Positions 1 through 64,000 of a stretch of 64,000 nucleotides of DNA are shown piece after piece. Position 1 is the first letter of the stretch; each line of letters begins with the position of its first letter. Below the pieces are notes generated by a model. That model saw only the letters and a list, made by a program, of their open reading frames with translations. It ran no database searches and was not told the DNA's origin. This DNA comes from Candidatus Adlerbacteria bacterium (lineage in GTDB: Bacteria > Patescibacteriota > Minisyncoccia > Phycocordibacterales > SBAW01). Both the position numbers and the translations under genes were made by a program. Location of the stretch: positions 107,138-171,137 of the forward strand of contig JAPLUW010000001.1 in the NCBI GenBank assembly GCA_026397405.1, in the 5' to 3' direction.

Positions 1-3000
1 GCACTGTAGGTAGTTGTTGCAACCCACTGCGGTACGCCAGCATTCCAGGTAAGTACTTGACCACCTGAACCTGTGCCAAAGAGTGATGACGTAGCAACTG
101 CGGTTGGTGCTGCTGTCCCGCCAGTTGCGTTTGCAAGTAAAGTACCTGCTGCGATTGTTGGGAAGTCGGTGTATGCCGCGGTTGAGACAACACCCGATGA
201 CGCCTTAAGGAGGCCCGTGAGTGACGTGGCGAGTGTTGTTGCACCGGTGACGTTCAAAGAGCCTAGTGTAGAGAGCCCTGTTACGCTAAGAGTTGAAGTC
301 GCTGTAACTGCCCCGCCAAAGAACGATGTCCCCGAGACATAGCTGTTGCCTTGTATTGAAAGCGCCTGAGACGGCGACGATGTGCCAATTCCCAATTTAT
401 TTGAGATGTATCCGACAAGAGCCGTTGGGTCAAACCAGAACGCTGCACTTGTTGTTGCATTGTTACCAATAGTTACAATATCCGTCGAATTGTTTGAGTA
501 GTTTATAAGTTCGCCCGGCACTTGCGATGTTGTTGTAGACCAACTTCCCCCACCCGAGCCACCGCCAGTTGCATCAAGCCCCCAACCAGGCAGACCTCCA
601 GCAACTTTCAATACGCTACCTGTGCTGCCAATTCCTAATTTTGCAAGATGGTTGGTAGCGTCTGCGTACAAAATATCTCCGGTCGTATACGACGTAATCC
701 CCGTACCGCCGTACAACGTCCCAACACTGCTTGTTGCCGACACAACACCTTGGTTTGCCTGCAATGGGCCATTGAGCGACGACGCAAGCGTTGTTTGCCC
801 AGTCACTACAAACGTACCGTTAACTGTTGAGGATGCTGCCGCAAGGAACCCTGCAGAAAATGTTTGCAGCGAACCCCAAATATTTGCGGTGGTAGTACCA
901 AACGCGAGCGACAATGTGCCGGTGTTTGTAATAGGGCCTCCAAGCAACGGATATGTTGTGGCAATGTTCGTTACTGTACCCGAACCACCTCCACCACCAC
1001 TTGGGGTGGTTGTGGAAATTATTTGTCCGTTTGCATCAACTGCAAGGAAGGCTCCCGCCGCAGTGCCGAGCGTTGGCAGTGTAAATGTTGTAGCTGCAGT
1101 AACGGCGCTGGCAAAGTATGCATTTGCCGTGGTTGTTGCACCACCGAAGATAGTAAGACCTCCACTTTGTGTGCCGCTTCCAATAGTTGAGGAAGCGAAT
1201 GCAGTAAGACCTGCATTAAATTGTGTGAGGGTTGACGTTGCATTACCCGAGAGAGCGAACGGATACCCAACATTTCCCTTATTGTTAAATGTATTCCAGT
1301 CAGTACTCGAGAGAAGTCCTCTGTTAGAAGCCGAGGCAGTCGGTAGGTTAAAGGTCAGTGTTGAACCCGAACCTGTGATGGTAAAGTCTGTTCCTGTCGT
1401 TGACGACGCAAGGGTTACGGCAGCGCCTGTTGTTGTTTGTCCTGCCGGACCAATCGATGTAAGTGCAGACGTGAGATATGTCGCTGTGTCTACCGAAAGC
1501 GTTCCGTCGCTTGATGTTTTGACAAAACCAGCAGACGCCAAGTTAGAAAGTTTACTAATGCTTTGAATACTGTTTACGTTAAATGCATTGCCGCTGTAGG
1601 TAAGGCCCGTACCTGCAGTTGTTGTGGCACCTGACGAAACAAGGCCGCCGAAGACTGCGAGGGCACCGTCTGAAAGACCTCCAATATGGAAGGTACTGTT
1701 GATTGTTGATGATGCTGTTGAGAGGAAGCCGCCATTAAATGTCAGTTGTGTTGACGTTGCATTACCTGGGAACAAATAGCTAAATACATTTGCCGAGGTT
1801 AAGTAGTCGACACCCGCAGTCGCAGTAGAGACAACTCCAGCCGTTGCCTTAAGCAGGCCACTGAGCGACGTAGCAAGTGTTGTCTGTCCTAGCACGTTCA
1901 ATGTCGAGCCAAGCGTCGTTGCACCCGTAACAGCAAGAGTGTTGTTGACTGTGGAAGATGCAGCTGCAAGAAAGCCCGACGTAAAAGTTTGCAGCGCGCT
2001 CCATGTGTTTGCAGTTGTCGTACTAAACGCCAGCGAAATAGTTCCTGCAGAATTAAGCAACGGGTACGCAAATGAAAGTGCCGACTGTTTACTGTTAAAC
2101 GTTGTAAAGTCAGCCGCAGTCAAAAGGCCGCGGTTCGATGCCGACGCAGATGGCAAGTTAAATGTATGGATGTCGCCTGCTGACGTGATAGTAAAGTCGG
2201 TACCAGCGGTAGACGTTGCAAGTGTTTGCGTTGCACCGGTTTGGGCCGTACCATACTGCGCCTTTAATCCCGATATACCGCTGCCCGAACCCCCGGCATC
2301 AGTTCCGCAACCAAATTGGCCCGTCGTCGCATCCCAGACAATTTTGTCTCCCGAGCCAATACACGACGTCGTGAGCCCTCCGCCGCGCACTGAACCTGCT
2401 ATGTACAGATTGGTTGTGGTGGCATTTGTAGTTGTTGAGTTACCAAAAATATTTCCTCCAGTAAAAACATTGTCACTATAGGTTTTTGGTATCGTTGAAG
2501 ACGCGTTGACGTAGTAGTCGGCAGACGTTGTAGAAAAACCCGAGCCGCCAGACGCAGTGAGCACTCCGTTTACAACAGAAAGCCCTGTACCCGTAAAACT
2601 TGAAATCGTGGCACCTCCAATAGTTACCCCAGAGAGCGAAATAGTGTCAGGGATGTCCGCATCAGTTAAACCGCTAACTCCATGTACGGTTACGTTTGAA
2701 AGATTATTTACTGCTTGAGAAAAATCAAAATTCCCACGAGGGCTTCCGTACCCAGGGTTTGCAATGGTGGAAATTTGCGACTGTAGTTTGTTGTTAAGTT
2801 GGTTCAACCTATCCGTAAGTTCTGTCTCGCTAATGCCGCCAACCGACACGACACGCTCAAGCGTGCGCTGGATAACAGGGTACGTATTTTGCTGGACTAC
2901 AACAGTTTTAGTGGGAGCAACTGGCGCGTCAGGGCCCGGTGCAGAACTTTGTGTTTCAGTAACTTGCTGTGGAACATATGCAGTTGGGTTTTCCGGTGCG

Positions 3001-3554
3001 ACAACATAGTGCGCTGCTGGTGCAGCAAAAAAATATGAAATTACTCGTGAGAAAAAATTACCAACCGCCGCCGCAGCGGTTTCCTCAACTGCCGCAGACA
3101 GTGCAACAGATGTTGTTGGCGTTCCAAAAAAGAGCGCACTATGTTGTGCAACAGGCACACCACCTTGCCCTAGTTGCACAGGTGCAGTCTGCACGCCGTG
3201 TGCTTTTCCGTTTTCTCCCGCAAACACAACCGAACCTAGAAGCAGCGCCGACCCTGCAGCAAAAAACAAACCCGTGCGTGCCGCACCTATAGCCCGTGCA
3301 AAAAATTGCTTTTTAATTTCGCCTGCGTGTTGTATTTTATATTCTTTATTTTCCCTACGGCGCTGGTCTGCAAGAGCCTCTGCACGAGCTACTTTTGCCA
3401 CATCTCGCATTTTTTCAAAGACAGAGATTGACTCCTGCTCTATAAACCAGGCTCCATCAACTTGTCTCCCGACAAGTTTGCCTTCACGGCAGAGTTTTGA
3501 AACGTAGTCCTGGGCGCACCCCAAACGTTCGGCCACCTTACGGGCCGAAAGCAT
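1..3554 (-). CDS. Giant repeat-rich surface protein with N-terminal excisionase-type HTH and one TM helix. Partial: continues beyond the window start.
   Basis: Continuous minus-strand reading frame from ATG at 3554 to the window edge (>1180 aa). It has no stop in the window, so it is absent from the start-to-stop ORF track. The N-terminus (MLSARKVAERLGCAQDYVSKLCREGKLVGRQVDGAWFIEQ) matches the HTH_17/excisionase pattern. A hydrophobic segment (GLFFAAGSALLLGSVVFAG) follows. After that come Gly/Thr/Ala/Ser-rich repeats of about 100 aa with the recurring motif GTDFTITxxGxxxTFNLPxASASNRGLL. The plus-strand Val/Pro-rich ORFs 73-342, 622-1566 and 1939-2481 are its antisense artefacts. Confidence 0.7.
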   Translation of the reverse strand, partial: MLSARKVAERLGCAQDYVSKLCREGKLVGRQVDGAWFIEQESISVFEKMRDVAKVARAEALADQRRRENKEYKIQHAGEIKKQFFARAIGAARTGLFFAAGSALLLGSVVFAGENGKAHGVQTAPVQLGQGGVPVAQHSALFFGTPTTSVALSAAVEETAAAAVGNFFSRVISYFFAAPAAHYVVAPENPTAYVPQQVTETQSSAPGPDAPVAPTKTVVVQQNTYPVIQRTLERVVSVGGISETELTDRLNQLNNKLQSQISTIANPGYGSPRGNFDFSQAVNNLSNVTVHGVSGLTDADIPDTISLSGVTIGGATISSFTGTGLSVVNGVLTASGGSGFSTTSADYYVNASSTIPKTYSDNVFTGGNIFGNSTTTNATTTNLYIAGSVRGGGLTTSCIGSGDKIVWDATTGQFGCGTDAGGSGSGISGLKAQYGTAQTGATQTLATSTAGTDFTITSAGDIHTFNLPSASASNRGLLTAADFTTFNSKQSALSFAYPLLNSAGTISLAFSTTTANTWSALQTFTSGFLAAASSTVNNTLAVTGATTLGSTLNVLGQTTLATSLSGLLKATAGVVSTATAGVDYLTSANVFSYLFPGNATSTQLTFNGGFLSTASSTINSTFHIGGLSDGALAVFGGLVSSGATTTAGTGLTYSGNAFNVNSIQSISKLSNLASAGFVKTSSDGTLSVDTATYLTSALTSIGPAGQTTTGAAVTLASSTTGTDFTITGSGSTLTFNLPTASASNRGLLSSTDWNTFNNKGNVGYPFALSGNATSTLTQFNAGLTAFASSTIGSGTQSGGLTIFGGATTTANAYFASAVTAATTFTLPTLGTAAGAFLAVDANGQIISTTTPSGGGGGSGTVTNIATTYPLLGGPITNTGTLSLAFGTTTANIWGSLQTFSAGFLAAASSTVNGTFVVTGQTTLASSLNGPLQANQGVVSATSSVGTLYGGTGITSYTTGDILYADATNHLAKLGIGSTGSVLKVAGGLPGWGLDATGGGSGGGSWSTTTSQVPGELINYSNNSTDIVTIGNNATTSAAFWFDPTALVGYISNKLGIGTSSPSQALSIQGNSYVSGTSFFGGAVTATSTLSVTGLSTLGSLNVTGATTLATSLTGLLKASSGVVSTAAYTDFPTIAAGTLLANATGGTAAPTAVATSSLFGTGSGGQVLTWNAGVPQWVATTTYS

Positions 3555-4013
3555 TGGTTCACCAGGTTGTGAGATTTGTGTGTTCAAGGGCGATGTATCT
3601 TTGCCTACTTAATTATTTCGGAGGCACTACACTACATTGTACGAGCAAGTTGCGTTTTATTTTTTAAAAAAAATTCAACAAACTGTGGATAGAAATAAAA
3701 ACTGAAGCGCTAGTATAAAAAATATTATTGACGCTTCGTTGAGAGTATTACTGACTGAATACCCACACTCACCTGTATTCTATTTATCTAGATATTCTTT
3801 TTAAATTTTAGAATAAGAGCAAAAAAAATAGTAAATCTCTATTAAACGAGAAGTTATGCAATATAAGGTTTTATCGTCCTGTTTAAACGATATCTCGGCT
3901 ATCAGATATTATATTTTGTTAGGAAAATACCTTCTACTTCCACTTAAGATACTCTGTTTGCATATATAGAAAAGTTCACATAGGTTCTGTACCTAGTAGG
4001 TTGTCAGGTACCT

Positions 4014-4748
4014 TTACTTATTTTGACAAGTTTTAAAAATGAAGCAGAGTGCGCCCTTCCCTGACAGAACCACACTTGCTGGTTTCCCTTTCTCAACAAT
4101 AACCGTTGTAGTAACGTTCAGCGAGCCGTACAAAGCAACTGCAAATAAAATTCCACTTAATATAAAAAAGGAAAAGGCTGACACTACTATGTTTTTATTT
4201 GATTCTTTTGCTCGTTTGGTAGACACTCTTTCTACCAAAACTTCTCTGTATATTTCTTCAGGCTCCTCCACTACGGCTAGAGGAAGAGGCCTTGTACGTC
4301 TGGAAATTGCAGGAAACAAAGGGCTCGAATCTGCAATATAGGTAAGGCCTGTTTTTTTAACTCGAGTTGCATCCAACTCTTCTGTCTCTACAGGAGACTC
4401 TTGTATAAAAACTTCTTCCACTTTTTCTTCTGGCATAACATGCAATTGAATTATATTTTTTTCTTCAAGTTCTTTTACTTCAACCTCTACGGTAAGTGGA
4501 GTCTCTTCTACAGCCACAGCAACGACAGAGGGTTTTTCAGCAGAGGTGGGAGCAGAATAGATCTTGTGCTCTTTGTTCAGATACTCTGCAAAAGATGCCT
4601 CTTCTACATACCACGCCCTGCCTACCTTGGTACCAGCAACTTTACCTGCACGTATAAGCTGGCCGATATAGTCGGAGTGGTACTTGTTTTCTTTAGCAAT
4701 ACGTTTAGACGAGATGTATCGCTTACCCGAGATTTCTAGCTCATCCAT
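4014..4748 (-). CDS. Membrane-anchored protein with N-terminal excisionase-type HTH. It is a paralogous module to the giant protein's N-terminus.
   Basis: ORF 4014-4808; the start was moved to the internal ATG (MDELEISGKRY) to clear the gatB terminator. The N-terminal HTH (IAKENKYHSDYIGQLIRAGKVAGTKVGRAWYVEE) is followed by a Glu-rich linker and a C-terminal TM helix (IVVSAFSFFILSGILFAVALYG). Confidence 0.55.
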   Translation of the reverse strand: MDELEISGKRYISSKRIAKENKYHSDYIGQLIRAGKVAGTKVGRAWYVEEASFAEYLNKEHKIYSAPTSAEKPSVVAVAVEETPLTVEVEVKELEEKNIIQLHVMPEEKVEEVFIQESPVETEELDATRVKKTGLTYIADSSPLFPAISRRTRPLPLAVVEEPEEIYREVLVERVSTKRAKESNKNIVVSAFSFFILSGILFAVALYGSLNVTTTVIVEKGKPASVVLSGKGALCFIFKTCQNK

Positions 4749-4770
4749 ATACAGAGTAGTATACAGTATC

Positions 4771-4801
4771 AAAAAAACTCGGGTTACCCCCGAGTTTTTT
4801 T
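4771..4801 (-). terminator. Rho-independent terminator downstream of gatB
   Basis: An A-run, then the stem ctcggg/cccgag with loop ttacc, then a T-run. It is symmetric, so it could terminate either strand. Confidence 0.6.
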
Positions 4802-4819
4802 GATACATTTTGATATCTC

Positions 4820-6181
4820 CTACTTCAGAGCCTTTTTAAATTCCTCGGCCAATGTGCCTGGGTTTGCGGAGCCCTTGGTCTCCTTCATGCCTTGCCCTAC
4901 TAAAAATTGAAGTACCGCTTCCTTCCCTGCTCTGTACTCTGCAACCACTGCAGGGTTTGCATCAACTATTTTTTGAACAAGCGCCGGGAGCGTACTCTCG
5001 TCTATAGTTGCAACCAATGTGCCAGCAAGAATCGATGCCTTTGCTTGCGGCGATGCCAACTTCCCTTCAGCATATTTTTCTACCACCTCAATGATAAGTT
5101 CAGCGCGCGGCAACCATTCTGGTTTTTTCTTTCGCTGTCCGGCAATGTCGTTGAGTATAAAGTTTGCAGCGATTTTGAGTAGTTCGGGTTGTGTCAATTT
5201 TTTTTCTATCTCTGTAAATAGCACCGACAACTCAAAGTCGCCCACCAACTGCTCGATGTCTTGCTCTTGTAAAAATCCGAGACTCTTCAAACGCTCGCGT
5301 TTTTGCCACGGCAGTTCAGGTAACTCTTTTGTAATAGAGTCGGTAGAAAATTCTGGTAGTTCCGACAGCACGAGTTTTGGGAGGTCGGGGTCCGGGAAAT
5401 AGCGGTAGTCGTGACTCGACTCTTTTTTACGTTGAGAGAAAGTTGTCTGGTTCCCTTCATTCCACCCGCGGGTCTCCTGCACGACCTGTCCCCCACCTTC
5501 AAGTACCTCGACTTGCCGAGCAATTTCAAATGCGATAGCTCGCTCAACCGAGCGAAACGAGTTAAGGTTTTTAACTTCCACTTTTGTACCGAAGGTATCT
5601 GTCTTGCTGACAGAAATATTGGCCTCGACACGCATCTCGCCTTTTTCCATATTTGCCTCCGAGGCACCTAGGTAGCGAAGCAGCAACTGCAACTCGCGAG
5701 CAAACGCACCAGCGTCTTCTGCGGTGTGTATCACGGGCTCAGTCACAAGTTCCATCAATGGCACACCTGCGCGGTTAAAGTCTACGAGACTCGTCTCGCC
5801 GACATGCTGCGAACGCGCTGTGTCCTCTTCTAGATGGATACGGGTAATCTCTATCCCCTTCAGCGACCCGCCTTGCACTAGCGGGTATGCAAATTGGCTA
5901 ATTTGATATCCCTTTGGGATGTCTGGGTAAAAATAACTCTTACGGTCAAACTCGGTATAGTCAGCAAGTTTTGAGCCAAGCGCCACGCCCATACGCAACA
6001 CGTGGCTGACGGCCGCTTTGTTTATAACGGGCAGTGTCCCTGGGTGCGCCATACACACAGGACAGATGTTCACGTTTGGACCCTTTTCGTCCGCATTATT
6101 TAGGCACCCACAAAACATCTTGGTGTGGGTGTTCAGTTCGGCATGTATTTCCAAGCCTATTGTGGGCCTATATTCGCTCAT
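4820..6181 (-). CDS. gatB: Asp-tRNA(Asn)/Glu-tRNA(Gln) amidotransferase subunit B
   Basis: 453 aa starting MSEYRPTIGLEIHAELNT...FCGC, full length with a GatB/GatE-like catalytic N-terminus and a GatB/YqeY C-terminal domain. Confidence 0.9.
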   Translation of the reverse strand: MSEYRPTIGLEIHAELNTHTKMFCGCLNNADEKGPNVNICPVCMAHPGTLPVINKAAVSHVLRMGVALGSKLADYTEFDRKSYFYPDIPKGYQISQFAYPLVQGGSLKGIEITRIHLEEDTARSQHVGETSLVDFNRAGVPLMELVTEPVIHTAEDAGAFARELQLLLRYLGASEANMEKGEMRVEANISVSKTDTFGTKVEVKNLNSFRSVERAIAFEIARQVEVLEGGGQVVQETRGWNEGNQTTFSQRKKESSHDYRYFPDPDLPKLVLSELPEFSTDSITKELPELPWQKRERLKSLGFLQEQDIEQLVGDFELSVLFTEIEKKLTQPELLKIAANFILNDIAGQRKKKPEWLPRAELIIEVVEKYAEGKLASPQAKASILAGTLVATIDESTLPALVQKIVDANPAVVAEYRAGKEAVLQFLVGQGMKETKGSANPGTLAEEFKKALK

Positions 6182-6211
6182 TTCCTTACTATACTACCGC
6201 AAACCAGGGCT

Positions 6212-7183
6212 TTATGCAGACAGAGTTGCCACAAGGGTGTCGCGAAATTCTTTTACCGACTCATCGTCCAAAATAGACAGAATACTCACCTGCTTGCCTT
6301 CGTGTATAAAAAGCTCTTTTATTTCTTGTATATAGAGAGGATCTCGGGTATCCGACTTGGTCAAAACGATTATTTCTGGGTTTGTCACAAGTGCTCCCTG
6401 TTCAAACCGAGATAACTCGTCACGGATAACTTGATAGTCTTCAAGCGGAGTATCCGACTCGAGTGAGACGCAGTGCACAAGAAGCCGTGTGCGGGAAATG
6501 TGGCGAAGAAATTTAAACCCCAAACCCTTCCCCGAAGAAGCTCCTTCGATAATACCGGGAATGTCTGCAAGTACCAGGCCGTACAAGGCTCCCAAGTTTG
6601 GGTCGAGAGTAGTAAATGCATACGAACCAACTTTTGCCGACGCTCCTGTAAGCGCGTTCAAGAGCGACGACTTACCTGCGTTTGGCAACCCTATAAGCCC
6701 GGCATCGGCAAACAAACGCAACTCGATATGCAGTTGTGCTACTTCGCCACGGGCGCCCGGCATGCTCTCCATGGGGCTTTGGTTTGTCGACGACTTAAAT
6801 GCCGTGTTCCCTGCCCCGCCACGGCCGCCTTTCAAAATAAGTATTTGCTGACCTTCGTTTACAAGCTCAAACTCTTCACCTGTTGTCTTATTACGCACAA
6901 TCGAGCCTACAGGCAAGTCCAGATAAAAATCCTTACCTCCGGCACCTTCTTTGTTGCGGTTACCTCCTTCGTCACCATCGTCTGCTTCAAACTTTTTCTC
7001 ACCCCGGTAGCGGGCAAGGAGGTTGATGTCACGTACACCGCGTATATAAAAATCTCCGCCATCGCCGCCGTTACCCCCGGCTGGGCCCGAATATTCTTGG
7101 GACTTTAAGTGCAACCAGCGGACAACACCATTGCCACCGTTACCCGCCCGCGCGGCTATTGTTAATTCATCGACAAAAGACAT
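6212..7183 (-). CDS. obg: GTPase Obg/CgtA
   Basis: Gly-rich Obg fold N-terminus (GNGGNGVVRW, GGNGGDGG). The G domain has GLIGLPNAGKSSLLNALT and DIPGIIEGA. Confidence 0.9.
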   Translation of the reverse strand: MSFVDELTIAARAGNGGNGVVRWLHLKSQEYSGPAGGNGGDGGDFYIRGVRDINLLARYRGEKKFEADDGDEGGNRNKEGAGGKDFYLDLPVGSIVRNKTTGEEFELVNEGQQILILKGGRGGAGNTAFKSSTNQSPMESMPGARGEVAQLHIELRLFADAGLIGLPNAGKSSLLNALTGASAKVGSYAFTTLDPNLGALYGLVLADIPGIIEGASSGKGLGFKFLRHISRTRLLVHCVSLESDTPLEDYQVIRDELSRFEQGALVTNPEIIVLTKSDTRDPLYIQEIKELFIHEGKQVSILSILDDESVKEFRDTLVATLSA

Positions 7184-7337
7184 GTTAAAAACCCTTGTAC
7201 AACCACCAGGCTATAAGGACAAGCGCCACAAGTGCGACTACCTTAAACAAGGGCTTTACAAGGAATTTGAGCACTAAAAACCCCACAACAACTAGTATTC
7301 CGATAGTGAGCCACGACATACGTTATATGCTAGCAGG

Positions 7338-8093
7338 TTACAAGTACCGGAGCAACGCATCTGCCCCGAATGTCCTGCACAACTCCGCTACCCACTCGGC
7401 AAACACTCCCATATATCCAACCATCATAGAAAGGCCAAATACTACAAGGAGCCCGCCTGCGAGTTTTGAAAGGAGCGTAATGCTACCCTGCATACGTGCA
7501 AAAAATTTCCCTGCGCTTCCTATTAAAAAAGCAGTAAGTAAAAATGGGATACCGAGCCCTAGGGAAAATACGGCGAGCAAAAGCGCGCCTTGTACGGAAG
7601 TTGCAGAGCTAGAGGCAAACAAAAGCACCGTCCCTAAAATTGGCCCGACGCACGGTGTCCACCCCAGCGCAAACAGCACACCTATTACAAAAGAACTTTC
7701 AGGCCGGCCAACAGTGATAAAGTGCGGCGTGCGTATACGTTTTTCAGACAACAACACTGGGATTTTAAGCACCCCGAGCATCGTCAGCCCAAAAAGTATA
7801 ATCACCGCCCCAGCGGCACGGCTTATAAACGGGCGCCAGGCCCCGAGTGTGCCCCCAAGAGTCGCAGCAAACAACCCCAATATAATAAATACAACAGAAA
7901 ACCCGAGTACAAAAAACAGTGCGTTACGCATCACACGCCTGCGACTTTCAGTAAACCCAGTTTTTGCTAACTCACGCTCTGGCACGCCCGCAATAAACGC
8001 CAAATACCCAGGGATTATCGGCAGTGTGCACGGAGCTAAAAACATTAATACACCTGCCAGAAATGCTGCAGGGGTTAGCGCGAATGCATCCAT
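7338..8093 (-). CDS. ccdA: Cytochrome c-type biogenesis / thiol-disulfide transporter CcdA (DsbD family) membrane protein
   Basis: Six predicted TM helices. A conserved Cys sits in the LAPCTLPIIPGYL and WTPCVGPILG motifs typical of CcdA/DsbD. Confidence 0.8.
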   Translation of the reverse strand: MDAFALTPAAFLAGVLMFLAPCTLPIIPGYLAFIAGVPERELAKTGFTESRRRVMRNALFFVLGFSVVFIILGLFAATLGGTLGAWRPFISRAAGAVIILFGLTMLGVLKIPVLLSEKRIRTPHFITVGRPESSFVIGVLFALGWTPCVGPILGTVLLFASSSATSVQGALLLAVFSLGLGIPFLLTAFLIGSAGKFFARMQGSITLLSKLAGGLLVVFGLSMMVGYMGVFAEWVAELCRTFGADALLRYL

Positions 8094-8506
8094 GCGTCTA
8101 TTCTACCGCGAACACTAGTCAAAAACTCGCGGTCTTTTGGGTGGGTCAACATCTCGGTTGCTTCGTCGAGTGTGACATAACGAGCCTCAGTAACCTCGCT
8201 GTCGTGAGGCTGGAGTGCGTGTTGCTTAGTAGTGCAGAGAAATAATGTTTTCTTTTGTAGGCCCCATTCTATATGCTCGCCTATCCCATCTTTTCCTATC
8301 GAAGATCGCTCGTACGAGCCGAGTTCTTCTACAAACTCTAGTTGTGTAATGCCCGCTTCTTCATATATTTCTCGAGTAGCAGCTTGCGCAGACGTCTCCC
8401 CCTCCTCTACTCCACCCTTAGGGAACGACCACGAATTACCGTGTTGAAATACAAGCACAATACGCCCGTCCGGCCCCACGACAATTCCTCCTGCACTTTC
8501 TCGCAT
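8075..8506 (-). CDS. NUDIX hydrolase
   Basis: Nudix box GGVEEGETSAQAATREIYEEAGI in a 143-aa protein. Confidence 0.8.
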   Translation of the reverse strand: MRESAGGIVVGPDGRIVLVFQHGNSWSFPKGGVEEGETSAQAATREIYEEAGITQLEFVEELGSYERSSIGKDGIGEHIEWGLQKKTLFLCTTKQHALQPHDSEVTEARYVTLDEATEMLTHPKDREFLTSVRGRIDAWMHSR

Positions 8507-8510
8507 AGTA

Positions 8511-10988
8511 TTACTTTTTCTCGGCTGTCAGCTTCTGATGCTCCTCAGTATTTTTAAGGCCGCAGTTTTTATATTTTTTACCGGAACCACATGGGCACAT
8601 ATCATTGCGGCCAACTTCGTCAGCGACGCCGTCAGGCAATGCAGAAAGTGTAACAACCGGTGTCGGTAGTGGCGTTGGCTGCACTGCATTTTTTACCAAA
8701 CCGTCCAAAATTTCAAATACACGGGCGGCGAGCATATATTCCAGTTCTTTGTACATACGCGTACCTTCCTTACGGTACTCTGTTAGCGGGTCACGCTGGC
8801 CGTAGGCGCGCAAGTTAACGCTGCCCCGCAAGTACTCCATCGACTCCAAATGCTCCACCCACAGCATGTCGAGTGTTTGCAGGACAACATTGCGTGCAGT
8901 ACCCAAAAACTCTTCGCGACCAAATTCAACTTCTTTTTTGGACAGTAATTGCACTGCTTCTTCACTTGTAGCAGCTAATTCTTTCAATACGTCTTCAACT
9001 TCGTCGAGTGAACCGACAAGCACTTTACGGCGGCGCTCGTACACAGCACGGCGTTGCCGGTCGAGTACGTTGTCAAATTCAAGCACATGTTTGCGTGCAT
9101 CAAAGTTAAATCCTTCTATTTTTGTCTGAGCACTTTCAAGCGCACGGGTCACCAGCGAGTTTTCAATGGGCTCATCTTCCGGTATGCCAAAACGGCCCAT
9201 CAAACCTTTTATAGAATCTGGGGCAAATACACGCATCAAAGAGTCCTCGAGCGATACAAAAAACTGCGTCTCGCCTGGGTCACCTTGGCGGCCAGAGCGC
9301 CCTCGGAGCTGGTTGTCGATACGACGAGCTTCATGCCGCTCAGTGCCGAGCACAAACAACCCACCCATATTTTTTATCTCGTCCGACTCTTCTTTAGTTG
9401 CAGAAATTCCACCTAGTTTAATGTCCACACCACGGCCAGCCATGTTAGTTGCAACAGTAACCTTACCTTTGTGCCCAGCAGAGGCGACAATTTCGCCCTC
9501 ACGTTCGTGGTTTTTTGCATTCAAGATTTCATGCGGGACGCCTTCTGTTTTTAAATATGCAGAAAGGAGTTCGTTCTTTTCAATAGAAACGGTGCCCACC
9601 AACACCGGCTGCCCCTTTGCATGCAGCTCTTTAATTTTGCGTGCGAGTGCTTTGAATTTACCTTGTTCCGTTTGGAAGATCTGGTCGTTGCGGTCGGCGC
9701 GCACAACGTCCCGGTTAGTCGGGATCTCTACTGTCTCCAACCCGTATACTTTATAAAATTCCTCAGCAGAGGTTTTTGCGGTACCTGTCATGCCGGCAAG
9801 CTTTTCATACAGGCGGAAATAGTTTTGGTACGTAATAGACGCAAACGTGCGCGACTCTTTTTGTACGGGAACATGTTCTTTTGCCTCAATTGCCTGGTGC
9901 AAGCCTTCCGACCAACGACGGCCCGGCTGCATGCGGCCTGTAAACTCGTCGACAATAATAACTTCCCCATTTTTTACCACATAGCTTTTGTCGCGCATAA
10001 ACAATGCGCGTGCGCGAACAGCAGTTTCTAAATGGTGCACATACTTGATACCTTTTTCGGTGTAGATATTTTCTATACCCAACAATTTTTCTGCATGTTC
10101 AATACCAGTATCGGTGAGTTGTATCGCTTTTTGTTTTTCGTCGACGGTGTAGTCAGTGTCAGAGTTTAACTTGGCAGCAATGTCGGCAAATTGCCGGTAC
10201 AAGTCTTCCGACTCCTGCGCAGGCGCCGAAATAATAAGTGGAGTGCGCGCTTCGTCAATTAAAATCGAGTCGATTTCGTCGACAATAGCAAAATAGTGTC
10301 CGCGCTGACGCAGCTCGTTTGAATTGTACGAAATATTATCGCGCAGATAGTCGAACCCAAATTCGCTATTAGTGCCGTATGTGATGTCTGCTTCGTATGC
10401 CTCGCGCCGTGAACACGGGCGCAAAAATTCGTACAATACACGGAAGCTTCCTTCTTCGTCACGTATCGCATCATTTTCCGAATGTGATGCATCATAGACA
10501 TACGACGCATCCCCGTTAATAACACCGAGCGACATTCCCAGTGCGGCATATACCTGCCCCATCCACACAGCATCGCGCCGTGCGAGATAGTCGTTAACAG
10601 TAATAACGTGGACTCCTTTTCCCGCAAGAGCATTTAAGTATGCAGGGAGTGTTGCGACAAGCGTCTTACCTTCACCTGTCTTCATTTCGGCAATGCCGCG
10701 GTTGTTGAGCACTATACCGCCGACCATCTGTACATCAAACGGGCGCAAATGCAGGGTACGGCGTGCACTTTCCCGCACTGCAGCAAAAGCTTCTGGCAAC
10801 AAGGCGTCAAGTGTTTCGCCCCGCTCAAGGCGTAGGCGAAATTCTACAGTCTTACCTGTAAGGGTCGTGTCTGAATAGGCCTGATATTCAGCCTCGAGAG
10901 CGCCTATGGCAGAAACTGTTTTTTGGCTCTCTGCAATGACCTTTTTACTGGAATCACCAAAGAGGCTGCTAAGCGAAAACATGTGCAC
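8511..10988 (-). CDS. secA: Preprotein translocase ATPase SecA
   Basis: 825 aa with DEAD-like motor motifs and preprotein cross-linking and scaffold domains. The C-terminal zinc-binding tail is CPCGSGKKYKNCG. Confidence 0.95.
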   Translation of the reverse strand: MHMFSLSSLFGDSSKKVIAESQKTVSAIGALEAEYQAYSDTTLTGKTVEFRLRLERGETLDALLPEAFAAVRESARRTLHLRPFDVQMVGGIVLNNRGIAEMKTGEGKTLVATLPAYLNALAGKGVHVITVNDYLARRDAVWMGQVYAALGMSLGVINGDASYVYDASHSENDAIRDEEGSFRVLYEFLRPCSRREAYEADITYGTNSEFGFDYLRDNISYNSNELRQRGHYFAIVDEIDSILIDEARTPLIISAPAQESEDLYRQFADIAAKLNSDTDYTVDEKQKAIQLTDTGIEHAEKLLGIENIYTEKGIKYVHHLETAVRARALFMRDKSYVVKNGEVIIVDEFTGRMQPGRRWSEGLHQAIEAKEHVPVQKESRTFASITYQNYFRLYEKLAGMTGTAKTSAEEFYKVYGLETVEIPTNRDVVRADRNDQIFQTEQGKFKALARKIKELHAKGQPVLVGTVSIEKNELLSAYLKTEGVPHEILNAKNHEREGEIVASAGHKGKVTVATNMAGRGVDIKLGGISATKEESDEIKNMGGLFVLGTERHEARRIDNQLRGRSGRQGDPGETQFFVSLEDSLMRVFAPDSIKGLMGRFGIPEDEPIENSLVTRALESAQTKIEGFNFDARKHVLEFDNVLDRQRRAVYERRRKVLVGSLDEVEDVLKELAATSEEAVQLLSKKEVEFGREEFLGTARNVVLQTLDMLWVEHLESMEYLRGSVNLRAYGQRDPLTEYRKEGTRMYKELEYMLAARVFEILDGLVKNAVQPTPLPTPVVTLSALPDGVADEVGRNDMCPCGSGKKYKNCGLKNTEEHQKLTAEKK

Positions 10989-11349
10989 AGAATAACATAT
11001 TGCGTATTTTTTTGCCCGAGAAACGCCATAAAGAAAAATCCTCCGCCTGAGGCGGAAGACTTTTCTTTCGAGAGGATCAACGTTTTCAATTATATATTGA
11101 AAACGGAAACGCGACTATTTGCGCTTCTTTTTTGCTGCTTTCTTTTTCTTTGCTGCCATAATTTTGGCGACTCGCGTCGCAAGTTGTCTGGACATCGACC
11201 GACCTTGTGTATGTTTGTCCGCGGACAAGGGCATATACAATCTCGATGCTCTACATACAAGTATCGAATACATACGACACAGATACAATGAAAAATATTT
11301 TTATTCTGTGGATAACTTTTTATTTTTTTAAATTTAAAAAAATAAAAAA

Positions 11350-12357
11350 TTAAATTATTTTTACTTCTGGTTCTATTTTTATTTTTAATTCATCAAAAAC
11401 TTTTTTTTGTACATCTCGCGCAAGTGTTATTACATCTACTGAAGATGTCTGTCGATCTGCTGCAATAACAAGTATTTGTTTTTCAAATAACCGCGCACCG
11501 CCCACGCGTGCACCGTGCAAGCCAAGTACGTGGTCAAGTAACCACGCAAGCGGCACTTTAACACCGTCAGTTTCGGGCATAGCAAACAGAGGCATGTCGG
11601 GGTACGCCTGCTTAAGCGCACTCGCATCAGCGACTGACATAATTGGATTTTTAAAAAACGACCCTGCAGTACCTTCGGCAGAAAGGTCCGGAAACTTCCC
11701 TTTCCGGATATCAAGTACGGCAGAACGGACAGCCTGTATGTCTATCTCTTCTACAGAAGAGTCACTAAATTTTGCTGCCAAGTCTTTGTATGAAATAGTT
11801 GCGGCCGCCGATAGCGAAAGTGTAAACGCAGCACGCAAAATAATATGCTTCTCGTTATCATGTTTAAAAAAACTGTCCCGGTAACCAAAGTGGCATTCGG
11901 AATTCGACATTTTTTTTATTTCTCCATTGTCACGGTCAAACACCTCAACCCATGAAAGTGTTTGTCCTACTGCTGCGCCGTATGCGCCAATACCCTGCAC
12001 CACCGCACCACCAACGCTCCCTGGAATACCCGAAAGGTTTTCAAGCCCCCACAGTTTTTTTTCGACTGCATATGCAACAACTTTGTCCCAACTCTCGCCC
12101 GAGCCCGCAACAAGCGTACCTCCGTCTTGCACAATTCCGTCCAGTTCAATTTTTATAACAATACCGTCGAACCCTGCATCGCCAACCAACATATTGGAGC
12201 CCCCGCCGAGTACAAGTACGGGAATATTTTTGTCACGCGCAAACGCACATGTGTCCCGCACATCATCGGCTGTTTTTGCGTGCACGAAAAATCGCGCTCT
12301 GCCCCCAATAAAAAATGTGGTGTGGGGCGCGAGCGCGATATTCTCTTCGATATGCAT
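11350..12357 (-). CDS. murB: UDP-N-acetylenolpyruvoylglucosamine reductase
   Basis: FAD-binding N-terminus (APHTTFFIGGRARFFV...VLGGGSNML) and a MurB C-terminal domain. Confidence 0.9.
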   Translation of the reverse strand: MHIEENIALAPHTTFFIGGRARFFVHAKTADDVRDTCAFARDKNIPVLVLGGGSNMLVGDAGFDGIVIKIELDGIVQDGGTLVAGSGESWDKVVAYAVEKKLWGLENLSGIPGSVGGAVVQGIGAYGAAVGQTLSWVEVFDRDNGEIKKMSNSECHFGYRDSFFKHDNEKHIILRAAFTLSLSAAATISYKDLAAKFSDSSVEEIDIQAVRSAVLDIRKGKFPDLSAEGTAGSFFKNPIMSVADASALKQAYPDMPLFAMPETDGVKVPLAWLLDHVLGLHGARVGGARLFEKQILVIAADRQTSSVDVITLARDVQKKVFDELKIKIEPEVKII

Positions 12358-12371
12358 TGCGTGTTGCCGAA

Positions 12372-14666
12372 CTACTTCGGCACTGCGAGTGTTCCGTTTT
12401 GGATTTGTGTGATAACCGACTGCACCTGGGCAGCAAGCGCCGGGTCGAGCTGTGCAGCACGGTTAAGCTCTGCAATTGCAGCCGTTTTATTACCGGAGGT
12501 AAAGTACGCTGCTGCCAAGCCTAAATGGCTTTGTGTGTTTTGTGGATTTTGTTCGATCCGCGCTTTCCATATACCAACCACGCGGTCGTACAGTTTTTTG
12601 TTGGTGTACACCTGCAACAAACGCGAGTCATCTACTAACACCGTACCGAAGGCTTCAACTAAAAGTGCGTCAGCGCTTTTCTGGTTGCCGCTGTAGGTAA
12701 GCGCCGCTGCATACAAAATGCGAGCGTCACGGTAACCTGGAGCTTCGTCAAATGCAGTCTTAAGCACGCTCTGGGCATTTTGGGTATCGTTTGCATTTAA
12801 GTACACAACCCCTTTTTCGAACATTATTTGTTGTTTGAGTGGAGAGTCGACAAGTGCACTCGTCAACGACTCTAGCGCTTCAGGATATTTTCCAAACGTG
12901 TCGAGGAATGCCCCGTAAAACAATTCGAGGCGGGCGTCATGCGGGCGCACCGCCAACATCGCTACAGTCGCGTTTTGGGTCGCCGTAAAGGTGTCTTGTT
13001 TTACTGCAGGGTCAACTGACGCGGCTGCCGCGATACCCGAAGCATACTGGAGCATTTGTTCAGTTGCTTCTTGGCGGCCAAGCGGTGTACCCGGCCATAC
13101 ACCAGCATCAAGCGCTGTCTGGAATTCTTGCAGACGTGCTTTTGGGTCTTTTTGTGCAGCACGCATACCGCCCTGACCGTCTGAGACTCCCACCTGCGGC
13201 GTCAGTGCGACAAGCAACCCTTCAGCGCGGGCAAGGCCGGGGATGTTTACTACCCATATAAGGAGAAGTGCGCCACCCATAACAAACGGGGCTGCAACAG
13301 CAATTCCCTTATCACTAAGTGGGCGCGAAAGGGCAACCGAACCCGGCAGCGCGCCTTTAGAAAGCGAGTGAAAGAACGCGAGGAACGTTACAAAGTAGAC
13401 CGAACTCACAAGGTCGTCGAACACAAAGAGGTTGTTAAACGCGTATGCAGCAAGCAAGCCTACAAGCACAGCTTGTTCGGGCACACTCAAACGAGAACGG
13501 AATATAACCAACACCGAGAGTACGAAGAAGGCTATGTAGAGCACAAATGCTGGCAGTCCGCCCGCAATAAGCCAGTCCAAAAATTGGTTGTGCGCGCGGT
13601 CGAACCACTGCTCCTGACTGTACATTTCTGGAGAATAATATTTATTGAACACGAAGTTAAAGTTTTCCTGACCCCAGCCCACAAGAGGTTTTTCCTTAAC
13701 TCCTTGGAGAGCCATGTTCCACACCTGGAAGCGCGCGGTTGTTGTCTGGTCACTAAGCGAGATAGAAGAAAAACGCGAAAGCGTCCCGCTGTTTTTTACA
13801 AACGATGTTGTGCGGAGTGCAAAAAAACCAACCACTACAACTGCTATAACCCCAATGCCAACAAGAGCAACTTTGCGGAGCGGCTGCCACTGCGCGTCCC
13901 TTCCCTTCCATACAATATATAGAGCGGCAAGTATCAGCCCACCAAGCAAGCCAAGGAGCGCACCGCGCGTTTGGGTGTAGTAAAGCGTCGTAACCTGCAG
14001 CACAAGTGCAACGCCGTAAAATATCTGCGCCCACATAGACTTCCGCTGCCTCACAAGCATAAAGAGTGTGATAAAAACACCGAAGAGCATAAACACTGCC
14101 AAATAAGTTGCGTTACCAAATGTACCGTCAACACGCGGGCCGCTCTGGCTACTTATAGGAAGTGCGCCCGCAAGCTGTAGCAGCGCATAGACTCCCATAA
14201 GTGCCGAAGACACTATCGACACTTGAAACAAGCGGTCCCACCATTCTTCTGCCGAGGCGACCGCACCCACAATGAGGAAATATACAAACAGGTGTAGCAC
14301 TGTCAGGTACCCTTCCATACGTTCGAAGTTACTCCAAAAGCTCTTGGTAGGGTCAACGCTAAGCATGGTTGCAACACCCATCCACAGAACAAACGCACCA
14401 AATACCCACAACAGAGTCGATGTGCGCGGCCGGTACTTTGGTTCACGCAGTGCAAGCACTATATAGAGGCCTGCCAACAACTCGACCAACATACGGAACA
14501 TGAAGTTCTTCCCCGTGATAAATGGGAAAAAGCTCCCCGGAAACGGGATATACATATTGAACCCGTTTTGGTAGGCACCTCCTCCGTCAGCGATAATAAA
14601 AGGAACAAAGAACACCAGGGCTAAGCCGCCAAGCAGTGCCCATTTCAAGAATTTGGTATACGACAT
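12372..14666 (-). CDS. O-antigen ligase (Wzy_C)-domain membrane protein fused to a C-terminal TPR repeat domain
   Basis: 764 aa. The N-terminal half is polytopic with an O-antigen ligase/Wzy_C-like core. The C-terminal roughly 300 aa are TPR-like repeats (ALTYSGNQKSADALL...AAAYFTSGNKTAAIAEL). Confidence 0.75.
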   Translation of the reverse strand: MSYTKFLKWALLGGLALVFFVPFIIADGGGAYQNGFNMYIPFPGSFFPFITGKNFMFRMLVELLAGLYIVLALREPKYRPRTSTLLWVFGAFVLWMGVATMLSVDPTKSFWSNFERMEGYLTVLHLFVYFLIVGAVASAEEWWDRLFQVSIVSSALMGVYALLQLAGALPISSQSGPRVDGTFGNATYLAVFMLFGVFITLFMLVRQRKSMWAQIFYGVALVLQVTTLYYTQTRGALLGLLGGLILAALYIVWKGRDAQWQPLRKVALVGIGVIAVVVVGFFALRTTSFVKNSGTLSRFSSISLSDQTTTARFQVWNMALQGVKEKPLVGWGQENFNFVFNKYYSPEMYSQEQWFDRAHNQFLDWLIAGGLPAFVLYIAFFVLSVLVIFRSRLSVPEQAVLVGLLAAYAFNNLFVFDDLVSSVYFVTFLAFFHSLSKGALPGSVALSRPLSDKGIAVAAPFVMGGALLLIWVVNIPGLARAEGLLVALTPQVGVSDGQGGMRAAQKDPKARLQEFQTALDAGVWPGTPLGRQEATEQMLQYASGIAAAASVDPAVKQDTFTATQNATVAMLAVRPHDARLELFYGAFLDTFGKYPEALESLTSALVDSPLKQQIMFEKGVVYLNANDTQNAQSVLKTAFDEAPGYRDARILYAAALTYSGNQKSADALLVEAFGTVLVDDSRLLQVYTNKKLYDRVVGIWKARIEQNPQNTQSHLGLAAAYFTSGNKTAAIAELNRAAQLDPALAAQVQSVITQIQNGTLAVPK

Positions 14667-14730
14667 ATAACGGGCATTGTAGCAGAAGTACCTTTTTACA
14701 CCAAAGAACAGTTATACTAGAGATATACCT

Positions 14731-15986
14731 ATGTTCAGTAAAGCAAAACAACGTCTATATGCCTTTTTGAGGTGGACGGAGAAATACACCAAAGCTGACA
14801 TGGTGTATGTTGCGACCAGCAATTTTTGGATAGTTGCTCCCCGCTTTTTACTTCTCTTTATAGGTATGGGGCTCACGGTCGCTTTTGCGAACCTCTTGCC
14901 GCCTGCCCTATACGGCACCTATAAGTACGTAATCGCAGCAAGCGGATTTGTTGCGGCATTTTCTCTCAACTCAATGAACCAATCCGCCATGCGCTCAGTT
15001 GCACGTGGAAACATTGGTGTGGTGCCCGGGCTTATTCGAACTTCGATGATATGGAGCCTCCTGCCAGCATCGTCACACTCGGAATTAGTGCCTACTATTT
15101 CGGACATTCAAATACAACACTCGCGTTCGGCTTTCTCTTTATTGCAATAACAAACGTACTCTCGAACGGGTACGGGCTTTCAAAAGCAATGCTGGTTGCC
15201 GTGGGAGATTTTAAGAGCAACACTTTTTTTGGATTCCCCCGCGCAGTGCTTTCCATACTTATCGTGCTCGGCACCCTGGTCCTCACAAGAAATGTCGCGT
15301 GGATACTGTTCGCCTATTTTGCAACAAACACCTTCATGGCATGGTCGCAGTATCACTATTCCATGAGAAAACTGAACGGGCATGAGTCGAAGGAAGGTCT
15401 CAAAGAGGCTATTACTTTTGGCAAACACATGAGCGTACTGGGGTTTTTTATGCTTATTTCGGGGCAAATAGATCAGCTACTACTCTTCCATTTCACTGGC
15501 GCAGCAGAACTTGCAATATATGCGCTCGCACTCGCGCCCGTACAAGAATCCCAAAATCTCTTGGTCAACTTCAGTACAATTTTGTTTCCAAAGCTCGCGC
15601 GAAAAACGAAAGAAGAGGTTCGCGCGTCAGTTCCGCTTCGTATTAAACAAATTTCGGTACTTTCTGTTTTTTGCACAATCGGCTATATCGTTTGTGTTCC
15701 TTTCTTATTCAAATATTTATTCCCGAAATATCTTGTATCTGTTGCGGTAAGCCAGATCATGGCCCTCACAATTCTATTTCAAGGCAAAGGAGTTATTGAG
15801 TATCTACTTATTGCTCACGGAGAAGTAAAGAAGCGCTATACAGCAATACTCACCAGCCAAGCAATAGAGTTTGCTCTTTTCTGTACCCTCATTCCTCTTT
15901 TTGGACTCTGGGGCGCAGTGTGGGGTACAGTATTGTCCGAAGCAGGTGCTGCACTTACCATGTATTTTATTTATAAGAGATTCTAA
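14731..15986 (+). CDS. Wzx/PST-family polysaccharide flippase, frameshifted (possible pseudogene or sequence error)
   Basis: Two overlapping ORFs: 14731-15150 (frame 1) and 15051-15986 (frame 3). Together they encode a 12-TM PST-family protein of about 417 aa. The frame switch falls near 15040-15060, where frame 3 becomes hydrophobic and helix-like and frame 1 turns to non-protein-like sequence. Confidence 0.65.
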
Positions 15987-15991
15987 TTTTT

Positions 15992-16553
15992 ATGCAGATA
16001 AAATATCTCCTAAATGCCGTTTTAATAAAATGTACAGGATATCAATTAACCCGGCCTGATCAGACCATTCATTTTGAAGGAGCAATGAAACGCAGATTTG
16101 ATAACGATTTTATTCTCGAATCAAAACCTCACGGTAAAATTCTTGACATAGGGGGCCGCTCCAGCCAGCTTCTCAAAAGAGCATTTTTCTAATGTAATAA
16201 CATTTGATCAGTTTCATGCGCCACACGTAGATGTTGTGGGAGATTTGCACAAACTTTCGTCATATTTTAAAGAAGGAGAATTTGATACTGTCATCTGTAC
16301 AGAAGTATTCGAGCACACGCAAGAGTTTTGGATTGCAATGAAAGAAATAGAAAAAGTATTACGGCCAGGTGGTCTGTTCGTAGGTACTGCGCCATTTGCA
16401 CATGAACTACATGGCGAAGAGTATGGTGATTATTGGCGCATTGCTCCTCAAGGTTGGGAATTTCTATTAAAAGACTTTGTGAACGTGGAAATTAAAACTC
16501 GAGGGGTATGGCCCCAAATAAATCATGTAGCAGCTAGAGGAATTAAAAAATAA
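15992..16553 (+). CDS. Class I SAM-dependent methyltransferase, frameshifted at a G5 homopolymer (possible pseudogene or sequence error)
   Basis: ORF 15992-16192 ends just after methyltransferase motif I (KILDIGG), at a ggggg run (16151-16155). Frame 3 is open from 16152 and continues through motifs II/III (DTVICTEVFEH...VLRPGGLFV, ORF 16236-16553). Confidence 0.65.
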
Positions 16554-16563
16554 AAACAGTTCG

Positions 16564-17322
16564 TTAGGTACTTTTTTTACTACTAAGAATTTTCTTTCCT
16601 AACTTAATAAGCGGCAGCGGTACTTTCCAAATAAGTGGTGCGATTTTACTCCACCTGCTTTCGTAATACGTATAGATCTGAGGATGCACGAGCGCAGATG
16701 CGTGTCCGTGCCCCATTTTTATTTCTTCTTCCAGTTTTGGGTACTTTGAAAGTTCTGTTTCTTTGACATAGAGTAAAATATTTTGCGCATAAAAAAAAGA
16801 AACGCGTTTGTCGTCCCACACATGGCGGCGTAGGCAGTCTACCGGTATATATCCTTTTTCCTTAAAACGAATTTCCCAATAGTCCGGCCATTGCTCGTTT
16901 ATATGGTGCACACCTCCCTGTCCCGGAATTGCTGCGGAAAAAAGCACTACCGGTGCTGCATCTGTAAGGTTTGCAACCAACGTGCGCGAAGCAGTGTCGG
17001 AAAGGTGCTCGCCCACTTCAAGCGAGACACTGAGGTCAAATTTTTTTGTCAGGCGTAGCGGCTCTTCTAAATTTACTCCTACAAAGTTTTCTTTCGGGAT
17101 GGATAGTTTCTCGCGGTCAACATAGTCGCCGTCATAACCAACGACATCCTGTACACCTTGCTCCATACAAGCTTTGAGCCAAAGACCTTGCCCACAACCA
17201 ATGTCGAGAACCGACTTCGGTTGGAGACATGTAAAAACAAGCGGCACAACAATACGGGCCGAAGAAAGATTAGCATCTTCCATGCCCTCATAAAAAGACT
17301 CCGAATAGAATGCCTCTGCCAT
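16564..17322 (-). CDS. Class I SAM-dependent methyltransferase
   Basis: Motif I VLDIGCGQGLW and a Methyltransf_23-like fold; 252 aa. Confidence 0.75.
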   Translation of the reverse strand: MAEAFYSESFYEGMEDANLSSARIVVPLVFTCLQPKSVLDIGCGQGLWLKACMEQGVQDVVGYDGDYVDREKLSIPKENFVGVNLEEPLRLTKKFDLSVSLEVGEHLSDTASRTLVANLTDAAPVVLFSAAIPGQGGVHHINEQWPDYWEIRFKEKGYIPVDCLRRHVWDDKRVSFFYAQNILLYVKETELSKYPKLEEEIKMGHGHASALVHPQIYTYYESRWSKIAPLIWKVPLPLIKLGKKILSSKKST

Positions 17323-17388
17323 GTATCATAAGTATACCTAATTCGTAACGTTTATACGAAACAGGAAGTCATATATACTGAAACCATC

Positions 17389-19170
17389 ATGTGCGGCATC
17401 ATCAGCATAATGGGTCGGGATGCCGGCAAAATCTCGCTTGATGCGGCGCTTGCCACCCTATCCTACCGTGGGCCGGACAGTAATGGCTCGATGGCATTTG
17501 ATACTGCAGCACTCGGGCATACGCGTTTGGCAATTATCGACCTCTCGCCGTCTGGGCATCAACCGATGCGCGATAATGCAAAAGACATCGCTATCACATT
17601 TAATGGCGAAATTTACAACTACAAAGAGTTGCGCGCAGAGTTAGAAAAGAAAGGTCATGTATTTTCTACACCCTCCGATACAGAAGTTATTTTAAAAGCA
17701 TACGAAGAGTATGGGAGCGAGTGTCCAAAATATTTGGACGGCATGTTTGCATTTGTTATTTGGGATGATGAAAAAAAACAGGCCTTTATGGCCCGCGACC
17801 GGTTTGGTAAAAAGCCGCTCTACTATGCCTACACCCCGGATGGGAAACTTGCTGCAGGTTCTGAAATAAAAGCACTCAAAGCGGTTGGTGTGCAGCCCGA
17901 AATCGACCCGGCAGGTATCGATGCGTATTTAACTCTTATGTACATCCCTCCGTGGCGCACGGTATATAAAAACGTGCACACTATTTTAGGCGGACACAGC
18001 GCAACATACACGCCCGGACAGCCAGGCTCAGAGGGCGTATTAAAAATAGAAAGCTACTGGAAACTTACGCGCAATCCAATTTCTGTTTCATACAACGAAG
18101 CAAAAGAAAAAGTCCGTAAGCTTTTTGATGCAGCAGTACAAAAACGTATGCTTGCCGCCGACGTTGAAGTAGGGTCATTTCTTTCCGGTGGTGTTGATTC
18201 CACACTTGTCACTGCATACGCACAAAAATATCTTGATAAACCCATTAAAACATTCTCGCTTGGATATGGTTCAGAAATTAACGAACTCCCTTTTGCAGAT
18301 GAGGCTTCCAAAAAGATCGGTACCGAGCACTATACGCTCCAAGCAACAAGCGAGCTTACTGGCGAATTAGAAAAAATACTCGAGTACTTCGACGAGCCGC
18401 ACGGAGACTCGGCTAACTTCCCGCAGCACTTAGTGTCAGAGCTCGCGTCAAAGCATGTAAAAGTCGCACTTTCGGGCGACGGCGGCGACGAATTGTTTAT
18501 GGGCTATGGATGGTACTTCCAACACTGGCATCGTCCTAAACTGATGCAGCTTAAAGCGTTTCTCTTTTCTAATCCGTATAAAGAATATTTGAAAAGTATA
18601 ACGGTCTTCCCTGCTTCCATGCGCCGCACACTGCTTAAAAATTCAAAAGACATTGGACACGAGCATATCGACCAACTTGTATCCCCTACCTCTGATGCAA
18701 TTCAAAATATTAATGCTTACGACTTGAGCACCTACTTGCCCGGGCAACTACTAACAAAAGTAGACCAAGCGAGTATGATGCACGGCCTCGAAGTTCGTTG
18801 TCCCTTGCTAGACCATGAACTTGCGGAGTTCGTGGTGAACTTACCCAAAGAATTTAAAATGAACCGCGGCACAGGCAAGCTCTTACTTAAAGATCTTCTT
18901 GCGGAAATTATGCCCCGCCCGTTTGTTGATAGAAAAAAGCAGGGCTTCGGCGCACCAGTGCGGAAATGGCTCTGCCAAGAAAAGATGCACGCATACGTTG
19001 AGAACCAATTCGCGCCGGGCGCATCTGTCTATGCCTATTTAAACGAAGACGCCGTACAGAGCTTTATAAAAAATGTATACAAAACAGAACGAGCAAAAGG
19101 CTACTACCAATTGTGGGTATTGTTGTGTTTAGAGATTTGGCTGAAGAAGCATCCTACAAAAATTTCTTGA
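17389..19170 (+). CDS. asnB: Asparagine synthase (glutamine-hydrolysing)
   Basis: N-terminal MCGI Ntn-amidotransferase domain plus the SGGVDS PP-loop motif; 593 aa. Confidence 0.9.
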   Translation: MCGIISIMGRDAGKISLDAALATLSYRGPDSNGSMAFDTAALGHTRLAIIDLSPSGHQPMRDNAKDIAITFNGEIYNYKELRAELEKKGHVFSTPSDTEVILKAYEEYGSECPKYLDGMFAFVIWDDEKKQAFMARDRFGKKPLYYAYTPDGKLAAGSEIKALKAVGVQPEIDPAGIDAYLTLMYIPPWRTVYKNVHTILGGHSATYTPGQPGSEGVLKIESYWKLTRNPISVSYNEAKEKVRKLFDAAVQKRMLAADVEVGSFLSGGVDSTLVTAYAQKYLDKPIKTFSLGYGSEINELPFADEASKKIGTEHYTLQATSELTGELEKILEYFDEPHGDSANFPQHLVSELASKHVKVALSGDGGDELFMGYGWYFQHWHRPKLMQLKAFLFSNPYKEYLKSITVFPASMRRTLLKNSKDIGHEHIDQLVSPTSDAIQNINAYDLSTYLPGQLLTKVDQASMMHGLEVRCPLLDHELAEFVVNLPKEFKMNRGTGKLLLKDLLAEIMPRPFVDRKKQGFGAPVRKWLCQEKMHAYVENQFAPGASVYAYLNEDAVQSFIKNVYKTERAKGYYQLWVLLCLEIWLKKHPTKIS

Positions 19171-19858
19171 TCGTCTCAGAATTTTCTATCACAAACTGAT
19201 AGTCTTCAGGGCGGCCGATATCTATCCAGAATCCTTCGTGCGGATAAACCCAGACGTTAGTCCCATCGGCAAGGCACTCTAGAAGTAACTTGTCGAATCC
19301 GTACCATGTATTTTTAGGGATTTTTTCATCAATTAATTTTTTACTAAAACAATTTGCACCCATCGCTACGAATGAATGGTGTATTGGTTTTTCAATAAAA
19401 CTAGTGAGGTGATTATTTTCATCAAAAGTGACAACGCCAAAATCTGTTTTAACCTCTCTGCTTTTTACTGAAACCGAAAGCATATTATTCATCTCGACAT
19501 GCTCTTTCAAAAAGGTTCCATAGTCCAAGTCGCTCAGTGTGTCTCCGTTTATTACCAAAAAATGTTCCGGCAGATCTGGAATAAGTGTAAGGGCACCGGT
19601 AGTATGAAGGGGCGTTTCTTCAAACGAGTAATCAATTTTTAAACCCCACTGTGAACCATCTCCTGCATACGACTTGATCATGTCAGCCATATGACTTACG
19701 GCCAATGTGATATGACTGAACCCTTGTTTCTTTAGTTGACCTATAAGTACGCCGAGAATCGGTGTATCGTCCACGATGGGTACCAAGGGTTTTGGAATAG
19801 CAATTGTATAGGGTCGCAAACGCGTACCTTTTCCCCCCGCAAGTATGACGGCGCGCAT
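19154..19858 (-). CDS. Sugar-phosphate nucleotidyltransferase
   Basis: NTP_transferase signature MRAVILAGGKGTRLRPYT...PKPLVPI; 234 aa. Confidence 0.8.
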   Translation of the reverse strand: MRAVILAGGKGTRLRPYTIAIPKPLVPIVDDTPILGVLIGQLKKQGFSHITLAVSHMADMIKSYAGDGSQWGLKIDYSFEETPLHTTGALTLIPDLPEHFLVINGDTLSDLDYGTFLKEHVEMNNMLSVSVKSREVKTDFGVVTFDENNHLTSFIEKPIHHSFVAMGANCFSKKLIDEKIPKNTWYGFDKLLLECLADGTNVWVYPHEGFWIDIGRPEDYQFVIENSETIKKFL

Positions 19859-19923
19859 AATAGTTAAGACTTACTGTACCATCAAAAACCTTTTCTGGTC
19901 ACTCTGGCGAAAGAACAATTGAC

Positions 19924-20511
19924 ATGGTGAGAAAACAAAGTATTGTGCCAGTGGCCTGTTCGCCATCAAATCTAAAGACGGAGGCACAATTGCCCGTATA
20001 TAACCGCGTTAGCACTATTAAAAAAGAGCTCGGTGTGGGTATTTTCAAGAGCAAGTCGGGGGGAGAATTAATCGTCCCCTACGATCGAAAACTTGAAGAA
20101 GTTCAGGGCAGGTTCTTCTCTTACGACCAGAAGACCGTCGGCCCAACCCAATACGATAACCGCGGACTTCGCATCTACATGGTCACGAAAGTGCCCACGA
20201 CCGCGCCAGGTGCCATGGAGATGCACGAGGTCCGACGCGAAATCATCTTCGTGACTCGCGGTCGGGTTCTCTGGACGTTTGAGGATCTCTACGGCGACAC
20301 CCATGAACTCGAGATCGGCGTCGTCGGAGACGACCAGAGCGGTCGTAACTGCGAAGGTGTGGAAATTCCTCCGTACGTGATGCACACATATCGCGCACTC
20401 GAAGAAAGCGACATGTTCATCATTGCCAACGCCAGCTTCCACGAGGATGATCTGCGCGACATGCAGTACTTCAAGACGCTTCAGACACGAGTAATGGCGG
20501 CATCAGCGTAG
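19924..20511 (+). CDS. Cupin-fold WxcM/FdtA-like protein (putative sugar 3,4-ketoisomerase). GC-rich relative to its neighbours.
   Basis: Cupin beta-barrel motifs (HEVRREIIFVTRGRVLW, EIPPYVMHTYRAL). The real start is probably an internal Met. Third codon positions are strongly G/C-biased (about 58-60% GC, against about 47% in the flanking genes). Confidence 0.5.
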   Translation: MVRKQSIVPVACSPSNLKTEAQLPVYNRVSTIKKELGVGIFKSKSGGELIVPYDRKLEEVQGRFFSYDQKTVGPTQYDNRGLRIYMVTKVPTTAPGAMEMHEVRREIIFVTRGRVLWTFEDLYGDTHELEIGVVGDDQSGRNCEGVEIPPYVMHTYRALEESDMFIIANASFHEDDLRDMQYFKTLQTRVMAASA

Positions 20512-20535
20512 CCTCCAAACACACATAACGAAGAA

Positions 20536-20563
20536 GGGCACCCCACGGGTGCCCTTTTATTTT
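20536..20563 (+). terminator. Rho-independent terminator (bidirectional position between convergent genes)
   Basis: gggcacc-ccacg-ggtgccc stem-loop followed by ttttatttttt. Confidence 0.65.
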
Positions 20564-21570
20564 TATATACCGTAAATGCCTGCTTTAAAGTGCTTCAAAT
20601 TCTCCGGATTCGTATACCACTGAATAGTTTCTGCAAGACCCTGTTCAAATGTATACGAAGGGGTCCAACCTGTTAATGATTTCATTTTTTCAGCAGAACC
20701 GATAAGTCGCTCAACCTCGGATGAGGCTGGCCGAATCCGGTTTGGATCTTCGGTAATATGGACTTCCTTACCAATAACTTTAGCGATCATCTGAGCAACT
20801 TCTCCTATCGAGATACCGACACCAGAACAGGCGTTGACCGCCTGACCTATCGCCGCATCACATTGAGAAAGCGCTATGAATGCTGAAGTAGTATCTTTTA
20901 CAAAATTGAAGTCGCGCACAGGGTCGAGCCGTCCCAATTGAATTTCCTCTTTTCCAGAAAGTATCTGCGTTGCAATAGTAGGTATCACTGCACGCGTTGA
21001 TTGGCGCGGACCAAAAGTGTTGAACGGGCGGACTATTACAACAGGAACACCAAAGGATCGATAGAAGGCCTCCCCTATATGATCGGCAGCGATCTTTGTA
21101 GAACTGTATGGGGACTGTCCTTGCAGAGGATGCTTTTCATCCATGGGGACATATTGTGCAGTTCCATACACCTCAGATGTAGAAGTGAGCAATACTTTAC
21201 TGCCATGTTTGCGAGCAGCCTCCAATACGTTAAGTGAGCCTATGACGTTCGTTTCAACAAACGACTCAAACGCGCCATATGAGTATGGGATTGCAATAAG
21301 TGCAGCAAGATGAAATACGATGTCGCTTCCCTGTATCAGGGTTTCCATCTGAACTTTGTCCCGGATGTCACCTAAAACTATCTCTATTTTGGTGAGCTTT
21401 TCTTTTGGAAACGAATCGAGCCATCCCCACGAACCAAACGAGTTGTAGCAAACGAGTGCGCGTACAGTCGCTCCGGCATCTAAGGCTGCTTCCACCATAT
21501 GCGAGCCAATAAAGCCATCCGCGCCTGTCACGACTACTTTCTTTCCCTGTAACTGCATGTCCTGTTCCAT
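20563..21570 (-). CDS. SDR-family NAD-dependent sugar epimerase/dehydratase
   Basis: Rossmann motif VVVTGADGFIGSH and YxxxK catalytic residues; 335 aa. Confidence 0.8.
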   Translation of the reverse strand: MEQDMQLQGKKVVVTGADGFIGSHMVEAALDAGATVRALVCYNSFGSWGWLDSFPKEKLTKIEIVLGDIRDKVQMETLIQGSDIVFHLAALIAIPYSYGAFESFVETNVIGSLNVLEAARKHGSKVLLTSTSEVYGTAQYVPMDEKHPLQGQSPYSSTKIAADHIGEAFYRSFGVPVVIVRPFNTFGPRQSTRAVIPTIATQILSGKEEIQLGRLDPVRDFNFVKDTTSAFIALSQCDAAIGQAVNACSGVGISIGEVAQMIAKVIGKEVHITEDPNRIRPASSEVERLIGSAEKMKSLTGWTPSYTFEQGLAETIQWYTNPENLKHFKAGIYGI

Positions 21571-21643
21571 AGTTGTAAAAGGTACCTTATACTAAATGCT
21601 TGCTATAGACGTGTCCATGGGGGCTTGACCCTGCAAAGGAGCA

Positions 21644-22831
21644 ATGCAAAACTCATTATATATCAACATGAAAAAAACAGGGCTATTCAACCGTTCTCTT
21701 TTTATAAAAGTTCTATATAAACTACGAGGCGGAGTAATTACTAAAAGGCCAGGAGGCACTCCAAAGGGATGGGTGCTATTTTCTCATGACATAACTCCAT
21801 TCATAAATCCGGATCACCCGCTCGAAGCACACGCAAATTATTGGACGGCGGTAGATATGGTACAGACATTTCTTGAAAAAGGATACGCTGTTGATATTAT
21901 TAATAGCAGAAACAAAACATTTCTACCGAAAAAATACTATACGTATTTTGTAGATCTTGAGCAGAATATGGATCGCATCGCTCATTTGCTGAACAAAGAC
22001 TGTATCAAAATATTACACATCACATGCGCACATTGGTTGTTTCAAAACACAGCCGAATACAAACGTTGCCTAGCATTAAAAAAACGGCGCGGCGTAGTGG
22101 TATTACCCAGCCGCTTAACGCCTCGAACACACTCGATAGAACGTGCGGATGTCGCAACCATGATAGGTAACGACTTTACCGAAGAGACCTATGCGTTTGC
22201 GGGAAAAAAAATATATCGTACACCCCTCCCTCCAAGCAGACTGTGTGATTTTCCTGAAGATAAAGATTTCGATGCTGCTCGTAAAAATTTTATTTGGTTT
22301 GGCGGCGCGGGTGCGGTACACAAAGGGCTCGATCTTGCACTTGAAGCCTTTTCTGAAATGCCTGAATATACCCTTACTATATTTGGTAAATCAACAACAG
22401 ACGAAGAATTCACTTCCGCTTACAAAAAAGAACTTACCGAACTCCCAAACATACACGTACTCGGGTTTATCGATTTCCAAGGCGAAGAATTCAGAAAGAT
22501 CCAACAAAACACTGTCGCTCTTGTCTACCCATCGTGTTCGGAAGGGATCGCCGGCGCTCCCGTTATGTCCATGCATATGGGTATACTGCCCATTGTGAGT
22601 TATGAATCTGGCGTTGATATTGCAGAATCGGGTATTACGTTAAAAGAAAATACTATTGAATGTATCCGCGAATCGGTTCGAACGATAGCCAACCTTCCTA
22701 CAGAAGAATTGCGCAGACGTTCAAAAATTGGGTGGGAACATGCTCGTTCATACTACACAAGAGAAAGCTACGGGAATGCCTACCGAGCGTTTGTTGATGA
22801 ACTTGAGAAGGGTATGCATAAAAAATCCTGA
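21644..22831 (+). CDS. Glycosyltransferase, GT4/GT1-like
   Basis: C-terminal GT-B donor-binding region (FIWFGGAGAVHKGLDLALEAF ... E/G-rich). Confidence 0.6.
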   Translation: MQNSLYINMKKTGLFNRSLFIKVLYKLRGGVITKRPGGTPKGWVLFSHDITPFINPDHPLEAHANYWTAVDMVQTFLEKGYAVDIINSRNKTFLPKKYYTYFVDLEQNMDRIAHLLNKDCIKILHITCAHWLFQNTAEYKRCLALKKRRGVVVLPSRLTPRTHSIERADVATMIGNDFTEETYAFAGKKIYRTPLPPSRLCDFPEDKDFDAARKNFIWFGGAGAVHKGLDLALEAFSEMPEYTLTIFGKSTTDEEFTSAYKKELTELPNIHVLGFIDFQGEEFRKIQQNTVALVYPSCSEGIAGAPVMSMHMGILPIVSYESGVDIAESGITLKENTIECIRESVRTIANLPTEELRRRSKIGWEHARSYYTRESYGNAYRAFVDELEKGMHKKS

Positions 22832-23685
22832 TGGAACAAGAACGTATCTCTGTTGTGATACCCGTGTGGAATGAGAAAGATCGCATCACGCGAGCTCTTA
22901 TTTCCATGCAAAATCAAACGTGGAAGAATCTCGAAATTATCGTAGTTGATGACGGATCAACCGATGGCACACAGGACATTGTAAAAGAAATTGCTAAAGA
23001 AGATTCACGAATCTCCTTCTACGACAACCCACATAAAGTGCGGCGCACGAATTGGCGCGGGTACGATATTAATGCCGGATACGCTGCGCGTAATTACGGA
23101 TTTAGTATTGCAAAAGGAAATTGGATAACGACACAGGACGCAGATGACGCATCTTTGTCAAACCGTATTGAGGTGCAGTACAACCTAGCAAAAAAATACA
23201 ACGCGACTGCTGTTTTTATTCAATGGCAACATTTACGTCCAGAACTTCTAGGCAAGAAGCTTGATGTCGAGCGTATCTTCCATGAGAAAGGTGAAGACGC
23301 AGTTGTTATGCGACCAGAGGAGCTGAACAAACTTCCCCACGCCAGGCGCGGTATTCTTATGCTCGAGCCAATTCATAGATTTATTCCGTTTCCCATAAAG
23401 TGGTTCCCTCATACTCGCAAGTTATTTTATCGAGATACGACCCCATTTCCTGGCGCCGACAATTGCATGTTCTTTAACCGAAGTGTTGTTGAAGCTGGGA
23501 TACTCATGCGGACACGCAATGCCCGCACATGGGGTGTGCCATCAGGGCGTGGTTCAGGTCGGGACTTTGCATATAACATAACTGCGAAGCTCAAAAATAC
23601 GTGGTCCTTCAAACTCCCGCTCTATTTATGGAATGCCAATACTGAAAACCCAGAATTTACTGGATACGAAAAATATCTTATATGA
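22831..23685 (+). CDS. Glycosyltransferase family 2
   Basis: ISVVIPVWNEKDRI...VVDDGSTDGT GT-A DXD-type N-terminus. Confidence 0.8.
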   Translation: MEQERISVVIPVWNEKDRITRALISMQNQTWKNLEIIVVDDGSTDGTQDIVKEIAKEDSRISFYDNPHKVRRTNWRGYDINAGYAARNYGFSIAKGNWITTQDADDASLSNRIEVQYNLAKKYNATAVFIQWQHLRPELLGKKLDVERIFHEKGEDAVVMRPEELNKLPHARRGILMLEPIHRFIPFPIKWFPHTRKLFYRDTTPFPGADNCMFFNRSVVEAGILMRTRNARTWGVPSGRGSGRDFAYNITAKLKNTWSFKLPLYLWNANTENPEFTGYEKYLI

Positions 23686-24587
23686 GATTTTCTATCATCA
23701 CGCCCGCGTACGACATTGCGAAGTGGTTGCCAGAAACTATTGAAAGCGTAGTGTCCCAACAAGGCGACTTTTCTATTGAATACATTCTTGTCATAAACGA
23801 CTCGCATGACACTACGCTCGCGATTGCACAAAATTATAAAAAGAAACTGGAGTCGGGCGAATACGCAGTCCAATGTAGCAGCGTTTCAATGCAGATTATC
23901 GAAGCAGGAAAGCCCGAGGGAATGTATGTAGCAATTAACCAAGGCTTTGCGAAAGCCACAGGAGAAATTTTTGCATGGATAGCAGGCGACGATCTATACA
24001 AACCAGGAGCATTCCAAACAATGGCACAGGTGTTTGAAATCCGACCTGACATTATGTGGCTCAAAGGCCTCACATCCACTATCGACGAGAGCGGCAAGGA
24101 GACAGGTGCAGGCACATGCTACACCTATCGTCGTGATTGGCTGCAGTGGGGTGCGTACGGGATGGAGGCGTATCACGTAGCACAGGACAGCGTTTTTTGG
24201 CGGGCCGAATTGTGGCACAAAGCAGGACCCTTCCCTACGTATTTTAAAAGCTCCGGCGACTACTGGCTCTGGCCACACATGGCGACATATGCACCTCTGT
24301 GGAGCATAAACGCCCCCACAAGCTCGTTTAGGAAGCGCGACGGCCAAGACAGCCGCATACATGCAGTACGTCTATTAGAACAAAAAAAGCAGGCGCGAGG
24401 AAAGAGGCCGCTTGGGGCATGGATCCCACGTCTTTTTTTCTGGCCCTATTTTCATTCCTCTAAAAAAATACAATGCGCCCTCGAAGCACTGTACCCATTT
24501 TTATTTCCATTCTATCCCCGCCCGTATCTGGAGCTAGAAAATGGTACAGTAGTTGAGAAAAATATGAACACATTCTACGTACACTAA
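23682..24587 (+). CDS. Glycosyltransferase family 2
   Basis: FSIITPAYDIAKWLPETIESV...VINDSHD GT-A signature. It overlaps the upstream GT2 stop by 4 nt. Confidence 0.75.
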   Translation: MRFSIITPAYDIAKWLPETIESVVSQQGDFSIEYILVINDSHDTTLAIAQNYKKKLESGEYAVQCSSVSMQIIEAGKPEGMYVAINQGFAKATGEIFAWIAGDDLYKPGAFQTMAQVFEIRPDIMWLKGLTSTIDESGKETGAGTCYTYRRDWLQWGAYGMEAYHVAQDSVFWRAELWHKAGPFPTYFKSSGDYWLWPHMATYAPLWSINAPTSSFRKRDGQDSRIHAVRLLEQKKQARGKRPLGAWIPRLFFWPYFHSSKKIQCALEALYPFLFPFYPRPYLELENGTVVEKNMNTFYVH

Positions 24588-24590
24588 TTT

Positions 24591-25283
24591 ATGTTGATGG
24601 CTCTAAAAAAATTTCTGCGCTCATACGGATACGATGTTGTTCGATATCATTCTTTTTATGATTCATATCTACAACCGCTCGGTATAAAAACTGTTCTGGA
24701 TATCGGGGCAAATACAGGCGAATTTTCAAAAGAGATGCGTACCCTCTTCCCTGAAGCAGACATATACGCCTTTGAGCCTCTCAAAGATTGTTTTGAAACT
24801 ATTGGACTGAAGATGGCGAATGATTCAAAATTTCACAGCTTTAATAACGCGCTTGGAGAAACAACCGGCACATCCATAATTCAGCGCAGTAGTTTCCATC
24901 CGAGCTCCTCAATGCGGACGATGGCAGAGCTACATAAGGAGCTGTACCCAAAAAGTAAAGATTCGTTTGAGGAAAAGATACAGATTGCACGGCTCGATGA
25001 TGCTATGAAGGATATTTCAGTAGACACTCCGATGTTTATTAAAATGGACGTACAGGGTTTTGAGGACAGCGTCATTCGAGGCGGCATAGACACAATTAAA
25101 AAAGCGGCCGTGTTGCAGGTAGAAACCTCGTTCGTACCACTGTATGAAAACCAACCTCTATTTGCTGATATCCATGCACAACTCCACGCTCTTGGTTTTT
25201 CCTATCGAGGGACAACCGCGACGCATCGCAATCCAAAAACAGGCGAGCTTCTATATCAAGATTCTATTTTTGTGCGGAACTAA
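24591..25283 (+). CDS. FkbM-family methyltransferase
   Basis: VLDIGANTGEFS motif typical of FkbM; 230 aa. Confidence 0.8.
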   Translation: MLMALKKFLRSYGYDVVRYHSFYDSYLQPLGIKTVLDIGANTGEFSKEMRTLFPEADIYAFEPLKDCFETIGLKMANDSKFHSFNNALGETTGTSIIQRSSFHPSSSMRTMAELHKELYPKSKDSFEEKIQIARLDDAMKDISVDTPMFIKMDVQGFEDSVIRGGIDTIKKAAVLQVETSFVPLYENQPLFADIHAQLHALGFSYRGTTATHRNPKTGELLYQDSIFVRN

Positions 25284-26329
25284 TTTTTTTGAAGAGGTCG
25301 GCTAGATGTCCTGTACAACGGTCGGCATCTAAATACGCTTCCGCATATGCCCTGGCATTCTTTCCGAGTCGTTCACGTAGTTCCCTGTCTGTAACAAGTC
25401 GTGACAATGCTTGACGCATAGCGGCGACGTCGCCTTCAGGTACTAGTAATCCATTTTCTCCATCAACAATATACGTCTCCATTGCAAGGGTTTTTGAAGC
25501 AACTATCGCCTTTCCCATTGCAAGAGCCTCATACAAGGCCGAAATGCCCATAGCATTGTTAAGGCCTGTTGAGGTATCAAGCGGGATAACAACTATGGCG
25601 GCGTCTTCGTATGCTTGTTTTAATTCCGGGACACTCAGTGTTTTATGCACAACGTAGTTTGGGAGTGGTTTTAGTTTTTCCAAACGCGAAAGATGTGTAG
25701 TAACGAGCACTTCTTTTCCTAAACCTTCTGCTGCTTTGAATAGCAGTTTGAGGTCGCGGTCGGGGTCGCGGCCTGGCGCAAAAATAGGGCCGTTGCCTAT
25801 TTTTTCAGCCGGTTTAAAATAATCCAACTCAACACCGTAGGGTATACATTCAATAGAATTTTTCAGGTGTGGAAAGCGTTTTTTTAATTGCCCTGCTTCG
25901 TCTTCGCTCAACGTCACAATCCCTGCACAGCGCGACACCATCCACGCAAATATTTTTTGCCTAAACGTCTTCTCCTTCCCAAGCAGTCCCATAATACTGA
26001 AGTCGTGCATCACCCACTGAGGTCGACGGATGTGGAGCACTGTATGGAGAAGCTGGGTACCGTACCCCGTTGAAGTAAAGATAATGTCGTATGAAAAAAA
26101 GAACGGGTACACAGGTAGATGTATCCAGTAGACGTTTATATATTTGCGTAGAAATGTAGCGAACCCCAACGGAAATAATTCTTCTACTCCAACATGCGTC
26201 GCATCAATATCAAACTTGTGTAGGCGCAACATGCCCCAGTAACCATTTCCTTGCTCTTCTCCCGCCTTCACTTTTGCTAAATGCGGGCCCCGGTAGCCCG
26301 TAAAAAGATACAGCACTTTCAATTTCATT
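25264..26329 (-). CDS. Glycosyltransferase family 4
   Basis: GT-B C-terminus (GKAIVASKTLAMETYIVDGENGLLVP). The start was trimmed to ATG at 26329 (MKLKVLYLFTG); the longer ORF to 26610 is antisense to the next gene. Confidence 0.75.
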
Positions 26330-26418
26330 CGTTTATTGTGGCCGCTGTCGAGCCTTTTTGCAATGTAGAAAAAGGACATACTAGCTCCAAAAAGTGGTAT
26401 ATTTACGCAACAAATAAT

Positions 26419-27318
26419 ATGGGACAATTTCCAAAAATCAGCGTGGTGGCGATGTGTCACAACCGCGAACAGTATGTCGAACAGATGATCCGTTCGATCC
26501 TTGAACAAAATTATCCAAACCTCGACTTGGTTATCATCGACGACGGCTCTACCGACAAAAGTTGGGAGATAATCCAAACCTACAAAGACCAGCTTGGATA
26601 TTGCGAACACATTGATACAAAAACAACATCAGCCCAAGCCGCGCTTGAATATGGATTTGCACATTCGACAGGAGACGTGATGCTGCAAATGTCTGAAAAA
26701 GGTTTTATGTTGCCAGGTAGCCTCCACACTATTGGGCGCGTATTTGCGGAATACCAGGATGTCGAATGGGTCACTTCTGTTGGATGCGTTGCTAACCAAG
26801 ATGGCTCTATTATTTCTATCTCCCCCATCCGTAAAGACTTGCATGAACATTTGATTGATGTGCCCTGGAACTTACAAACCGAGTCGACCATATGGCGACG
26901 TTCGTTGTGGGAACGCATAGGCTCCAAGTGGGACAATGGCCTCGGATGGGCTGCCGACTATGGGCTCTGGTGCTACTTCTTTGCTGCGGGGGCAAAACTC
27001 TATCACATAAACACAATACTTGCGGCGTATCGTAAAACACCTACCGCAAATGGTGTAAAAAACCCAGGGCAGTACTACGGAAGTGCCGCAAAATATCGCG
27101 CATGGTTACGGACCCACATTTCAAAAAAAGAGCTTGCGTACGCGGCACTATATTCTGTGCTGCGCTATGCAAAACCAATTCTGCGGAATATACCCGACAC
27201 AGTGTACCAACACATTCCCTTGCTTAATCATTTTTGTAACGAAGCAGTTGGCTTTAAAGATATGCATACGCTGAAGCGTTACAAGCGCAACCCTTTCCGT
27301 ACTATCTACCCGCGGTAG
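26419..27318 (+). CDS. Glycosyltransferase family 2
   Basis: Internal start MGQFPKISVVAMCHNREQYVEQMIRSILEQNYPNLDLVIIDDGSTDKS. Confidence 0.75.
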   Translation: MGQFPKISVVAMCHNREQYVEQMIRSILEQNYPNLDLVIIDDGSTDKSWEIIQTYKDQLGYCEHIDTKTTSAQAALEYGFAHSTGDVMLQMSEKGFMLPGSLHTIGRVFAEYQDVEWVTSVGCVANQDGSIISISPIRKDLHEHLIDVPWNLQTESTIWRRSLWERIGSKWDNGLGWAADYGLWCYFFAAGAKLYHINTILAAYRKTPTANGVKNPGQYYGSAAKYRAWLRTHISKKELAYAALYSVLRYAKPILRNIPDTVYQHIPLLNHFCNEAVGFKDMHTLKRYKRNPFRTIYPR

Positions 27319-28426
27319 CGTGTGCGCCAACCCGGTTTTCTATAAACCGAAGGATAGCCTGCGCGCGCACCTGCCAGTCTAATGTAGAGACGCGGGCAAA
27401 TGCGTGTTCGGCAACAGTAGGGTTTTGTAGGCCGCGCTGTATACCTTCTGCAAGCGCCTGAGAATTGTCCGGGACAACAAGCACTGCAGAGCTCTCGTCG
27501 ACTAATTCGCGAATACTTGGGAGGTCAGAGGCAACAATAGGCCGGTGCGATGCCATGTGTGCAATAAGCTTAAGTGGTGAAGTAAAGTGCACAGACACCT
27601 CAACCTTGGCCGTGTTGGGCACCACAAGCACATCGGCTGCGGCCTGGTTGCGCGGCAATTCGCTGTAGGGCCGGTACCCGAGGAAAAGGACGTGTGGGTA
27701 TTTTTTTTGTAATTGGGCTATTTGTTTTTCTTCCCCACCAACAACAGCAACCTTCCAGTCGGAAGGCAGCATATGTGAAGCGGCAAAAAGAATGTCGGTT
27801 CCCTTCCAACCATCAAGCCTCCCGACATATAACGCTATTTTTTTATCTACGGGGATACCAAGTCGCGCGCGAGCAATTTCTTTGCTTTCTGGATGCGCGA
27901 AGTCTGCGAGAGCAATGCCGTTTGGTACGGCTAGAATTTTTTCTATAGGGACACCTTTTTCCTTATAAAAATCTTTCAACCCTTGCGACACACACACCAC
28001 ACCCTTGGCATGTTTTGCAATATACCGCGACGCCATATTCCACGTACCATCGTGCGATTCCCAAAAGATATTTCGCACGCCTCCCATATACAACATAGAA
28101 AGCACGAGTTCGTCACGGCCATATACCGCATCGGCACGACACGAGCGCAGGTAGCGGAGGGCGGAAGAAGCAAACGTGAGCGACTGGATCCAAAACCCTA
28201 TTTTCCCTGCAGAAACTAGGTCAATAGTAAAAAGTTTTTTAATAGCAAACGATGTTTTAATTCCGTAGTACTGGAGTGCAGGTTCTGTAATGTCCGTACG
28301 GCGCGACGGGACAATAAGAGTTACCTCTTCTCCATTTTTAACAAGCGCTTCGCAAGCTTTGGCAATTTGTACGCCATGCGCTTTCTCCGTCGGGAACCGT
28401 ATGTTTGCAACGTACGCAATGTTCAT
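27302..28426 (-). CDS. Glycosyltransferase family 4
   Basis: MNIAYVANIRFPTEKAHGVQI N-terminus. GT-B fold with an EX7E-like C-terminal region. Confidence 0.8.
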   Translation of the reverse strand: MNIAYVANIRFPTEKAHGVQIAKACEALVKNGEEVTLIVPSRRTDITEPALQYYGIKTSFAIKKLFTIDLVSAGKIGFWIQSLTFASSALRYLRSCRADAVYGRDELVLSMLYMGGVRNIFWESHDGTWNMASRYIAKHAKGVVCVSQGLKDFYKEKGVPIEKILAVPNGIALADFAHPESKEIARARLGIPVDKKIALYVGRLDGWKGTDILFAASHMLPSDWKVAVVGGEEKQIAQLQKKYPHVLFLGYRPYSELPRNQAAADVLVVPNTAKVEVSVHFTSPLKLIAHMASHRPIVASDLPSIRELVDESSAVLVVPDNSQALAEGIQRGLQNPTVAEHAFARVSTLDWQVRAQAILRFIENRVGAHATAGR

Positions 28427-29055
28427 ACTATTTTTTTCTTAAATAAAAAGAAGCGGTGCCCCGGGTCGTCTGCATATTTTTTATATGAGACAAGTTCGAG
28501 TCCAGCCTCTTCTGCCGCGTGTATAAAGCGACTGACGGGATATCCTTTTTTCCCCAATTCCCAATAATGCTCACCGTTAAAGATATGTGTTTTCCAAAAA
28601 AATGGGATTTGGAATAACAATTCTATCCGTGGAAACAGCGGTAGTTTATATATGACAGAAAATACCCACCCTGGGTGAGGTACCGAGATCATTGCATAAG
28701 TGCGCGCTACTCGCGCAATTTCGCTCAATGCTTTTGGTACGTCATTAAATTCGATATGCTCCAAAATTTCTGCCGCAAGCACAAGGTCAAATGACGCATC
28801 AGCAAACGGCAACGCGGTCACAGAACCCACAACATCTGGATGCAAATCTTCTGCAATATCTACCGTTGTCACTGTAATGCCGCCAAATTGTAATTGGCGG
28901 GCAACCACACCCTCCCCCACTCCCACTTCAAGCACTGACATAGGCTTTGCACTGCGCACTAATTCGAGCTGATGCCAATACGAACCCCACCGTTCACTCG
29001 AGCGGTATGCAGACCCTTCGTAGTGGCTTTTTTGTACTTGCGGTTGGTAACTCAT
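28423..29055 (-). CDS. Class I SAM-dependent methyltransferase
   Basis: VLEVGVGEGVVARQL motif I and LVLAAEILEHIE motif. Confidence 0.75.
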   Translation of the reverse strand: MSYQPQVQKSHYEGSAYRSSERWGSYWHQLELVRSAKPMSVLEVGVGEGVVARQLQFGGITVTTVDIAEDLHPDVVGSVTALPFADASFDLVLAAEILEHIEFNDVPKALSEIARVARTYAMISVPHPGWVFSVIYKLPLFPRIELLFQIPFFWKTHIFNGEHYWELGKKGYPVSRFIHAAEEAGLELVSYKKYADDPGHRFFLFKKKIV

Positions 29056-29891
29056 GATAGTACTGCGATAATTTTTGGAATAAGTTTTTTGAGGGAATGG
29101 TGTTCGCGTACGTAGTCGGGACCGGCAGTTTCGAGATGTTTAAGTGCTAAGTCATTCGTCTTGACCGGCAGCCCGCACGCAAGTGCCTCGAGTACAACCT
29201 TGTCCAAACTCCCTGTTTCGCTCGTGTGTATAAAATATGCAGCCTTTCGATATTCATCCCGTAATTGTGTTTGGTTGAGGCCCCCCAGAAATACAACAGA
29301 GGCTCCCAATTCGCGCGCGAGTGCTTCCAAATGAAGTTGTTCAGTCCCTTCCCCTGCTATCCGGAGCTCCTTACCTGCTTCGTGTGCAATGCGAATAGCC
29401 AAGTCGTGACGTTTGCTTTTGGTAAGTCTACCCACCGAGAGCGCCCAGTTTCCACGAATAACCGCGGGGTCCGGAGTAAAAAAGTCAGTATCTATGCCGT
29501 GTCCCACCACGTGCACCTTATTACTTTGTAGGCGAAAACTCTGTTTTGATGCAGTAAAAATAATATGAGCGAATTTTTCAGCGATACGCAGCTTAAGGTC
29601 GACGTTTTTATGTGTGTACCAGAGGGCAATTTTTTTACCCCGCAAACGCCAATACCATCCGGCTACAACTAAGTACTCGGGGTTCATATGTACAAAAACT
29701 GTTTCGTATTCTGACCGCCGTACAAGGCCAAGCAACTTCCACGCGCGCGCGAGCTTACCTCCCTGTCCGAGATCCTTAAGAGCAATCACTTCCACCTGGC
29801 AATGTTTTTTAAATTCCTCTACCCATCGAACAAAAAACCCGAGTCGTGGATCGTTTGCATCAATAATTTGCGTTGTGATAAGGAGCTTCAT
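29052..29891 (-). CDS. Glycosyltransferase family 4
   Basis: Start trimmed to MKLLITTQIIDANDP (ATG 29891), so it abuts the stop of the upstream epimerase (29893). Confidence 0.7.
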   Translation of the reverse strand: MKLLITTQIIDANDPRLGFFVRWVEEFKKHCQVEVIALKDLGQGGKLARAWKLLGLVRRSEYETVFVHMNPEYLVVAGWYWRLRGKKIALWYTHKNVDLKLRIAEKFAHIIFTASKQSFRLQSNKVHVVGHGIDTDFFTPDPAVIRGNWALSVGRLTKSKRHDLAIRIAHEAGKELRIAGEGTEQLHLEALARELGASVVFLGGLNQTQLRDEYRKAAYFIHTSETGSLDKVVLEALACGLPVKTNDLALKHLETAGPDYVREHHSLKKLIPKIIAVLS

Positions 29892-29892
29892 A

Positions 29893-30912
29893 CTAGCTGT
29901 GCATGTCTTTGAGGCCGAGCAAAAAATCTTTATGTTGCAAAAACCAGCTCGCAAATTCCGGCAAGCCTTTTTCAAGCGGAACTTGTGCCGAAACTCCCAA
30001 CTCGCGCTTTGCTTTGGCACCCGACGCGCGTGTCATCATGACGTCGCCTTGTTGGTGTGGGAGTAATTGTGTTTTAGCAACCACGTTAAGCTCTTTTGAG
30101 AGCAGCGTGAGCATCTTCTTTGTTTCAAATGTTCGCTCGTCACCGAGGTTATATATAGTATGCCCGCTCTGTATGCGGTCGAGCGCACGAAGAATGCCGT
30201 CTACAACCAGAGAAATATGCGTATAACTTCGCTTGCCCTTTCCTTCGGCATACAACGGGATAGTTTTACCCAACAGTAGCAAACGGGCAAATTTAAACAT
30301 TGCTAAGTCGGTGCGCATCCAAGGTCCGTATACGGTAAAAAACCGCAAGCCTGTCATAGGAATGCCGTATAGCCGGTTGTATGTTGCAGCAATTACTTCA
30401 ACATCTTTTTTTGTCGCAGCATATAACGACACGGGAGTGTCCGTTGGGTCGCTTTCTTTAAATGTGCCTTCGCGCTCGCCGTAAATAGAACTCGACGACG
30501 CGTATACAACCGGGGTCTTGTCTACACGCGCCGCCTCAAACACATTTAAACTGCCCAGTACGTTAGCGGTGATGTAGGATTGCGGGTTTTCGTGACTATA
30601 ACGCACACCTGCCTGTGCCGCCAGGTGGATAATGGCGCGAGGTTTTTCTTTATCCACAAGTTTTTTAAATGCTGGAGCCTGTGCGAGAGATCCTTTTACA
30701 AAAGAAAATTTTTTGTCTGTTGTCAGTAGGCCTAACCTTTTTTCTTTAAGCTTTGGGTCGTTATAGGAAGTCATCGCATCAAAACCAATTACCCGCTCGC
30801 CGCGGGCAAGGAGTGCTTTACACACATGCATACCAATAAACCCAGCTGCGCCGGTTACAAGGATTGGTCGTGTGTCTTTTTTTAGAGTGTTTGTAGCCAT
30901 CGGTTTGTCCAT
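29893..30912 (-). CDS. NAD-dependent epimerase/dehydratase (UDP-glucuronate 4-epimerase-like)
   Basis: ILVTGAAGFIGMHVCKAL Rossmann motif with CapI/WbpP-like length and motifs. Confidence 0.8.
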   Translation of the reverse strand: MDKPMATNTLKKDTRPILVTGAAGFIGMHVCKALLARGERVIGFDAMTSYNDPKLKEKRLGLLTTDKKFSFVKGSLAQAPAFKKLVDKEKPRAIIHLAAQAGVRYSHENPQSYITANVLGSLNVFEAARVDKTPVVYASSSSIYGEREGTFKESDPTDTPVSLYAATKKDVEVIAATYNRLYGIPMTGLRFFTVYGPWMRTDLAMFKFARLLLLGKTIPLYAEGKGKRSYTHISLVVDGILRALDRIQSGHTIYNLGDERTFETKKMLTLLSKELNVVAKTQLLPHQQGDVMMTRASGAKAKRELGVSAQVPLEKGLPEFASWFLQHKDFLLGLKDMHS

Positions 30913-31772
30913 TCTTCTGCTGTCGGCATATGCATCAACAGACGTCCAGCAGCGCCGTACTTCAGGGCTGTACCTATTGCAGTACTGAGCTCGTTACGTG
31001 GAACAACTGTAGCGCCTGCCTCGCGTGCCGCACCGACGTCCGGCGCAACGACAGGCACACCAGCCGCAAGAGCCTCAATAATACTTGCCCCAAAGCTTTC
31101 GTGCCACGACGTACACAGCACAACGTCTGCTGTCTCAAGATATGTTACCGGGTCATGCCATCCGGGAAAATCGACCGGCAAACCCGCCGCATGTTCTACC
31201 AGTATTTTTTGGAGACTCCCCCGCCCCAACATGACAAGTTTCGCGGAAGGCTCGCCTTTTAGTACTTCTCTAAAAACAGCAATGGCTTCAAGAGGATTTT
31301 TTTCTTCTTCAAAACGGCCGATCCAGAGAATATATTTACCAGTGTGTGGCGTGCGAACAGCCGATTGGAATTTTGAAATATCGATAAACACCGGCAACAC
31401 AGACACCGCTGCATTCGGCACCATATCATGCACCTGCTGTTTTATTTTTTCCGACACAACACGCACGCTGTCGGCGCGTCCTAGTTGTAGGCGCGCAAAA
31501 AGCCTCTTCCATACGGGATACGAAGAGAGATCTGTATGGACTTGTATATTAAGCCGAGGAGCAAGAAACCACGACAGATGCCATGCCAGGTGACCACGCC
31601 AAAATGGGTCTTGGGCTGTGATAACATCGAAACGTTTCCAAGGTATGCGTGGGATTAGCGCCCCAGGACCCCAATACACTACGGTGAGTTCTCCTACGGC
31701 AGATTTTTGTAACTCAAAACGCGGGTTGCCCGGTTTGAATTGTCTATCACCCGTTATCATTAACACGTTCAT
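30882..31772 (-). CDS. Glycosyltransferase family 4
   Basis: GT-B C-terminal domain (ILWIGRFEEEKNP...SWHESFGASIIEALAAGVPVVA). Confidence 0.8.
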   Translation of the reverse strand: MNVLMITGDRQFKPGNPRFELQKSAVGELTVVYWGPGALIPRIPWKRFDVITAQDPFWRGHLAWHLSWFLAPRLNIQVHTDLSSYPVWKRLFARLQLGRADSVRVVSEKIKQQVHDMVPNAAVSVLPVFIDISKFQSAVRTPHTGKYILWIGRFEEEKNPLEAIAVFREVLKGEPSAKLVMLGRGSLQKILVEHAAGLPVDFPGWHDPVTYLETADVVLCTSWHESFGASIIEALAAGVPVVAPDVGAAREAGATVVPRNELSTAIGTALKYGAAGRLLMHMPTAEEWTNRWLQTL

Positions 31773-32890
31773 ATAGTTTCAAAAAGCGAATGTAGGCTTT
31801 GCAGCGCAATGTCTGAATTAAAACGCACACGTGACGCATGAGCCGCTTCTGCTAGCTTTGCAGCAAAAGCTCTGTCTGTGAGCAGGTGGATAATCGCAGC
31901 AGAAAGTGCCTGTACGTCGTTCGGCAACACTAGGAGCCCCGTTTTTCCATCTTCAACTAGTTCTGTATTTCCACCAACTGGAGTTGTAATAACGGGCGTA
32001 CGTGCAGCAAACGCTTCGAGCACTACGTGCGACAAACCTTCATACATGGTGTTCAAAACAAACAAGTCGGCTGCAACAAGCCAGGTGTATAGGTCAGCAT
32101 GGGACAATTGTCCACGCAGGGTTGCAAAACTTTGTGCGTGAGTTTTTTCAATATGCGTCTGTAATGCCTCGCCATGTGGACCACTACCCACAATAACCAA
32201 CCGTACTCGTCTCTGGGTCTGTACGCGAGCAACAGCATCCACGAGACCTTCGTATCCTTTCCATGGCACGAGCCTCCCCGCAGAGAGCACCAACTCTTCG
32301 TCTTCCTTCAATCCTAATTTTTTTCGTGCGTCACTTCTTGAAATATACGCAGTAGACACGTCGGGCTGGCTGTAGATGACCTGTATTTTTTGAGGCAACA
32401 CTCCCCATGTTTGTATAATTCCCCCAAGATATTTACTTGGCGCAATAACTACAACCGCACGGCGTGCAACAAACGACTGTACGCGTTGCAACCATCGCAC
32501 AGAAAAAGAAGGTTGTTTTTTTATTACAAACTCGTCCAATGTTTCAGTGACACCAAACCGCTGCGTGCCTTGCTCCCAGGCATAGTCGCCGCCGACACGC
32601 AGTACAAACTTTTTTCCTAACAGTTTTGCCGCACACAACGCAGGTAGGCCTACACTCACGGGGTCGAGCGCATATACAAACTCCGCTCCCCATGCCGCCT
32701 TGAAGACTGTAAAAAAATATACACTATGGCGCACTATTTTTGGCAACTGTTGTACTGCAGAAAATTTTACAACTCGGAGCAAAAAAGCACTCTTTGAGAG
32801 CCCTTCTTCAAGTAGAGCAACATGGGTTGCGGGGCCACCAATTTGGGGAGCATACAGTGGCGTGGCAATACAAATTACTGTTTTTTCCAT
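31769..32890 (-). CDS. Glycosyltransferase family 4
   Basis: Start set at MEKTVICIATPLYAPQIGGPATHV. GT-B donor domain (LNTMYEGLSHVVLEAFAARTPVITT). Confidence 0.75.
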   Translation of the reverse strand: MEKTVICIATPLYAPQIGGPATHVALLEEGLSKSAFLLRVVKFSAVQQLPKIVRHSVYFFTVFKAAWGAEFVYALDPVSVGLPALCAAKLLGKKFVLRVGGDYAWEQGTQRFGVTETLDEFVIKKQPSFSVRWLQRVQSFVARRAVVVIAPSKYLGGIIQTWGVLPQKIQVIYSQPDVSTAYISRSDARKKLGLKEDEELVLSAGRLVPWKGYEGLVDAVARVQTQRRVRLVIVGSGPHGEALQTHIEKTHAQSFATLRGQLSHADLYTWLVAADLFVLNTMYEGLSHVVLEAFAARTPVITTPVGGNTELVEDGKTGLLVLPNDVQALSAAIIHLLTDRAFAAKLAEAAHASRVRFNSDIALQSLHSLFETI

Positions 32891-33984
32891 AGGGGTTCCA
32901 AAACTTCGTGTTTCATACGCTCTGCCAGGATACCCCATTCATAGGACTTTGAAAGCTCTTGTCCCTGTCTGGCAACACGGCCCATTTCTTCAGGGTTTTC
33001 TATCATATGCCCCACAACCGCAGCAATACTTTGTGGGCTGTCTACGTCTACCACAAACCCCGTCTCTCCATCTTGTAAAAAGTCAGGAATACCTCCCACG
33101 GCAGTTGCAATAATAGGAAGCCCTGCTGCCATCGCTTCGATAAACGACGCTCCTTGGCCTTCCGACCGAGAGGGTCGGATAAAAATATCTGCTGTGTGCA
33201 AGTACCTAGGCATATCGTCGTGTGGCACATATCCCAAAAATTTTACACGACTCTCTACCCCCTCTTTTTTTGCAAGCGCACGCAGTGCCGTCTCGTCTGG
33301 ACCAGTACCTAAAATTTTGAACACTACATTTTGTGGCAACAACGGCAGCGCACGTATAACATCGTCGATAGCATTTTTATGCACCAAGCGTGACGTTGTA
33401 ATAAGTACCGTGCCTTCGTGTGGCACGGCTATTCCTGAAAACTTTTCCACATCGACACCGTTGGGAATAAGTACCAGCGGCCCAGTGTAGCCACGCGCAC
33501 GGGCCCATGCACCCAAGAAATTTGAAAGAGGCTGCACCACATCGGCCTTGGTAAATGCTCGAGTAAACAGCGGCCACAACGGAAGCATTCTCCGTTCAAT
33601 GTGTTTCGGCGGGTCTCCTTCCTGCAAATTTAATATATACGGTACTTCTCTGTGTCTTATTTTGAACAGAGCAGCAGGCACACCAGCCGAATGGGCCATC
33701 AAAGCCCATGTCGCGTCATAGTGATATATTTTTTGTAATGCACTCGCCTTCCATGCTGCAACAAACTGGAAGAAAAATTTATGCAGGGCACTGCTGCCTG
33801 CAAACCCCACACGATGTACGAGTACATTTCCTATCTTTTCCTCCTTCGCGTCGGTAGCAGAAAAACGCATCGTCACCATGTGGAACTCAATGTCTAGCAT
33901 TCTGTCTGTGAGTTCTTTTACAGCAACTTCAGCACCTCCTACATGGGGGTAATAGGCCAGGGAAAATATAAGGATTTTGCGCAT
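32875..33984 (-). CDS. Glycosyltransferase family 4
   Basis: MRKILIFSLAYYPHVGGAEV N-terminus and SRSEGQGASFIEAMAAGLPIIAT. Confidence 0.8.
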   Translation of the reverse strand: MRKILIFSLAYYPHVGGAEVAVKELTDRMLDIEFHMVTMRFSATDAKEEKIGNVLVHRVGFAGSSALHKFFFQFVAAWKASALQKIYHYDATWALMAHSAGVPAALFKIRHREVPYILNLQEGDPPKHIERRMLPLWPLFTRAFTKADVVQPLSNFLGAWARARGYTGPLVLIPNGVDVEKFSGIAVPHEGTVLITTSRLVHKNAIDDVIRALPLLPQNVVFKILGTGPDETALRALAKKEGVESRVKFLGYVPHDDMPRYLHTADIFIRPSRSEGQGASFIEAMAAGLPIIATAVGGIPDFLQDGETGFVVDVDSPQSIAAVVGHMIENPEEMGRVARQGQELSKSYEWGILAERMKHEVLEPLWKKQ

Positions 33985-34005
33985 AGAAAAAGGGTTGGGG
34001 TACCC

Positions 34006-35418
34006 CTATTCTATCTCAAACTCGTCTGCCGCGGTTTTGGTTGCACCTGAAAATCGCATATACGACGCGCCCGCAACACCAATAAGCAGTAGGCCTCCCA
34101 AACCTAGTACATACGTCCATAGAGGTAATGAAACGCCACTTGCGCCAGCCCCGGCCAAACTTGTTGAAGCTACCGGCAGAACAGCAGCTACTGTCGGTTT
34201 TGCTGTAGGAATATTTTTAACAAGTACCCGCGCAGCAGGAGCTTGGTTTACTACCGCAACAGGAATGGGTTGCATGGGTACAATAGTTTCTTCGTGTGGG
34301 ACAGCCGTTCCAACCGCTGTGCCATTTGTATACCGCAACGTTGCGTCTGCACTCGCATACATGTGCATCACTGATGTAGCAAAACGCACACTTTGGCCGC
34401 TTAAGATAAGAGTGTCCTGTGGGATAACAAACGTACTCGTTCCCGACGATACACTCCAAAGACCTATGTTTAATTCTTGCGACGAACGGTTGAGCACCAT
34501 CAATGACCCGTCTGGTTCGGCAAGTAGCCCGACCTGCGCAGGAGCAGCTTCGATAGTTATTCTGTTCATACCCGCTTGGTCGCCTGAAGCGACTGTCAGT
34601 ATTACTGCATATTTGCCTGGGTACACATAGGTGTGGAAGACTGTTTGTCCTCCATCTGTTGCACCGTCTCCAAAATTCCAAATGTAACGGGCATTTGCTA
34701 CCGCTGTGCCTTTTAGGTCAAACGCAGAGCCTGTAAAAAACGAACCGCCGCCAACCATCACCACACTTTGCGACTTTATCCGTGCAACCAAGGGGTCGGG
34801 CCCGACATTAGTAACAAGGTTCGTCTGTTGCGAGACCGTGTTTGTTGTTGAAGCTGAAGAGCCATTCCCGCCGGTGTCTGGAGGTGTGGGGTCAGGAGTG
34901 CTAGCACCACCCGAATATACACCTGGGTCGGCTATACCTGGGGTAAAAGTCGTACCACTTAGGTGGAGCGAATTACCGTCACCCGCGGCACCCATACTGC
35001 CGTCGTACGTTACCGAATGCTGCATCACGAGAGTAGAGTCTTTGAGCGCAATACTCTCTCCCGTGTTTGAAAGCGAAAACGAACTTTTAAGCAAGACTCC
35101 TGAAAAGGCCGACCAGTCTATGCCAAATTTTGTTGCATCGTCGACAATAACTGCCACGCCGCCTGGTGCCAACACCGCACTCCCTGAAAGCACCGTGATG
35201 CCGTGGTTAGTGTTTGCCTCAAAAAATTTATACCCGCTGACGTCGACTGCACTACTGCCTGTATTTGTTATTTCAACCCACTCGCGGCCCGTGTCGGTCC
35301 CCGACACATCGTACATAATTTCTGTTATTTGAACTGCGGCCAATGCACTTGTGGGCGCACATGTCAGTGCGACACAAAAAATAAAACGTACAAAAAAATT
35401 GTTAGGTGTTTTCATCAA
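34006..35418 (-). CDS. Secreted lamin-tail-domain (LTD) protein with a C-terminal membrane anchor
   Basis: Signal peptide MMKTPNNFFVRFIFCVALTCAPTSALA. LTD signature VQITEIMYDVSGTDTGREWVEITNTGSSAVDVSGYKF. C-terminal hydrophobic helix LGLGGLLLIGVAGA. Confidence 0.65.
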   Translation of the reverse strand: MMKTPNNFFVRFIFCVALTCAPTSALAAVQITEIMYDVSGTDTGREWVEITNTGSSAVDVSGYKFFEANTNHGITVLSGSAVLAPGGVAVIVDDATKFGIDWSAFSGVLLKSSFSLSNTGESIALKDSTLVMQHSVTYDGSMGAAGDGNSLHLSGTTFTPGIADPGVYSGGASTPDPTPPDTGGNGSSASTTNTVSQQTNLVTNVGPDPLVARIKSQSVVMVGGGSFFTGSAFDLKGTAVANARYIWNFGDGATDGGQTVFHTYVYPGKYAVILTVASGDQAGMNRITIEAAPAQVGLLAEPDGSLMVLNRSSQELNIGLWSVSSGTSTFVIPQDTLILSGQSVRFATSVMHMYASADATLRYTNGTAVGTAVPHEETIVPMQPIPVAVVNQAPAARVLVKNIPTAKPTVAAVLPVASTSLAGAGASGVSLPLWTYVLGLGGLLLIGVAGASYMRFSGATKTAADEFEIE

Positions 35419-37300
35419 GGGTCTCGTCGACCTTGAGCATTTCCTGCAGTACCTTTTCTGGTAAGTGTGCCGCCTGTCCCTGCCCCACTATTTTACCCAA
35501 AGTTTCTTTTAAGTCAGGGGCATGTACAGCCGCCGGCTGTGGAGATGTTTTTGGTGGTTGGGGTTGTGCAGGTACCCGCACAGGCTCTTGCACTACCCCA
35601 GCAGGTTTACCCATAGCGGAGGCAAGCGCTTCGCGCAAACTGTTTGTCCCGCCAAGTGGCGGTTTTGCTTGATGCTCTACGGGGCGCGGCGCAGGCACCA
35701 CCGGCTTTGGGCGTGGGGCCATGGCTGGAGCTGGTGTAGGAGCGGGAGCATGGACAGCAACCGGCCGGGGCGCTACTTCTTTTATAGGCACCGGGGCAGT
35801 GTGAACAGAACGTTGCGCGGGGGCAGAAGCACCGGGCGTATTGGTGCTGTGTGCGGCTGTGCTTGTAACAGGGTTATGCGAGCCACTTGAAGAAGCGTGT
35901 GGGGCTGGCTGAGAGGTTTGTGTTGCAGGGGCTTTTTTTGCAGCCATCGAGTCGGGCTCGGACCATTCGACAAGAGCTTTTTCAACCTCGGCACGAGGTT
36001 TTGTAAATTGAAGACGCGAACTTTCTATCACGTCATTAACAAAACTTGTAGGTGGCGGGTCAAACGCACGCATAGTTGTTGCTGAAAACGGCGGCGACCC
36101 GACACCGTCTATCATGAGTGTCAGGTAAATTTGTGCCATACCAAGGTTTACCAAGTCAGCTTGTGTAAATTGTGGACTAAAAATAGTTTCGAGCACCTCG
36201 GCGTCAAACGGCCCCACACGGAACGCAACGGTTGTGCCGACGTTCCCAAACACTGCGTCGCGCACCTCTTCTTCCATCTGCTCGATATACTGGTGTGCGA
36301 TAATCAAATTCAGTTTATATTTACGCGCTTCGGACAAAATGTCAGAAAAGCTTTCGTTCGCAAAGTTCTGGAATTCGTCGACATAAAAATAAAATGGTGG
36401 CAACTCGGCCATTGACTTTGCCGATACATCGGCGCGCGACATCGCCGCCAGGTAAATTTTGGTCACCAACATACTACCTATAAGGTTGGCGTTCACTTCC
36501 CCCACCCGCCCTTTTGAAAGGTTGATGATTAGGATCTTTTTATCATCCATCATTTTACGCAAGTCAAACGACGACTTTGGTTGGCCCACAATATTGCGAA
36601 TAAGGGGGTTCGAGGTAAACTGCCCAATTTTATTTTGAATCGCGGGCGTTGCTTCCTGGGTGTAGCGGTCGGTATAGTTTGCAAATTCTTCAGTCCAAAA
36701 GGACTTAACAGTTGGGTCGCCAATATTTTCCACAACTTTTTTGCGGAAGTTTTTATTGACCAACATGCGGTTTACATCGAGCAGAGTTGCACCCGGATAT
36801 TCCAAAAGCGCCAACAGAGTGTTTGAAAGAATATATTCCATGCGGGCACTAAATGCGTCTACCCACAACTTTTTAAAAGCCGAAAGCAGACCCGACACAA
36901 CCAAGTGTCGCTTGTCGTAGCCAACGTCTTCCATCACGTTAAAGGCAATAGGATGTTCCATGTCGAACGGCGCAAAATACACCACATCTTTAATGCGGTG
37001 CTCGGGCACATATTCCATAATGCGGTCAGCCGTGGAACCGTGCGGGTCTATAAACGCCATCCCTTCGCCATTGCGGATGTCCTGTATGGCCATATTTTCA
37101 AGCAAGGTAGACTTACCCATGCCCGTTTTACCTATGACATACATGTGGCGCGCGCGGTCGCGGCGCTTGATGCCAAACGGCACCCCTTTGCCACGGGAGT
37201 TTGTCTGGGCAAAGTATGTTATTTTTTCTTCGTCGTGCTGCACTCTAAAAGTATACCAGCCTTTACTGCATGGACAGTGTTTACAGTTGCACGGTGTCAA
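35402..37300 (-). CDS. TraD/VirD4-like (type IV coupling protein / DUF87-HerA-type) P-loop ATPase with a disordered Pro/Ala-rich C-terminal tail
   Basis: Walker A VIGKTGMGKST, Walker B FYFYVDEFQNF and TrwB_AAD_bind-like core. An N-terminal Cys cluster (CNCKHCPC) is present. The C-terminal roughly 190 aa are low-complexity P/A/V-rich. Confidence 0.65.
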   Translation of the reverse strand: MTPCNCKHCPCSKGWYTFRVQHDEEKITYFAQTNSRGKGVPFGIKRRDRARHMYVIGKTGMGKSTLLENMAIQDIRNGEGMAFIDPHGSTADRIMEYVPEHRIKDVVYFAPFDMEHPIAFNVMEDVGYDKRHLVVSGLLSAFKKLWVDAFSARMEYILSNTLLALLEYPGATLLDVNRMLVNKNFRKKVVENIGDPTVKSFWTEEFANYTDRYTQEATPAIQNKIGQFTSNPLIRNIVGQPKSSFDLRKMMDDKKILIINLSKGRVGEVNANLIGSMLVTKIYLAAMSRADVSAKSMAELPPFYFYVDEFQNFANESFSDILSEARKYKLNLIIAHQYIEQMEEEVRDAVFGNVGTTVAFRVGPFDAEVLETIFSPQFTQADLVNLGMAQIYLTLMIDGVGSPPFSATTMRAFDPPPTSFVNDVIESSRLQFTKPRAEVEKALVEWSEPDSMAAKKAPATQTSQPAPHASSSGSHNPVTSTAAHSTNTPGASAPAQRSVHTAPVPIKEVAPRPVAVHAPAPTPAPAMAPRPKPVVPAPRPVEHQAKPPLGGTNSLREALASAMGKPAGVVQEPVRVPAQPQPPKTSPQPAAVHAPDLKETLGKIVGQGQAAHLPEKVLQEMLKVDETLDENT

Positions 37301-37532
37301 CAGACTCTACGGCACGAATGTCGTTTACGCGGCCGGTGCTTTCAGCAAAGGGGTGATGTTCTGTTTTTTTAGATGGTTGTAAAAAAGTTTGTCCGCGCAG
37401 CAAAAACCCGAGCAGTGCAACAGCAGCACCTGCAAGCACCAGCAACACGGTGCGCCATGACGCAGGGATACCGAGGTACGGGACAATAATGACCCAAAAC
37501 CCGAGGACGATAATACCCATTTCCCGAGACAT
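37281..37532 (-). CDS. Small membrane protein (2 TM), hypothetical
   Basis: 83-aa ORF with two hydrophobic helices, immediately upstream of the ATPase gene and overlapping it by 20 nt. Confidence 0.35.
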   Translation of the reverse strand: MSREMGIIVLGFWVIIVPYLGIPASWRTVLLVLAGAAVALLGFLLRGQTFLQPSKKTEHHPFAESTGRVNDIRAVESVDTVQL

Positions 37533-37552
37533 ATGCCTATTCTATCACGGCC

Positions 37553-38281
37553 TTAGCGGCCTTCAACAATGACGACAAATTCACCCCTTTGCTTGTCTTC
37601 GTGTGTTTCAAAATATGCCAACACCTCTGCAGAGGTTCCAACCACATGCTGTTCAAACATTTTTGTCAGCTCGCGAAACACCCCTACCCTTTTTTCGGCA
37701 GGCAAATGTGCCGCCAGAGATGTGAGTGTTTTTATAATGCGGTGTGGCGACTCGTAAAAAATACTTGCTTGCTCGCTAACCGACATTTCTTTAAACAACG
37801 TCTCTCTCCCCTTTTTGACTGGCAAGAATCCATAAAAAATAAACGACGCGGCACGCAGACCCGCAACAGACAGCGCCGCAGCCAACGCAGATGCGCCGGG
37901 GATTGCTTCAAGCGGCATGTCAGGGAATTTCTCGCGCATGACAGACACGAGCTCGAGCCCGGGGTCGGAAACTCCGGGGGTGCCTGCGTCAGAAACGACT
38001 GCAACGTGCTTCCCTTCGTCCAACAAATTCAAAATCTTTTCAAAACCTTTTACGCCGCTGTTTGCATGGAAGGAAACCGTGGGTGTATGGATGTCGTAAT
38101 GTGTTAAAAGTTTTTTTGTAACACGAGTGTCTTCGCACGCGACAACGTCAGCCTCTTTGAGCACCCGCAAAGCACGCAGGGTGATGTCTTCGAGGTTGCC
38201 TATTGGGGTTGCGACCATAGAAAGCTTTTGCATGTATTGAGGGTACAGCGATTTTGGACTACGCACCAGAGGCACTTGCAC
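37553..38281 (-). CDS. rsmI: 16S rRNA (cytidine1402-2'-O)-methyltransferase
   Basis: TPIGNLEDITLRALRVLKEADVVACEDTR tetrapyrrole-methylase-type signature. The true start may be an internal Met (MQKLSMVATP at about 38233). Confidence 0.85.
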   Translation of the reverse strand: MQVPLVRSPKSLYPQYMQKLSMVATPIGNLEDITLRALRVLKEADVVACEDTRVTKKLLTHYDIHTPTVSFHANSGVKGFEKILNLLDEGKHVAVVSDAGTPGVSDPGLELVSVMREKFPDMPLEAIPGASALAAALSVAGLRAASFIFYGFLPVKKGRETLFKEMSVSEQASIFYESPHRIIKTLTSLAAHLPAEKRVGVFRELTKMFEQHVVGTSAEVLAYFETHEDKQRGEFVVIVEGR

Positions 38282-38424
38282 GGCTTTAGCGCCTGAAGCT
38301 CGGTCCTAGACCGCGTTCCCTCGGTCGAAGACCTTATAGAAACAAATCGTTCGGGGGAGGCCACACAGCCTCCCCATCACGTCCCAAGAACTAACCTTCT
38401 CTGGGGTGTTCTTGTTTTTATATT

Positions 38425-38453
38425 TGACATTGGCTTACAAAAACAGCATTATC
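38425..38453 (+). promoter_or_regulatory. Sigma70-like promoter (ttgaca-17nt-cattat) for a downstream small ORF
   Basis: ttgacattggcttacaaaaacagcattat. A GGAAGGAG RBS and a GTG start follow about 30 nt downstream. Confidence 0.4.
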
Positions 38454-38487
38454 GGGTGCAGAGTTTTGTTCACGGAAGGAGAAAGTC

Positions 38488-38694
38488 GTGGCTTTACACA
38501 GCAACATGAATGAACTTGCGCTTCTCCATGCGCAGACATGGGCGGAAGATCCTGACTTCGTTTGCAGAAAGTGTGGAAATCCCGCACGCAAAGAATTGGA
38601 GGGCAGCCATCGGTGGGGCTGCCTTACTTGCAAGGCAACAACGATCAACCCCGATACTCTTTTCGCGAAGAAAAAAGATCCTATTTCTGCCTAA
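38488..38694 (+). CDS. Small zinc-ribbon protein, hypothetical
   Basis: 68 aa with two CxxC pairs (CRKCGN ... CLTCK) and a strong SD ggaaggag 7 nt upstream of the GTG. Confidence 0.35.
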   Translation: MALHSNMNELALLHAQTWAEDPDFVCRKCGNPARKELEGSHRWGCLTCKATTINPDTLFAKKKDPISA

Positions 38695-38729
38695 TCTTAA
38701 TGCCACCAAAAGTACGGTGGCGTTTTCTT

Positions 38730-39947
38730 TTATACGAGTGCCGCTTCTCCCGCTTTGTATACATCACCCGCGCCCATAGTAAAGGCAATTACATTACCCT
38801 CTAGGGTTTTTAATTTTTCTGTTACTTCTTCAAAACTATTTATTCCGTGTGCGTTACCTCCTTGTTTGTTTACTGCATCGGCAAGTGCGTCATGTGTTGC
38901 AGTTTCGTCATACGCCTCGCGCGCAGCATACACCGGCAAAATATATGTTTCGTCCGCACCACTAAGTGCTTTTGCAAACCCTGCAAATAAGTCACGAGTA
39001 CGGCTGTACAAGTGCGGATGGAAAAACACCACAAGTTTTTTACCAGGAAATTTCTCGCGCGCTGCCGTAATTGTTTTTTGTATCGATGTCGGATGGTGAG
39101 CATAATCATCATACAACTCCGCCCCTGCAGACAATGTGCCTTTGTATTCAAACCGTCGCCATGTGCCAGTAAAATTTTTTAGAGACTCGTCCAATACGTC
39201 CTGTGCAATATCCGGGCATAGCGCCAACACCCCCGCCTTTGCAGCCCGGGCATTGTCTTTATTAAATTGCCCCGGCAATTTCAATTCCGGCACTTCTAGA
39301 GTTCCATATATGGAACTGTCTATCACAGACTTAGATTGCGCCCGTACCTCGTCAAATGCAGTAGCAAATTCTTCCGGCGTTTTATAAAAATCAGTGTGAT
39401 CCCACTCAACATTAGTAACAACAAGTACATCGGGGTGAAACGCTAAAAAGTGTTTGCGATATTCGCACGCTTCCACAACAAAAATATCCGACGCACCGTG
39501 ACGAAAGTTGCTATGCCACTGGGGAACAATACTACCGACCACAACTGTTGGGTCCTTTCCAGCGTCTTCGAGCATCTTCCCTATCATTGCCGTTGTTGTT
39601 GTTTTACCGTGAGTTCCGACAACTGCGATAAGCCGCTTACCTTCTGTCGCTTTACCCAATGCCTCTGGGTAGATCAACTCTGGGATACCTAATTCCCTAC
39701 CTCGTACACGCTCAACATTTTCTGTTTGTATTGCAGCACTGTACACAAGCATGTCTGCATCTTCAGGCACATTTGATGCTGCCTGCCCGATATGCACACT
39801 AATGCCTTTTTCCTCAAGCATTTTTGTTGTGGGCGACGCTTCACGGTCGGAACCTTCCACCTCTGCACCTTGTGCTTTGTACCACTGCACCAAAGCCGAC
39901 ATTCCAATGCCGCCGATACCTACCATGTATATTTTTTTACCTTTCAT
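38730..39947 (-). CDS. murC: UDP-N-acetylmuramate--L-alanine ligase
   Basis: MVGIGGIGMSALVQ N-terminus and GTHGKTTTT P-loop; 405 aa. Confidence 0.9.
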   Translation of the reverse strand: MKGKKIYMVGIGGIGMSALVQWYKAQGAEVEGSDREASPTTKMLEEKGISVHIGQAASNVPEDADMLVYSAAIQTENVERVRGRELGIPELIYPEALGKATEGKRLIAVVGTHGKTTTTAMIGKMLEDAGKDPTVVVGSIVPQWHSNFRHGASDIFVVEACEYRKHFLAFHPDVLVVTNVEWDHTDFYKTPEEFATAFDEVRAQSKSVIDSSIYGTLEVPELKLPGQFNKDNARAAKAGVLALCPDIAQDVLDESLKNFTGTWRRFEYKGTLSAGAELYDDYAHHPTSIQKTITAAREKFPGKKLVVFFHPHLYSRTRDLFAGFAKALSGADETYILPVYAAREAYDETATHDALADAVNKQGGNAHGINSFEEVTEKLKTLEGNVIAFTMGAGDVYKAGEAALV

Positions 39948-39951
39948 ATAG

Positions 39952-41262
39952 TTATTCTAGTGCACCAACTGCTGCCATAAATTGGTCGTTACGGTCATAT
40001 TCGTTGCGGAAGATACCAAATGATGCAAACCCAGGAGAAAATAACAGTACATCACCAGGCACTGCTGCAGCATAGGCATCTTGTACTGCTTTTTCCATGT
40101 CTTGATATAACAAAGCATTTGGAAGGAGTGTTTGTAACTTGTCCGTACCACCACCTGCAAGAAGTAAAACTTTTTTGCATTCTTTCATCCGCGCAGCAAG
40201 TGTTTCGAGCGGAAGGTTTTTATCAGAGCCACCGGCAATAACTATTGTCTGCACTGGTTTAAAAGAAGAAAGTGCGGCACACGTTGCTTCGGGCGTTGTG
40301 GCATTATTATCGTTATAAATTTTTACACCCTTCATTTCCCGCACAAACTGTAGGCGACCTTCAACGGCCTCAAATGTTTCAAGACCATTCCTAATGTCAT
40401 CATCCTGTAGACCAAGCATCCGCAATGCAAGTGCGGCACAACTGGCATTTTCTCTGTTGTGTTCGCCTACTATCCGCAATTGCCACTGTGGAGGCAGCGG
40501 TGGTGGCACAAGCGGTGCAACGGGTGGATGTACCTGTTGGATTTTAGCAACTATCTGTGCCCCCGCGACAAGTTTGTTGCCTGTTTTTTGATGCGTAAAA
40601 ATTTGGGCCTTGTCCCAAAAATATTTTTCCATATCACCACCGTAGTAGTTTAGATGGTCGGGCATCAAGTTGGTAAACACAGCAATGTCGGGACTCAACT
40701 GTAGGTCACCAAACCCCTGCAACTGCCAGGAGTCGAGTTCGAGTACAACAATGTCCCCCGCTTGTACGTCTCCTATCATCGCCAACGTCGAAAGGCCTCG
40801 CACGTTACCGCCCAGATGTACGCGCTTCCCTGCTACTTTTAATGTGTAGTACATTAATGCTGCGGTTGTTGTTTTTCCTCGGGTGCCAGTAACCCCCACA
40901 AGTACTGCTCCGGCCTCACGGGCAAACTTTGCAAACAACGCTGTCGACATATACACAGGCACACCCGCTTTTTTTGCAGCAGCAATTTCAGGTGCATCAA
41001 GCGGCACCCCGGCAGCTTTGATAACCATGTCCGTCTCTGTAAAATCTTTTTCCTTATGTTCGCCTAGCGTGTAGCGGATGTTAGAAAATTGTTTTAGACG
41101 TTCAATGGAGGCGCCTAGTTCTTCGGCAGTTTTTTTGTCAGTAACGAAAAGTTCCCGGCACAGTGGTGCCAGGAACTCTGCGTCGCCCACGCCCCGGCCA
41201 AGGAGCCCGAGACCCATAAGCGTGATGCGTTTACCTGCAAAAAATTCTCTATAGTCGGCCAT
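39952..41262 (-). CDS. murD: UDP-N-acetylmuramoyl-L-alanine--D-glutamate ligase
   Basis: GVTGTRGKTTTAAL P-loop and Mur ligase middle and C domains; 436 aa, immediately downstream of murC. Confidence 0.9.
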   Translation of the reverse strand: MADYREFFAGKRITLMGLGLLGRGVGDAEFLAPLCRELFVTDKKTAEELGASIERLKQFSNIRYTLGEHKEKDFTETDMVIKAAGVPLDAPEIAAAKKAGVPVYMSTALFAKFAREAGAVLVGVTGTRGKTTTAALMYYTLKVAGKRVHLGGNVRGLSTLAMIGDVQAGDIVVLELDSWQLQGFGDLQLSPDIAVFTNLMPDHLNYYGGDMEKYFWDKAQIFTHQKTGNKLVAGAQIVAKIQQVHPPVAPLVPPPLPPQWQLRIVGEHNRENASCAALALRMLGLQDDDIRNGLETFEAVEGRLQFVREMKGVKIYNDNNATTPEATCAALSSFKPVQTIVIAGGSDKNLPLETLAARMKECKKVLLLAGGGTDKLQTLLPNALLYQDMEKAVQDAYAAAVPGDVLLFSPGFASFGIFRNEYDRNDQFMAAVGALE

Positions 41263-41304
41263 ACTCCTTCATCATGCCGCAGCAGCGGCACTACGTAAAG
41301 AAGG

Positions 41305-41922
41305 CTAGTTCTGCGGTGGAAGTGGTGGCAACAAGACGCTACCAATAACGTACACTATACCGTTGCTTGCCTTGTATGCGTGGATAGCAACAGAGCTGTT
41401 AACGCGTGCGCTCTTGTCAGTTGCAAGAACACTAAAGTTCAACATGTCTTTTGACAAGGCCTGTATATTTCCTGCCTTTTGTATGTTTACGTCAATCGCT
41501 TTACCCGAAACAATGTGGTATTGCACAAGGCGCTTCAACTGCGCAGAGTTTAAATTGTTAATGGTGCCGGTTGGCAACTGAGCAAAGCTTGCGTCGGTTG
41601 GAACAAACACAGTGTACGGGCCTTTGCCTGTAAGCGATGCTGAAACCCCTGTTGTTGAAAGCAACGCCGCAAAACGCGACTCACCCGAGAGGCTGGCAAT
41701 AATACCCGCTACGGTCGATGAAGTACGAACTTCTGCAACCACAGGTTGTGCCGGGCTTACCAGCGCGTCTGTTGTCGACGCTGTGGGGCTAGCGTAACCC
41801 ACATCTGTAGGTACATCAGCTTGCTGACGTGCCATATTCCACCACCAAAAACCTACAATAATAACGCCTGCAGCAACTGCCACCCAAACCCATGTTTTAT
41901 TGTTGTTCATATATGAAGACAT
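41305..41922 (-). CDS. Fasciclin (FAS1) domain protein with N-terminal membrane anchor
   Basis: TVFVPTDASFAQLP ... YHIVSG FAS1 H1/H2 motifs, preceded by a TM or signal-anchor helix. Confidence 0.8.
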   Translation of the reverse strand: MSSYMNNNKTWVWVAVAAGVIIVGFWWWNMARQQADVPTDVGYASPTASTTDALVSPAQPVVAEVRTSSTVAGIIASLSGESRFAALLSTTGVSASLTGKGPYTVFVPTDASFAQLPTGTINNLNSAQLKRLVQYHIVSGKAIDVNIQKAGNIQALSKDMLNFSVLATDKSARVNSSVAIHAYKASNGIVYVIGSVLLPPLPPQN

Positions 41923-42105
41923 ACTACGTCTTTGTTAATGAATAACGCATGAAGAAATCAGACACTCAAACTCCCAAACTGAGTGGGCACGGGGTTGAAA
42001 TATCTGGGAGATATTTCAAAAGCTTTTGAGTTATTTTAGAACATTGTGAATAAAATAACCAAACGGTGTACTGTTCCTGTAAGGAAAGCGAACTCCCAAA
42101 ATGAG

Positions 42106-42187
42106 TGGTCATGGGGAGAGTCGAACTCCCACCTCTTGCGAGACACGCTTCTGAGACGTGCGCGTATACCAGTTCCGCCACATGACC
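42106..42187 (-). tRNA. tRNA-Leu (anticodon CAG)
   Basis: Manual fold: 7-bp acceptor GGTCATG/CATGACC, D-arm TGGCGGAACTGGTATACGCG, anticodon stem CACGT/GCGTG with loop CTCAGAA, long variable arm CTCGCAAGAGGT, T-arm GGGAG-TTCGACT-CTCCC. CCA is not encoded. Confidence 0.85.
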
Positions 42188-42344
42188 GTGTCTATAACCT
42201 TACCCAGTTTGTGGTCACGAATCAAATTTGCTAGCTCCGGCTCGCACTACGTGGTCAGGCGTTCAAAAATTGTCGTCACAATTTTTGCCGCACAACCCTG
42301 CCTCGCCCGTCGCCTGAGGGCGACATGGCTCCGGCGCGCACAAA

Positions 42345-42378
42345 AGCAAAAAACCTGCCGCAGGGCAGGTGTTTTTGT
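42345..42378 (-). terminator. Rho-independent terminator after tRNA-Ile (symmetric, bidirectional)
   Basis: cctgcc-gcag-ggcagg stem-loop flanked by A-run and T-run. Confidence 0.6.
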
Positions 42379-42384
42379 CTTTTG

Positions 42385-42457
42385 TGCGCGCACTAGGGGT
42401 CGAACCTAGGACCTTTCGAGTATCAGTCGAATGCTCTACCAACTGAGCTATGCGCGC
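42385..42457 (-). tRNA. tRNA-Ile (anticodon GAU)
   Basis: 73-nt cloverleaf: acceptor GCGCGCA/TGCGCGC, D-stem GCTC/GAGC, anticodon stem TTCGA/TCGAA with loop CTGATAC, T-arm CTAGG-TTCGACC-CCTAG. Located 3' of the 16S as in typical rRNA operons. Confidence 0.9.
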
Positions 42458-42897
42458 GAGTGAGGTACATAAAACACAAGCTGGCTTGTATTTTTGACGA
42501 ACGAGCGCGGATATCGTAGCGAAGCGTAGATATGTCGCGCGTATGTGCGATAGTACCAAATTATCTCCCCACAGGAAAGCGGTTGCTCTTAATACAAACT
42601 TAAGCTACATTTCGGTTAGTTCTTCACAGCGGGGAGCGTCATAGATGAATTTTCACGCGCATCGTGGTTCAACCAAGTGCTTCAGAAGCAGACCCGAGGA
42701 GGAAATCATCGAAAGTGCGGCAACGCCAGCAGTCGAGCCCAAACCAATTTCTTCGAAGAGAAGACGGCGGAAGTCGACGCGCGAAATGTCCGCAGACGTA
42801 GCGATAATCTCCGAACGAAATCGTCCACAGCCAGAGGAGGGGCAAACATCATGATGAGATCCCAGGAGAGCGGTCGCACACGCGAACCGCGCTTCGA

Positions 42898-44719
<1,822 letters not shown>

Positions 44720-45079
44720 AGAGACAATTCACATTTGAATGTGTCATGTTTCTTTTTTACTGTAATGAACGGAACAAGAGAAAAGCGCCCAACCTCACTA
44801 AGTTGAGAAATTAAATCTTGTCCGTGCCTTCTACTCGGAAAAGTAAAAGGACTTCTTTTGCTTGCTCCCATGTTCAGTCGCTCCTAGGTGACTAAACATG
44901 AGAATGATCAATGTTTATCAATTCGATATTGATGCTTTCTTTCTCGGCCGCTATAGCCGAAAAAGATTTTTATTCCAGTGCTGTCAAAGTCTGCTTTGGC
45001 CCCGGCTTCATTCCCCTTTCAGGGTAAACAAAAACCGCCCAAAGGCAGTCAAGACAGTATAGTCATATATGGGAGGGAG

Positions 45080-46075
45080 TCAAGCCTGGGTTTTAGGCAG
45101 TTTCTGTTCTAATTTATAGGCATTTCCGTGCCTCAAAAGCCCTATGTACGACTGTACGGTAGGACTGTCTCCTTCAAGCCCATGGGTGCATTTGAACATC
45201 CTTCGCTTAGTACTAGTTCGCAGTACTCGGTGGTCTGGGAAATGAACCCAACCTAAAAAGTCGACGCCGGAAGAAATAGTCTCTATTGATACTTTGTTCG
45301 GATGTAGTGTAAGGCGTAATTCGTTCCATAAAAAATCTCTCACCTGGACTAGCATATCTTCAAGCCATTTCTTGTCACAAGACAGAAACACAAAATCGTC
45401 TGCATAGCGGATATAGTATTTCACTTTGAGTTTATGCTTCACGAACTGGTCGAACTCGTTCATGTATATGTTTACCAAAAGCTGAGAAGTGAGGTTACCT
45501 AGTGGCAGACCTTTGCCTGGCGCAGTGCTATGGAAGCTCTCTACCACTCTCCTGACAAGACAGAGAATGTCAGTGTCTGGGATACGCCGGTCGAGTATCT
45601 TGTAAAGGATTTTTTGATCCACTGACGCAAAGAATTTCCGTATATCACATTTGAGCACCCAAAGTGTTTTTGTATTGTTACAGCTCGCTTTGGCGAAGTA
45701 TTTCTGGAACGCTTTTATGGCACGGTGCGTTCCTTTATACTTTCGGCAAGAGTATGAATGAGCGATAAATGTCTTATCAAAAAATGGATAGAGTTTCCTG
45801 TAAAGCGCGTGATGGAGCAGTCTATCCCGCACTAAAGCTTTATGGATATTTCTTGGTTTAGGATCAGAAATGTTGAAAGCGTAATACCCGCCATGGACAT
45901 ACGTTTTACTTTTAAGCTCCTCATGGAGAGCAACCATATTATCGAAAAGTTTGTATTGGAATTCGCGCACGTCTTGCTTACTACGTTTGCCCTTTAGGAA
46001 TTCGCGCCATGCGGCAAGCAGATTTTCGGGAGAAATGATATCTTCATATGTATGGTTGAAACAACTTTTACTCAT
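45080..46075 (-). CDS. Diversity-generating retroelement reverse transcriptase
   Basis: RT motifs including YADD (YIRYADDFVFL) and the DGR-specific LGNLTSQ (I/LGxxxSQ) motif. Size is about 330 aa. The ORF track extends it to a TTG at 46102 through a G9 codon run; the ATG at 46075 is preferred. Confidence 0.85.
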   Translation of the reverse strand: MSKSCFNHTYEDIISPENLLAAWREFLKGKRSKQDVREFQYKLFDNMVALHEELKSKTYVHGGYYAFNISDPKPRNIHKALVRDRLLHHALYRKLYPFFDKTFIAHSYSCRKYKGTHRAIKAFQKYFAKASCNNTKTLWVLKCDIRKFFASVDQKILYKILDRRIPDTDILCLVRRVVESFHSTAPGKGLPLGNLTSQLLVNIYMNEFDQFVKHKLKVKYYIRYADDFVFLSCDKKWLEDMLVQVRDFLWNELRLTLHPNKVSIETISSGVDFLGWVHFPDHRVLRTSTKRRMFKCTHGLEGDSPTVQSYIGLLRHGNAYKLEQKLPKTQA

Positions 46076-46131
46076 TCTCCTGAACGTACCCCCCCCCGAC
46101 AATTTGGCAACCGAAACTTATCCCCGTCGTA

Positions 46132-46485
46132 TTGAAATTAAAAGACGCCTATGGTGTCTGGCAGCACTATCTATCTGATTTCCCAAAAGCAAAACGTTTT
46201 ACACTCGGCTCAAAAATAGACGACGTATTTCTTAATGCAATTGAATATTGTTTTCTTGCAAGCTACAGCTCACAGGGTGAAAAATTGGTTCTACTTGATA
46301 GATGTATTGCGCGGACTGACCTTCTTAAGCTCTTACTTCAATTGGCGTGGGAAATTAAAGCTGTGGACAACAAAAAATATATCAATTTGTCCGAATATCT
46401 CACTGAAATAGGAAAGATGCTTGGGGGTTGGCGAAGACAAGTTATAAACAAAACTCCCGTCCACACAGGACGAGAGAAATCGTGA
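46132..46485 (+). CDS. avd: Avd-like four-helix-bundle protein (accessory variability determinant; PF05635 / 23S rRNA IVS-protein family)
   Basis: 117 aa. It matches the family pattern (KDAYGVWQ...FPKAKRFTLGSKIDDVFLNAIEYCFLAS...LSEYLTEIGKMLGGW). It has a TTG start and is divergent from the RT gene. The TR begins 6 nt after its stop. Confidence 0.7.
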   Translation: MKLKDAYGVWQHYLSDFPKAKRFTLGSKIDDVFLNAIEYCFLASYSSQGEKLVLLDRCIARTDLLKLLLQLAWEIKAVDNKKYINLSEYLTEIGKMLGGWRRQVINKTPVHTGREKS

Positions 46486-46490
46486 CGGTG

Positions 46491-46619
46491 GCGAACGGCG
46501 AGGAAGCGGTAGTTGCCATTCCAGTCGTTGTCCCACCAGTTGAGGTTGAGGTTACGCTTGCGGTCGTTCCGGCCGAGGTACGGAACGTTGCGGTTGTCAC
46601 CGATTTGCGCGACAGAACC
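46491..46619 (-). repeat. DGR template repeat (TR)
   Basis: 129 nt. It is identical to 46967-47095 except at 22 positions. At every one, this copy has T on the plus strand (A on the minus, coding strand) and the other copy has C, G or A. Confidence 0.85.
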
Positions 46620-46856
46620 TTGTGCAGGAGCATCGTCCATTCCACCACCCGTTGAATACTCTTCAGGCTGAATCGTACTCGCGATGTAATATATCGCAGG
46701 ACGCTCCGCACCAACTGTCTGTTTTTTATTAGCCGCACCGTACTCTCCAAACAGCCTTAACCATTTGAATTCTCACTCGTGCGGGTTGCGGACAAATTAT
46801 CTGAAGCCGTAACCTCAAATTTTTCACTTGTCATTATTGAGTATATAAAAGCAGAA

Positions 46857-46880
46857 CCGGCGCATGCAAGCATGCGCCGG
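46857..46880 (-). other. Perfect 11-bp inverted repeat hairpin downstream of the DGR target gene/VR (terminator and/or DGR homing-associated stem-loop)
   Basis: ccggcgcatgc-aa-gcatgcgccgg lies 48 nt 3' of the target stop codon. On the minus strand a moderately U-rich tract follows it. Confidence 0.5.
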
Positions 46881-46927
46881 GTAGAAGGACCAAAGTTTCC
46901 AAAGGTCCAAGTGCGAAGTCCAAAGCC

Positions 46928-47584
46928 TCAAGCGGCCGAGGACTGCTCGCCCGTCTTGACGACAGGGCGAACGGCGAGGAAGCGGCAGCCGCCATACCAG
47001 CCGCGGCCCCACCAGCGGAGGCGGAGGTTACGCCCGCGGCCGAACCGGCCGAGGCACGGAACGTAGCGGAAGTCACCGATCTGCGCGACAGAACCGAGGC
47101 CGATTATTGGGTACTTGCGCTGCTCCTCGGGATACTTCTCCCCGAAGGCGAGCAAGTGCTCAATGAGCGCAGGCTCCCAGCCTTCGGCCTTCATGGCCTC
47201 GACCACCTTCTCCGAAGAGATGTCGCGGTCGAAGTGGAAGAGCCGAGCCTCGGCGTACACGGTAACCTTACCCATGCCCGCACCCTTGAGCGGAAACCGC
47301 TTCGCAGTGATGTCGCTATTGGTCCAGTCATAGCGACCAAAAGCGACCATGTCCTCAAGCGTCCGGCCGTAGTCCACATCGAGGGTGAACGTATCGGTCG
47401 GCATAGCGACGCCGAGCTTGAGCGCGGCACGGATGGCGGTACGGTCGAGCACAGCGTCCTTGTCGCAGAGGTCGGCGAAGATGCCGCTTGCAAGAATTTG
47501 CTGCCAACGGTCGGGTGTCATACCCTTCTCGTCGAACAGCTTCATCTGAAGGGCCAGTTGGCCCGATGTCATCATCGTATCCAT
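46928..47584 (-). CDS. DGR target protein carrying the variable repeat at its C-terminus
   Basis: ORF 46928-47674. The start was chosen at MDTMMTSGQ (ATG 47584), which has an AAGGAA SD 8 nt upstream. The last roughly 45 aa (GLGSVAQIGDFRYVPCLGRFGRGRNLRLRWWGRGWYGGCRFLAVRPV) are encoded by the VR. The gene is about 62% GC, against about 42% for the RT gene. Confidence 0.75.
   Translation of the reverse strand: MDTMMTSGQLALQMKLFDEKGMTPDRWQQILASGIFADLCDKDAVLDRTAIRAALKLGVAMPTDTFTLDVDYGRTLEDMVAFGRYDWTNSDITAKRFPLKGAGMGKVTVYAEARLFHFDRDISSEKVVEAMKAEGWEPALIEHLLAFGEKYPEEQRKYPIIGLGSVAQIGDFRYVPCLGRFGRGRNLRLRWWGRGWYGGCRFLAVRPVVKTGEQSSAA
46967..47095 (-). repeat. DGR variable repeat (VR)
   Basis: A copy of the TR with substitutions only at TR-adenine positions. 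The invariant GC-rich 3' end (coding strand CCGCTTCCTCGCCGTTCGCC) is consistent with an IMH-like element. Confidence 0.85.
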
Positions 47585-47774
47585 TGGGACATTTCCTTTT
47601 GGATGGCTTTCCCTTTTGTGGGTTGGCCGTGCTAGCGGACGAAGCAAGGAATATTCCTTTTCGCCATAGCCCAAAAATGCCTACTTAATATTAAATAAGC
47701 GTCTATGGGCTATGGCGATTTCGCGAACGTGTAAAAGAACCACCTCTAATTATACACCATTTTAGGTAATTATG

Positions 47775-48332
47775 TCAAGCCTTAAAACCGGCCTCCTGCA
47801 AGGCTTCTTCCACCTCCACATAGAGCTCCTCTTTTGAGCCATTACTGTGGAAAACATGGTCGGAAATAGCTAACACGGCCCTGATGTTAGGCCCCGTACC
47901 AGTTCCCCCCTCATCTTCTCGTTTAGAATCCGCAAGAAATTGTTCGAACGTAACATTATCCTTTTCTCCTTCTTTGCGTTTAGTTATACGCTCAAAACGC
48001 AGCTCGATGTCAGCATCCACTCCCCACACAATCCCTCCTATGCTTTTTACATAGTTTGCTTCGTCTACTCTATGAATTGCTTCAAGAATATAATTTTCTA
48101 GACCGTTCTTCTGGGCACGTTCGTGGGAGATAGAAAGCACGCCACCTTGATGTTGCTTCATAAGCTCATCCGCCAGTTCAGACAAGTTTTTCCGTGTAGC
48201 AGGCAAACCCTTTTCCGCCAGTATTTCTTTCAAAATACCCGAACTTGAAAAGTCTACGAACCCTTTGGTTTTTAAATACTCAACAGCGGTTCCTTTACCT
48301 GCACCCAAGGTTCCGGTAATACCGATTATCAT
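47775..48332 (-). CDS. P-loop nucleotide/nucleoside kinase-like protein (dephospho-CoA kinase / NMP kinase family)
   Basis: MIIGITGTLGAGKGT Walker A at the N-terminus; 185 aa. Confidence 0.55.
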   Translation of the reverse strand: MIIGITGTLGAGKGTAVEYLKTKGFVDFSSSGILKEILAEKGLPATRKNLSELADELMKQHQGGVLSISHERAQKNGLENYILEAIHRVDEANYVKSIGGIVWGVDADIELRFERITKRKEGEKDNVTFEQFLADSKREDEGGTGTGPNIRAVLAISDHVFHSNGSKEELYVEVEEALQEAGFKA

Positions 48333-48344
48333 TTTTCTATTCTA

Positions 48345-49241
48345 CTACGCGTTGCGGCGAGAGAATTTTTCCCAGGCTACTAGGAGTGGAGATGCAAAAA
48401 AGATAGACGAGTAGGTTCCCACTATCATGCCCACAGTAAGCGTCAGCGCAAATACTTTTGTTGTTTCTGGACCGTAGAAATAGAGGGCCAAAAGCATTAT
48501 GACAACTGTCAGCGATGTGTTTATAGAACGTGCAAGCGTTTGGCGGATACTGTGGCTTACCACGTCACTGAATTCATCGCGGCTGTTTGCGTTGTGCAGG
48601 TTTTCGCGGATGCGGTCAAACACAACAATTTTGTCATTTATAGAAATACCCAAAATGGTGAGGAGTGCGACAATAAACAACGAGTCTACTTCAGCTCCCT
48701 TAAAATGTCCGAGTGCTGCAAACACAGCAACAGGCACCAGCACGTCAAACAACAGCGTCACAATTGCAACAATGCCGTACTTCCACGACGCAACCTGTTT
48801 TGACACCCCACGGAATGCAAAGGCAATAAAGAGCACCATGCATATACCAATAAGCCCGAGCGCGAGCAGCCCTTTATGCAAAATTTCGGCCCCAATGGTA
48901 GGGCTTACTGTTGTAAACTGCACCTCTTCCATTTCACCCAAGTTGCGCAAAGGTTGTTCAAGCGTATTTTTTTCATTAGCGGTCAGGTTGCGCTGGCGGA
49001 GTATGTACCCTGTGTCTCCCGCTGCTTGTACGCGCACTTCTCCTAACGCTAGATCTTTGACTGCATTTTGCACCATCTCAACTGGCGGTCTGCCCGCAGG
49101 GTACGTTACTTCCAAAAGAGAACCTCCCGCCAGGTCAATGCCGGGCTTCAGCCCCCATACAAAAATAGTCGCGACCGACACAAGCACCAAGAGTGCCGGC
49201 AGAAAGAAGTAATACGGAAGATTTTTTGAGATATTAAACAT
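48345..49241 (-). CDS. secF: Protein translocase subunit SecF
   Basis: 6-TM SecF topology with the conserved GIDLAGGS periplasmic motif. It is directly downstream of secD. Confidence 0.9.
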   Translation of the reverse strand: MFNISKNLPYYFFLPALLVLVSVATIFVWGLKPGIDLAGGSLLEVTYPAGRPPVEMVQNAVKDLALGEVRVQAAGDTGYILRQRNLTANEKNTLEQPLRNLGEMEEVQFTTVSPTIGAEILHKGLLALGLIGICMVLFIAFAFRGVSKQVASWKYGIVAIVTLLFDVLVPVAVFAALGHFKGAEVDSLFIVALLTILGISINDKIVVFDRIRENLHNANSRDEFSDVVSHSIRQTLARSINTSLTVVIMLLALYFYGPETTKVFALTLTVGMIVGTYSSIFFASPLLVAWEKFSRRNA

Positions 49242-49243
49242 AA

Positions 49244-50572
49244 TTATTTATTGATTCCCGAACGCATCAAAAAGCGCCCAACACCCGACTCGGTTTTAAG
49301 CCCAAGTGCCAATAGGAAGGTGCGCGAAATAATAATTGCCGAAAGTAGAGAAATGATAACACCAAGCCCAAACACAAGTGCAAAGCCTTTGATAACAGAC
49401 GTTCCCATCCAAAACAAAATAACAGCAACAATAACGTGCGCAATGTTTGAGTCCCGTATTGCACTCCACGCACGTGAAAAACCGTGACGTATCGCCACTT
49501 CGGCTTTTTCACCGTCGGCGATTTCTTCTTTTATGCGCTCTGCAATAAGCACGTTTGCATCAACCGCCAAACCAACCGAAAGGATAAACCCTGCTAACCC
49601 TGCCGCAGTAAGTACTACAGGAATAAGTTTAAAAAGCGCGAGCATCAAAAGCGAATAAATTACCAGAGACACAACCGCCACCAACCCTGGCAAGCGATAC
49701 CAAAGAATCATAAAAATCGACAAAATAAGAAACCCGAGCAAGCCCGCGATAACGCCCGCATGAGCGGCCTGGTCGCCAAGTACAGCACCAATTGACTGCG
49801 TACTGTCGAGCGTAATAGGCACTGGCAAGGCACCAAGGTTTAAGTTGGTTGCAAGTTCCTTTGCCGCCTCGGCGGTAAAGCTGCCTGAAATGACTGCACT
49901 GCCATCACTAATTTTTTCCTGAATAACCGGAAGCGAAAGGAGCTTGCCGTCTAAAAATATACCTAGTTCTCGGCCAACATTTTTGCCTGTAATGTCGGCA
50001 AACAACTGAGAACCTTCTGTATTAAACGTAACTTGCACCACAGGCGCAGTTGCGAGCGCACCGCTGCCGCCGTTACCAAACTGGAGCGCCGCAGTTGAGA
50101 TATATTTTCCTGTAAGTCCTGTGTCTTCAAATGCAGCCGGGTTGACTGTGCCGTCTGGCAATGTAGTGGACGCTTGTGCACCTTGTTTTAACAATCTAAA
50201 TTCGAGCGTCGGTGTCTGGCCTATCATTGCAACCGCCTGGTTTACGTCGGTCACACCGGGGAGTTCAACTATTAGACGGTATGCACCGGTACCGAGGGCG
50301 CCTGCCTGTTGGGTTTGTACGACCGGCTCGCCCACACCAAAGGCATTAACGCGGCGTTCAATGACCTGCTGCAAAGCAGACATCGAGTCGTTAATTTGTG
50401 CAGCTGGGACCTTGCTTGTGTCGGCGTTGTATACCAAGTGTGTACCGCCCGAAAGGTCGAGACCGAGCTTAAACGCAAAGCGGCTTTCCGGAACATTGGT
50501 CTTCCATACAAAAAACCCGACAGCCAGGGCGGCAACCAAAACTAGTACAGCGCTATAACGCATTGCAAACAT
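49244..50572 (-). CDS. secD: Protein translocase subunit SecD
   Basis: 442 aa with an N-terminal TM, a large periplasmic domain (LGLDLSGGTHLVY) and a C-terminal 5-TM bundle. Confidence 0.9.
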   Translation of the reverse strand: MFAMRYSAVLVLVAALAVGFFVWKTNVPESRFAFKLGLDLSGGTHLVYNADTSKVPAAQINDSMSALQQVIERRVNAFGVGEPVVQTQQAGALGTGAYRLIVELPGVTDVNQAVAMIGQTPTLEFRLLKQGAQASTTLPDGTVNPAAFEDTGLTGKYISTAALQFGNGGSGALATAPVVQVTFNTEGSQLFADITGKNVGRELGIFLDGKLLSLPVIQEKISDGSAVISGSFTAEAAKELATNLNLGALPVPITLDSTQSIGAVLGDQAAHAGVIAGLLGFLILSIFMILWYRLPGLVAVVSLVIYSLLMLALFKLIPVVLTAAGLAGFILSVGLAVDANVLIAERIKEEIADGEKAEVAIRHGFSRAWSAIRDSNIAHVIVAVILFWMGTSVIKGFALVFGLGVIISLLSAIIISRTFLLALGLKTESGVGRFLMRSGINK

Positions 50573-50590
50573 GCCTGTGAGGATACCAGA

Positions 50591-51403
50591 TTACACCTCG
50601 GACCGCAAAGGGGTCTTTTTGGCCAATGTAAGGAGGTTTTTAAAAATCATAGCAATGGCAATAGGGCCAATGCCGCCGGGGACCGGGGTAAAAAGAGACG
50701 CGACTTCAGCACATGCTGGGTCGGCATCGCCTTTTATGGTACCGCCCGACTCAGATGTCCCTGCGTCTAACACGGCTACTCCCGGCTTCAACATTTCTTT
50801 TTTCAAAATTCCTTCCTGCCCTGCCCCAAGTACCACGATGTCAGCATCAGCGACTGACGCGGCGAGGTCACCATTTTGACTTGTAACTACTGTCACATTT
50901 GCACCCTCTTGTGTAAACCACGCCGCAGCAGGCGCACCAACCAACTTCCCTGCCCCAACGACTGTTACTTTTTTTCCTGCACCCTCAATAAAGTTACGCA
51001 CAAGGATTTCTTTAAGAGCGCCAACAACCGGTGTAAGTACAAGCATTCTGGAGCGTTCTCCCATGGCATCGACATCTTTTTCAATAGGCACAGCTGCAAG
51101 CACACGTTCTGCATCAATAGTTTTTGAAAGCGGCATCTGCACCAACATAGCATCACTTTTTTCTGCAATTTCGCGTACAGCCACAAGAGCATCTTCTGTT
51201 GTTGCATCAGTAGGTAACGCAAACTCCACAACTTGCACACCAAGCTCGCGCGCAGTCTTTGCTTTTAGGTCAACAAATTTCTTTGCGAGCAAGTCCTCAC
51301 CAGAGCGGACAAAGCCTAAAGTTACTGGCTTCCCCAGTTTTGCAAAGTCACTCTTCAACCCCTCGCGGATTTCTCGCGCTATGTTCTTACCGTCTATAAC
51401 CAT
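50591..51403 (-). CDS. folD: Bifunctional methylenetetrahydrofolate dehydrogenase/cyclohydrolase
   Basis: IDGKNIAREIREGLK ... TPVVGALKEILVRN... characteristic FolD sequence; 270 aa. Confidence 0.9.
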   Translation of the reverse strand: MVIDGKNIAREIREGLKSDFAKLGKPVTLGFVRSGEDLLAKKFVDLKAKTARELGVQVVEFALPTDATTEDALVAVREIAEKSDAMLVQMPLSKTIDAERVLAAVPIEKDVDAMGERSRMLVLTPVVGALKEILVRNFIEGAGKKVTVVGAGKLVGAPAAAWFTQEGANVTVVTSQNGDLAASVADADIVVLGAGQEGILKKEMLKPGVAVLDAGTSESGGTIKGDADPACAEVASLFTPVPGGIGPIAIAMIFKNLLTLAKKTPLRSEV

Positions 51404-51405
51404 GA

Positions 51406-52479
51406 CTATTTATGTCGTCTGTTTTCTGCCGGGACAAAGTTTTCATACTTTCCGTTGGTGTAGTAAAACGCATCAAGAGACGGTGCGGAATATTCAAAGC
51501 CATATTCGCGTGTAAGTTTTTCACCCGAGACCGCAATTGGGTACGAATAGCTCTTCCACCCACCCTTACTTGTTGGCACACGGCCGCGAGTGCCATGCCA
51601 CATCCAGAAAAATACAAAACGAATAAGTTGCGGATGTACATATATAACCTTCTTCCCGACTGCCTTTGCCATGTCGGGCGCACGGACAACATCGCCCGGC
51701 GGGCAAATGTTAAACGCATCATACTGTTTTTTAAGCGGAGAAAATGCAAGAAGCTCAACAATACGCACAACGTCGTCTTCGTGGATAAACTGGCGCAACC
51801 ACGTGTGAGTTGCTGGCACAAACGACACCATCAAAGAAATTAGTTTGTGTACGAATGACTGTTTTAGTTGGCCCGACAACGCAGCCTGCAGGCCAAACCG
51901 TATGCGCATGTAGCGGCCACGCGGGCCGGTAATTGCCGCAGGGCGAACTATCGCCACCTCTATATTTCTCCCACGCTCCTTTGCTGCTTCAAATTTTTCT
52001 TCCAGATGCTGCTCAACTATGCGCTTTTCTTCAGCATATAAATAGTCACTCTTCCGGAACCCCTCCTCTTCTTTGTAGCGATGGTCTACTGAATTTGTTT
52101 TTTCTGCGCCATACGAAGCGACGGTCGAAAAATGTACGAGGCGCGTTACAAACGAATGTTCAAAACAAAAATCGAACACGCGGTCGGAACCGTCGACGTT
52201 CCACTGCCACTGTTTTTCTTTTTCGCCATACATCTCGCGAATCTGCCACGCACTGTGTATGACAATGTCGGGTTTATAGGCAACAACTTGTTCTTCCCAC
52301 CCAACATCTGAAAGATTGCTTTGAATGTATACAAGCTTCGACTCACCTGAAATTATTTCTGGCAGGGGCTCTTTATCGATACCAATTATTTTCTCGACAT
52401 CACCGCGCTGTGCAAATTGTTGCACAAGCATTGTGCCAACATATCCAGCCGCCCCTGTTATAAGTAGTGTGTGCTTCAT
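51406..52479 (-). CDS. SDR-family NAD-dependent epimerase/dehydratase
   Basis: LLITGAAGYVGTML Rossmann motif; 357 aa. Confidence 0.7.
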   Translation of the reverse strand: MKHTLLITGAAGYVGTMLVQQFAQRGDVEKIIGIDKEPLPEIISGESKLVYIQSNLSDVGWEEQVVAYKPDIVIHSAWQIREMYGEKEKQWQWNVDGSDRVFDFCFEHSFVTRLVHFSTVASYGAEKTNSVDHRYKEEEGFRKSDYLYAEEKRIVEQHLEEKFEAAKERGRNIEVAIVRPAAITGPRGRYMRIRFGLQAALSGQLKQSFVHKLISLMVSFVPATHTWLRQFIHEDDVVRIVELLAFSPLKKQYDAFNICPPGDVVRAPDMAKAVGKKVIYVHPQLIRFVFFWMWHGTRGRVPTSKGGWKSYSYPIAVSGEKLTREYGFEYSAPSLDAFYYTNGKYENFVPAENRRHK

Positions 52480-52489
52480 ACTGTGTAGT

Positions 52490-53884
52490 CTACCAAGAGC
52501 TGACGCGGAAAAACATCCGCTTTACGGTCTTGAGCGCAATAACCAAGTCGAGCCCAAGCGAGCGATGCTTAATATAGTAAAAGTCGTATGCAAGACGAGT
52601 CTTTGTTTCTTCAACCGACTGCGGGCTGACATTCCCCGCTTCGTACCGCTGGTTAATTTGTGCCCACCCGGTGATACCCGGTTTTACCGCATAGCGCACA
52701 GAGTAGTACGGAATTTCTTCATCTAGTCGTTTCCCCAAACCTTCGATGTCGTTGCGCGGCCCCATAAGCGAAAGTTCGCCTTTCAAAATATTTAAGAATT
52801 GTGGGAACTCGTCGAGCGATGTTTTGCGGAGTATATTCCCCACACGCGTAACAGGGTTTGTTGCTTTCTCTTCCGTGGTCCATTCACTCGAGGCTGACTT
52901 GTTGACGCGCATACTGCGAAATTTGTATGCACGCATGCGTGTGCCACCCTGACCCAAACGTGTCTGGGCGATAAACACCTCACCCGGGCCTTCAAGGCGC
53001 ATAACTACAAAAAGAAACGGGGTGACGATAATTGTCACGAGGCCCATCAACAGCCCGCCGACAATATCCACCACGCGTTTTGTTGCGGTATAAAAATTAA
53101 ATCGAGGAGGTGTGACATTTTTTAAAAACCAATCGTACCGCAACAGTGACAGTGGCACACGGTCAAACACTTCTTCGTACAAGGCATAAAAATCGACATA
53201 CTGATACCGACGCTGTGCAACAGTAAGATTGTATATGCGTGGCAGGAGTGTGCGCACCGAGTCATGCTCGCCGTCGACAACAAGTAGCGACACATGTTCC
53301 TCGTCGAGCTTTTTTACAAACGCGCCAAAGTCACCCGTGCGCAACTCGGCTGGGTCTGCAACCACGCGAAATTCTATATGGTAGCGAGAATTATTATTTA
53401 CTTCCGCGAGCAGCTCTTCCACCTCGGGGCCCGAACCTATAAGCACCGCGCGTTCACGGACACTCGGCTTAGTGAGTTTTGGCACAAGTGCCAAGCGCCA
53501 GAGAAAAATTAAAAAGAGTGAGATGCCTAAATAAATTGCCAAATTTGTCTTGGGCGCAATACCAATTTGTGGAAGCGAAAAAAACAACAACGCCGCGAGG
53601 ACAATGTTAAAAATCTGTGTACGCAAAAGAATCTGCGGCAGCGCACTGCGGAACAAAAGCACCTGTTTACTGTAGAGCCCCGCCATATAAAACACCAACA
53701 CCCAAACTAAAAACAAAAAACCAAACGACCCTGCATAGGGGGCCCAAATTTCGTACGGGGGTATCTCCCGGTAGCGCAACGCTAGCGTCAGCCACAACGA
53801 AAAAACAAAAACCGCGAGGTCCCCTGCAAACAGCAGCGTTAGGGCATATCTTCGACCGAAAGTCATTGTGGTAAGGTATACCAT
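52490..53884 (-). CDS. Polyprenyl-phosphate glycosyl-1-phosphate transferase (WbaP/WcaJ-like bacterial sugar transferase; priming enzyme)
   Basis: N-terminal TM helices plus a C-terminal Bac_transf domain (KFRSMRVN...LDEFPQFLNILKGELSLMGPRN). Confidence 0.85.
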   Translation of the reverse strand: MVYLTTMTFGRRYALTLLFAGDLAVFVFSLWLTLALRYREIPPYEIWAPYAGSFGFLFLVWVLVFYMAGLYSKQVLLFRSALPQILLRTQIFNIVLAALLFFSLPQIGIAPKTNLAIYLGISLFLIFLWRLALVPKLTKPSVRERAVLIGSGPEVEELLAEVNNNSRYHIEFRVVADPAELRTGDFGAFVKKLDEEHVSLLVVDGEHDSVRTLLPRIYNLTVAQRRYQYVDFYALYEEVFDRVPLSLLRYDWFLKNVTPPRFNFYTATKRVVDIVGGLLMGLVTIIVTPFLFVVMRLEGPGEVFIAQTRLGQGGTRMRAYKFRSMRVNKSASSEWTTEEKATNPVTRVGNILRKTSLDEFPQFLNILKGELSLMGPRNDIEGLGKRLDEEIPYYSVRYAVKPGITGWAQINQRYEAGNVSPQSVEETKTRLAYDFYYIKHRSLGLDLVIALKTVKRMFFRVSSW

Positions 53885-53935
53885 ATAACCTTCTATAGTC
53901 TAGGAGAGTTTCAGTAAGAACACGTTCAATTTTTC

Positions 53936-54904
53936 ATGAAAATCCTATACGCCATAACGAAATCTAACTGGGGTGGCGCACAACGCTATGTCTTTGATAT
54001 GGCCGTAGCTGCCAAAAAAGCAGGGTTTGATGTGGCAGTTGCCTATGGCGGCACGGGCACGCTAAAAGACCGGCTGGACGCGGAGCACATTCGCACTATT
54101 TCGCTTGATATACAAAACGAAGCATCGCTCGGCGCGATTCTAAAAACAAAAAATATACTGCAAACGGTCTTCGTGCAGGAACACCCAGATGTTGTGCACT
54201 TAAATAGTTCCCTTGTTGGAATTAGTGGCGCGTGGGCTGCGCGCGCAACAGGCATACAGAAAGTCATCTTTACCGACCATGGATGGATGTTTAAAGAGGC
54301 TCGTTCATTCCCTATCCGCGTCATTACGTGGATTATTTCGTGGGCAACCGCATTACTTGTCGACCGTGTCATTGCAGTTTCTGACGACGAATTGAGGCTT
54401 ACCCAACACATGCCCTTCTGTGCAAAAAAAGCAGTACGTATATACAACGGCATTGACCTCAATATGCCGTTTGGTTCGGGCGAGCGCATTCGTTCTGCAT
54501 TTCCTGCCGGCGCAAAAATTACCGGTACCGTTGGCGAGCTTAATAAAAATAAAAATCAGATCGCGCTTATTGAACAAGCAAAAAACAACCCTGACATGTA
54601 CGTAGCCATTGTTGGCGAAGGAGAATTGCGACTCTTTCTGGAAAATAAAATTAAAGAATACAAACTCGAAGACCAAGTTAAACTTTTTGGCTTTGTGCCT
54701 GCGGCAGAAGCGATGAAAGGCTTTGATGTATTTGCACTACCTTCAATAAAAGAATCTTTAGGTTACGTGATACTAGAAGCACGAGCCGCTGGCCTCCCTA
54801 TTATTGCCAACCGCGTCGGCGGCGTTGGCGAAGCACTCGACTTACCTCTTGAAGAATTTTCAAAAGAAAAAATGGTCGAAAAAACCATTGCCCTGTATAG
54901 GTAA
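53936..54904 (+). CDS. Glycosyltransferase family 4
   Basis: MKILYAITKSNWGGAQRYV N-terminus and ESLGYVILEARAAGLPIIAN. Confidence 0.8.
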   Translation: MKILYAITKSNWGGAQRYVFDMAVAAKKAGFDVAVAYGGTGTLKDRLDAEHIRTISLDIQNEASLGAILKTKNILQTVFVQEHPDVVHLNSSLVGISGAWAARATGIQKVIFTDHGWMFKEARSFPIRVITWIISWATALLVDRVIAVSDDELRLTQHMPFCAKKAVRIYNGIDLNMPFGSGERIRSAFPAGAKITGTVGELNKNKNQIALIEQAKNNPDMYVAIVGEGELRLFLENKIKEYKLEDQVKLFGFVPAAEAMKGFDVFALPSIKESLGYVILEARAAGLPIIANRVGGVGEALDLPLEEFSKEKMVEKTIALYR

Positions 54905-56062
54905 TTACCTATCGTAGCCGCCGCTAAATTCGCGGTCGAGCATGTCGCGGTGCGCGGCACGGGCGTAGCGGCGCATGCCCGACAGCATGCCGAGTGCTAA
55001 AAATTCACCCAACATATGTGAGCCCCCGTAGCTCATAAAGGGAATGGTGGTACCCGTCACAGGCAAAATGCCTAGGTTGATACCCGCATGGAGCGTAAAG
55101 TGTGCGGCCAGGTAACACAGCACGCCGAGCGCAAATAGCGTTTCAAAATTGGTAGCACCGCGCGCCGCTGTTTGTATAATGCGCCAAAATAAAATCCCAA
55201 ACAGTAAAAAAACAAACAAAATACCAACAAACCCCCACTCTTCGGCAAACGCAGCAAAAATAAAGTCGGTCTGATACTCGGGCAAAAAGCGCAATTTACT
55301 TTGCGTGCCGTAGCCAATGCCTTTGCCAAACAATTCGCCCGAACCAACAGCAACCATCGACTGGTAGGCGTTGTATCCCGTACCCTGGACGTCTCGCGCA
55401 GGATGCACAAAGTTTAAAATACGCTGCTTTTGGTAGTCGTGGAAACCAAATAACCACAACCCCGCAAACAGAGTGAGCCCAAGCAACACCACGGTCGCAA
55501 CATGTTTTTTTGAAATACCAGAAAAAAATACCATGCCAAACCACACCAAAAATATAATAATCGCGCCGCCAAAGTCCGGCTGGAGCGCAACCAAAAAAAA
55601 TACAAATGCGGCATAAAAACCCGACACAATAACGTGCCGTATGTTATGTATTTCGATATGCCGGCGCGAAAAGTATTTTGCAAGCGCAATAATAAGCGCG
55701 AGTTTTACAAATTCGACCGGCTCAATACCCAGACCCCCAAAAGCTATCCAGCTCTTTGCCCCTTTGACCGCGCGGCCGAGTACAAGCAGTAACAACAGCG
55801 GAACGATAAGAAGGCCGTAGATACTTGCCGCAACTCCACTACGCCGTAAAAAACGCCAGTCAATAAAACTCGCGCCAAAAAATACTAACGTGCCTAAGCC
55901 CAACCAAACAAGTTGCCGAATAAAAAGAGGGTCTTGGCCTGTAAATGAGTTCATCGTCAACAAGCCGAGTGCCGACAAAGTCACAGCACAGGAAAAAATC
56001 ACCCAGTCTATCGAGCGGATCTTTTTTAACCAGCCTGCAGAGACAAACATACCCAAAAACAT
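54905..56062 (-). CDS. ftsW: FtsW/RodA/SpoVE-family peptidoglycan glycosyltransferase
   Basis: 10-TM SEDS protein with conserved motifs (PEFAKLALII..., GGSHMLGEF); 385 aa. Confidence 0.85.
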   Translation of the reverse strand: MFLGMFVSAGWLKKIRSIDWVIFSCAVTLSALGLLTMNSFTGQDPLFIRQLVWLGLGTLVFFGASFIDWRFLRRSGVAASIYGLLIVPLLLLLVLGRAVKGAKSWIAFGGLGIEPVEFVKLALIIALAKYFSRRHIEIHNIRHVIVSGFYAAFVFFLVALQPDFGGAIIIFLVWFGMVFFSGISKKHVATVVLLGLTLFAGLWLFGFHDYQKQRILNFVHPARDVQGTGYNAYQSMVAVGSGELFGKGIGYGTQSKLRFLPEYQTDFIFAAFAEEWGFVGILFVFLLFGILFWRIIQTAARGATNFETLFALGVLCYLAAHFTLHAGINLGILPVTGTTIPFMSYGGSHMLGEFLALGMLSGMRRYARAAHRDMLDREFSGGYDR

Positions 56063-56068
56063 AGAAAA

Positions 56069-56824
56069 TTAAAACGAAGGGAGCAGCGTAATTTCAGCAC
56101 GAAGCGCGTTTGGGTTACCAAGCGGCCAGGTAAAAACAACTTGCTGCTGCGACCGGTGGGCTAACATGGGGACAATACTTTTTGATGCCGCGAGCGCGAT
56201 ACCCCGCGAGTCGAACAACACTCCTGCTACCGCAAGGTTTGTAACGTCAGCTGTTGTGTCGTTTTGCAGAGTAAACGAAAGGCGCGTACCGTCGGACGCA
56301 AGCACTTGGTTTGTGATTTGAACGTTTGGAAGTGCTGCTTTTGGTACGGTGTACCACGCAGGCAAACTTGAAAACGCAAACAACGCGTGCGTTACCGTCC
56401 TGTTACCCACAGGAACATTCGACTCAACAATGGGGATGGTTGCAATGGGAGGCAATTCAGCCACGCCGTCACGTTCGACAACAAGCTGGTTGTCGGCGTC
56501 AAACAATTGGAACGAGTACACTACTCCGTGGGCGCCAGCACCTGCATTTGGATTACGCACATATGCCGCTGCCACGTAGGTGCTCGACGCAACGCGAAAT
56601 GCACGGGCCCACGAGACGAGGGGTTCGTGTGTTTGGTTTTGGCATAACAAAGCGCACGTGCCGCCGCAGTCTATACCTATTTCTGTGCCATCTTGTTTTG
56701 CATTAAAGCAGGTGGCAGGTGTAGAAAAAAATGTTGCCCATACAACCCAACCAAGTAACAATAAAATAAAAATCGCCGCTGCCGAATACGTATACCGCCT
56801 CCTGTCGCTCCACGAAAGTGCCAT
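56069..56824 (-). CDS. Hypothetical signal-anchored extracytoplasmic protein
   Basis: Start trimmed to MALSWSDRRRYTYSAAAIFILLLLGWVVWATFF (ATG 56824), which removes the overlap with the upstream gene. No recognised domain. Confidence 0.45.
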   Translation of the reverse strand: MALSWSDRRRYTYSAAAIFILLLLGWVVWATFFSTPATCFNAKQDGTEIGIDCGGTCALLCQNQTHEPLVSWARAFRVASSTYVAAAYVRNPNAGAGAHGVVYSFQLFDADNQLVVERDGVAELPPIATIPIVESNVPVGNRTVTHALFAFSSLPAWYTVPKAALPNVQITNQVLASDGTRLSFTLQNDTTADVTNLAVAGVLFDSRGIALAASKSIVPMLAHRSQQQVVFTWPLGNPNALRAEITLLPSF

Positions 56825-56891
56825 TACATCATTGTAGCAAAAAAGAAACCCCACCGACACAAAGGAAGGTGGGGTCGTTCTCGCGACAATG

Positions 56892-57491
56892 TTACATAGT
56901 TGGTCTATTGAGAGCCTCTTCATGCATCCGAACAAGCCTGTTTAAATCATAGCGCTCGACTACGAAACCATCTTCCGAAAGAGGATTATCGCCTTCGAGC
57001 TCAGGCCTGACACTTTCGATGAGAAAGTCTCCCGGGGTGTTAATCTCCTGCATCCACAAGGTGCAGTTACTGCAGCAGCAGAGCACCTTGCGTTCGAGAC
57101 CCGTAACGTCGTCGGGCTGATTATGTGTGCTGTACGTCAGCATTCCGATAGGAATGAGCCGGCGTCGCAGACACTGCAGAACGGCGTACTTCTCAGCACA
57201 CGGCTTGAAGTGCCTTTTCTCCTCGTCCGACAACCGGCGAGGCGTATTGTTCCATCCGACCGAGTTCGTATCGAAGTGGCCGTAACCGTCGTGCCCAAGA
57301 ACACAGCAACCAATCTTGGCAGGCTTCTCCGGACGCCAGTTGATACCGTTCTTCTGAGCATGTGATGCCCGAATAATGAGCTCTGGCTGAAATTTACGAA
57401 AGGCGTTTTGCCGTTCGAGAAGTGTGAGTCGCTTGCCGCCAAGTGCGGACATGAGTGTGCGGACGTGCTCCCGCGAAGGTTGATCGAGCAT
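56892..57491 (-). CDS. Hypothetical Cys/His-rich protein
   Basis: 199-aa ORF with HAQ...PCAEKYAVLQC and CCCSNC clusters. It is locally GC-rich. Confidence 0.4.
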   Translation of the reverse strand: MLDQPSREHVRTLMSALGGKRLTLLERQNAFRKFQPELIIRASHAQKNGINWRPEKPAKIGCCVLGHDGYGHFDTNSVGWNNTPRRLSDEEKRHFKPCAEKYAVLQCLRRRLIPIGMLTYSTHNQPDDVTGLERKVLCCCSNCTLWMQEINTPGDFLIESVRPELEGDNPLSEDGFVVERYDLNRLVRMHEEALNRPTM

Positions 57492-57560
57492 TCATTATCC
57501 CCGTATGTCGTTTGGTTCAGTTCCAAAAATACTATATAAATAATATTCAAATATGTCAAA

Positions 57561-57587
57561 CACCAAAAACCCTTACAATATAAGGGT
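57561..57587 (-). terminator. Rho-independent terminator downstream of the 5S rRNA
   Basis: aaccctta-caata-taagggtt hairpin. On the minus strand it is followed by TTTTTGGTG. Confidence 0.6.
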
Positions 57588-57615
57588 TAAATTTGGAAAG
57601 GAGATTCAGTTCTTA

Positions 57616-57730
57616 GTCCTGGCGACTACCTACTCTCGCGGCCGGTAAAGGCCACTACCATCGGCGCAAATGAGCTTAACTTCCGTGTTCGGAATGAGAA
57701 CGGGTGTGACCCCATCGCCAAGTCACCAAG
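57616..57730 (-). rRNA. rrf: 5S ribosomal RNA
   Basis: Reverse complement reads CTTGGTGACTTGGCGATGGGGTCACACCCGTTCTCATTCCGAACACGGAAGTTAAGC...GTAGTCGCCAGG, about 115 nt, 3' of the 23S. Confidence 0.9.
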
Positions 57731-57851
57731 ACAAAAAACTTAATCGGTAAGAAAGGACACCCTGGACCTGCTGGTCCGAGTGTATCGCGTCCCTTCGGAC
57801 GCTCAACAACAAATTATTGCGATTCTCAAGCAGACCCTTTTCTCCCCCCTT

Positions 57852-61158
<3,307 letters not shown>

Positions 61159-61485
61159 TGTGAGAGAGAAAAGGAAGCTTGAGAACCGCAATAATTTGTT
61201 GTTTATGTTTTTTCTTACCTCCACTTGCACTCCTCGAAAAGACCCACTTGGAAAGTGGTGTGCAGTGGGATTTGATTGTCAAAGAATCTCGAACCTGCAG
61301 ATAATTTTCCAACAAAAAAGCCGCTTTTGAAGCGGCGGCGAGCCACACTGGCTTACCGTCCTCCTCTAGGTTAGCTGTAAAGTGGTTAACATATCTGTAC
61401 AGGAGAGTATATAGGAGTGGTCTATACGTGTCAAATCTATGAAGACCGGTGGTTGTTGGGGTTAAAAGCCCTTATCCTACATAAC

Positions 61486-61515
61486 AAAAACCGCCCCTAA
61501 AAAGGGCGGTTTTTG
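61486..61515 (-). terminator. Rho-independent terminator downstream of the membrane-protein gene at 61536-62225
   Basis: ccgccc-ctaaaaag-gggcgg stem-loop flanked by A-run and T-run. Confidence 0.6.
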
Positions 61516-61535
61516 GGTGCTTTTTCTAGAACAAA

Positions 61536-62225
61536 CTAGTGTCCCTTGTGCATCCCTTCGCGGGTCTTTTCGATAAAGCGAGCAGCAGCCTCCTGGCCAC
61601 CCAAGCCGAACGAAAGTCCGAATGCGAGTGCAAGCGCAACAACAACTCCGGTAAAGAGTGTCTGCAAGATTCCTTGCGCAATCTGCAACTGTTCAAGTGC
61701 GGCGAGGATTGCAAAAATCCAAATTGCCCACTTTGCAACTGTGCCAGCAAAACCAGCGGCAGTGATGCCTGCAGCACGTGCCGCACCGACAACAACTCCC
61801 TGCACAACTTCAGCAAGTACTGCAGCTGCCAAAAGAATGAGAACTGCGATGATTACGTTTGGAAGGAAGTTTACAACAATCGACTGCAAGAAGTAGGTCA
61901 CTGCAACAAGGCCAAGCACCTGGAGCGACGCCATCAAGAACACCAAAATGACAAACCATTTTACGAGCGTTCCCAAAAAGACACCTGAGTTAAGTTGGTA
62001 GCCTGCGCGGGTAACAACATCGCCAACACCTGCAGTGCGGAGCGCGTGGTCAACCTTGAGAGCTTTAACTGCTTCTGTGATAAGCCAGCCTATCCAGCCT
62101 GCCAAGAACCATCCAATGACAAAAATAATAATGGCGAACAGAAGGTTCGGAAGGAAATTCACAACATTCCAGAGCAGATTATAAAAAGACTGCTGAAGAA
62201 CGTAACCCCATTGCTGAACTATCAT
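61536..62225 (-). CDS. Membrane protein with tandem conserved TM-helix repeats (mechanosensitive-channel-associated TM_helix family-like)
   Basis: 229 aa with an internally duplicated motif (NFLPNLLFAIIIFVIGWFLAGW... / NFLPNVIIAVLILLAAAVLAEV...). Confidence 0.5.
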   Translation of the reverse strand: MIVQQWGYVLQQSFYNLLWNVVNFLPNLLFAIIIFVIGWFLAGWIGWLITEAVKALKVDHALRTAGVGDVVTRAGYQLNSGVFLGTLVKWFVILVFLMASLQVLGLVAVTYFLQSIVVNFLPNVIIAVLILLAAAVLAEVVQGVVVGAARAAGITAAGFAGTVAKWAIWIFAILAALEQLQIAQGILQTLFTGVVVALALAFGLSFGLGGQEAAARFIEKTREGMHKGH

Positions 62226-62344
62226 GATATTAAATAGGTGAACAAATAATGATTAATTGCGACACCCCTATTGTAACAAGCCCTGGGGTTATAGCGAGGA
62301 GCAAAAAAGCCCCCTGGGGATATCAAAACCATGCTGTTTTTAGC

Positions 62345-62923
62345 CTATTTAAGTCCTATATTAAGCTTGTCGAGCACAATTTTGTGTGGGTAGTCGAGTA
62401 CGTCGCGGATAAGTTTATCGTTTAAGTTGATACGGTAAAAAAAGTCTTCGGTGGAAAGCAGCGTGTAGCGGATCTCTTTCCCAATTTCGGCTTCAAGTTT
62501 GCGTGTTTCTTCACGTAAGTTTTTTTCCTTAACGCGGTCGCCCACAACCAACAGGTCAAGCGAGCCGTCCCACTCCCCCAGAAACATACCCGACAATACG
62601 ACAAACTTTAACGTCCCTACACGGCGGATCCTTGCGACAATATCTTTCCCGCGCGCCGGTGCATTTAGCAAAAGGTCTTGGAGCGCGGCGACATATTCAA
62701 ATTCTGCATTGAGCCCATAGCGGACACCTTTGCCGCGCGGTGTGCGCACGATAAGTTCGGCGCGTAAAAAAAGAGCAAGCTCGCGACGCGACTCATCTTC
62801 CCCAACACGCGCACGCTTTGTAGCGTCAGCTAATGTAAACGACTGCTTGGGGTTAAACAAAAAAAGACGTAAAAGTTTTACACGAGCAGGGCTTCCAAAG
62901 AGTTTCTGTAATCCATCAGTCAT
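62345..62923 (-). CDS. Hypothetical protein with a predicted N-terminal winged-helix domain
   Basis: 192-aa ORF; the N-terminus SPARVKLLRLFLFNPKQSFTLADATKRARVG resembles a wHTH. No confident family assignment. Confidence 0.4.
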   Translation of the reverse strand: MTDGLQKLFGSPARVKLLRLFLFNPKQSFTLADATKRARVGEDESRRELALFLRAELIVRTPRGKGVRYGLNAEFEYVAALQDLLLNAPARGKDIVARIRRVGTLKFVVLSGMFLGEWDGSLDLLVVGDRVKEKNLREETRKLEAEIGKEIRYTLLSTEDFFYRINLNDKLIRDVLDYPHKIVLDKLNIGLK

Positions 62924-62954
62924 ACGGTAATTCAGTAGTGCTTAGCCATTCTAT

Positions 62955-63215
62955 GCAAAAGCAGAGGCGAACGCAAAGTTGACAAAATGAACAAAAAAAA
63001 CCTACTCAAAGAAAGAGTAGGCGAGGGAACAGGGGCGGAGAGAAGAGGGAAGTAAAGAGCGGGGGAGAAACATGTAGGTGGTAGGGGGGGGTGAAAAAAT
63101 GAAAGGAGGAGAGATGGAATAGAGAGGTGAGAGGAGGAAGAGAGATGAAGGATTAAGAATAATAAAGGAGGAGGAAATAATAGGAGAAGTAGCGAAGAGT
63201 CGGTACGAAATAGGT
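62955..63215 (+). repeat. Polypurine (GA-rich) low-complexity tract, about 260 nt, including a G8 run
   Basis: The plus strand is almost exclusively A/G from about 62955 to 63215 (e.g. ggaggagagatggaatagagaggtgagaggaggaagagagatgaaggattaagaataataaaggaggagg). It is intergenic, between the rplL terminator and the start of the 62345-62923 gene. Confidence 0.6.
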
Positions 63216-63365
63216 GCAAAGCTATTTCGTAGATAATGACCGAACTCGTGCCCCGTACCACATTTCAATGTTCTGCTGTCTACCTATAAAAACTCGTCTT
63301 TCCTAGAAAAGGTTTCAGGCTCCCCTAACCTCCTATAAAAGTTATCCACAGGTGCCTAAACACAC

Positions 63366-63396
63366 AGAAAAAGCCCCGACATTACGGGGCTTTTTG
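63366..63396 (-). terminator. Rho-independent terminator downstream of rplL (symmetric)
   Basis: aaaaagccccg-acatta-cggggcttttt. Confidence 0.7.
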
Positions 63397-63444
63397 CTGA
63401 AATTTCTAGAGAAATTATGTATCTGCTTTATTGGTCGCCCAAGA

Positions 63445-63894
63445 TTACTTCAACTCCACTTTACCGCCAGCAGCTTCAACAGCGGCTTTGAGCTTTTCTG
63501 CATCTTCCTTCTTCATTCCCTCTTTCAAAACTGAAGGGACAGCATCAACAAGGTCCTTTGCTTCCTTAAGGCCAAGCGCAAGAGCATCTTTAACTGCCTT
63601 AATGACCTGTACCTTTGCGGCACCAGCGTCAGTCAAGTGTGCGTTAAACGATGTTTTTTCTTCTGCTGCTGCTCCCCCTGCGACTGGTGCTGCTGCAACT
63701 GCTGCAGCCGACACGCCCCAGTGTGACTCAAGTGCCTTCACGAGTTCGTGAAGTTCAAGTACGGTCATTTTTTCCACCGAGTGGATGAGGTCTTTAAACT
63801 TTGCTGGAGCTTCTTTCTTTTCTTCTGCAGCTGGAGCCGCTGCCGCAACTACTTCTTCTGCAACCGGAGCGTCTACTGTTGTTTCATCTGCCAT
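63445..63894 (-). CDS. rplL: 50S ribosomal protein L7/L12
   Basis: 149 aa with an Ala/Glu-rich N-terminal and hinge region and the conserved C-terminal domain [55 protein letters not shown]. Confidence 0.95.
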
Positions 63895-63905
63895 ATAGTA
63901 ATACG

Positions 63906-64000
63906 TTATGCGCTCTTCTTTGCTTTTTCGCTTACTGCGACTGCAAGCATTTGGAGCGGGCTGTTAATAAGTTGTACAAACTGTGCACGCAATGTCTGCA
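63906..64000 (-). CDS. rplJ: 50S ribosomal protein L10 (C-terminal fragment; gene continues past the window end)
   Basis: Minus-strand frame reads ...[30 protein letters not shown], ending 12 nt upstream of the rplL start. This matches the conserved rplJ-rplL order. Confidence 0.55.

Follow-up and report, generated by a model that had tools for sequence, protein, structure and literature searches.

Among the membrane-bound one-component regulators of bacteria, the proteins of the ToxR/CadC/TcpP group combine an N-terminal cytoplasmic winged-helix DNA-binding domain of the OmpR/PhoB type, one transmembrane (TM) segment and a C-terminal extracytoplasmic domain, which in this group is a compact sensor. 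RodZ shares this three-part bitopic plan with an N-in helix-turn-helix (HTH), which is of the XRE type (HTH_25) and is accompanied by DUF4115; the RodZ HTH binds a protein (MreB) rather than DNA. The excisionase (Xis)/BldC/MerR-N domains (HTH_17; PDB 4j2n, 6amk, 6ama), on the other hand, belong to small, soluble proteins, and Xis and BldC bind cooperatively to repeat arrays without a dimerisation domain. RsgI-type anti-sigma factors, which undergo SEAL/Notch-like proteolysis, are bitopic as well, and RsgI-/Notch-type proteins turn a mechanical or binding event outside the cell into a transcriptional answer in the cytoplasm.

In this paper, we have analysed a 64-kb window (64,000 nucleotides) of the genome of Candidatus Adlerbacteria, an ultra-small member of the Patescibacteria, at one edge of which lie a gene for a giant HTH/TM protein and a small HTH/TM gene. 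The locus resembles those of ToxR, CadC and TcpP in domain order and in the operator-like sites adjoining the gene, but its HTH fold is of the Xis/MerR type (HTH_17-like), its ectodomain is a fibre-like repeat protein of 2,500-5,700 aa, it contains a second, small HTH/TM partner gene, and its DNA binding is a prediction. The heads have the fold and sequence family of the excisionase/BldC/MerR-N group; unlike those proteins they are membrane-tethered, in one of the two genes as a fusion to a giant exported protein. No earlier description of such an HTH/TM-fibre module was found in the literature searched.

A gene pair kept behind obg-gatB

Of 80 species-level genomes of the Paceibacteria type, 70 show the order obg-gatB-small HTH/TM gene-long AT-rich spacer-giant HTH/TM gene, the remaining loci being cut by contig ends; the order is part of a wider fixed housekeeping context (secA ... 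dsbD-obg-gatB). At least 70 species retain the pair, its place behind obg-gatB and the spacer, and the two genes form a conserved surface module in Patescibacteria of the Paceibacteria type. The co-occurrence of such heads with giant proteins in other Patescibacteria, which the initial annotation had raised, was thereby borne out. Furthermore, a profile of the N-terminal module retrieved 3,167 protein clusters at E<=1e-3, with members of up to 5,777 aa; among the best 150 of these, 34 are at least 1000 aa long, all with one or two heads, and in 32 of the 34 hydropathy places a TM segment between the head and a T/G/S/A-rich ectodomain. The plan of winged HTH (wHTH), TM and huge ectodomain is seen in dozens of giant proteins, about 11 of which carry tandem heads.

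The giant gene, whose minus-strand reading frame extends without a stop from window position 3608 to the window edge, had been described as encoding a repeat-rich surface protein of more than 1180 aa, and the full protein is larger. Logan contig SRR20698643_1086 (L001), with 0 mismatches to window positions 1-11346, carries the intact gene, an uninterrupted ORF without frameshifts that encodes 2,640 aa (from ATG) or 2,651 aa (from an upstream TTG); the protein is identical to the NCBI entry 'helix-turn-helix domain-containing protein [Candidatus Adlerbacteria bacterium]' (P0128). In the NCBI model translation begins at ATG 3554, whereas the gene caller chose TTG 3587, which adds 11 aa; since in 47 of 61 relatives the giant gene begins 14 codons ahead of the MLSAR codon, TTG 3587 may be the real start here.

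The small protein (244 aa) is identical to NCBI NT019_00545 and has 528 homologues of about 200-300 aa. Its 244-aa start is favoured because an alternative 264-aa ORF would run into the terminator-like hairpin of gatB (Table 1). A -10-like hexamer is located at -22..-3 of the small gene in 59 of 60 loci, and since TATACT stands only 10-15 nt before the ATG, a leaderless or near-leaderless mRNA is implied.

Table 1. Features of the locus, in window coordinates
Feature	Position	Strand	Basis or remark
Giant gene, 5' 45% (aa 1-1184 of 2640)	1..3554	-	Complete ORF at L001:7793-15715, identical to NCBI P0128
Giant protein, single TM helix (aa 94-114)	3213..3275	-	Hydropathy; positive-inside bias across 89 giant relatives
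Giant protein head, Xis/MerR-type wHTH (aa 1-45) and charged helix (to aa 68)	3351..3554	-	HTH_17 E 4.6e-4; hhalign to small-protein head
Spacer between the two genes, 459 nt, AT-rich (32% GC)	3555..4013		Conserved regulatory region
TACAAT, -10-like hexamer	3636..3641	-	42 nt downstream of M2
Motif M2, TATCCACA	3684..3691	-	DnaA-box-like
Promoter-like site adjoining M1 (TTTAAA, 16 nt, TATATT)	3860..3887	-	Consensus scan only
Motif M1, ATATCTGATAGCCGAGATATCG, core CGAGATATCG at 3888-3897	3883..3909	-	
Inverted repeat GTACCT/AGGTAC with an 11-nt loop, immediately behind small-gene stop codon	3989..4011		Not conserved
Small gene: wHTH head (aa 1-61), disordered acidic linker, LTYIxDxxPLFP motif, TM, short beta-hairpin ecto-tail	4014..4748	-	
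Small protein, TM helix (about aa 184-210)	4119..4199	-	Hydropathy, AF2, charge counts
Small protein head (wHTH)	4566..4748	-	AF2 pLDDT >90; Foldseek matches
M1 half-site ATCTCGG in small-gene codons 6-8	4727..4733	-	
TATACT, -10-like box, 10-15 nt ahead of small-gene ATG	4758..4763	-	
18-bp hairpin, flanked by A/T runs, between gatB and small gene	4766..4806		Terminator-like for gatB

Shared heads and a fibre-like ectodomain

The excisionase-type N-terminal HTH that had been ascribed to both proteins was recovered by blastp (P1, the giant protein, 2-46 versus P2, the small protein, 12-56; 31% identity, E 7e-7) and by profile-profile comparison of the two heads with hhalign (97.5%, E 5.6e-12). 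As to HTH_17, this family is the best Pfam match for both heads and the only one matched across both families (25 of 40 and 2 of 7 members), but at 18-20.8 bits it stays under the gathering score of 27. The AF2 model of the small-protein head matches Pukovnik Xis with a TM score of 0.70 and an rmsd of 1.7 A, and the Foldseek matches of this head, Xis (4j2n), BldC (6amk/6ama), TraN and pSK1 Par, are its closest named structural neighbours and are all DNA binders.

Hydropathy gives a single hydrophobic segment per protein, at aa 94-114 of the giant one and at about aa 185-210 of the small one. The mean number of K+R before versus after the TM is 3.5 versus 0.87 in the small family and 2.5 versus 1.0 in the giant family, and the positive-inside count favours N-in in 177 versus 4 small proteins and 66 versus 10 giant proteins. 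Because of this strong bias, the heads are placed in the cytoplasm; with wHTH heads and an N-in topology, the giant plan is a cytoplasmic wHTH, one TM and a huge ectodomain, as had been proposed. Thus the heads of both proteins are homologous Xis/MerR-type winged HTHs on the cytoplasmic side of one TM. The suggested ToxR/CadC-like architecture is right as to topology, but membership of that family was rejected, as the OmpR-type domain and a recognisable sensor domain are lacking. Likewise, each protein has the one TM expected after its HTH, but in the 244-aa protein an acidic, Pro-rich, disordered linker of ~120 residues separates the HTH from a near-C-terminal TM, with the conserved linear motif LTYIxDxxPLFP on the cytoplasmic side.

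In the small-protein head, D26, Y27, G29, Q30, L31, R33, K41, G43, R44 and W46 of the recognition helix and wing are near-invariant, and the head sequence (MDELEISGKRY...DYIGQLIR.GK...KVGRAWYV) is extremely conserved across lineages with 34-45% overall identity. Giant-type heads share invariant MLSAR, C13, DY, KLCREGKL and W36; they contain two invariant Cys, and their wing (GxQVxGAWF) has no conserved basic residues. After the TM, all relatives conserve a juxtamembrane ecto-module, LQSPFFG ... NTYPV(I/V)ERT(V/L)ERV..GIS.

The giant ectodomain comprises ~2,500 residues, is rich in Thr, Gly, Ser and Ala, and contains long internal duplications at 45-86% identity. The repeat motif ASASNRGLL noted earlier is present, in two exact copies (aa 484-492 and 754-762); the wider motif GLL(S/T)xxDWxTFNNK occurs four times, and (V/I)G(I/V)GTTTP, present in 119 of 129 giant relatives, nine times. 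Homologues of the ectodomain, among them named tail-fibre proteins, bear Peptidase_S74 (PF13884, an intramolecular chaperone), LVIVD and Ig-like domains. The S74 domain was not detected in the giant protein, the C-terminus of which carries a different conserved domain of ~200 aa (A3) in its place; a model of the C-terminus has 14 BFVD matches at E<=1e-3, all phage or other viral, and the named ones are tail fibre, tail or virion proteins. The ectodomain belongs to a phage-tail-fibre-like protein family and looks like the phage tail fibre or adhesin type, although the giant protein, unlike phage fibres, is a chromosomal, membrane-anchored cell protein and not part of a virion. A recognisable sensor domain was not found in the giant ectodomain, and a sensor role would be hypothetical. 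The head is present in 62 of 106 ectodomain homologues; of the headless ones, several begin with what resembles an ordinary signal peptide, and others look truncated at the 5' end. As about 40% of its homologues lack the head, the ectodomain does not depend on it, and such headless proteins, several with a signal-peptide-like N-terminus, mark the head as an exchangeable module.

Motifs in the spacer and in the first codons of the small gene

The spacer, initially given as 420 nt, is somewhat longer (Table 1); its equivalents measure 394-498 nt in L013-L016, with a median of 512 nt in 70 loci (measured to the MLSAR codon). Motif M1 derives from the only GC-containing 9-10-mers common to six independent spacers, which 0 of 100 shuffles matched. 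CGAGAT(A/C)TCG (CGAGATMTCG) is 86-fold enriched in the 70 spacers, and CGAGAT occurs in 65 of 70; M1 is the only exact match within the 64-kb window. The scan covered 64 kb of the present genome and flanking sequence of about 1 Mb, and the motif may occur more widely or belong to a wider regulon. Relatives show M1, then a TATAAAT-like box and then an inverted TCTCG half-site.

Two inverted repeats had been put forward as operators. The first does fall on M1, with its arms at 3890-3895/3904-3909, slightly offset from the position proposed. The second (3989-3994/4006-4011, one base of its string having been misread) is not conserved: relatives have small-gene terminators (hairpin and T-run) in this place, the T-run being absent after the repeat here. 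Since the arms are 6 nt long and the spacer holds 25 such pairs, neither repeat is above chance by itself, and the first is significant only because of its cross-species conservation.

Motif M2 is 31-fold enriched and occurs in 63 of 70 spacers, where it sits at a fixed position about 150 nt ahead of the MLSAR codon. The arrangement TATCCACA-N39-42-TACAAT could be recognised by eye in L001, L005 and L015; TACAAT is a putative -10 element here. TATCCACA may be bound by DnaA, and CGAGAT by some other regulator.

An M1 half-site (ATMTCGG) also lies within the 5' codons of the small gene in 58 of 60 loci, and it is embedded there against codon usage: Ser7 is TCG in 64 of 64 species (background 27%), Leu4 is CTA in 58% (5.6%) and Arg10 is CGA/CGG in 92% (25%). 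The Ser codon of the giant-gene head, used as an internal control, shows no such bias. CGAGAT-type repeats or palindromes and TATCCACA are kept at the control regions of both genes. Those parts of the small head that would contact DNA, its recognition helix and its wing, are near-invariant, and so is the DNA motif.

Possible roles of the tethered heads

We tentatively propose, with a probability of about 45% and partly by inference, that the membrane-tethered HTH heads autoregulate the surface-fibre module. The heads, predicted to bind DNA, would recognise the CGAGAT sites, to which co-location and co-conservation link them, perhaps in cooperative arrays like those of Xis and BldC, a mode that would suit clusters of CGAGAT half-sites. 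They would feed back on the transcription of both genes, and the expression of the module would be set by how much fibre and partner the membrane contains, or by their state. In cells a few hundred nm wide, the tether should be no barrier between the DNA-binding domain and the chromosome. That at least 70 species keep the gene pair together with its control DNA suggests that the cell surface is directly coupled to gene regulation. This proposal draws on the homology and fold of the heads, their N-in topology, the recurrence of the architecture, the synteny, the spacer motifs, the synonymous constraint on the first codons of the small gene, the near-invariant recognition helix and wing, and the DNA-binding structural neighbours. 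The giant-type wing without conserved basic residues, the headless ectodomain homologues, the Pfam scores under the gathering threshold and the possible reading of the motifs by DnaA or some other regulator speak against it.

Alternatively, the heads might work as RodZ-like adaptors that bind a protein (for example one of the cytoskeleton, the divisome or the secretion apparatus) or one another and anchor or position the fibre base, while other factors read the spacer motifs (DnaA for TATCCACA, another regulator for CGAGAT). The matching HTH-TM-extracytoplasmic plan, the giant-type wing without conserved basic residues but with two invariant Cys in the head, the LTYIxDxxPLFP motif, typical of a protein-docking peptide, and the tandem heads would all fit. 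We nevertheless consider this rather unlikely: HTH_17 is the sole match, neither HTH_25/XRE nor DUF4115 being detected, the nearest named neighbours in structure bind DNA, and it would be left unexplained why a half-site is kept both within the first codons of the small gene and in the control regions of the two genes.

It is improbable that the head is a passive N-terminal anchor, a folded plug that fixes the N-in orientation and keeps the signal-anchor uncleaved, standing in for a signal peptide in fibre proteins and without regulatory role. Homologous ectodomains do follow either head and TM or, in several cases, a signal-peptide-like N-terminus, but a plug would need neither the extreme conservation of the head sequence, nor a separate small protein with the same head and almost no ectodomain, nor tandem duplication.

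By analogy with Notch and RsgI, binding of the fibre to a host cell might, through pulling or through cleavage close to the membrane, set off intramembrane proteolysis, by which the HTH would be released as a soluble transcription factor. The topology and the conserved juxtamembrane ecto-module are compatible with such contact- or tension-triggered release, and there is a bacterial precedent in SEAL domains (PMC10556640), autoproteolytic mechanosensitive ectodomains coupled to intramembrane proteolysis. In contrast to RsgI, the cytoplasmic part here is an HTH and not an anti-sigma domain. This reading seems very improbable, as no cleavage motif or autoproteolytic SEAL/SEA-like domain was detected, and no partner protease gene is conserved in the locus neighbourhood.

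Finally, the notion of a prophage or mobile-element remnant, in which an excisionase gene and a tail-fibre gene adjoin by chance, draws on two phage hallmarks, the Xis-type fold and the tail-fibre-like ectodomain, but is effectively refuted by synteny, the housekeeping context being fixed in 70 of 80 species. Moreover, integrase or other phage genes are not adjacent, tblastn against 50,697 phage records gave no match, and a single ORF joins the HTH in frame to TM and fibre, both in this genome and in dozens of relatives.

The gene pair, its shared head and the fibre-like ectodomain

The giant gene, whose open reading frame (ORF) reaches the window edge, was recovered in full on the Logan contig SRR20698643_1086 (L001), which was reached via an exact-product look-up of a neighbouring gene and whose first 11,346 bases are identical to the window. 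The initial annotation had asked whether frameshifts interrupt this ORF; on L001 it is unbroken through 2,640 aa (2,651 aa from the TTG start). The identical protein is found at NCBI on a 495,613-bp contig (P0128, 'helix-turn-helix domain-containing protein [Candidatus Adlerbacteria bacterium]'), so its labelling as a helix-turn-helix (HTH) protein is already known from the NCBI pipeline. The small gene is followed upstream on the same strand by gatB, obg and the genes of a DsbD_TM protein, a NUDIX protein and SecA. The gene caller of the Logan collection annotates the small gene with a start that yields 264 aa, and the 244-aa product has no exact match there; the longer ORF would cross an 18-bp hairpin with T-runs directly after gatB.

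Features of the window and related loci (window positions unless a locus, L, is named)
Feature	Position	Strand	Remark
Giant ORF	3608 to window edge	(-)	open throughout
Giant gene start, ATG	3554	(-)	GGTGA ahead
Giant gene start, alternative TTG	3587	(-)	
Cys pair of giant head (aa 13 and 22)	~3489-3518	(-)	CxxDYxxKLC
TATCCACA	3684-3691		42 nt before TACAAT
CGAGAT motif	3888-3897		within first inverted repeat of the initial annotation; sole exact match in 64 kb
Second inverted repeat of the initial annotation	3989-4011		directly past stop codon of small gene
Small gene	4014-4748	(-)	244 aa, identical to NCBI NT019_00545
TCATTT-N(8-16)-GTCAAA	4021-4043	(-)	3' end of small gene; near stop in L017-L096
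-10-like hexamer of small gene	4758-4763		TATACT
Hairpin between gatB and small gene	4766-4806		
Perfect DnaA-box 9-mers (TTATCCACA)	11306-11314, 30650-30658, 63342-63350	(-), (+), (+)	
rRNA genes and group I intron	43269-44719, 57617-57730, 57857-61155, 58184-58383	all (-)	
CGAGATMTCG-type matches inside gatB	L020:9401, L030:9386, L058:4916, L094:8742		
Small genes with two heads	L090, L094-L096		

The N-termini of the giant and small proteins share 31% identity over 45 residues (E 7e-7), and the family profiles of these two heads align with an hhalign probability of 97.5% (E 5.6e-12). The best Pfam match of both is HTH_17 (PF12728), at 18-20.8 bits against a gathering score of 27, and HTH_17 is also the sole family matched among their relatives at E<=0.01, in 25 of 40 small members (best 2.3e-5) and two of seven giant-type N-termini (best 2.1e-6). 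Precomputed PF12728 matches are carried by P0002, P0072, P0122 and many giants, and the small protein matches 'excisionase' in PHROGs (E 9.5e-5), while PDB sequence searches returned nothing for the giant protein, the small protein or the small-protein profile. In an AF2 model built with 40 homologues, residues 1-61 of the small protein have a pLDDT above 90 and fold as strand-strand-helix-helix-strand-strand-helix, that is, an HTH followed by the beta-hairpin wing of a winged HTH (wHTH). Foldseek matched this head in the PDB to mycobacteriophage Pukovnik Xis (TM 0.70 on the target, rmsd 1.7 A, probability 1.0), as well as to BldC (TM 0.72-0.78), TraN and the pSK1 Par DNA-binding domain; the weak E-values (0.05-0.9 overall, 0.05-0.3 for Xis and BldC) are due to the small size of the domain (~50 residues). 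The fold of the giant's head rests on its hhalign link to the modelled small head. Since both heads score below the gathering threshold and HTH_17 is their only family match, they form a divergent subfamily, and in this sense the 'excisionase-type HTH' of the initial annotation holds. They are DNA-binding-type domains, and their binding to DNA is predicted from the repeats conserved at both control regions.

Two Cys residues are invariant in the seven giant-type heads that were aligned, and small-protein heads lack them. The locus also keeps a dsbD_TM (CcdA-like) gene in synteny, and a redox or metal role for the two Cys is conceivable. Tandem double heads precede the TM helix in about eleven giants (P0210, P0140, P0142, P0134, P0131, P0247, P0204, P0269, P0221, P0214 and P0205) and in some small partners.

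By hydropathy each protein has a single strongly hydrophobic segment, which spans aa 94-114 of the giant and about aa 185-210 of the small protein. The TM helix had been thought to follow the head directly; in the small protein an acidic, Pro-rich linker of ~120 residues instead lies between them, which is disordered in AF2 and holds one conserved peptide, LTYIxDxxPLFP. When K+R were counted in the 15 residues before and after the TM segment of 280 head-bearing relatives, the small proteins averaged 3.5 before vs 0.87 after (N-in bias in 177, reversed in 4), and the giant proteins 2.5 vs 1.0 (N-in bias in 66, reversed in 10). Hydropathy and these positive-inside counts thus support a single-TM, N-in topology with the heads on the cytoplasmic side, as initially proposed.

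From residue 150 onwards the giant protein consists of 17% Thr, 13% Gly, 13% Ser and 12% Ala, and its ectodomain contains duplicated blocks of 60-170 residues with 45-86% identity. GLL(S/T)xxDWxTFNNK is present in four copies and (V/I)G(I/V)GTTTP in nine. The ectodomain itself has no sequence match in Pfam, NCBIfam or the PDB. The databases hold 106 homologues of 1,456-4,473 aa, some named 'tail fiber domain-containing protein', which carry Peptidase_S74, LVIVD, Bact_surface_Ig-like and Gly_rich_2 domains; Peptidase_S74 is an intramolecular chaperone of tail fibres. The head is present in 62 of the 106, and among the headless ones several have an ordinary signal-peptide-like N-terminus and others look 5'-cut. 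The final ~200 residues of the giant form a domain kept at the extreme C-terminus of at least 10 giants, with a confident beta-rich core in AF2 (pLDDT 74-94); the monomer model of the fibre part is of low confidence. Foldseek found no significant PDB match for this core; the top local one, at E 0.2, is the receptor-binding domain of a cyanophage tailspike. Among viral models the core had 14 matches at E<=1e-3, each to a protein of a phage or another virus and with a low TM-score; the named ones are annotated as tail fibre, tail or virion proteins. No match to a repeat segment was found by tblastn in 50,697 phage records, to which the low-complexity filter may contribute. On the strength of the tail-fibre-named homologues and the viral matches of the core, the ectodomain may reasonably be called fibre- or adhesin-like.

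The initial annotation had likened this architecture to that of ToxR/CadC. The overall plan is indeed similar, with a single TM helix and a cytoplasmic N-terminus, but the OmpR/PhoB-type (Trans_reg_C) domain has no Pfam or NCBIfam match in the module proteins at E<=1, and the ectodomain, a possible sensor, has no Pfam match and resembles tail fibres or adhesins. Membership in the ToxR/CadC family therefore fails, owing to the different DNA-binding fold and the lack of a recognisable sensor. Neither HTH_25, the XRE-type domain of RodZ, nor its C-terminal DUF4115 is matched in the module proteins. Peptidase_S74 (PF13884) is absent from the 2,640-aa protein (E<=1) although present in many homologues, and a different conserved domain occupies its place at the C-terminus. 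Some homologues are named trimeric autotransporter adhesins by JGI; the giant has no Pfam match to a YadA-type C-terminal beta-barrel anchor and is anchored by its N-terminal TM helix.

Distribution and synteny of the module

When 1.84 billion representatives were searched with a profile of the first ~300 residues, which comprise the head, the TM segment and an ecto-module conserved next to the membrane, 3,167 clusters matched at E<=1e-3, 65 of them at E<=1e-30. Among the best 150 of the 3,167 clusters, 34 are at least 1,000 aa long (up to 5,777 aa), all with one or two tandem heads and a Thr/Gly/Ser/Ala-rich remainder. By hydropathy, 32 of the 34 have a TM segment in their first ~250 residues, and in two no segment exceeds the threshold; P0172 has five TM helices ahead of its head at 496-563.

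The small protein has 528 homologues, all of about 200-300 aa. Four distant ones (36-43% identity) share one gene order, secA ... dsbD_TM-(small membrane protein)-obg-gatB-small gene-[395-499 nt]-giant gene, with giants of 2,307, at least 1,462, 5,279 and 4,660 aa. A scan of one genome per GTDB species yielded 80 loci, with record titles naming Adlerbacteria, Nomurabacteria, Kaiserbacteria, Giovannonibacteria, Minisyncoccia and Paceibacterota, and some submitters giving Saccharibacteria. At 70 of them the small gene follows gatB and precedes a second head-bearing ORF, which encodes 299-3,118 aa where complete and more than 3,000 aa in many incomplete cases; the other ten are mostly cut by contig ends.

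In one groundwater lineage (L005, L006 and L009) the second head-bearing gene is short (316-353 aa). It is followed by a secreted protein of 432-440 aa, a candidate for a dockerin-repeat-like C-terminus by eye, by two membrane-anchored proteins (277 and 333 aa), and by a third head protein of 90-99 aa without a TM segment. Here the module may be split, or exist in an alternative form.

Conserved motifs at both control regions and the possible role of the heads

The spacer between the two genes (3555-4013 in the window) contains 25 short inverted-repeat pairs, so that the two initially proposed as operators are unremarkable by themselves. When six independent spacers were compared, the only GC-containing 9-10-mers in common (at most one mismatch) came from two motifs, TAGCCGAGATATCGG and TATCCACAG; none of 100 shuffled controls gave any shared word. 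The 38 kb of spacer DNA contain 46 copies of CGAGATMTCG (36 of 70 loci) and the 998 kb of flanks 14, which makes the motif 86-fold enriched in the spacers; 65 of 70 spacers contain CGAGAT. TATCCACA recurs in 63 of 70 spacers (31-fold enriched), mostly 145-156 nt upstream of the MLSAR codon, MLSAR being an invariant stretch of the giant-type head. The CGAGAT sites form clusters of one to four, as palindromes or close direct and inverted copies, which begin a median of 134 nt past the stop of the small gene and, in relatives, beyond its hairpin and T-run terminator. In the window the motif adjoins a predicted promoter-like TTTAAA-16-TATATT. The first of the proposed operators thus survives as a candidate, overlapping a motif shared across species, and the second does not, being unconserved. 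Rfam gave a chance-level match only on the spacer, and a structured RNA is unlikely since conservation is limited to short motifs.

A -10-like hexamer lies at -22 to -3 of the small gene's ATG in 59 of 60 loci, so close that the mRNA is probably leaderless or nearly so. Codons 4-10 of the small gene are under strong synonymous constraint compared with gatB/obg of the same loci: Ser7 is TCG in 64 of 64 (background 27%), Leu4 CTA in 58% (5.6%), Arg10 CGA/CGG in 92% (25%) and Lys9 AAG in 84% (47%). The naive probability for Ser7, 4.5e-37, overstates the case since the species are related; even so, an overall protein identity of 34-45% means that synonymous sites, if neutral, would be saturated. 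The Ser codon of the giant gene's MLSAR, an internal control, has ordinary usage. ATMTCGG, which is the CCGAKAT half-site read on the opposite strand, is part of the constrained DNA, CTAGAAATMTCGGGNAAGCGR, in 58 of 60 loci, and SCGAGA/TCTCGS lies within 60 nt upstream of the ATG in 27 of 60 loci vs ~7 expected.

The homology and fold of the heads, their deduced orientation, the recurrence of the architecture, the synteny, the conserved cis elements and the constrained codons are shown by the analysis. We infer that the heads read the CGAGAT sites, because the two heads are the only DNA-binding-type domains kept with the locus, because the recognition helix and wing of the small head are, like the motif, almost invariant, because the motif marks both genes of the pair, and because Xis and BldC, which are structurally closest to the heads, bind to repeats in arrays. 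In the reading that we favour, at a probability of about 0.45, the membrane-tethered heads would bind these sites and feed back on the genes of their own module, an autoregulation of a surface-fibre module from the membrane. The main rival, which we consider unlikely, is that the heads are protein adaptors as in RodZ and that the spacer is read by other factors; for it speak the giant-type head, whose wing is non-basic and which has two invariant Cys, and the conserved docking-like peptide of the small protein. That the head is a purely passive anchor is improbable: headless ectodomain homologues with signal-peptide-like N-termini do exist, but the extreme conservation of the head and the existence of the small partner would be left unexplained. 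A contact-triggered proteolytic release of the head, the most interesting reading, is likewise improbable. A prophage remnant is ruled out by the synteny and the in-frame fusion.

Beyond autoregulation, it is a long shot that the giant fibre senses contact or tension and is coupled to DNA without intermediates; the binding of a host cell by the fibre tip would change the state of the tethered Xis-type heads, by clustering or proteolytic release, and so switch CGAGAT-controlled promoters. If true, this would be a Notch-like one-protein route from cell-cell contact to transcription in episymbiotic ultra-small bacteria. As a variant, the heads might tether their own gene to the membrane, and a protein of 2,600-5,700 aa would thereby be transcribed, translated and exported at one site, beside the syntenic secA.

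A large part of bacterial diversity belongs to the Patescibacteria, which live attached to other cells; to our knowledge, little is known of how attachment is sensed and controlled in them, and their regulator repertoire is small. In the module, class-wide and vertically kept, a single membrane helix links a giant surface protein that resembles tail fibres to a DNA-binding-type domain. With its small partner and conserved operator-like DNA the module offers a concrete hypothesis of surface-to-genome signalling or fibre-dosage control, which could be tested on short recombinant domains and oligonucleotides even with the organism uncultured. The Xis/MerR type would add a new DNA-binding fold to the few known membrane-tethered HTH architectures, and the opening codons of a gene that is probably leaderless appear to contain a putative operator half-site. 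The full-text literature searched, with its thin coverage of subscription journals that keeps absence from being proof, holds no description of the architecture, the gene pair or the motifs, and no HTH-TM head on giants is described in a giant-gene preprint, a CPR pilus preprint and a Patescibacteria-methanogen paper.

Further features of the loci

Outside the spacers, four of 11 CGAGATMTCG-type matches lie inside the gatB coding sequence, each in a different species. The hairpin between gatB and the small gene carries CTCGGG/CCCGAG in its arms, similar to the CGAGAT-type half-site. Only 18 nt separate this hairpin from the ATG of the small gene, and 3 nt from the -10-like box; it may be terminator and operator in one. 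Long-range RNA pairing of AUCUCGG at the small gene's 5' end with CCGAGAU in the spacer is unlikely, given that in relatives the spacer sites lie beyond the small-gene terminator.

A third conserved element, TCATTT-N(8-16)-GTCAAA, is translated in Adlerbacteria (CFIFKTCQN) and lies just past the stop codon in other lineages. GTCAAA is found within 60 nt of the small gene's stop at 41 of 70 loci, and the two-part pattern at 26 of 70 vs a background of 0.002 per 120 nt.

The DnaA-box-like motif of the spacer might suggest a replication origin, which seems unlikely, as there is only one conserved box per spacer; it is treated as a promoter-proximal site. The DnaA-box-like 8-mer occurs four times in the window vs 1.2 expected. 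One of the perfect 9-mers elsewhere in the window lies ~320 nt upstream of secA in an AT-rich spacer, and another 25 nt ahead of a terminator-like hairpin near the window end; they may be a shared promoter-proximal element or mark DnaA-controlled genes.

Finally, the 16S rRNA gene is separated from 23S-5S by ~13 kb of protein genes, and the 23S gene contains a group I intron (Rfam, 62 bits).

Follow-up and report, generated by a model that had tools for sequence, protein, structure and literature searches.

Organization of the locus

The window analyzed here, a stretch of 64,000 nucleotides, derives from the chromosome of a Candidatus Adlerbacteria bacterium (Paceibacteria, CPR). It contains three close-packed ORFs on the minus strand, located at 37281-37532 (83 aa), 35402-37300 (632 aa, if the first possible start codon is taken) and 34006-35418 (470 aa), which code for a small protein with two predicted transmembrane segments (2-TM protein), an ATPase of the coupling-protein (T4CP) type, and a predicted surface protein with an LTD domain, respectively. 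The identical NCBI protein of the ATPase comprises only 613 aa, its first codon being the GTG at 37243, and the full-length matches among 150 listed homologues all begin at query residues 20–27, later-starting matches being N-terminally truncated. The stretch up to 37300 is non-coding for the ATPase, and the “N-terminal Cys cluster” of the original prediction is an artefact of this ORF extension, because all four cysteines of the 632-aa ORF lie within residues 1–19, ahead of the point where the homologues begin, and none occurs in the remainder. With the start corrected, the ATPase gene (35402..37243, minus strand) is separated from the 2-TM gene by a gap of 37 nt, without overlap. The 17-nt overlap predicted for the ATPase and LTD genes holds if the latter starts with TTG at 35418, but shrinks to 14 nt with the probable start codon, ATG at 35415.

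Hydropathy analysis of the 83-aa protein (37281..37532, minus strand) revealed two hydrophobic helices, which would be joined into a hairpin by a short outer loop (IPASWR) and followed by about 38 hydrophilic residues as a C-terminal tail. Pfam and NCBIfam scans did not yield a match, and an iterative HMM search defined a family with the consensus MSkexxlIlLGilvxlxPflGxPxsWrt...GfxlR. Of 150 loci encoding a short-form ATPase (defined below), 128 have the gene upstream of the ATPase gene and in the same orientation, in agreement with the predicted small 2-TM protein just upstream of the ATPase; it directly adjoins the ATPase gene in 55 loci and lies about 1.1–2 kb away in 73, usually with a gene for a DUF4015 hydrolase in between. 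It remains near the RsmI gene, which, like its separation from the ATPase gene in the 73 loci, speaks against the DNA-handling unit proposed below.

Consensus scans indicated a weak promoter-like site 5' of the 2-TM gene (TTGAAG, 16 nt, TG-TAGAAT; 37539..37566, minus strand), although the number of such sites in the region did not exceed that in shuffled sequence. They also indicated a weak terminator-like hairpin with a T-run just 3' of the LTD stop codon (33990..34007, minus strand), beyond which a GT4 gene begins (ATG at 33984).

A coupling-protein homologue lacking the membrane domain

Profile searches and structure modelling identify the ATPase as a VirD4/TrwB-type T4CP homologue. Pfam matches above cut-off were obtained for TrwB_AAD_bind (32.7 bits, cut-off 20.5), TraG-D_C (31.7, cut-off 22) and T4SS-DNA_transf (25.8, cut-off 20.1), with DUF87 below cut-off and no match to FtsK_SpoIIIE. 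A PDB search with the family profile retrieved only TrwB (7e-6) and DotL (1.7e-4); the match to NCBIfam CedD was weak (22.9 bits) and confined to the P-loop. The AlphaFold2 model of the core (pLDDT 92.2, pTM 0.90), which comprises the nucleotide-binding domain and an inserted all-alpha domain (ORF residues 20–450; 35951..37243, minus strand), aligns nearly end to end with TrwB, Cag-beta and DotL. Query-normalized Foldseek TM-scores of 0.54–0.60 for TrwB, 0.60–0.63 for Cag-beta and 0.58 for DotL exceeded those for HerA (0.42–0.52) or VirB4, and FtsK was not among the best 50 matches. Pfam, the PDB profile search and the AlphaFold/Foldseek ranking all favour a T4CP and rule out that the protein is FtsK/SpoIIIE or HerA-like. 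The TrwB/TraD/VirD4-type P-loop core that had been predicted is borne out, whereas the length of 632 aa is not.

The Walker A motif (GKTGMGKST, ORF residues 57–65; 37106..37132, minus strand) aligns with the P-loop of TrwB and is invariant in two alignments of relatives, A2 and A3. The Walker B strand (FYFYVDE, residues 303–309; 36374..36394, minus strand) aligns with the LFIDE motif of TrwB, its residues V, D, E and F being invariant in A3. The predicted fold and the motifs are those of the hexameric coupling-protein ATPases TrwB (R388), VirD4, Cag-beta and DotL. Unlike these proteins, with which it shares only 13–16% sequence identity, the ATPase lacks the N-terminal two-helix membrane domain (it contains no hydrophobic segment, maximum KD19 1.29), is not encoded near a T4SS or relaxosome, and has a long Pro/Ala-rich tail. 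This tail, correctly predicted, comprises the last 182 residues (35405..35950, minus strand; 18% Pro, 17% Ala) and is probably disordered; pLDDT at the end of the model is below 55. It contains short conserved islands (SLREALA and PDLKxTL in alignment A2), and pattern comparison revealed a conserved C-terminal motif, LPEKVLQEMLKVDE (35423..35464, minus strand); most of the short-form ATPases listed end with [PE]E..L[RK]..L.V[DE] or PFEVPEDALRKVLKGE.

The ATPase family is very large in Patescibacteria, with 22,073 clusters at 50% identity. Its long forms consist of a transmembrane segment, a DUF8128 domain and the same core, which is about 50% identical to that of the short form; sequence comparison shows that the short form, to which the ATPase in the window belongs, has lost the membrane and N-terminal domains. 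Next to the long-form paralogues lie a gene for another DUF8128 ATPase and a weak match to T4SS_pilin. The family appears to derive from a T4CP-like lineage, since both domains of the long forms can be aligned with a protein that a Bacillus plasmid encodes beside a relaxase and Tcp-type T4SS genes. This protein of 913 aa (WP_144625398.1, “DUF87 domain-containing protein”, NZ_OX419581.1) is 29% identical to the core in the window, with an alignment that spans the entire nucleotide-binding and all-alpha region (E 3e-36); in the comparison with a CPR long form, the N-terminal DUF8128-like domain is aligned as well (24% identity over 746 aa, E 4e-42). Its gene is located directly upstream of the relaxase gene, followed by genes for TcpD, TcpE and a VirB4-like protein, a context which suggests that it is the coupling protein of the plasmid, although its database entry carries no such name. 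The ATPase in the window differs from it in lacking the N-terminal domain, in being chromosomal and in having no transfer genes nearby.

Orphan T4CPs of Patescibacteria have been published previously (Quinonero-Coronel et al. 2025, PMC12102498). In that paper, the homologues are chromosomal, lack an associated relaxase and are mostly distant from virB4, only 148 of 5,713 being located near it; the authors did not exclude exaptation. The short-form ATPases are very probably the same proteins as these VirD4-type homologues. As far as a term search of its text shows, the paper counts homologues only: it does not separate long (TM plus DUF8128) from short (soluble) forms, does not address conservation of the short form, and makes no mention of a 2-TM partner, an LTD/ComEA-type neighbour or an envelope-cluster context, the word “lamin” not occurring in it.

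As predicted, other conjugation genes are missing locally: T4SS, VirB4 or relaxase genes were not found among the window ORFs scanned, nor within 6–10 kb in about 165 related short-form loci. Chromosomal T4SSs do occur elsewhere in Patescibacteria, usually distant from T4CP homologues (PMC12102498). The ATPase might act in trans as the coupling protein of such a T4SS, typically encoded near dnaA, and select the DNA or proteins to be exported into the host cell; the surface protein would then be an adhesin or an accessory that binds eDNA, much as Gram-positive conjugation systems have surface adhesins. We regard this as unlikely. Fold and family of the ATPase, the neighbours of its long-form paralogues, and the long-form architecture common to the relaxase-linked plasmid protein would fit, and the short motifs in its disordered tail recall the tails by which T4CPs recruit their partners, as in TraD, where this region bears the recognition site for TraM. 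That t4cp genes are often far from virB4 (PMC12102498), and that T4CPs devoid of a TMD can be recruited by a separate membrane protein (PMC7431656), is also consistent with action in trans. However, the short form lacks precisely the membrane and N-terminal domains which the long form and the plasmid protein have in common. The all-alpha domain, which in T4CPs is the normally variable, substrate-recognizing part, is strongly conserved in short-form ATPases (alignment A3). Besides, Patescibacteria have hardly any relaxases, and S. epibionticum requires its T4SS but not its t4cp homologue (PMC10633639; PMC12102498).

A surface-anchored neighbour in a conserved envelope array

The LTD protein (34006..35418, minus strand; 470 aa from TTG) shares 95% identity with an NCBI entry, [quoted passage not shown]. 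The original prediction of an LTD protein with a signal peptide was confirmed. A putative signal peptide (residues 1–27; 35338..35418) is indicated by a hydrophobic segment at residues 8–31 and the terminal pattern TSALA|A, and the first LTD domain (residues 23–138; 35005..35352) matches Pfam PF00932 with E 4.1e-21 and 75.8 bits. It is followed by a PKD domain (residues 229–288; 34555..34734; PKD_4 8.4e-12, PKD 2.4e-8) and by a second, divergent LTD-like domain (residues ~286–425; 34144..34563), which was detected by an iterative HMM seeded on the first LTD but not by Pfam. A hydrophobic segment at residues 428–454 suggests a C-terminal transmembrane anchor (residues ~431–454; 34057..34128), leaving a 16-residue cytoplasmic tail with the acidic-aromatic end DEFEIE (34009..34056); all these features lie on the minus strand. 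The anchor, the DEFEIE tail and the second LTD-like domain were missing from the original prediction.

Positional orthologues usually have the same layout, with a signal peptide, an LTD or ComEA-type HhH domain, a PKD domain, an LTD-like domain and a membrane anchor, and most of them show the C-terminal hydrophobic segment. Pfam HHH_3 replaces the N-terminal LTD in 13 of 54 positional orthologues, and two of five orthologues tested scored 72.3 and 71.4 bits with NCBIfam TIGR00426 (ComEA helix-hairpin-helix repeat region), above its cut-off of 53.1. LTD and HhH domains share one N-terminal slot; mapped onto the ATPase tree, switches from one type to another number at least 19. The sequence comparisons show a neighbouring gene product that is predicted to be Sec-exported and anchored at its C-terminus, with an LTD or, in other lineages, a ComEA-type dsDNA-binding HhH as its outermost domain. 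The LTD itself had been cited as a domain often found on extracellular nucleases and DNA-binding proteins, an argument which is weakened by the literature: the domain has neither an established function nor demonstrated DNA binding, and ExeM did not need it to degrade DNA in vivo (PMC6085458). Support for a link to DNA comes instead from the ComEA-type HhH DNA-binding domain that positional orthologues carry where the LTD would be.

A [DE][DE][FYW]x[IV] motif is conserved at or near the C-terminus of the surface protein, on its predicted cytoplasmic side, in Adlerbacteria-type and many metagenome loci. T4CPs also take proteins with C-terminal signals as substrates, as in the VirD4 and DotL systems. 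The ATPase could act on protein rather than DNA, recognizing this acidic-aromatic tail or other substrates and aiding insertion, turnover or display of the surface protein, possibly together with glycosylation by the products of the GT4 gene cluster directly downstream, in analogy to accessory Sec/glycosyltransferase adhesin clusters. Such a function seems very improbable, however, as the signal peptide at the N-terminus of the surface protein is an ordinary one and makes a special exporter unnecessary. Kaiserbacteria-type orthologues end with F[KR]SPWTLGFLG...AFILL and lack the cytoplasmic tail, yet their loci retain the same ATPase, and many lineages have the ATPase without the surface gene.

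In 88 of 134 related loci (56 of 69 species-representative and 32 of 65 metagenome loci), the immediate downstream neighbour of the ATPase gene codes for a surface protein containing LTD, HhH or PKD domains, and in the reverse search the ATPase gene was located directly upstream in all four homologues found with the surface protein as query, so that the adjacency is conserved among relatives. The ATPase is followed by a glycosyltransferase, epimerase or other gene, or by an unannotated ORF, in the remaining 46 loci. The pair is, however, not the free-standing “minimal system” originally proposed, but embedded in a long conserved cell-envelope array of genes for MurD, MurC, RsmI, the 2-TM protein, the DUF4015 glycosyl hydrolase, the ATPase, the surface protein, an epimerase and several GT4 proteins, which also includes UDP-glucose dehydrogenase. 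Inherited synteny accordingly accounts for part of the adjacency. The presence of the surface gene is also clustered phylogenetically, with 14 changes on the ATPase tree compared to 38.6 in shuffles, which speaks against a dedicated module. Inherited gene order may even account for all of the adjacency, with no mechanism in common, the ATPase being a housekeeping translocase that, for example, handles chromosomal DNA at division or serves another envelope process of the dcw/polysaccharide supercluster, and the surface protein an unrelated adhesin. We consider this somewhat unlikely, although several observations favour it: the arrangement recurs class-wide; all recurrent neighbours scanned are envelope or cell-wall genes; a GT4 gene directly follows the ATPase gene in 22 of 65 metagenome loci, sometimes overlapping its stop codon; and the ATPase changes at the pace of a core housekeeping protein, in contrast to the fast-evolving surface protein (median identity 77% versus 32%). 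Nevertheless, the surface gene holds its position despite repeated domain swaps and at least 14 gains or losses, and it is kept at loci where the upstream block was undetected, such as L037, L110, L124, L130 and L163. ATPase stop and surface-gene start codons frequently overlap, and the ATPase, lacking the membrane and gamma domains of FtsK, is unlike FtsK in Pfam and fold ranking.

Possible DNA handling at the cell envelope

A relative of coupling ATPases without a membrane domain, next to a fast-evolving surface protein with ComEA-domain swaps, points to a possible DNA-handling module. We assign a probability of about 0.35 to the reading that ATPase and surface protein, possibly with the 2-TM protein, form a module for DNA capture and translocation, which leaves the original prediction partly confirmed in its observations and partly supported in its interpretation. 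The conserved Paceibacteria unit of 2-TM protein, soluble T4CP-derived ATPase and anchored LTD/ComEA-HhH protein would handle DNA at the envelope as follows. The surface protein would capture extracellular double-stranded DNA. The ATPase itself would be tethered in trans, either through the 2-TM hairpin, which looks like a T4CP membrane domain that has become detached, or through the conserved acidic-aromatic tail on the surface protein, or through the two together. Using ATP, it would move the DNA through a membrane channel encoded elsewhere, most likely ComEC, taking the motor role of ComFA of Firmicutes. The ComEA-type domain makes import seem likelier than export.

T4CPs that lack a TMD and work with a separate membrane protein form a recognized class, exemplified by TraJ and TraI of pIP501 (class iii; PMC7431656), where one array likewise codes for a soluble T4CP and a small membrane protein. 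In topology, the 2-TM hairpin matches the TrwB/TraJ membrane domain, with two helices and a short external loop. In contrast to pIP501, the 2-TM and ATPase genes are separated in more than half of the loci, and a T4SS is absent locally. Precedents for the use of T4SS-family ATPases in DNA uptake are ComB of H. pylori and Ced of Crenarchaeota (PMC12857230); these are VirB4/HerA-type ATPases with dedicated membrane channels, components that are absent at the locus in the window.

The likeness to ComEA and ComFA of Gram-positive competence is one of function only, namely a membrane-anchored extracellular dsDNA-binding protein combined with a cytoplasmic ATPase. Positional orthologues have an HhH domain that fits the ComEA family model, whereas the protein in the window has an LTD instead; ComFA is a DEAD-box helicase, whereas the ATPase is of T4CP type. 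The genes comEC and comF are not linked to it, and ComEC, DprA, ComF, pilus or nuclease genes were not found in the approximately 165 loci. The com set conserved in CPR bacteria comprises ComEC, DprA and ComFC, with ComFA and ComEA not in the list (PMC10633639). In Saccharibacteria, neither com genes nor the t4cp homologue are needed for growth (PMC10633639; PMC12102498), a dispensability which sits uneasily with the strong conservation of the ATPase, were DNA uptake its sole role.

The median identity of the ATPase core to its relatives is 77% and 71% in two locus sets, as compared to 41–60% for MurC, MurD and RsmI encoded beside it; the core changes more slowly than these neighbours. Its extreme conservation, the presence of a single copy in every locus and the size of the family suggest a core cellular role of the ATPase, which we count in favour of the DNA-handling module. 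In support of a link to DNA, the tail of one family member includes a nucleic-acid-binding S1 domain (E 3.6e-22).

Classification and origin of the ATPase

Three tightly packed ORFs on the minus strand of the window code for proteins of 83 aa (37281-37532), 632 aa (35402-37300) and 470 aa (34006-35418), and a GT4 glycosyltransferase gene (ATG at 33984) begins 21 nt past the 470-aa ORF. The N-terminal cysteine cluster originally predicted for the 632-aa ORF, and with it the idea of zinc binding, turned out to be an artefact of reading upstream of the real GTG start at 37243: all four cysteines of the ORF fall within residues 1-19 and none in the remainder, the full-length matches among the 150 relatives listed all begin at query residue 20-27, and the identical NCBI protein (100% identity, annotated from Candidatus Adlerbacteria) begins at this GTG. 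From this start (35402-37243, minus strand), the gene encodes an ATPase of 613 aa.

Pfam models of type IV coupling proteins (T4CPs) matched the ATPase above their cut-offs, namely TrwB_AAD_bind (32.7 bits, cut-off 20.5), TraG-D_C (31.7 bits, cut-off 22) and T4SS-DNA_transf (25.8 bits, cut-off 20.1), and when the complete set of PDB sequences was searched with a family profile, only TrwB (7e-6) and DotL (1.7e-4) matched. Walker A and Walker B motifs are both present in the nucleotide-binding domain of the ATPase, which is a P-loop domain of the TraG/VirD4 clade. AlphaFold2 reached a pLDDT of only 40 when homologues more than 80% identical were the sole input; addition of about 50%-identical long forms, i.e. 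relatives in which the same core follows a membrane segment at the N-terminus and a DUF8128 domain, yielded a confident model (pLDDT 92.2, pTM 0.90), in which the all-alpha insertion of T4CPs is represented by a helical block between Walker A and Walker B (core residues ~109-233). Foldseek alignments of the model to PDB entries were near full-length (404-451 columns for TrwB), with query-normalised TM-scores of 0.60-0.63 for Cag-beta, 0.54-0.60 for TrwB, 0.58 for DotL, 0.53-0.55 for VirB4 and 0.42-0.52 for HerA. Since Pfam, the PDB profile and the fold ranking agree, the ATPase is classed, on sequence and model, as a T4CP homologue, and the TrwB/TraD/VirD4-type core of the original prediction is borne out. 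Assignment to FtsK/SpoIIIE was rejected, as there was no Pfam FtsK_SpoIIIE match at E ≤ 0.01, no FtsK among the Foldseek top 50 and no transmembrane segment, and so was a HerA-type assignment, given a DUF87 score below threshold (22.5 bits, cut-off 23.2), TM-scores under those for T4CPs and no nuclease gene in the neighbourhood.

Conservation begins about 30 residues ahead of Walker A, and no hydrophobic segment is present in the ATPase (maximum KD19 1.29), so that the N-terminal membrane domain (TMD) of T4CPs is lacking; a minority of T4CPs share this lack and form a recognised class, recruited by separate membrane proteins (PMC7431656). Curated NCBIfam conjugation models all scored far below threshold, the best being conju_CD1115 (CD1115-type VirD4; 49.5 bits versus 250), and SXT_TraD reached 46.7 bits versus 366. 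Neither T4SS (VirB4) nor relaxase genes were found among the scanned window ORFs or at a distance of up to 6-10 kb in some 165 related loci, in agreement with the earlier statement that no other conjugation genes are nearby. Whereas a bona fide conjugative T4CP combines a TMD with a linked T4SS or relaxase, the ATPase has neither, and because it also lies so far under the curated thresholds it should be named T4CP-like rather than filed as a coupling protein. That it serves in trans as the coupling protein of a chromosomal T4SS would accord with the fold; with no VirB4 or relaxase gene at any of these loci, we consider this improbable.

The last 182 residues form the long Pro/Ala-rich tail that had been predicted, in which short islands are conserved, as is the C-terminal motif LPEKVLQEMLKVDE. 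Domain additions in the disordered tail of short forms, as we term relatives that like the window protein consist of core and tail, are rare: one family member (P0131) carries an S1 nucleic-acid-binding domain at residues 506-579 (E 3.6e-22), another (P0186) shows a weak match to a treble-clef zinc finger, and a similar cysteine-containing stretch was noticed in a third (P0181), by eye only.

The family comprises 22,073 clusters at 50% identity (E ≤ 1e-3), 5,987 of them at E ≤ 1e-30. Long forms (850-1,140 aa) occur in Microgenomates, Berkelbacteria and other groups, next to a second DUF8128 ATPase, a Sigma70_r4/HARE-HTH gene, SecDF and a weak T4SS-pilin match. At four loci (L081-L084; e.g. L083:3636-11423) two long-form paralogues lie a few kb apart among many small unannotated ORFs, and these may represent a T4SS-linked version of the family in Patescibacteria. 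Literature searches on DUF8128 and on FtsK in Patescibacteria returned nothing useful.

A long form aligns across both domains with a 913-aa protein of a Bacillus subtilis plasmid, whose gene is located directly upstream of relaxase, TcpD, TcpE and VirB4-like genes and which, from this context, we infer to be the coupling protein of that plasmid. The window ATPase shares the core of the plasmid protein (29% identity), but not its N-domain or its relaxase and Tcp neighbours. Because both the long form and the window core align with this relaxase-linked protein, the short form appears to descend, by truncation, from a T4CP-like protein of Firmicutes type, consistent with the published derivation of the Patescibacteria T4SS from monoderm conjugation machinery (PMC12102498). 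No separate gene for the DUF8128 N-domain was found, either in the window or at the 80 genome loci.

A mobile-element origin of the window locus was rejected, as no close relatives occur on plasmids or phages. The best such relative (37% identity) is an orphan gene among transposases on a Sulfitobacter plasmid (L169:7001-8188, NZ_CP081110.1), encoding a soluble short homologue of 395 aa in an alphaproteobacterium; others are 25-29% identical, in Bacillus plasmids and SPO1-like phages, or 35% identical in pieces, on a Priestia megaplasmid. Hypothetical proteins of the Bacillus phages CampHawk and SP82G (SPO1-like) and G (G-type), 25-28% identical, are likewise short soluble homologues outside the CPR.

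The short-form core evolves unusually slowly and is among the most conserved proteins of its neighbourhood. Its median identity to the window protein was 77% in 80 loci from species representatives and 71% in 80 metagenome loci, as compared to 60% and 54% for RsmI, 49% and 41% for MurC, 50% and 43% for MurD, and 32% in both sets for the adjacent surface protein. A membrane-less T4CP-type ATPase has become fixed as a slow-evolving chromosomal gene.

The surface protein and the conserved neighbourhood

The 470-aa protein encoded just downstream (34006-35418, minus strand) contains a lamin-tail domain (LTD, PF00932) at residues 23-138 (E 4e-21; 75.8 bits, gathering threshold 34.3), a PKD domain at residues 229-288 (E 8e-12), and a further, divergent LTD-like domain (residues ~286-425) that only an iterative HMM detected. 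Of its description as a secreted LTD protein, the LTD and an N-terminal signal-like segment ending ALA|A (from sequence and hydropathy) stand; hydropathy, however, also indicates a C-terminal membrane helix (~431-454), followed by a predicted 16-residue cytoplasmic tail ending DEFEIE. Taken together, signal segment, helix and tail therefore indicate a type-I anchored rather than a freely secreted protein.

Orthologues consist of a signal peptide, then an LTD, a ComEA-type HhH domain or nothing, then PKD, the LTD-like domain and a membrane helix; short versions comprise just signal peptide, LTD and helix. Among 54 positional orthologues, Pfam detected LTD in 40, PKD in 37 and HHH_3 in 13, and two of five tested proteins (72.3 and 71.4 bits) reached the curated cut-off of 53.1 of the NCBIfam ComEA HhH model TIGR00426. 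The distal position is thus taken by either an LTD or the ComEA domain that binds dsDNA. Whereas the ComEA receptor has an HhH domain, the window protein, in which the Pfam scan found no HHH match, carries an LTD in its place.

Kaiserbacteria-type surface proteins (L041-L080 and L133-L158; e.g. L055:11777-13159) end in a conserved helix F[KR]SPWTLGFLGxxxLAGxAFILL, without cytoplasmic tail or basic residues. This helix could serve as a C-terminal signal for sorting or anchoring that has so far gone unrecognised, and a similar motif, PxSW, occurs in the loop of the 83-aa protein. The C-terminal motif of the ATPase co-varies with the type of surface-protein tail, but this was dismissed as uninformative, since it tracks lineage.

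For comparison of neighbourhoods, 80 loci were taken from GTDB species representatives and 80 from metagenomes, the latter found with distant short forms as query. Among loci with enough downstream sequence, 56 of 69 from genomes and 32 of 65 from metagenomes (88/134) have, as the next annotated gene after that of the ATPase, one for a protein with LTD, HhH or PKD domains, frequently with overlap of the ATPase stop and surface-gene start codons; in the other 46 the next gene coded for a GT4 glycosyltransferase (27), an epimerase (11), MurD (2), another glycosyltransferase (1) or an unannotated ORF (5). Conversely, the ATPase gene was directly upstream in all four homologues retrieved with the PKD and LTD-like part as query. 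In two out of three lineages sampled, the slow-evolving ATPase gene hence immediately precedes a fast-evolving surface-protein gene, and conservation of the LTD gene beside it is supported.

Mapped onto a neighbour-joining tree built from 135 ATPase cores, the presence or absence of the surface gene required at least 14 changes (38.6 in shuffles) and first-domain type at least 19 changes over 89 tips (27.3 in shuffles), counts that are rough because the tree of so conserved a protein is probably poorly resolved. As judged from these counts against the shuffles, the surface gene is phylogenetically clustered, yet has been lost or gained repeatedly, and its outer domain was swapped many times while the genomic position stayed fixed.

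The small 2-TM protein (37281-37532, minus strand; 83 aa), a hairpin membrane protein, belongs to a real family, and 128 of 150 loci encode a member upstream of the ATPase gene in the same orientation. It is directly adjacent in 55 loci, including the window, and about 1.1-2 kb away in 73, the intervening gene coding mostly for a membrane-anchored DUF4015 putative glycosyl hydrolase and at times for a CapA-like protein. The DUF4015 gene, which the window lacks, lies in this position in 55 loci (L006-L040 and many metagenome loci; e.g. L014:8657-9961); its product matches Pfam with E down to 1e-98 and has weak similarity to GH114 and GHL6. In 91 of 99 loci with both genes detected, the 2-TM gene is less than 400 nt from RsmI. 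No Rosetta-stone fusion of the 2-TM protein to the ATPase was found in the representative set, N-terminal extensions being truncated long forms or unrelated.

The recurrent neighbours scanned all belong to the envelope: MurC, MurD, glutamate racemase-like and FemAB-like proteins, GT4 glycosyltransferases, epimerase and UDP-glucose dehydrogenase; ComEC, DprA, ComF, pilus, nuclease, VirB4 and relaxase were not among them. The window itself encodes SecA, a Wzy_C/TPR protein, MurB, SecDF, FtsW and many glycosyltransferases in the same envelope territory, and its scanned ORFs, like the related loci, showed no linkage to comEC, comF, dprA or type IV pilus genes. Because the unit sits inside this long conserved array, part of the adjacency reflects shared ancestry. 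The array also speaks for the alternative that inherited gene order is the whole explanation and that the ATPase has a housekeeping role unrelated to the surface protein, which we regard as somewhat unlikely. Of the minimal DNA-transfer module originally proposed, the T4CP-type ATPase and its conserved surface neighbour are supported, and the envelope setting counts against it. Even if the link were inherited gene order only, the conversion of a plasmid-transfer ATPase into a slow-evolving chromosomal core gene would still be striking.

A possible role in DNA capture

A very large part of bacterial diversity belongs to the Patescibacteria, which are naturally competent wherever examined and, to our knowledge, cannot synthesize nucleotides. 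Their conserved com set lacks a recognised uptake motor and ComEA: the CPR core set of Wang et al. comprises ComEC, DprA and ComFC, with neither ComFA nor ComEA listed (PMC10633639). According to a 2025 study, Patescibacteria have 5,713 T4CP homologues in 2,918 genomes, mostly orphan, with just 148 of them near virB4, and its authors leave exaptation possible (PMC12102498).

A DNA-binding surface protein paired with a nucleic-acid-translocating ATPase would be the most economical functional reading of the locus, and we infer a chain leading from the ATPase via the surface protein to DNA import. The surface protein would bind extracellular DNA and the ATPase would translocate nucleic acid, tethered to the membrane in trans by the conserved 2-TM hairpin protein encoded in the same array, by the acidic-aromatic cytoplasmic tail of the surface protein ([DE][DE][FYW]x[IV]), or by both. 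This reading fits with the S1 domain in the tail of one family member (P0131), the class of TMD-less T4CPs recruited by separate membrane proteins (PMC7431656), the com core set without ComFA or ComEA (PMC10633639) and the service of T4SS-type ATPases in DNA import by Helicobacter pylori (PMC12857230). A protein-directed role of the ATPase seems very improbable.

Against a DNA module stand the absence of the surface gene from the ATPase-adjacent position in one third of the lineages, the lack of any linked com gene, and the missing cytoplasmic tail of Kaiserbacteria-type surface proteins. The LTD, moreover, has no established function, and ExeM degraded DNA in vivo without it (PMC6085458); in Saccharibacteria, com genes and the t4cp homologue are non-essential (PMC10633639, PMC12102498). 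Because this substantial counter-evidence has to be weighed against the fitting observations, we assign a probability of about 0.35 to a DNA-capture and translocation module, with import as the favoured direction.

A more specific version, which we consider rather unlikely, is that a conjugation coupling ATPase stripped of its membrane domain became a core chromosomal gene of Paceibacteria and runs "in reverse" as a DNA-import motor replacing ComFA; its tethers would be the detached 2-TM hairpin and a surface receptor, either ComEA-like or of LTD type, through the receptor's cytoplasmic tail. If so, the bacterial LTD would gain its first assigned function, extracellular DNA binding, and would be interchangeable with the HhH domain of ComEA. 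The locus thereby raises testable hypotheses on the role of orphan T4CPs, the power source of CPR DNA uptake and the ligand of the bacterial LTD. As judged from term searches of the literature consulted, several points appear to be new: the division into long and short forms, the lost N-terminal domain, the extreme degree to which the short form is conserved, its 2-TM partner, and the LTD/ComEA-type neighbour with recurrent domain exchange.

Further features of the window

Promoter and terminator scans gave weak, non-significant support for a single transcription unit of the 2-TM, ATPase and LTD genes. The rsmI-murC gap of about 450 nt (38282-38729) contains no minus-strand ORF of at least 100 aa and no Rfam family at gathering threshold; a terminator-like hairpin is located within it on the plus strand (38699-38724).

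The 16S (43269-44719) and 23S/5S (57617-61155) rRNA genes do not form a linked unit: 13 kb with protein genes separates them. A group I intron (58184-58383) interrupts the 23S gene (3,299 nt). Unlinked rRNA genes and such an intron are each typical of CPR genomes. Adjoining the 16S gene is a diversity-generating retroelement (45080-47674, minus strand) with a reverse transcriptase ORF (45080-46102; Pfam RVT_1, 7e-23) and a template repeat of 130 nt (46490-46619). Its variable repeat (46966-47095), 83% identical to the template, lies within the 3'-terminal part of a 248-aa ORF that has no annotation (46928-47674), and the mismatches are all at template adenines (AAC to NNC pattern).

Follow-up and report, generated by a model that had tools for sequence, protein, structure and literature searches.

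The 64-kb window (the whole stretch of DNA that was analysed) comes from a Candidatus Adlerbacteria MAG whose sequence is already public in GenBank, where the genes discussed below bear only the names 'reverse transcriptase/maturase' and 'hypothetical protein'. Between an AAA-kinase/SecDF block on one side and the 16S rRNA gene on the other lie a target gene carrying a variable repeat (VR), a template repeat (TR), an avd gene and a reverse transcriptase (RT) gene, in the order target-VR ... TR-(avd)-RT, with target, TR and RT on the minus strand and avd on the plus strand. The first-pass annotation had claimed four hallmarks of a diversity-generating retroelement (DGR) for this locus, and all four are found exactly where it placed them; its gene set included avd but missed that this gene is inverted, on the plus strand. 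The placement next to the 16S gene was checked in relatives and is not conserved. The features are as follows:

45080-46075, minus strand: DGR RT, 331 aa from ATG 46075 (GenBank protein P0144), with Pfam RVT_1 and PDB matches
46132-46485, plus strand: avd, 117 aa, between TR and RT and inverted relative to RT, TR and target
46444-46476, minus strand: post-TR hairpin, 9 bp, CTCTCGTCC-TGTGT-GGACGGGAG, then TTTTGTTTAT; 13 nt after TR
46490-46619, minus strand: TR, with 29 adenines, outside any conserved ORF
46620-46834, minus strand: structured non-coding leader of the putative DGR RNA, 215 nt, with covariation
46840-46845, minus strand: -10-like box TATACT, 7 nt upstream of where leader conservation starts
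46847-46880, minus strand: terminator-like end of the target transcript (GC-rich hairpin and T tract), ~85 nt downstream of VR
46893-46926, minus strand: TTGG array, four TTGG at spacings of 8-13 nt, immediately past the stop codon of the target
46966-47095, minus strand: VR, residues 164-207 of the target, in frame
46928-47584, minus strand: target gene, 218 aa (P0001; GenBank hypothetical protein NT019_00760)

The repeat search returned a single direct repeat, 130 nt long rather than the 129 nt first given, with 83% identity between its copies at 46490-46619 (TR) and 46966-47095 (VR). Tabulating the differences on the minus strand bore out the claim that there are 22 of them and that every one (22/22) is an adenine in the RT-proximal copy, i.e., TR; the probability of 22 random positions all landing on A is P = 3.6e-19. 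The TR>VR spectrum comprises 13 A>G, 6 A>T and 3 A>C changes, such that 22 of the 29 TR adenines are altered in VR. Codon positions 1-2 hold 28 of these 29 adenines (AAY-type codons), and non-synonymous changes make up 21 of the 22. That the differences are adenines on the minus strand shows that the RNA read from TR has the sense of the target and RT and is antisense to avd. The final 20 nt of VR (46966-46985, CCGCTTCCTCGCCGTTCGCC) are GC-rich and identical in TR, with flanks that diverge immediately, and for these two reasons we regard the shared 3' end as IMH-like. No further VR-like copy was found in the 64-kb window. RNAalifold on relatives gave no consensus pairs for a conserved inverted repeat or hairpin directly after VR; a GC-rich inverted repeat after the IMH is present in only 34% of DGRs (Wu et al. 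2018, PMC5758913). A weak hairpin near VR in the window (CTGTC/GACGG) is not common to the relatives and was dropped.

The target ORF is open as far as TTG 47674 (46928-47674, minus strand, 248 aa, with VR in frame from codon 194), and the true start is ATG 47584, where all homologues begin. VR had been described as the last ~45 codons of a 219-aa ORF: it is indeed in frame and in the C-terminal part, but the protein has 218 aa and a further 12 codons come after VR, so VR stops short of the C-terminus. The small target has no match in Pfam and NCBIfam or among PDB sequences, nor a transmembrane segment or recognisable domain; it also lacks an export signal and is apparently non-secreted, in line with the earlier remark that no signal peptide was obvious. 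The structural model predicts a C-type-lectin (CLec) fold, as had been expected for the C-terminus, in which VR forms the C-terminal strands and the variable residues are displayed on the fold. The target family (~370 proteins without a Pfam domain) can now be assigned as a compact C-type-lectin-fold protein.

The RT ORF (45080-46102, minus strand) is open to TTG 46102, which would give 340 aa; the 331 aa from the ATG agree with the ~330 aa first reported. It matches Pfam RVT_1 at 6.8e-23, belongs to a family of at least 8000 database members, and has the Bordetella phage bRT (8ub7, E 8e-47) as its best solved structure. Both motifs named in the first-pass annotation, YADD and LGNLTSQ, align with YMDD and IGSLTSQ of this structure, and the counterparts of bRT D138, D215/D216, I181-G182...Q187, F66, R74, I76 and K29 are kept; the roles of these residues in catalysis, adenine mutagenesis and template contact have been described (bioRxiv 10.1101/2023.10.23.563531). 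The 117-aa Avd-like protein likewise proved to be what it had been taken for, scoring 49 bits against Pfam bAvd (cut-off 40) and 63 bits against NCBIfam DivGenRetAVD (under its equivalog cut-off of 80), and has no match among PDB sequences.

The 350-nt interval between VR and TR had been taken as empty but contains the TTGG array, the terminator, the -10 box and the 215-nt structured leader adjoining TR. For comparison we used 40 related loci. Among the 41 target-anchored loci with both RT and Avd, ~36 share this cassette, inverted avd included, as do the 4 RT-anchored loci, and their TR/VR pairs have 12-27 mismatches each, all of them A-only. Inversion of avd itself holds for every complete target-avd-RT cassette found; 41 of the 80 target-anchored loci and all 4 RT-anchored loci have such a cassette. 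Identical protein scaffolds carry different VRs in the relatives, and the VR of one of them (P0125) is nearly TR-like.

The leader comprises a stem (P0), a hairpin, a nested two-stem domain, an A-rich linker with an invariant TTGGT, and a three-way junction, the 12-bp closing stem of which (P1, 46700-46711 with 46622-46634) ends 2 nt before TR. RNAalifold on 33 loci predicts 47 pairs, 41 of them with compensatory changes; 93% of cells are paired, compared to 74% in shuffled and <=48% in slid alignments, and double changes number 351 vs. 102. The TR-proximal leader domain was also tested by itself. A leader nhmmer profile has this site as its only match in the window (E 2e-46, hmm positions 4-222), while Rfam has no family over the DGR RNA (gathering threshold for the whole window; E up to 10 for 46050-47000). 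In every cassette the leader lies directly 5' of TR with a gap of 0-3 nt, and loci whose target belongs to a second, unrelated family have the same leader. Upstream of it, the relatives have TATAAT, TATACT or TACAAT aligned with the -10-like box, and a hairpin with T-run of differing sequence at the place of 46847-46880. TTGG density in the array is 4 in 31 nt, compared to 2.4 per kb on each strand of the window, and relatives keep the array even where the target belongs to another family; a possible role is to mark the recipient site. We infer from this conservation the promoter function of 46845-46840, as well as the roles assigned below to the transcript ends, leader, P1, hairpin and TTGG array.

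A column-by-column scan for helices joining the leader to the TR 3' end or to sequence downstream returned only trivial purine-U-tract pairings, and covariation does not fix any primer strand that would pair at the TR 3' end. One duplex in the window (-20 kcal/mol) pairs leader 46640-46655 with the TR 3' end, but its register is not consistent from locus to locus, and hence no primer site is claimed.

On the other side of TR, the post-TR hairpin is present in 36/36 related loci, its inner stem covaries, and it is the only conserved structure within 170 nt after TR (RNAalifold, TR-30 to TR+170, 34 loci). It falls within avd codons 108-115 on the opposite strand. An Avd-binding stem-loop just 3' of TR, commonly of 9 bp, has been reported in 207/278 avd-containing DGRs; the hairpin fits this description and is a candidate for such a stem-loop and/or for the terminator of the DGR RNA. 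The conservation of the U-tract that follows the hairpin could reflect Avd residues N-K-T on the opposite strand.

With RT, Avd, TR, VR and a C-type-lectin-fold target all present and intact, we conclude with high confidence that the element is a genuine, intact CPR-type DGR on the chromosome, arranged as target-VR ... TR-(avd)-RT. The interpretation originally put forward stands on a DGR-clade RT, an Avd and an adenine-only TR/VR pair in AAY-type codons. The element belongs to architecture B3 and DGR clade 2 of Roux et al. 2021 (PMC8144416), with its core order TR-(avd)-RT, reversed avd and patescibacterial host. TR-(avd)-RT, i.e., B3, accounts for 90% of CPR DGRs (Wu et al. 2018, PMC5758913). 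CPR bacteria are known for their wealth of elements of just this kind, and the first-pass annotation had likewise noted DGR enrichment in CPR-type bacteria. Since RT homologues number more than 8000, the element is an ordinary instance of this known type and adds little as a DGR; the new point, as judged from comparative sequence analysis, is that TR sits inside what appears to be a small RNA gene that is highly structured and had not been catalogued before.

It is exceedingly improbable that the locus is instead a group II intron or retron RT beside an ordinary duplicated gene segment. The GenBank protein name 'reverse transcriptase/maturase family' and partial, sub-threshold NCBIfam matches (group II intron maturase at 142 bits with a cut-off of 300, as well as retron and Drt RTs) would fit such a reading, but bRT, a DGR enzyme, is by far the best structural relative, the DGR-specific motif is present, and Rfam detects no group II intron or retron RNA. 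Further, adenine-only mismatches cannot come from ordinary divergence, and the mismatch spectrum thus refutes this reading. We consider it plausible that the element is active or recently active, and unlikely that it is a fossil in which past VR diversification has ceased and the 22 differences are frozen. The fossil reading draws on the single VR sequence for the strain in the protein collection (a singleton cluster with one member and three contigs), on the scan of JGI metagenome contigs with TR, its adenines replaced by N, which gave 0 matches and no VR variant, and on the decay that is common among relatives, given that about half of the target homologues have no RT/Avd within 5 kb and ~11 of these keep only leader remnants. 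Standing against it, RT, Avd, leader, TR and hairpin are full length and fit their family profiles, and the RT catalytic residues are intact in the alignment with bRT 8ub7. In addition, drift after inactivation would have added TR/VR differences at non-adenine positions, and none exists among the 22; of the findings that the first-pass annotation had named as fatal to its claim, neither substitutions at non-adenine TR positions nor loss of RT catalytic residues was encountered.

Alternatively, the leader might lie outside the DGR RNA altogether, as an independent sRNA or as a 3'-UTR/regulatory element of the target that merely neighbours TR. Partial leaders do persist beside target genes that lost RT/Avd. 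However, the leader adjoins TR within 0-3 nt in all cassettes, with the TR boundary marking the end of its closing stem; where the target family is a different one, the leader still accompanies RT/Avd, and the terminator-like hairpin and -10 box set it apart from the target gene. The remnants at RT-less loci are also truncated, as deletion debris would be. We hence consider this arrangement quite unlikely and favor a leader that is part of the DGR RNA.

Under the model in which the leader belongs to the DGR RNA, a separate small RNA gene between target and avd (-10 box 46845-46840, 215-nt leader, 130-nt TR, and hairpin with U-tract 46476-46444) would yield an RNA of ~390 nt, to which RT and Avd, made from divergent genes, would bind. 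The post-TR hairpin would correspond to the Avd-binding stem-loop of the Bordetella element. RT would copy TR to cDNA with misincorporation opposite adenines, P1, 2 nt upstream of TR, would probably halt the polymerase like the avd:Sp duplex of Bordetella, and the cDNA would replace VR through the shared GC-rich, IMH-like 20-nt 3' end. As a predicted outcome, up to ~17 codons would be rewritten in a small lectin-fold protein that is apparently not secreted, at the face that binds the ligand. Bordetella has its structured RNA, the Sp region, downstream of TR; here such RNA seems to be placed upstream of TR. We tentatively propose, as a possibility that we would put at somewhat below even, that the functional RNA of inverted-avd (B3) DGRs is permuted with respect to Bordetella: RT-binding and stop elements would reside in a 215-nt 5' leader with its own promoter, only the Avd-binding hairpin/terminator, embedded in the avd frame, would remain 3' of TR, TR would be a swappable cassette in a conserved but uncatalogued ncRNA gene, and the TTGG array, not a cruciform, would mark the recipient site. 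In the literature on CPR DGRs that we searched, we found no mention of the leader, the TTGG array or the hairpin inside avd. These three elements may bear on RNP assembly, cDNA stop and recipient-site recognition in inverted-avd DGRs, questions that the Bordetella structure cannot settle because the corresponding RNA region is absent here.

Compared to the Bordetella phage BPP-1 DGR (mtd-avd-TR-brt; PDB 8ub7 series), the element shares Avd, an AAY-rich TR flanked directly by a duplex on its 5' side and a stem-loop on its 3' side, a target of C-type-lectin fold whose VR is C-terminal, and a homologous RT in which the catalytic and template-contacting residues are the same. In BPP-1, however, avd is upstream of TR and co-oriented, whereas here it is downstream and inverted. 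The TR-RT interval of BPP-1 is a structured spacer of 140 nt that carries the primer strand, stop strand, thumb ring and bRT-binding stem-loop; the interval here is not a spacer of that type and consists of the avd coding sequence read backwards with a single conserved hairpin. The 215-nt structured RNA before TR is also unlike BPP-1, and the stop duplex, which in BPP-1 pairs upstream with downstream RNA, has as its putative counterpart P1, formed by two upstream strands. Bordetella has a GC hairpin directly after the IMH and none was detected directly after the IMH-like end here, and the BPP-1 element is phage-borne with a tail-fibre target, as opposed to a chromosomal element with a target that is not a tail fibre. 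The cell-encoded DGR targets of Treponema denticola (TvpA) and Legionella (LdtA) are lipoproteins/surface proteins with export signals, in contrast to the target here, and the Treponema DGR uses an HRDC accessory gene. Like the Rfam RT-associated motifs RT-1 to RT-19 (Weinberg et al. 2017, PMC5737381), the leader is a structured RNA beside a bacterial RT gene, but RT-10, the DGR spacer between TR and brt in BPP-1 (PMC5737381), lies between TR and RT, while the leader lies 5' of TR and has no Rfam match. Finally, with respect to the CPR/Patescibacteria DGRs of architecture B3 and clade 2, the element differs in its position between the AAA-kinase/SecDF block and the 16S gene and in nothing of kind: it is likewise cellular rather than phage-borne, with a small target and adenine-only VR/TR differences, and the locus can serve as a clean reference for the most abundant type of CPR DGR, with every part intact.

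The first-pass annotation's complete DGR at 45080-47600 is supported overall and its observation confirmed. Three details are corrected: avd lies in inverted orientation, the target has 218 instead of 219 aa, and the repeat spans 130 instead of 129 nt. The parts, in window coordinates, are:

46966-47095 and 46490-46619: direct repeat pair, variable repeat (VR) and template repeat (TR), respectively; 83% identity, the only long direct repeat of the region
46923-46893, minus (array entry 46893-46926): TTGG array, four motifs in 31 nt, directly after the target stop codon
46880-46847, minus: GC-rich hairpin and T tract
46845-46840, minus: TATACT box (TATAAT, TATACT or TACAAT in relatives)
46834-46620, minus: leader, a conserved 215-nt stretch reaching the TR
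46700-46711 with 46622-46634, minus: P1, the 12-bp closing stem of the leader junction, stopping 2 nt short of the TR
46476-46444, minus: 9-bp hairpin, then TTTTGTTT, 13 nt after the TR; sole conserved structure there
46132-46485, plus, opposite to all other parts: avd ORF, 117 aa, above the Pfam bAvd threshold
45080-46102, minus: reverse transcriptase (RT) ORF, equal to the GenBank protein (331 aa from ATG 46075); Pfam RVT_1 match

The adenine-only mismatches reported earlier hold. That is, when the two repeats were aligned and substitutions tabulated by TR base, the previously counted 22 differences (of 130 minus-strand positions) all fell on adenines of the RT-proximal copy and none on other bases (A>G 13, A>T 6, A>C 3; 22 of the 29 TR adenines altered), with P = 3.6e-19 for 22 random positions all landing on TR adenines. 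The homology ends abruptly at both edges, and the final 20 nt of the repeat, CCGCTTCCTCGCCGTTCGCC, are GC-rich and identical in TR and VR. The distal copy is indeed coding sequence, in frame within ORF 46928-47674 (-); 28 of the 29 template adenines are the first or second base of a codon, with ten codons reading AAC or AAT, and 21 of the 22 substitutions change the encoded residue. Within the 64-kb window, a TR pattern in which N stands for every A occurs at the TR and VR sites only. Upstream of the target, there is also a perfect sigma-70 consensus, TTGACA-18-TATAAT (12/12; 47749-47778, -), ~165 nt before the start codon, where the preceding gene ends, as well as a loopless inverted repeat with 29-nt arms (83% complementary; 47661-47718) in the target's presumed 5' UTR.

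Among solved structures, the Bordetella phage DGR enzyme, bRT, is by far the closest to the RT (8ub7, E 8e-47; next match 4e-19). The alignment keeps the first catalytic Asp, the fingertip residues and counterparts of both motifs on which the RT call had been based (YADD/YMDD and LGNLTSQ/IGSLTSQ); the bRT structure paper assigns the RT's conserved residues to catalysis and template contact (Handa et al.; bioRxiv 10.1101/2023.10.23.563531). Because its neighbors are SecF, SecD, FolD, MurD and the 16S rRNA gene, the DGR is a chromosomal element with no prophage setting. The rRNA genes themselves are unlinked and unusually ordered on the minus strand, with 23S-5S (61155-57617) ~13 kb upstream of 16S (44719-43269), the DGR, SecDF, FolD and sugar-metabolism genes in between, and tRNA-Ile(GAT) and tRNA-Leu(CAG) downstream of 16S (coordinates include 42105-42457, -). 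The 23S rRNA gene extends over 3299 nt vs. 2925 nt for the model, and a group I intron lies within it (58184-58383, -; Rfam RF00028, 62 bits). A promoter-like TTGACT-16-TATACT overlapping the RT stop codon, followed by a terminator-like hairpin (45033-45083, -), lies ~330 nt from the downstream 16S rRNA gene and may be its promoter region.

For the target family, 372 members are detectable, each of ~200-215 aa and from Patescibacteria; in their alignment, the scaffold is conserved and the hypervariable columns coincide exactly with the VR segment. Among 80 genomic loci retrieved by the family profile, 39 lack the RT and 41 carry RT and Avd, in every case ordered target(+), TR(+), avd(-), RT(+); 36 of these 41 yielded a TR/VR pair of 96 nt or more (nearly all ~130 nt), in which 12-27 substitutions fall on adenines and few or none on other bases. 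The window shows the same order as architecture B3, "TR-(avd)-RT", present in 90% of the CPR set of Wu et al. 2018 (PMC5758913), and its RT family comprises at least 8000 proteins at E < 1e-10, with identity of 64-78% throughout the best 120. Hence, the element is an ordinary representative of a DGR type that is both known and abundant. By itself, it is of modest interest; CPR DGRs form a separate clade, with targets without recognizable domains (Roux et al. 2021; PMC8144416). The 90%-identity clusters of relatives include proteins that are identical over the first 160 residues and differ at 15-25 positions in the VR segment, which indicates that DGRs of this family are diversifying their targets in nature; one relative's VR is still close to the TR sequence. 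The window's target protein is a singleton cluster, its degenerate TR pattern had no match in JGI metagenome contigs, and all its DGR components are intact. Some relatives have two target genes, in tandem or beyond the RT (L081:1499-1978 and 2683-3111; L033:6725-7183 (-); L037:8565-9026 (-); L042:520-966 and 1194-1625; L047:314-1658), and L047 contains an additional copy of avd-RT, which is frameshifted and has a partial leader.

The VR-to-TR interval is occupied, in minus-strand order, by the TTGG array, the hairpin with T tract, the TATACT box and the leader. For the leader, RNAalifold on 33 loci predicted 47 base pairs, 41 with compensatory double changes. In this alignment, 93% of cells were paired vs. 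74% after partner shuffling and at most 48% after sliding by 1-3 columns, double-change cells numbered 351 vs. 102 in shuffles, and none of 500 shuffles reached the observed values. An independent alignment reproduced this outcome for the TR-proximal three-way junction, and an additional stem, GACAAGT/ATTTGTC, covaries by eye. The leader profile matches the window once (E 2e-46) and 38 of the 41 cassette loci, each time directly 5' of the TR; an Rfam search over the DGR RNA region (E up to 10) returned no family. Truncated leader remnants lie behind ~11 target genes without RT and Avd. Loci with no RT/Avd within 5 kb and a partial leader just downstream of the target (L007, L021, L032, L034, L036, L043, L044, L063, L067), together with L029, which also lacks RT/Avd yet retains a full-length leader, look like DGR cassettes at various stages of deletion. 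TTGG has a background of 2.4 per kb per strand in the window, and similar CTTGG arrays follow the target in relatives; the leader's invariant motif is the same TTGG(T) (46713-46709).

All four loci fetched through RT homologues (L081-L084) contain leader, TR, inverted avd and RT, and three of them have a ~200-aa target unlike the window's family (no phmmer match; hhalign probability 4%). In these three, the TR begins right where the leader ends, each TR/VR pair has 13-17 adenine substitutions (one pair with a single non-adenine difference in addition), and TTGG/TTTG-type repeats come after the stop codon, in two loci as clear CTTGG arrays. As judged from these sequences, the leader is a component of the DGR core rather than of the target. 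The three targets form a second ~200-aa DGR target family (L082:2444-3085, L083:2425-3087, L084:2574-3161; motifs WKTIKLGTG, DW..DILGK and LCPAEVGPQLRLQY), which shares the leader-TR-(avd)-RT core of the window's family and is collinear with that family, the similarity at that hhalign probability being non-significant. A periodic TTGG/CTTGG array directly follows targets of either family (L081-L084 and most of L001-L077).

As far as the literature searched and Rfam show, the leader RNA, the avd-embedded hairpin and the TTGG array have not been described, and they lead to specific hypotheses on the workings of inverted-avd DGRs. The post-TR hairpin, with conserved outer and covarying inner pairs, corresponds to avd codons 108-115, beyond the Pfam Avd domain (residues 14-103), and the remainder of the TR-to-RT interval is avd coding sequence on the opposite strand. 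In Bordetella, an Avd-binding stem-loop immediately 3' of the TR is followed by the primer strand, a polymerase-stop strand pairing with RNA upstream of the TR, the thumb ring and an RT-binding stem-loop, all in a 140-nt spacer (Handa et al.). The same authors, whose analysis was confined to 40 nt before and 100 nt after the TR, found comparable post-TR stem-loops in 207 of 278 avd-containing DGRs, CPR included, with 9 bp as a common length. By analogy, the window's hairpin would fit the Avd-binding stem-loop; a primer strand, sought as leader pairing with the TR 3' end or downstream sequence, was not identified. Since the primer strand, stop strand, thumb ring and RT-binding stem-loop are without counterpart downstream of the window's TR, we propose that the leader may supply the functions of these other Bordetella spacer elements, with P1 as the putative polymerase stop.

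Follow-up and report, generated by a model that had tools for sequence, protein, structure and literature searches.

In Bordetella, Avd is known as the obligatory partner of the DGR reverse transcriptase (RT). The DGR of the Bordetella phage BPP-1 features the gene order mtd-avd-TR-brt, with avd, the template repeat (TR) and brt being co-oriented and a spacer RNA after the TR preceding brt. Contingency loci, such as those of Campylobacter jejuni, Neisseria meningitidis (hmbR/hpuA), and Haemophilus influenzae (tetranucleotide repeats), carry repeats in the 5' part of an open reading frame, and changes by whole repeat units flip this frame; the classic representatives are mostly surface structures or restriction-modification genes of host-associated pathogens. 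Furthermore, a (TA)n repeat is located between the divergent overlapping promoters of hifA/hifB in H. influenzae, and a poly-G/C tract between the -35 and -10 elements of porA/opc in N. meningitidis. For CPR bacteria, the DGR architecture B3 was described, in which TR, a reverse-strand avd, and RT follow each other (TR-(avd)-RT) and which makes up 90% of CPR DGRs (Wu et al. 2018, NAR 46:11; PMC5758913).

The locus studied here is located in a window of 64,000 nucleotides (the whole stretch of DNA that was analysed) originating from Candidatus Adlerbacteria. This window contains a complete DGR, with the RT gene, a pair of TR and variable repeat (VR), and the target gene on the minus strand and a bAvd-like gene on the plus strand, represented by the following features:

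45080-46075, minus strand: DGR reverse transcriptase gene (331 aa, ATG start at 46075; Pfam RVT_1, 6e-23)
46099-46485, plus strand: conserved Avd body, in the frame of 46132 (PF22296 bAvd, 1e-12; the stop codon ends at 46485)
46490-46619, minus strand (read from 46619 to 46490): TR, a 130-nt repeat, 83% identical to the VR
46857-46880, minus strand: GC-rich hairpin and T-run 3' of the target gene
46928-47590, minus strand: DGR target gene with the VR at its C-terminus (about 218-220 aa; without a Pfam match)
46966-47095, minus strand (read from 47095 to 46966): VR, 3' end of the target gene

The window RT is 100% identical to an NCBI protein labelled ‘Candidatus Adlerbacteria’ (CPR/Patescibacteria lineage), and thousands of CPR homologues were found by protein comparison. 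The two Pfam matches listed above confirmed that the RT gene lies on the minus strand and the Avd-like gene on the plus strand, in divergent orientation, as originally predicted. All internal differences between TR and VR (25/25) are changes from TR-A to VR-N on the minus strand, which agrees with the earlier assignment of the TR adenines to this strand. It was also correctly recognized that the TR adjoins the 3' end of avd; the homology, however, ends 4 nt after the stop codon (46485) and not 6 nt after it. Accordingly, the features by which a DGR is recognized, namely an RT beside the repeats, TR/VR differences confined to adenines, a VR at the 3' end of the target gene, and avd, were all found in the window, and a TR/VR pair was also confirmed in one relative (L097). 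The window VR is diversified relative to the TR, and the VRs are identical across the three contigs of the window's population.

The comparison set comprised 80 loci from GTDB species genomes and 80 loci from JGI metagenomes, their RTs being 59-74% identical to the window RT. Among the 139 loci with sequence upstream of the RT gene (window included), avd is directly adjacent to and divergent from this gene in 138. The order target-VR, TR, reverse-strand avd, and RT, shared by the window and 138/139 loci, is that of architecture B3. The divergent layout, which had been regarded as unusual and proposed for a survey of CPR DGRs, is rather the rule for the clade, in line with the share of 90% given above, and is therefore a known architecture and not a novel one.

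At the junction of avd and the RT gene, the following elements were located, those other than the repeat being predicted or putative:

46036-46044, plus strand: predicted extended -10 element TGA-TATCTT of avd, antisense within RT codons 11-14
46052-46054, plus strand: putative avd start codon ATG, antisense of the RT His8 codon CAT
46052-46135, plus strand: out-of-frame ORF of 27 codons from this ATG in the C9 state (avd OFF), ending with TGA at 46133-46135
46083-46088, minus strand: predicted RT -10 element TACGTT (TAnnnT), 7 nt before the RT ATG, which would give a leaderless mRNA
46089-46097, both strands: simple-sequence repeat, C9 on the plus strand and G9 on the RT-sense strand, a hypermutable site
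46105-46110, minus strand: -35-like hexamer TTGCCA, separated from the RT -10 element by a spacer of 16 nt (AATTGTC plus G9), of uncertain function

The C run comprises exactly 9 nt at 46089-46097, as previously reported from the sequence, and is the sole G/C run of at least 9 nt in the 64-kb window. Conservation of this tract was observed directly: a simple-sequence repeat is present at the avd/RT junction in 135 of 138 related loci. Poly-G was found in 126 of the 138 loci, ranging from G6 to G14 with a mode of 9-10 and always with the G on the RT-sense strand. Other junction repeats, spanning 17-78 nt, were identified as (GT)n in three loci, as tetranucleotides (CTGG/TGGC/TTCG) in five, and as the heptanucleotide (TGATTGC)11 in one, and one further population (P0062) has (CT)n at this place. 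None of the unit lengths found is a multiple of 3, and in every type of repeat G and T predominate on the RT-sense strand. The heptanucleotide repeat (L024) is open in the avd sense, but all frames of the RT sense are interrupted by TGA. In 711 kb of flanking sequence of the related loci, G/C runs of at least 8 nt occur just 3 times, compared to more than 110 at the junction, indicating that the tract is far beyond chance expectation. Repetitiveness at a fixed place is conserved, the sequence itself is not; position and repetitiveness being kept while the unit varies is the signature of a site maintained for instability. We are highly confident that the tract represents a conserved, hypervariable repeat tied to the 5' ends of avd and the RT gene. 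One locus (L013) carries additional G10 runs abutting -10-like hexamers of other genes.

Length polymorphism was likewise seen directly, namely in 6 out of the 11 populations represented by at least two contigs with RTs at least 97% identical. Population P0014 consists of ten contigs from different samples with identical RT, eight of them carrying G9, one G10, and one G11, and the other 110 nt upstream are identical save one SNP; its RT is 72% identical to the window RT, and its junction is of the same subtype. Population P0055 (seven contigs: five with G11, one with G10, and one with G12) shows other differences across 3.4 kb that are confined to the VR and two SNPs, and the contigs of P0062 differ by exactly one CT unit (CT tracts of 25 and 27 nt), without any other mismatch in 3.4 kb. 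The remaining polymorphic pairs are G11/G8, G8/G10, and (CTGG) tracts of 41 nt and 37 nt. Homopolymer lengths in short-read assemblies can be miscalled, which does not explain the di-, tetra-, and heptanucleotide cases. For the window's own population, the tract length was uniform, all three contigs (the window and two Logan contigs) carrying C9; they are 100% identical over 3.7 kb, the C9 tract and the VR included. Thus, the length variation anticipated for other strains was found in related populations (6/11) and not among the three contigs of the window's population. The more general proposition that the homopolymer is prone to slippage and might act as an on/off switch was strengthened by the presence of a repeat in 135/138 loci and by its variable length among near-identical contigs.

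Regarding the RT gene, the order of elements on its 5' side in the window is G9, TACGTT, CAGGAGA, and ATG. The RT ATG is located exactly 13 nt past the tract in 44 relatives, and in these the positions +1 to +6 after the tract are T (44/44), A (39/44), three variable bases, and T (42/44). TAnnnT is the invariant core of the -10 hexamer, and its location just seven bases before the ATG suggests a leaderless RT mRNA. This motif abuts the tract in 57 of the 126 loci, compared to 3.8% expected. Within the window, TAnnnT was found 6-8 nt before the ATG for 15 of 63 long ORFs, as opposed to 4.1% of all ATGs, and in the window ORFs this hexamer is often preceded by GG, SD-like motifs being rare. RT homologues begin about 5 aa before the motif F-x-H-x-Y-x-D-I-I-S, matching the N-terminus obtained from ATG 46075. 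Taken together, the RT probably starts at the leaderless ATG 46075 independently of an SD sequence. A start at TTG 46102, which would place G9 inside the RT ORF, was rejected, because the homologues begin at the ATG equivalent and most relatives are without an in-frame start upstream of the tract. In 22 other loci, the RT gene is without a start codon after the tract; in these, the repeat may sit in both ORFs, details varying between subtypes. The distance between the -35-like hexamer and the -10 element is 16, 17, or 18 nt in 31 of 42 relatives. Neither of the promoters proposed for RT and avd was called by a simple sigma-70 scan. The original prediction assumed that both genes use TTG, or an ATG with a poorly spaced SD, as start codon; instead, both appear to be leaderless, each with TAnnnT 7 nt before its ATG. 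Since the TAnnnT-N6-8-ATG geometry is common in this genome, a poorly spaced SD is irrelevant and TTG 46102 is not needed as RT start.

For avd, the order of motifs in the window is TGA-TATCTT (46036-46044), CATATGT, and ATG (46052-46054). An Avd peptide of the form x-(L/I)-L-P-V-L-(Q/E)-K-V-K...Y-L-L-W is conserved from a point 1-3 codons past the tract, its codons varying synonymously; the version found in the subtype of the window, T-I-W-Q-P-K-L-I-P-V-V-L-K-L-K-D, is conserved upstream of 46132, again with synonymous variation. In roughly at least a third of the loci, ATG, GTG, and TTG are absent between the tract and this peptide. A conserved peptide directly following the tract, often without an intervening start codon, argues for an avd start upstream of the tract. 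This is complemented by constraints at synonymous sites of the overlapping RT gene, which were observed directly: CAT encodes RT His8 in 103 of 107 loci but accounts for 58% of the remaining His codons in these genes (Fisher 1e-18); at the third position, codon 12 has T in 98% of the loci, with the neighbouring codons 6, 10, and 11 being unbiased (47-68% T), and codon 13 has C in 79%. The constraint at codons 8, 12, and 13 points to a leaderless avd promoter and the ATG at 46052 within the RT gene. Regarding the full motif TGnTAnnnT-N7-ATG on the avd strand, 92 of 138 loci feature TAnnnT-N7-ATG at the equivalent place, and 82 of these also have TGn; the other 46 are without the exact TAnnnT-N7-ATG motif, and an N8 variant was found in subtypes whose RT N-terminus is shorter.

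We therefore infer that avd starts at ATG 46052, inside the RT gene. The alternative start TTG 46132 was discarded, being TTA or CTC (Leu) in relatives, with conserved coding sequence extending further upstream. The 56-nt control region between divergent starts proposed initially relied on this TTG and is not upheld, since the comparative data put the avd ATG at 46052-46054. Likewise, the tract does not appear to lie in a noncoding intergenic region but inside the 5' part of the avd frame, next to the RT -10 element. In a Pfam scan, the extended Avd of 144 aa gave an unchanged domain match, without added support. Current avd annotations in these loci comprise 111-139 aa, vary between contigs of one population, or are absent, and all of them miss the putative ATG; the avoidance of 5'-5' overlaps by gene finders is suggested as a reason.

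With these starts, the predicted avd and RT transcripts would overlap by 24 nt, each predicted promoter lying inside the other gene. If the ATG upstream of the tract is used, the repeat is translated within avd, and the tract length fixes the avd frame. The consequences for the frame follow directly from computed translation. In the window, C10 would yield an Avd of 144 aa (MVETTFTHSPERTPPPTIWQPKLIPVVLKLKD...), and C8 and C11 would yield 41-42 aa. Such computed ON/OFF frame flips occur within four populations. In P0014, G9 (eight contigs) and G11 are OFF and G10 is ON (138 aa); in P0055, G11 (five contigs, 134 aa) is ON and both G10 and G12 are OFF; in P0062, the longer GA tract (26 nt) is ON (153 aa) and the one shorter by one unit (24 nt) is OFF; and in the population with the CTGG tract, the 37-nt version is ON (L122) compared to the 41-nt version (L020) being OFF. 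The repeat-less loci keeping the avd ATG motif (L019 and L063) are both in frame. In the latter, the run is replaced by ACC CCG CCG CCG (T-P-P-P), a synonymous change that interrupts the repeat and would fix its phase.

Across the scorable loci, 23 of 92 are in frame (25%, compared to 33% by chance), and 69 are OFF. An earlier test for an in-frame excess across species also revealed none (34 observed compared to 34.3 expected). An in-frame fraction no better than chance gives no sign of selection keeping avd ON. The value of 25% fits a switch that is mostly OFF; it also fits a tract that plays no part in translation. Even in the OFF state, internal starts (TTG 46132 in the window) might give rise to a truncated Avd, or transcriptional or ribosomal slippage on the run might yield some in-frame product.

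The TR transcript was also considered, for which the following element is relevant:

46445-46476, minus strand (read from 46476 to 46445): hairpin and T-run directly 3' of the TR, antisense to the avd 3' end, likely a terminator or the structural end of the TR RNA

An equivalent hairpin and T-run was found in 112 of 130 relatives, the stems differing in sequence yet staying complementary. Their conservation just inside the 3' end of avd indicates that the TR is probably transcribed into a short RNA of its own, convergently with avd. Co-transcription of the TR with the RT gene, as in Bordetella, is thus not favored.

Based on these results, we propose that the C9/G9 tract represents a contingency locus built into the CPR-type DGR, at which repeat units would be gained and lost by slipped-strand mispairing. 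According to this proposal, avd and the RT gene would be head-to-head leaderless genes with overlapping 5' ends, the avd promoter (TGnTAnnnT) and ATG lying within RT codons 8-14 on the opposite strand. Beginning at ATG 46052, the avd frame would pass the antisense of RT codons 8-1, then the RT -10 element and the C tract (poly-proline), and enter the Avd body, so that repeat length would set the frame, with C9 in the window being OFF (27-aa peptide) and C10 being ON (144-aa Avd). We infer a loss of Avd function in the OFF frames as well as the rate of switching, and the transcription start sites are those predicted from the -10 elements. If Avd is obligatory here as it is in Bordetella, targeted hypermutation would become a heritable, reversible, and stochastic ON/OFF trait. 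Located just upstream of the RT -10 element, the tract may additionally tune RT transcription by its length. Three features of a contingency locus were found: a repeat long enough to be unstable (a G/C run of at least 7-8 nt, or multiple units), polymorphism among near-identical genomes, and a probable position in the 5' part of a reading frame. Overall, we consider it reasonably probable, judging from comparative sequence data, that the tract is a contingency switch gating avd translation and hence DGR mutagenesis.

Several other explanations were weighed against this switch. The tract may act as a promoter spacer providing a ‘volume control’, by setting the distance between the -35-like hexamer and the RT -10 element (16 nt for G9, 17 nt for G10); it would then modulate RT transcription or the balance of the face-to-face promoters and not the avd frame. 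This would account for TAnnnT abutting the tract in 57/126 loci, for the ATG exactly 13 nt past it in 44 loci, for the distance of 16-18 nt between the -35-like hexamer and the -10 element in 31/42 loci, and for the 5/6 consensus matches of the hexamer in the subtype of the window (TTGCCA/TTGCGA), and the G10 runs of L013 abutting -10-like hexamers point in the same direction. Tract length and non-repeat spacer are also negatively correlated, if marginally (Spearman -0.31, p = 0.046), but a variance test for spacer compensation was not significant (p = 0.08). Simple-sequence repeats of 24-78 nt (tetra- and heptanucleotide, (GT)n, and (CT)n) cannot be a 17-nt spacer, the ‘-35’ of the main type (TGGYAA) is merely the antisense of conserved avd Leu-Pro codons, and promoters in this genome look to be of the extended -10 type (GG/TGn-TAnnnT), usually needing no -35 element. 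The signal of the -10 element is strong and that of the -35 element ambiguous. As the main role of the tract, we regard such a spacer as unlikely; as an added effect, it is compatible with the frame switch. A constant low-level decoding is a further alternative, in which the C run would be a programmed site of transcriptional slippage or ribosomal frameshifting giving a fixed in-frame fraction, and the DNA polymorphism would be incidental. Runs of at least nine nucleotides are known as slippage sites of RNA polymerase, and 75% of the assemblies are out of frame with VRs that are nonetheless diversified, the window included. However, slippage is best documented for A/T runs and the tract is a C run, units of 2, 4, and 7 nt at the same site speak against polymerase stuttering of such a kind, and the repeat-less loci are exactly in frame, all of which makes this explanation quite improbable.

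It is even harder to reconcile the data with a non-adaptive hotspot or structural element, i.e., a tract kept for reasons other than switching, for example as a barrier or an R-loop/G4 element between colliding polymerases or as a tolerated low-complexity linker, whose length changes would be neutral. An ON fraction no better than chance and the G/T-rich character of every repeat type on the RT-sense strand speak for such an element; on the other hand, the unit was replaced several times, yet it stayed at the same place and never became a multiple of 3 in length, the tract lies within a reading frame whose start codon and promoter show strong synonymous-site constraint, and (GTTC)n and (GATTGCT)n are not G4 formers. 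We consider this explanation highly improbable. Finally, the poly-C runs of L135, located at a contig end, look artefactual, and homopolymer lengths of 10-12 are error-prone in short reads, in keeping with a sequencing or assembly artefact caused by two-colour-chemistry poly-G or homopolymer miscalls. Against this stand the same internal position in more than 130 independent assemblies from many studies, the identical flanks, and the whole-unit differences between the di-, tetra-, and heptanucleotide repeats found there, so that an artefact is hardly credible as a general explanation.

Returning to the contingency switch, the chances appear about even that, in the CPR DGR clade, targeted hypermutation itself is phase variable, most cells or populations being OFF and a minority diversifying the target protein. 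This would amount to a bet-hedging switch on top of the diversity generator, built into the element and not an accident of the genome. Retrohoming without restraint should be costly. If Avd is gated by the repeat, a simple genetic ON/OFF switch would be present in the most abundant natural group of cellular DGRs (the CPR clade), accounting for the many DGR loci of metagenomes that look inactive. DGR activity could then be predicted from sequence only, by the tract length modulo 3, and the avd annotation would be corrected across the clade. As far as the searchable literature shows, this would be the first reported contingency locus in CPR bacteria. The predicted arrangement, in which two leaderless promoters face each other and each lies within the opposite gene, is also unusually compact.

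Compared to the DGR of BPP-1, the window locus shares the RT and Avd, the adenine-specific TR/VR pair, and the VR at the 3' end of the target gene. In contrast to BPP-1, avd is inverted, convergent with the TR, and head-to-head with the RT gene, a hypermutable repeat lies in the putative avd frame, and a dedicated hairpin seems to form the end of the TR RNA. The junction repeat, the overlap of the 5' ends, and the frame dependence are features reported here and not described by Wu et al. (2018); the terms ‘homopolymer’, ‘poly-G’, ‘promoter’, and ‘start codon’ do not occur in the text of that study (PMC5758913). A link of DGRs or Patescibacteria to homopolymers, simple-sequence repeats, or phase variation was not found in the searchable literature, a mention by Paul et al. 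(2017, Nat Microbiol 2:17045) being possible, and none of these terms was found in Roux 2021.

With the contingency loci of C. jejuni, N. meningitidis, and H. influenzae, the CPR DGRs share the repeat in the 5' part of an ORF and the frame-flipping changes by whole units; common to both are G/C tracts of 8-13 nt, or tetranucleotide repeats, close to the 5' end of the ORF. The tract lengths match those reviewed for Campylobacter (PMC8355987). As opposed to the surface structures and restriction-modification genes of host-associated pathogens, the putative controlled gene here encodes the accessory protein of a mutagenic retroelement, and its CPR hosts are free-living or episymbiotic. Similar to hifA/hifB and porA/opc, one tract is shared by two divergent genes, and for one of these it separates a -35-like hexamer from the -10 element. 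Unlike in those systems, the tract is probably also translated in the other gene, its long variants cannot be promoter spacers, and the promoters are predicted to lie face-to-face, not back-to-back, with overlapping leaderless transcripts. The locus thus seems to place a known type of switch on a known element, in a combination that is apparently undescribed and general to a very large clade.

Comparison of the contigs L097–L103, which originate from the near-identical population encoding the RT P0055, revealed that differences between the samples were almost confined to the VR positions (180–305), with 6–13 VR substitutions among these contigs. Since contigs of different samples differ almost only in the VR, these differences indicate recent DGR activity in the population. 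The majority allele of the simple-sequence repeat at its avd/RT junction is G11, which is in frame.

The avd genes themselves are inconsistently represented in the databases. For the related CPR loci L084–L093 and L097–L105, avd was called with lengths of 111, 114, 117, 124, 129, 137, 139, or 153 aa, or was not called at all. Within a given population, the calls varied between contigs following the tract length, and therefore the avd annotation in this CPR DGR clade is unreliable. Regarding the opposite gene, no RT start codon (ATG, GTG, or TTG) was found between the repeat and the conserved motif F-x-H-x-Y-x-D-I-I-S in 22 loci (e.g., L030, L045, L057, L079, L130, and L162). In these loci, the RT start may also be located upstream of the tract, which would then be read as poly-Gly; as assembled, 12 of these loci are out of frame. 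The single departure from the divergent layout was locus L072, whose only avd match (L072:1643-1951) lies on the same strand as RT, approximately 1.5 kb upstream.

Directly 3' of the TR, a further element was detected:

46445-46476, minus strand, hairpin followed by a T-run, antisense to the avd 3' end

A counterpart of this hairpin and T-run was present in 112 out of 130 relatives (among loci L004–L186), with stems varying in sequence while retaining complementarity (rough consensus CTCTCCC...GGGAGAG-TTTTGTTTT). The element probably represents a terminator or a structural/priming element of the TR RNA.

Window-wide, the hexamer TAnnnT was located 6–8 nt ahead of the ATG in 15 of the 63 long ORFs, compared to 4.1% of all ATGs, and was often preceded by GG (GGTAnnnT) at such leaderless-type starts. 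SD-like motifs were rare. Examples are:

50572, 48332, 52479, 21570, 17322, 8093, and 6181, minus strand, leaderless-type ATGs with TAnnnT upstream

This Adlerbacteria genome appears to depend for the most part on leaderless mRNAs.

Apart from the junction tract, the window has just one long G/C run, a G8 run (63084-63091) within a purine-rich, GA-rich low-complexity stretch of approximately 200 nt (63000-63200). This stretch separates an rplL-like gene from the following gene on the minus strand. The relative L013 carries two more G10 runs, each just upstream of another gene's ATG: one (3404-3413) abuts a TATAAT hexamer 6 nt ahead of the ATG, and a weaker match to TAnnnT follows the other (5253-5262). 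Promoter-adjacent poly-G tracts may be a wider CPR feature.

The surroundings of the DGR also include rRNA genes:

43269-44719, 16S rRNA gene, directly downstream of the DGR RT
57617-57730 and 57857-61155, 23S-5S pair
58184-58383, group I intron within the 23S gene (Rfam RF00028, 62 bits)

The 16S gene lies approximately 13 kb from the 23S-5S pair, and the rRNA genes are thus unlinked.

A second hairpin was found approximately 50 nt past the target-gene stop:

46857-46880, minus strand, 10-bp GC-rich hairpin followed by a T-run

It could serve as the terminator of the target gene, or correspond to the GC-rich inverted repeat needed by some DGRs downstream of the VR.
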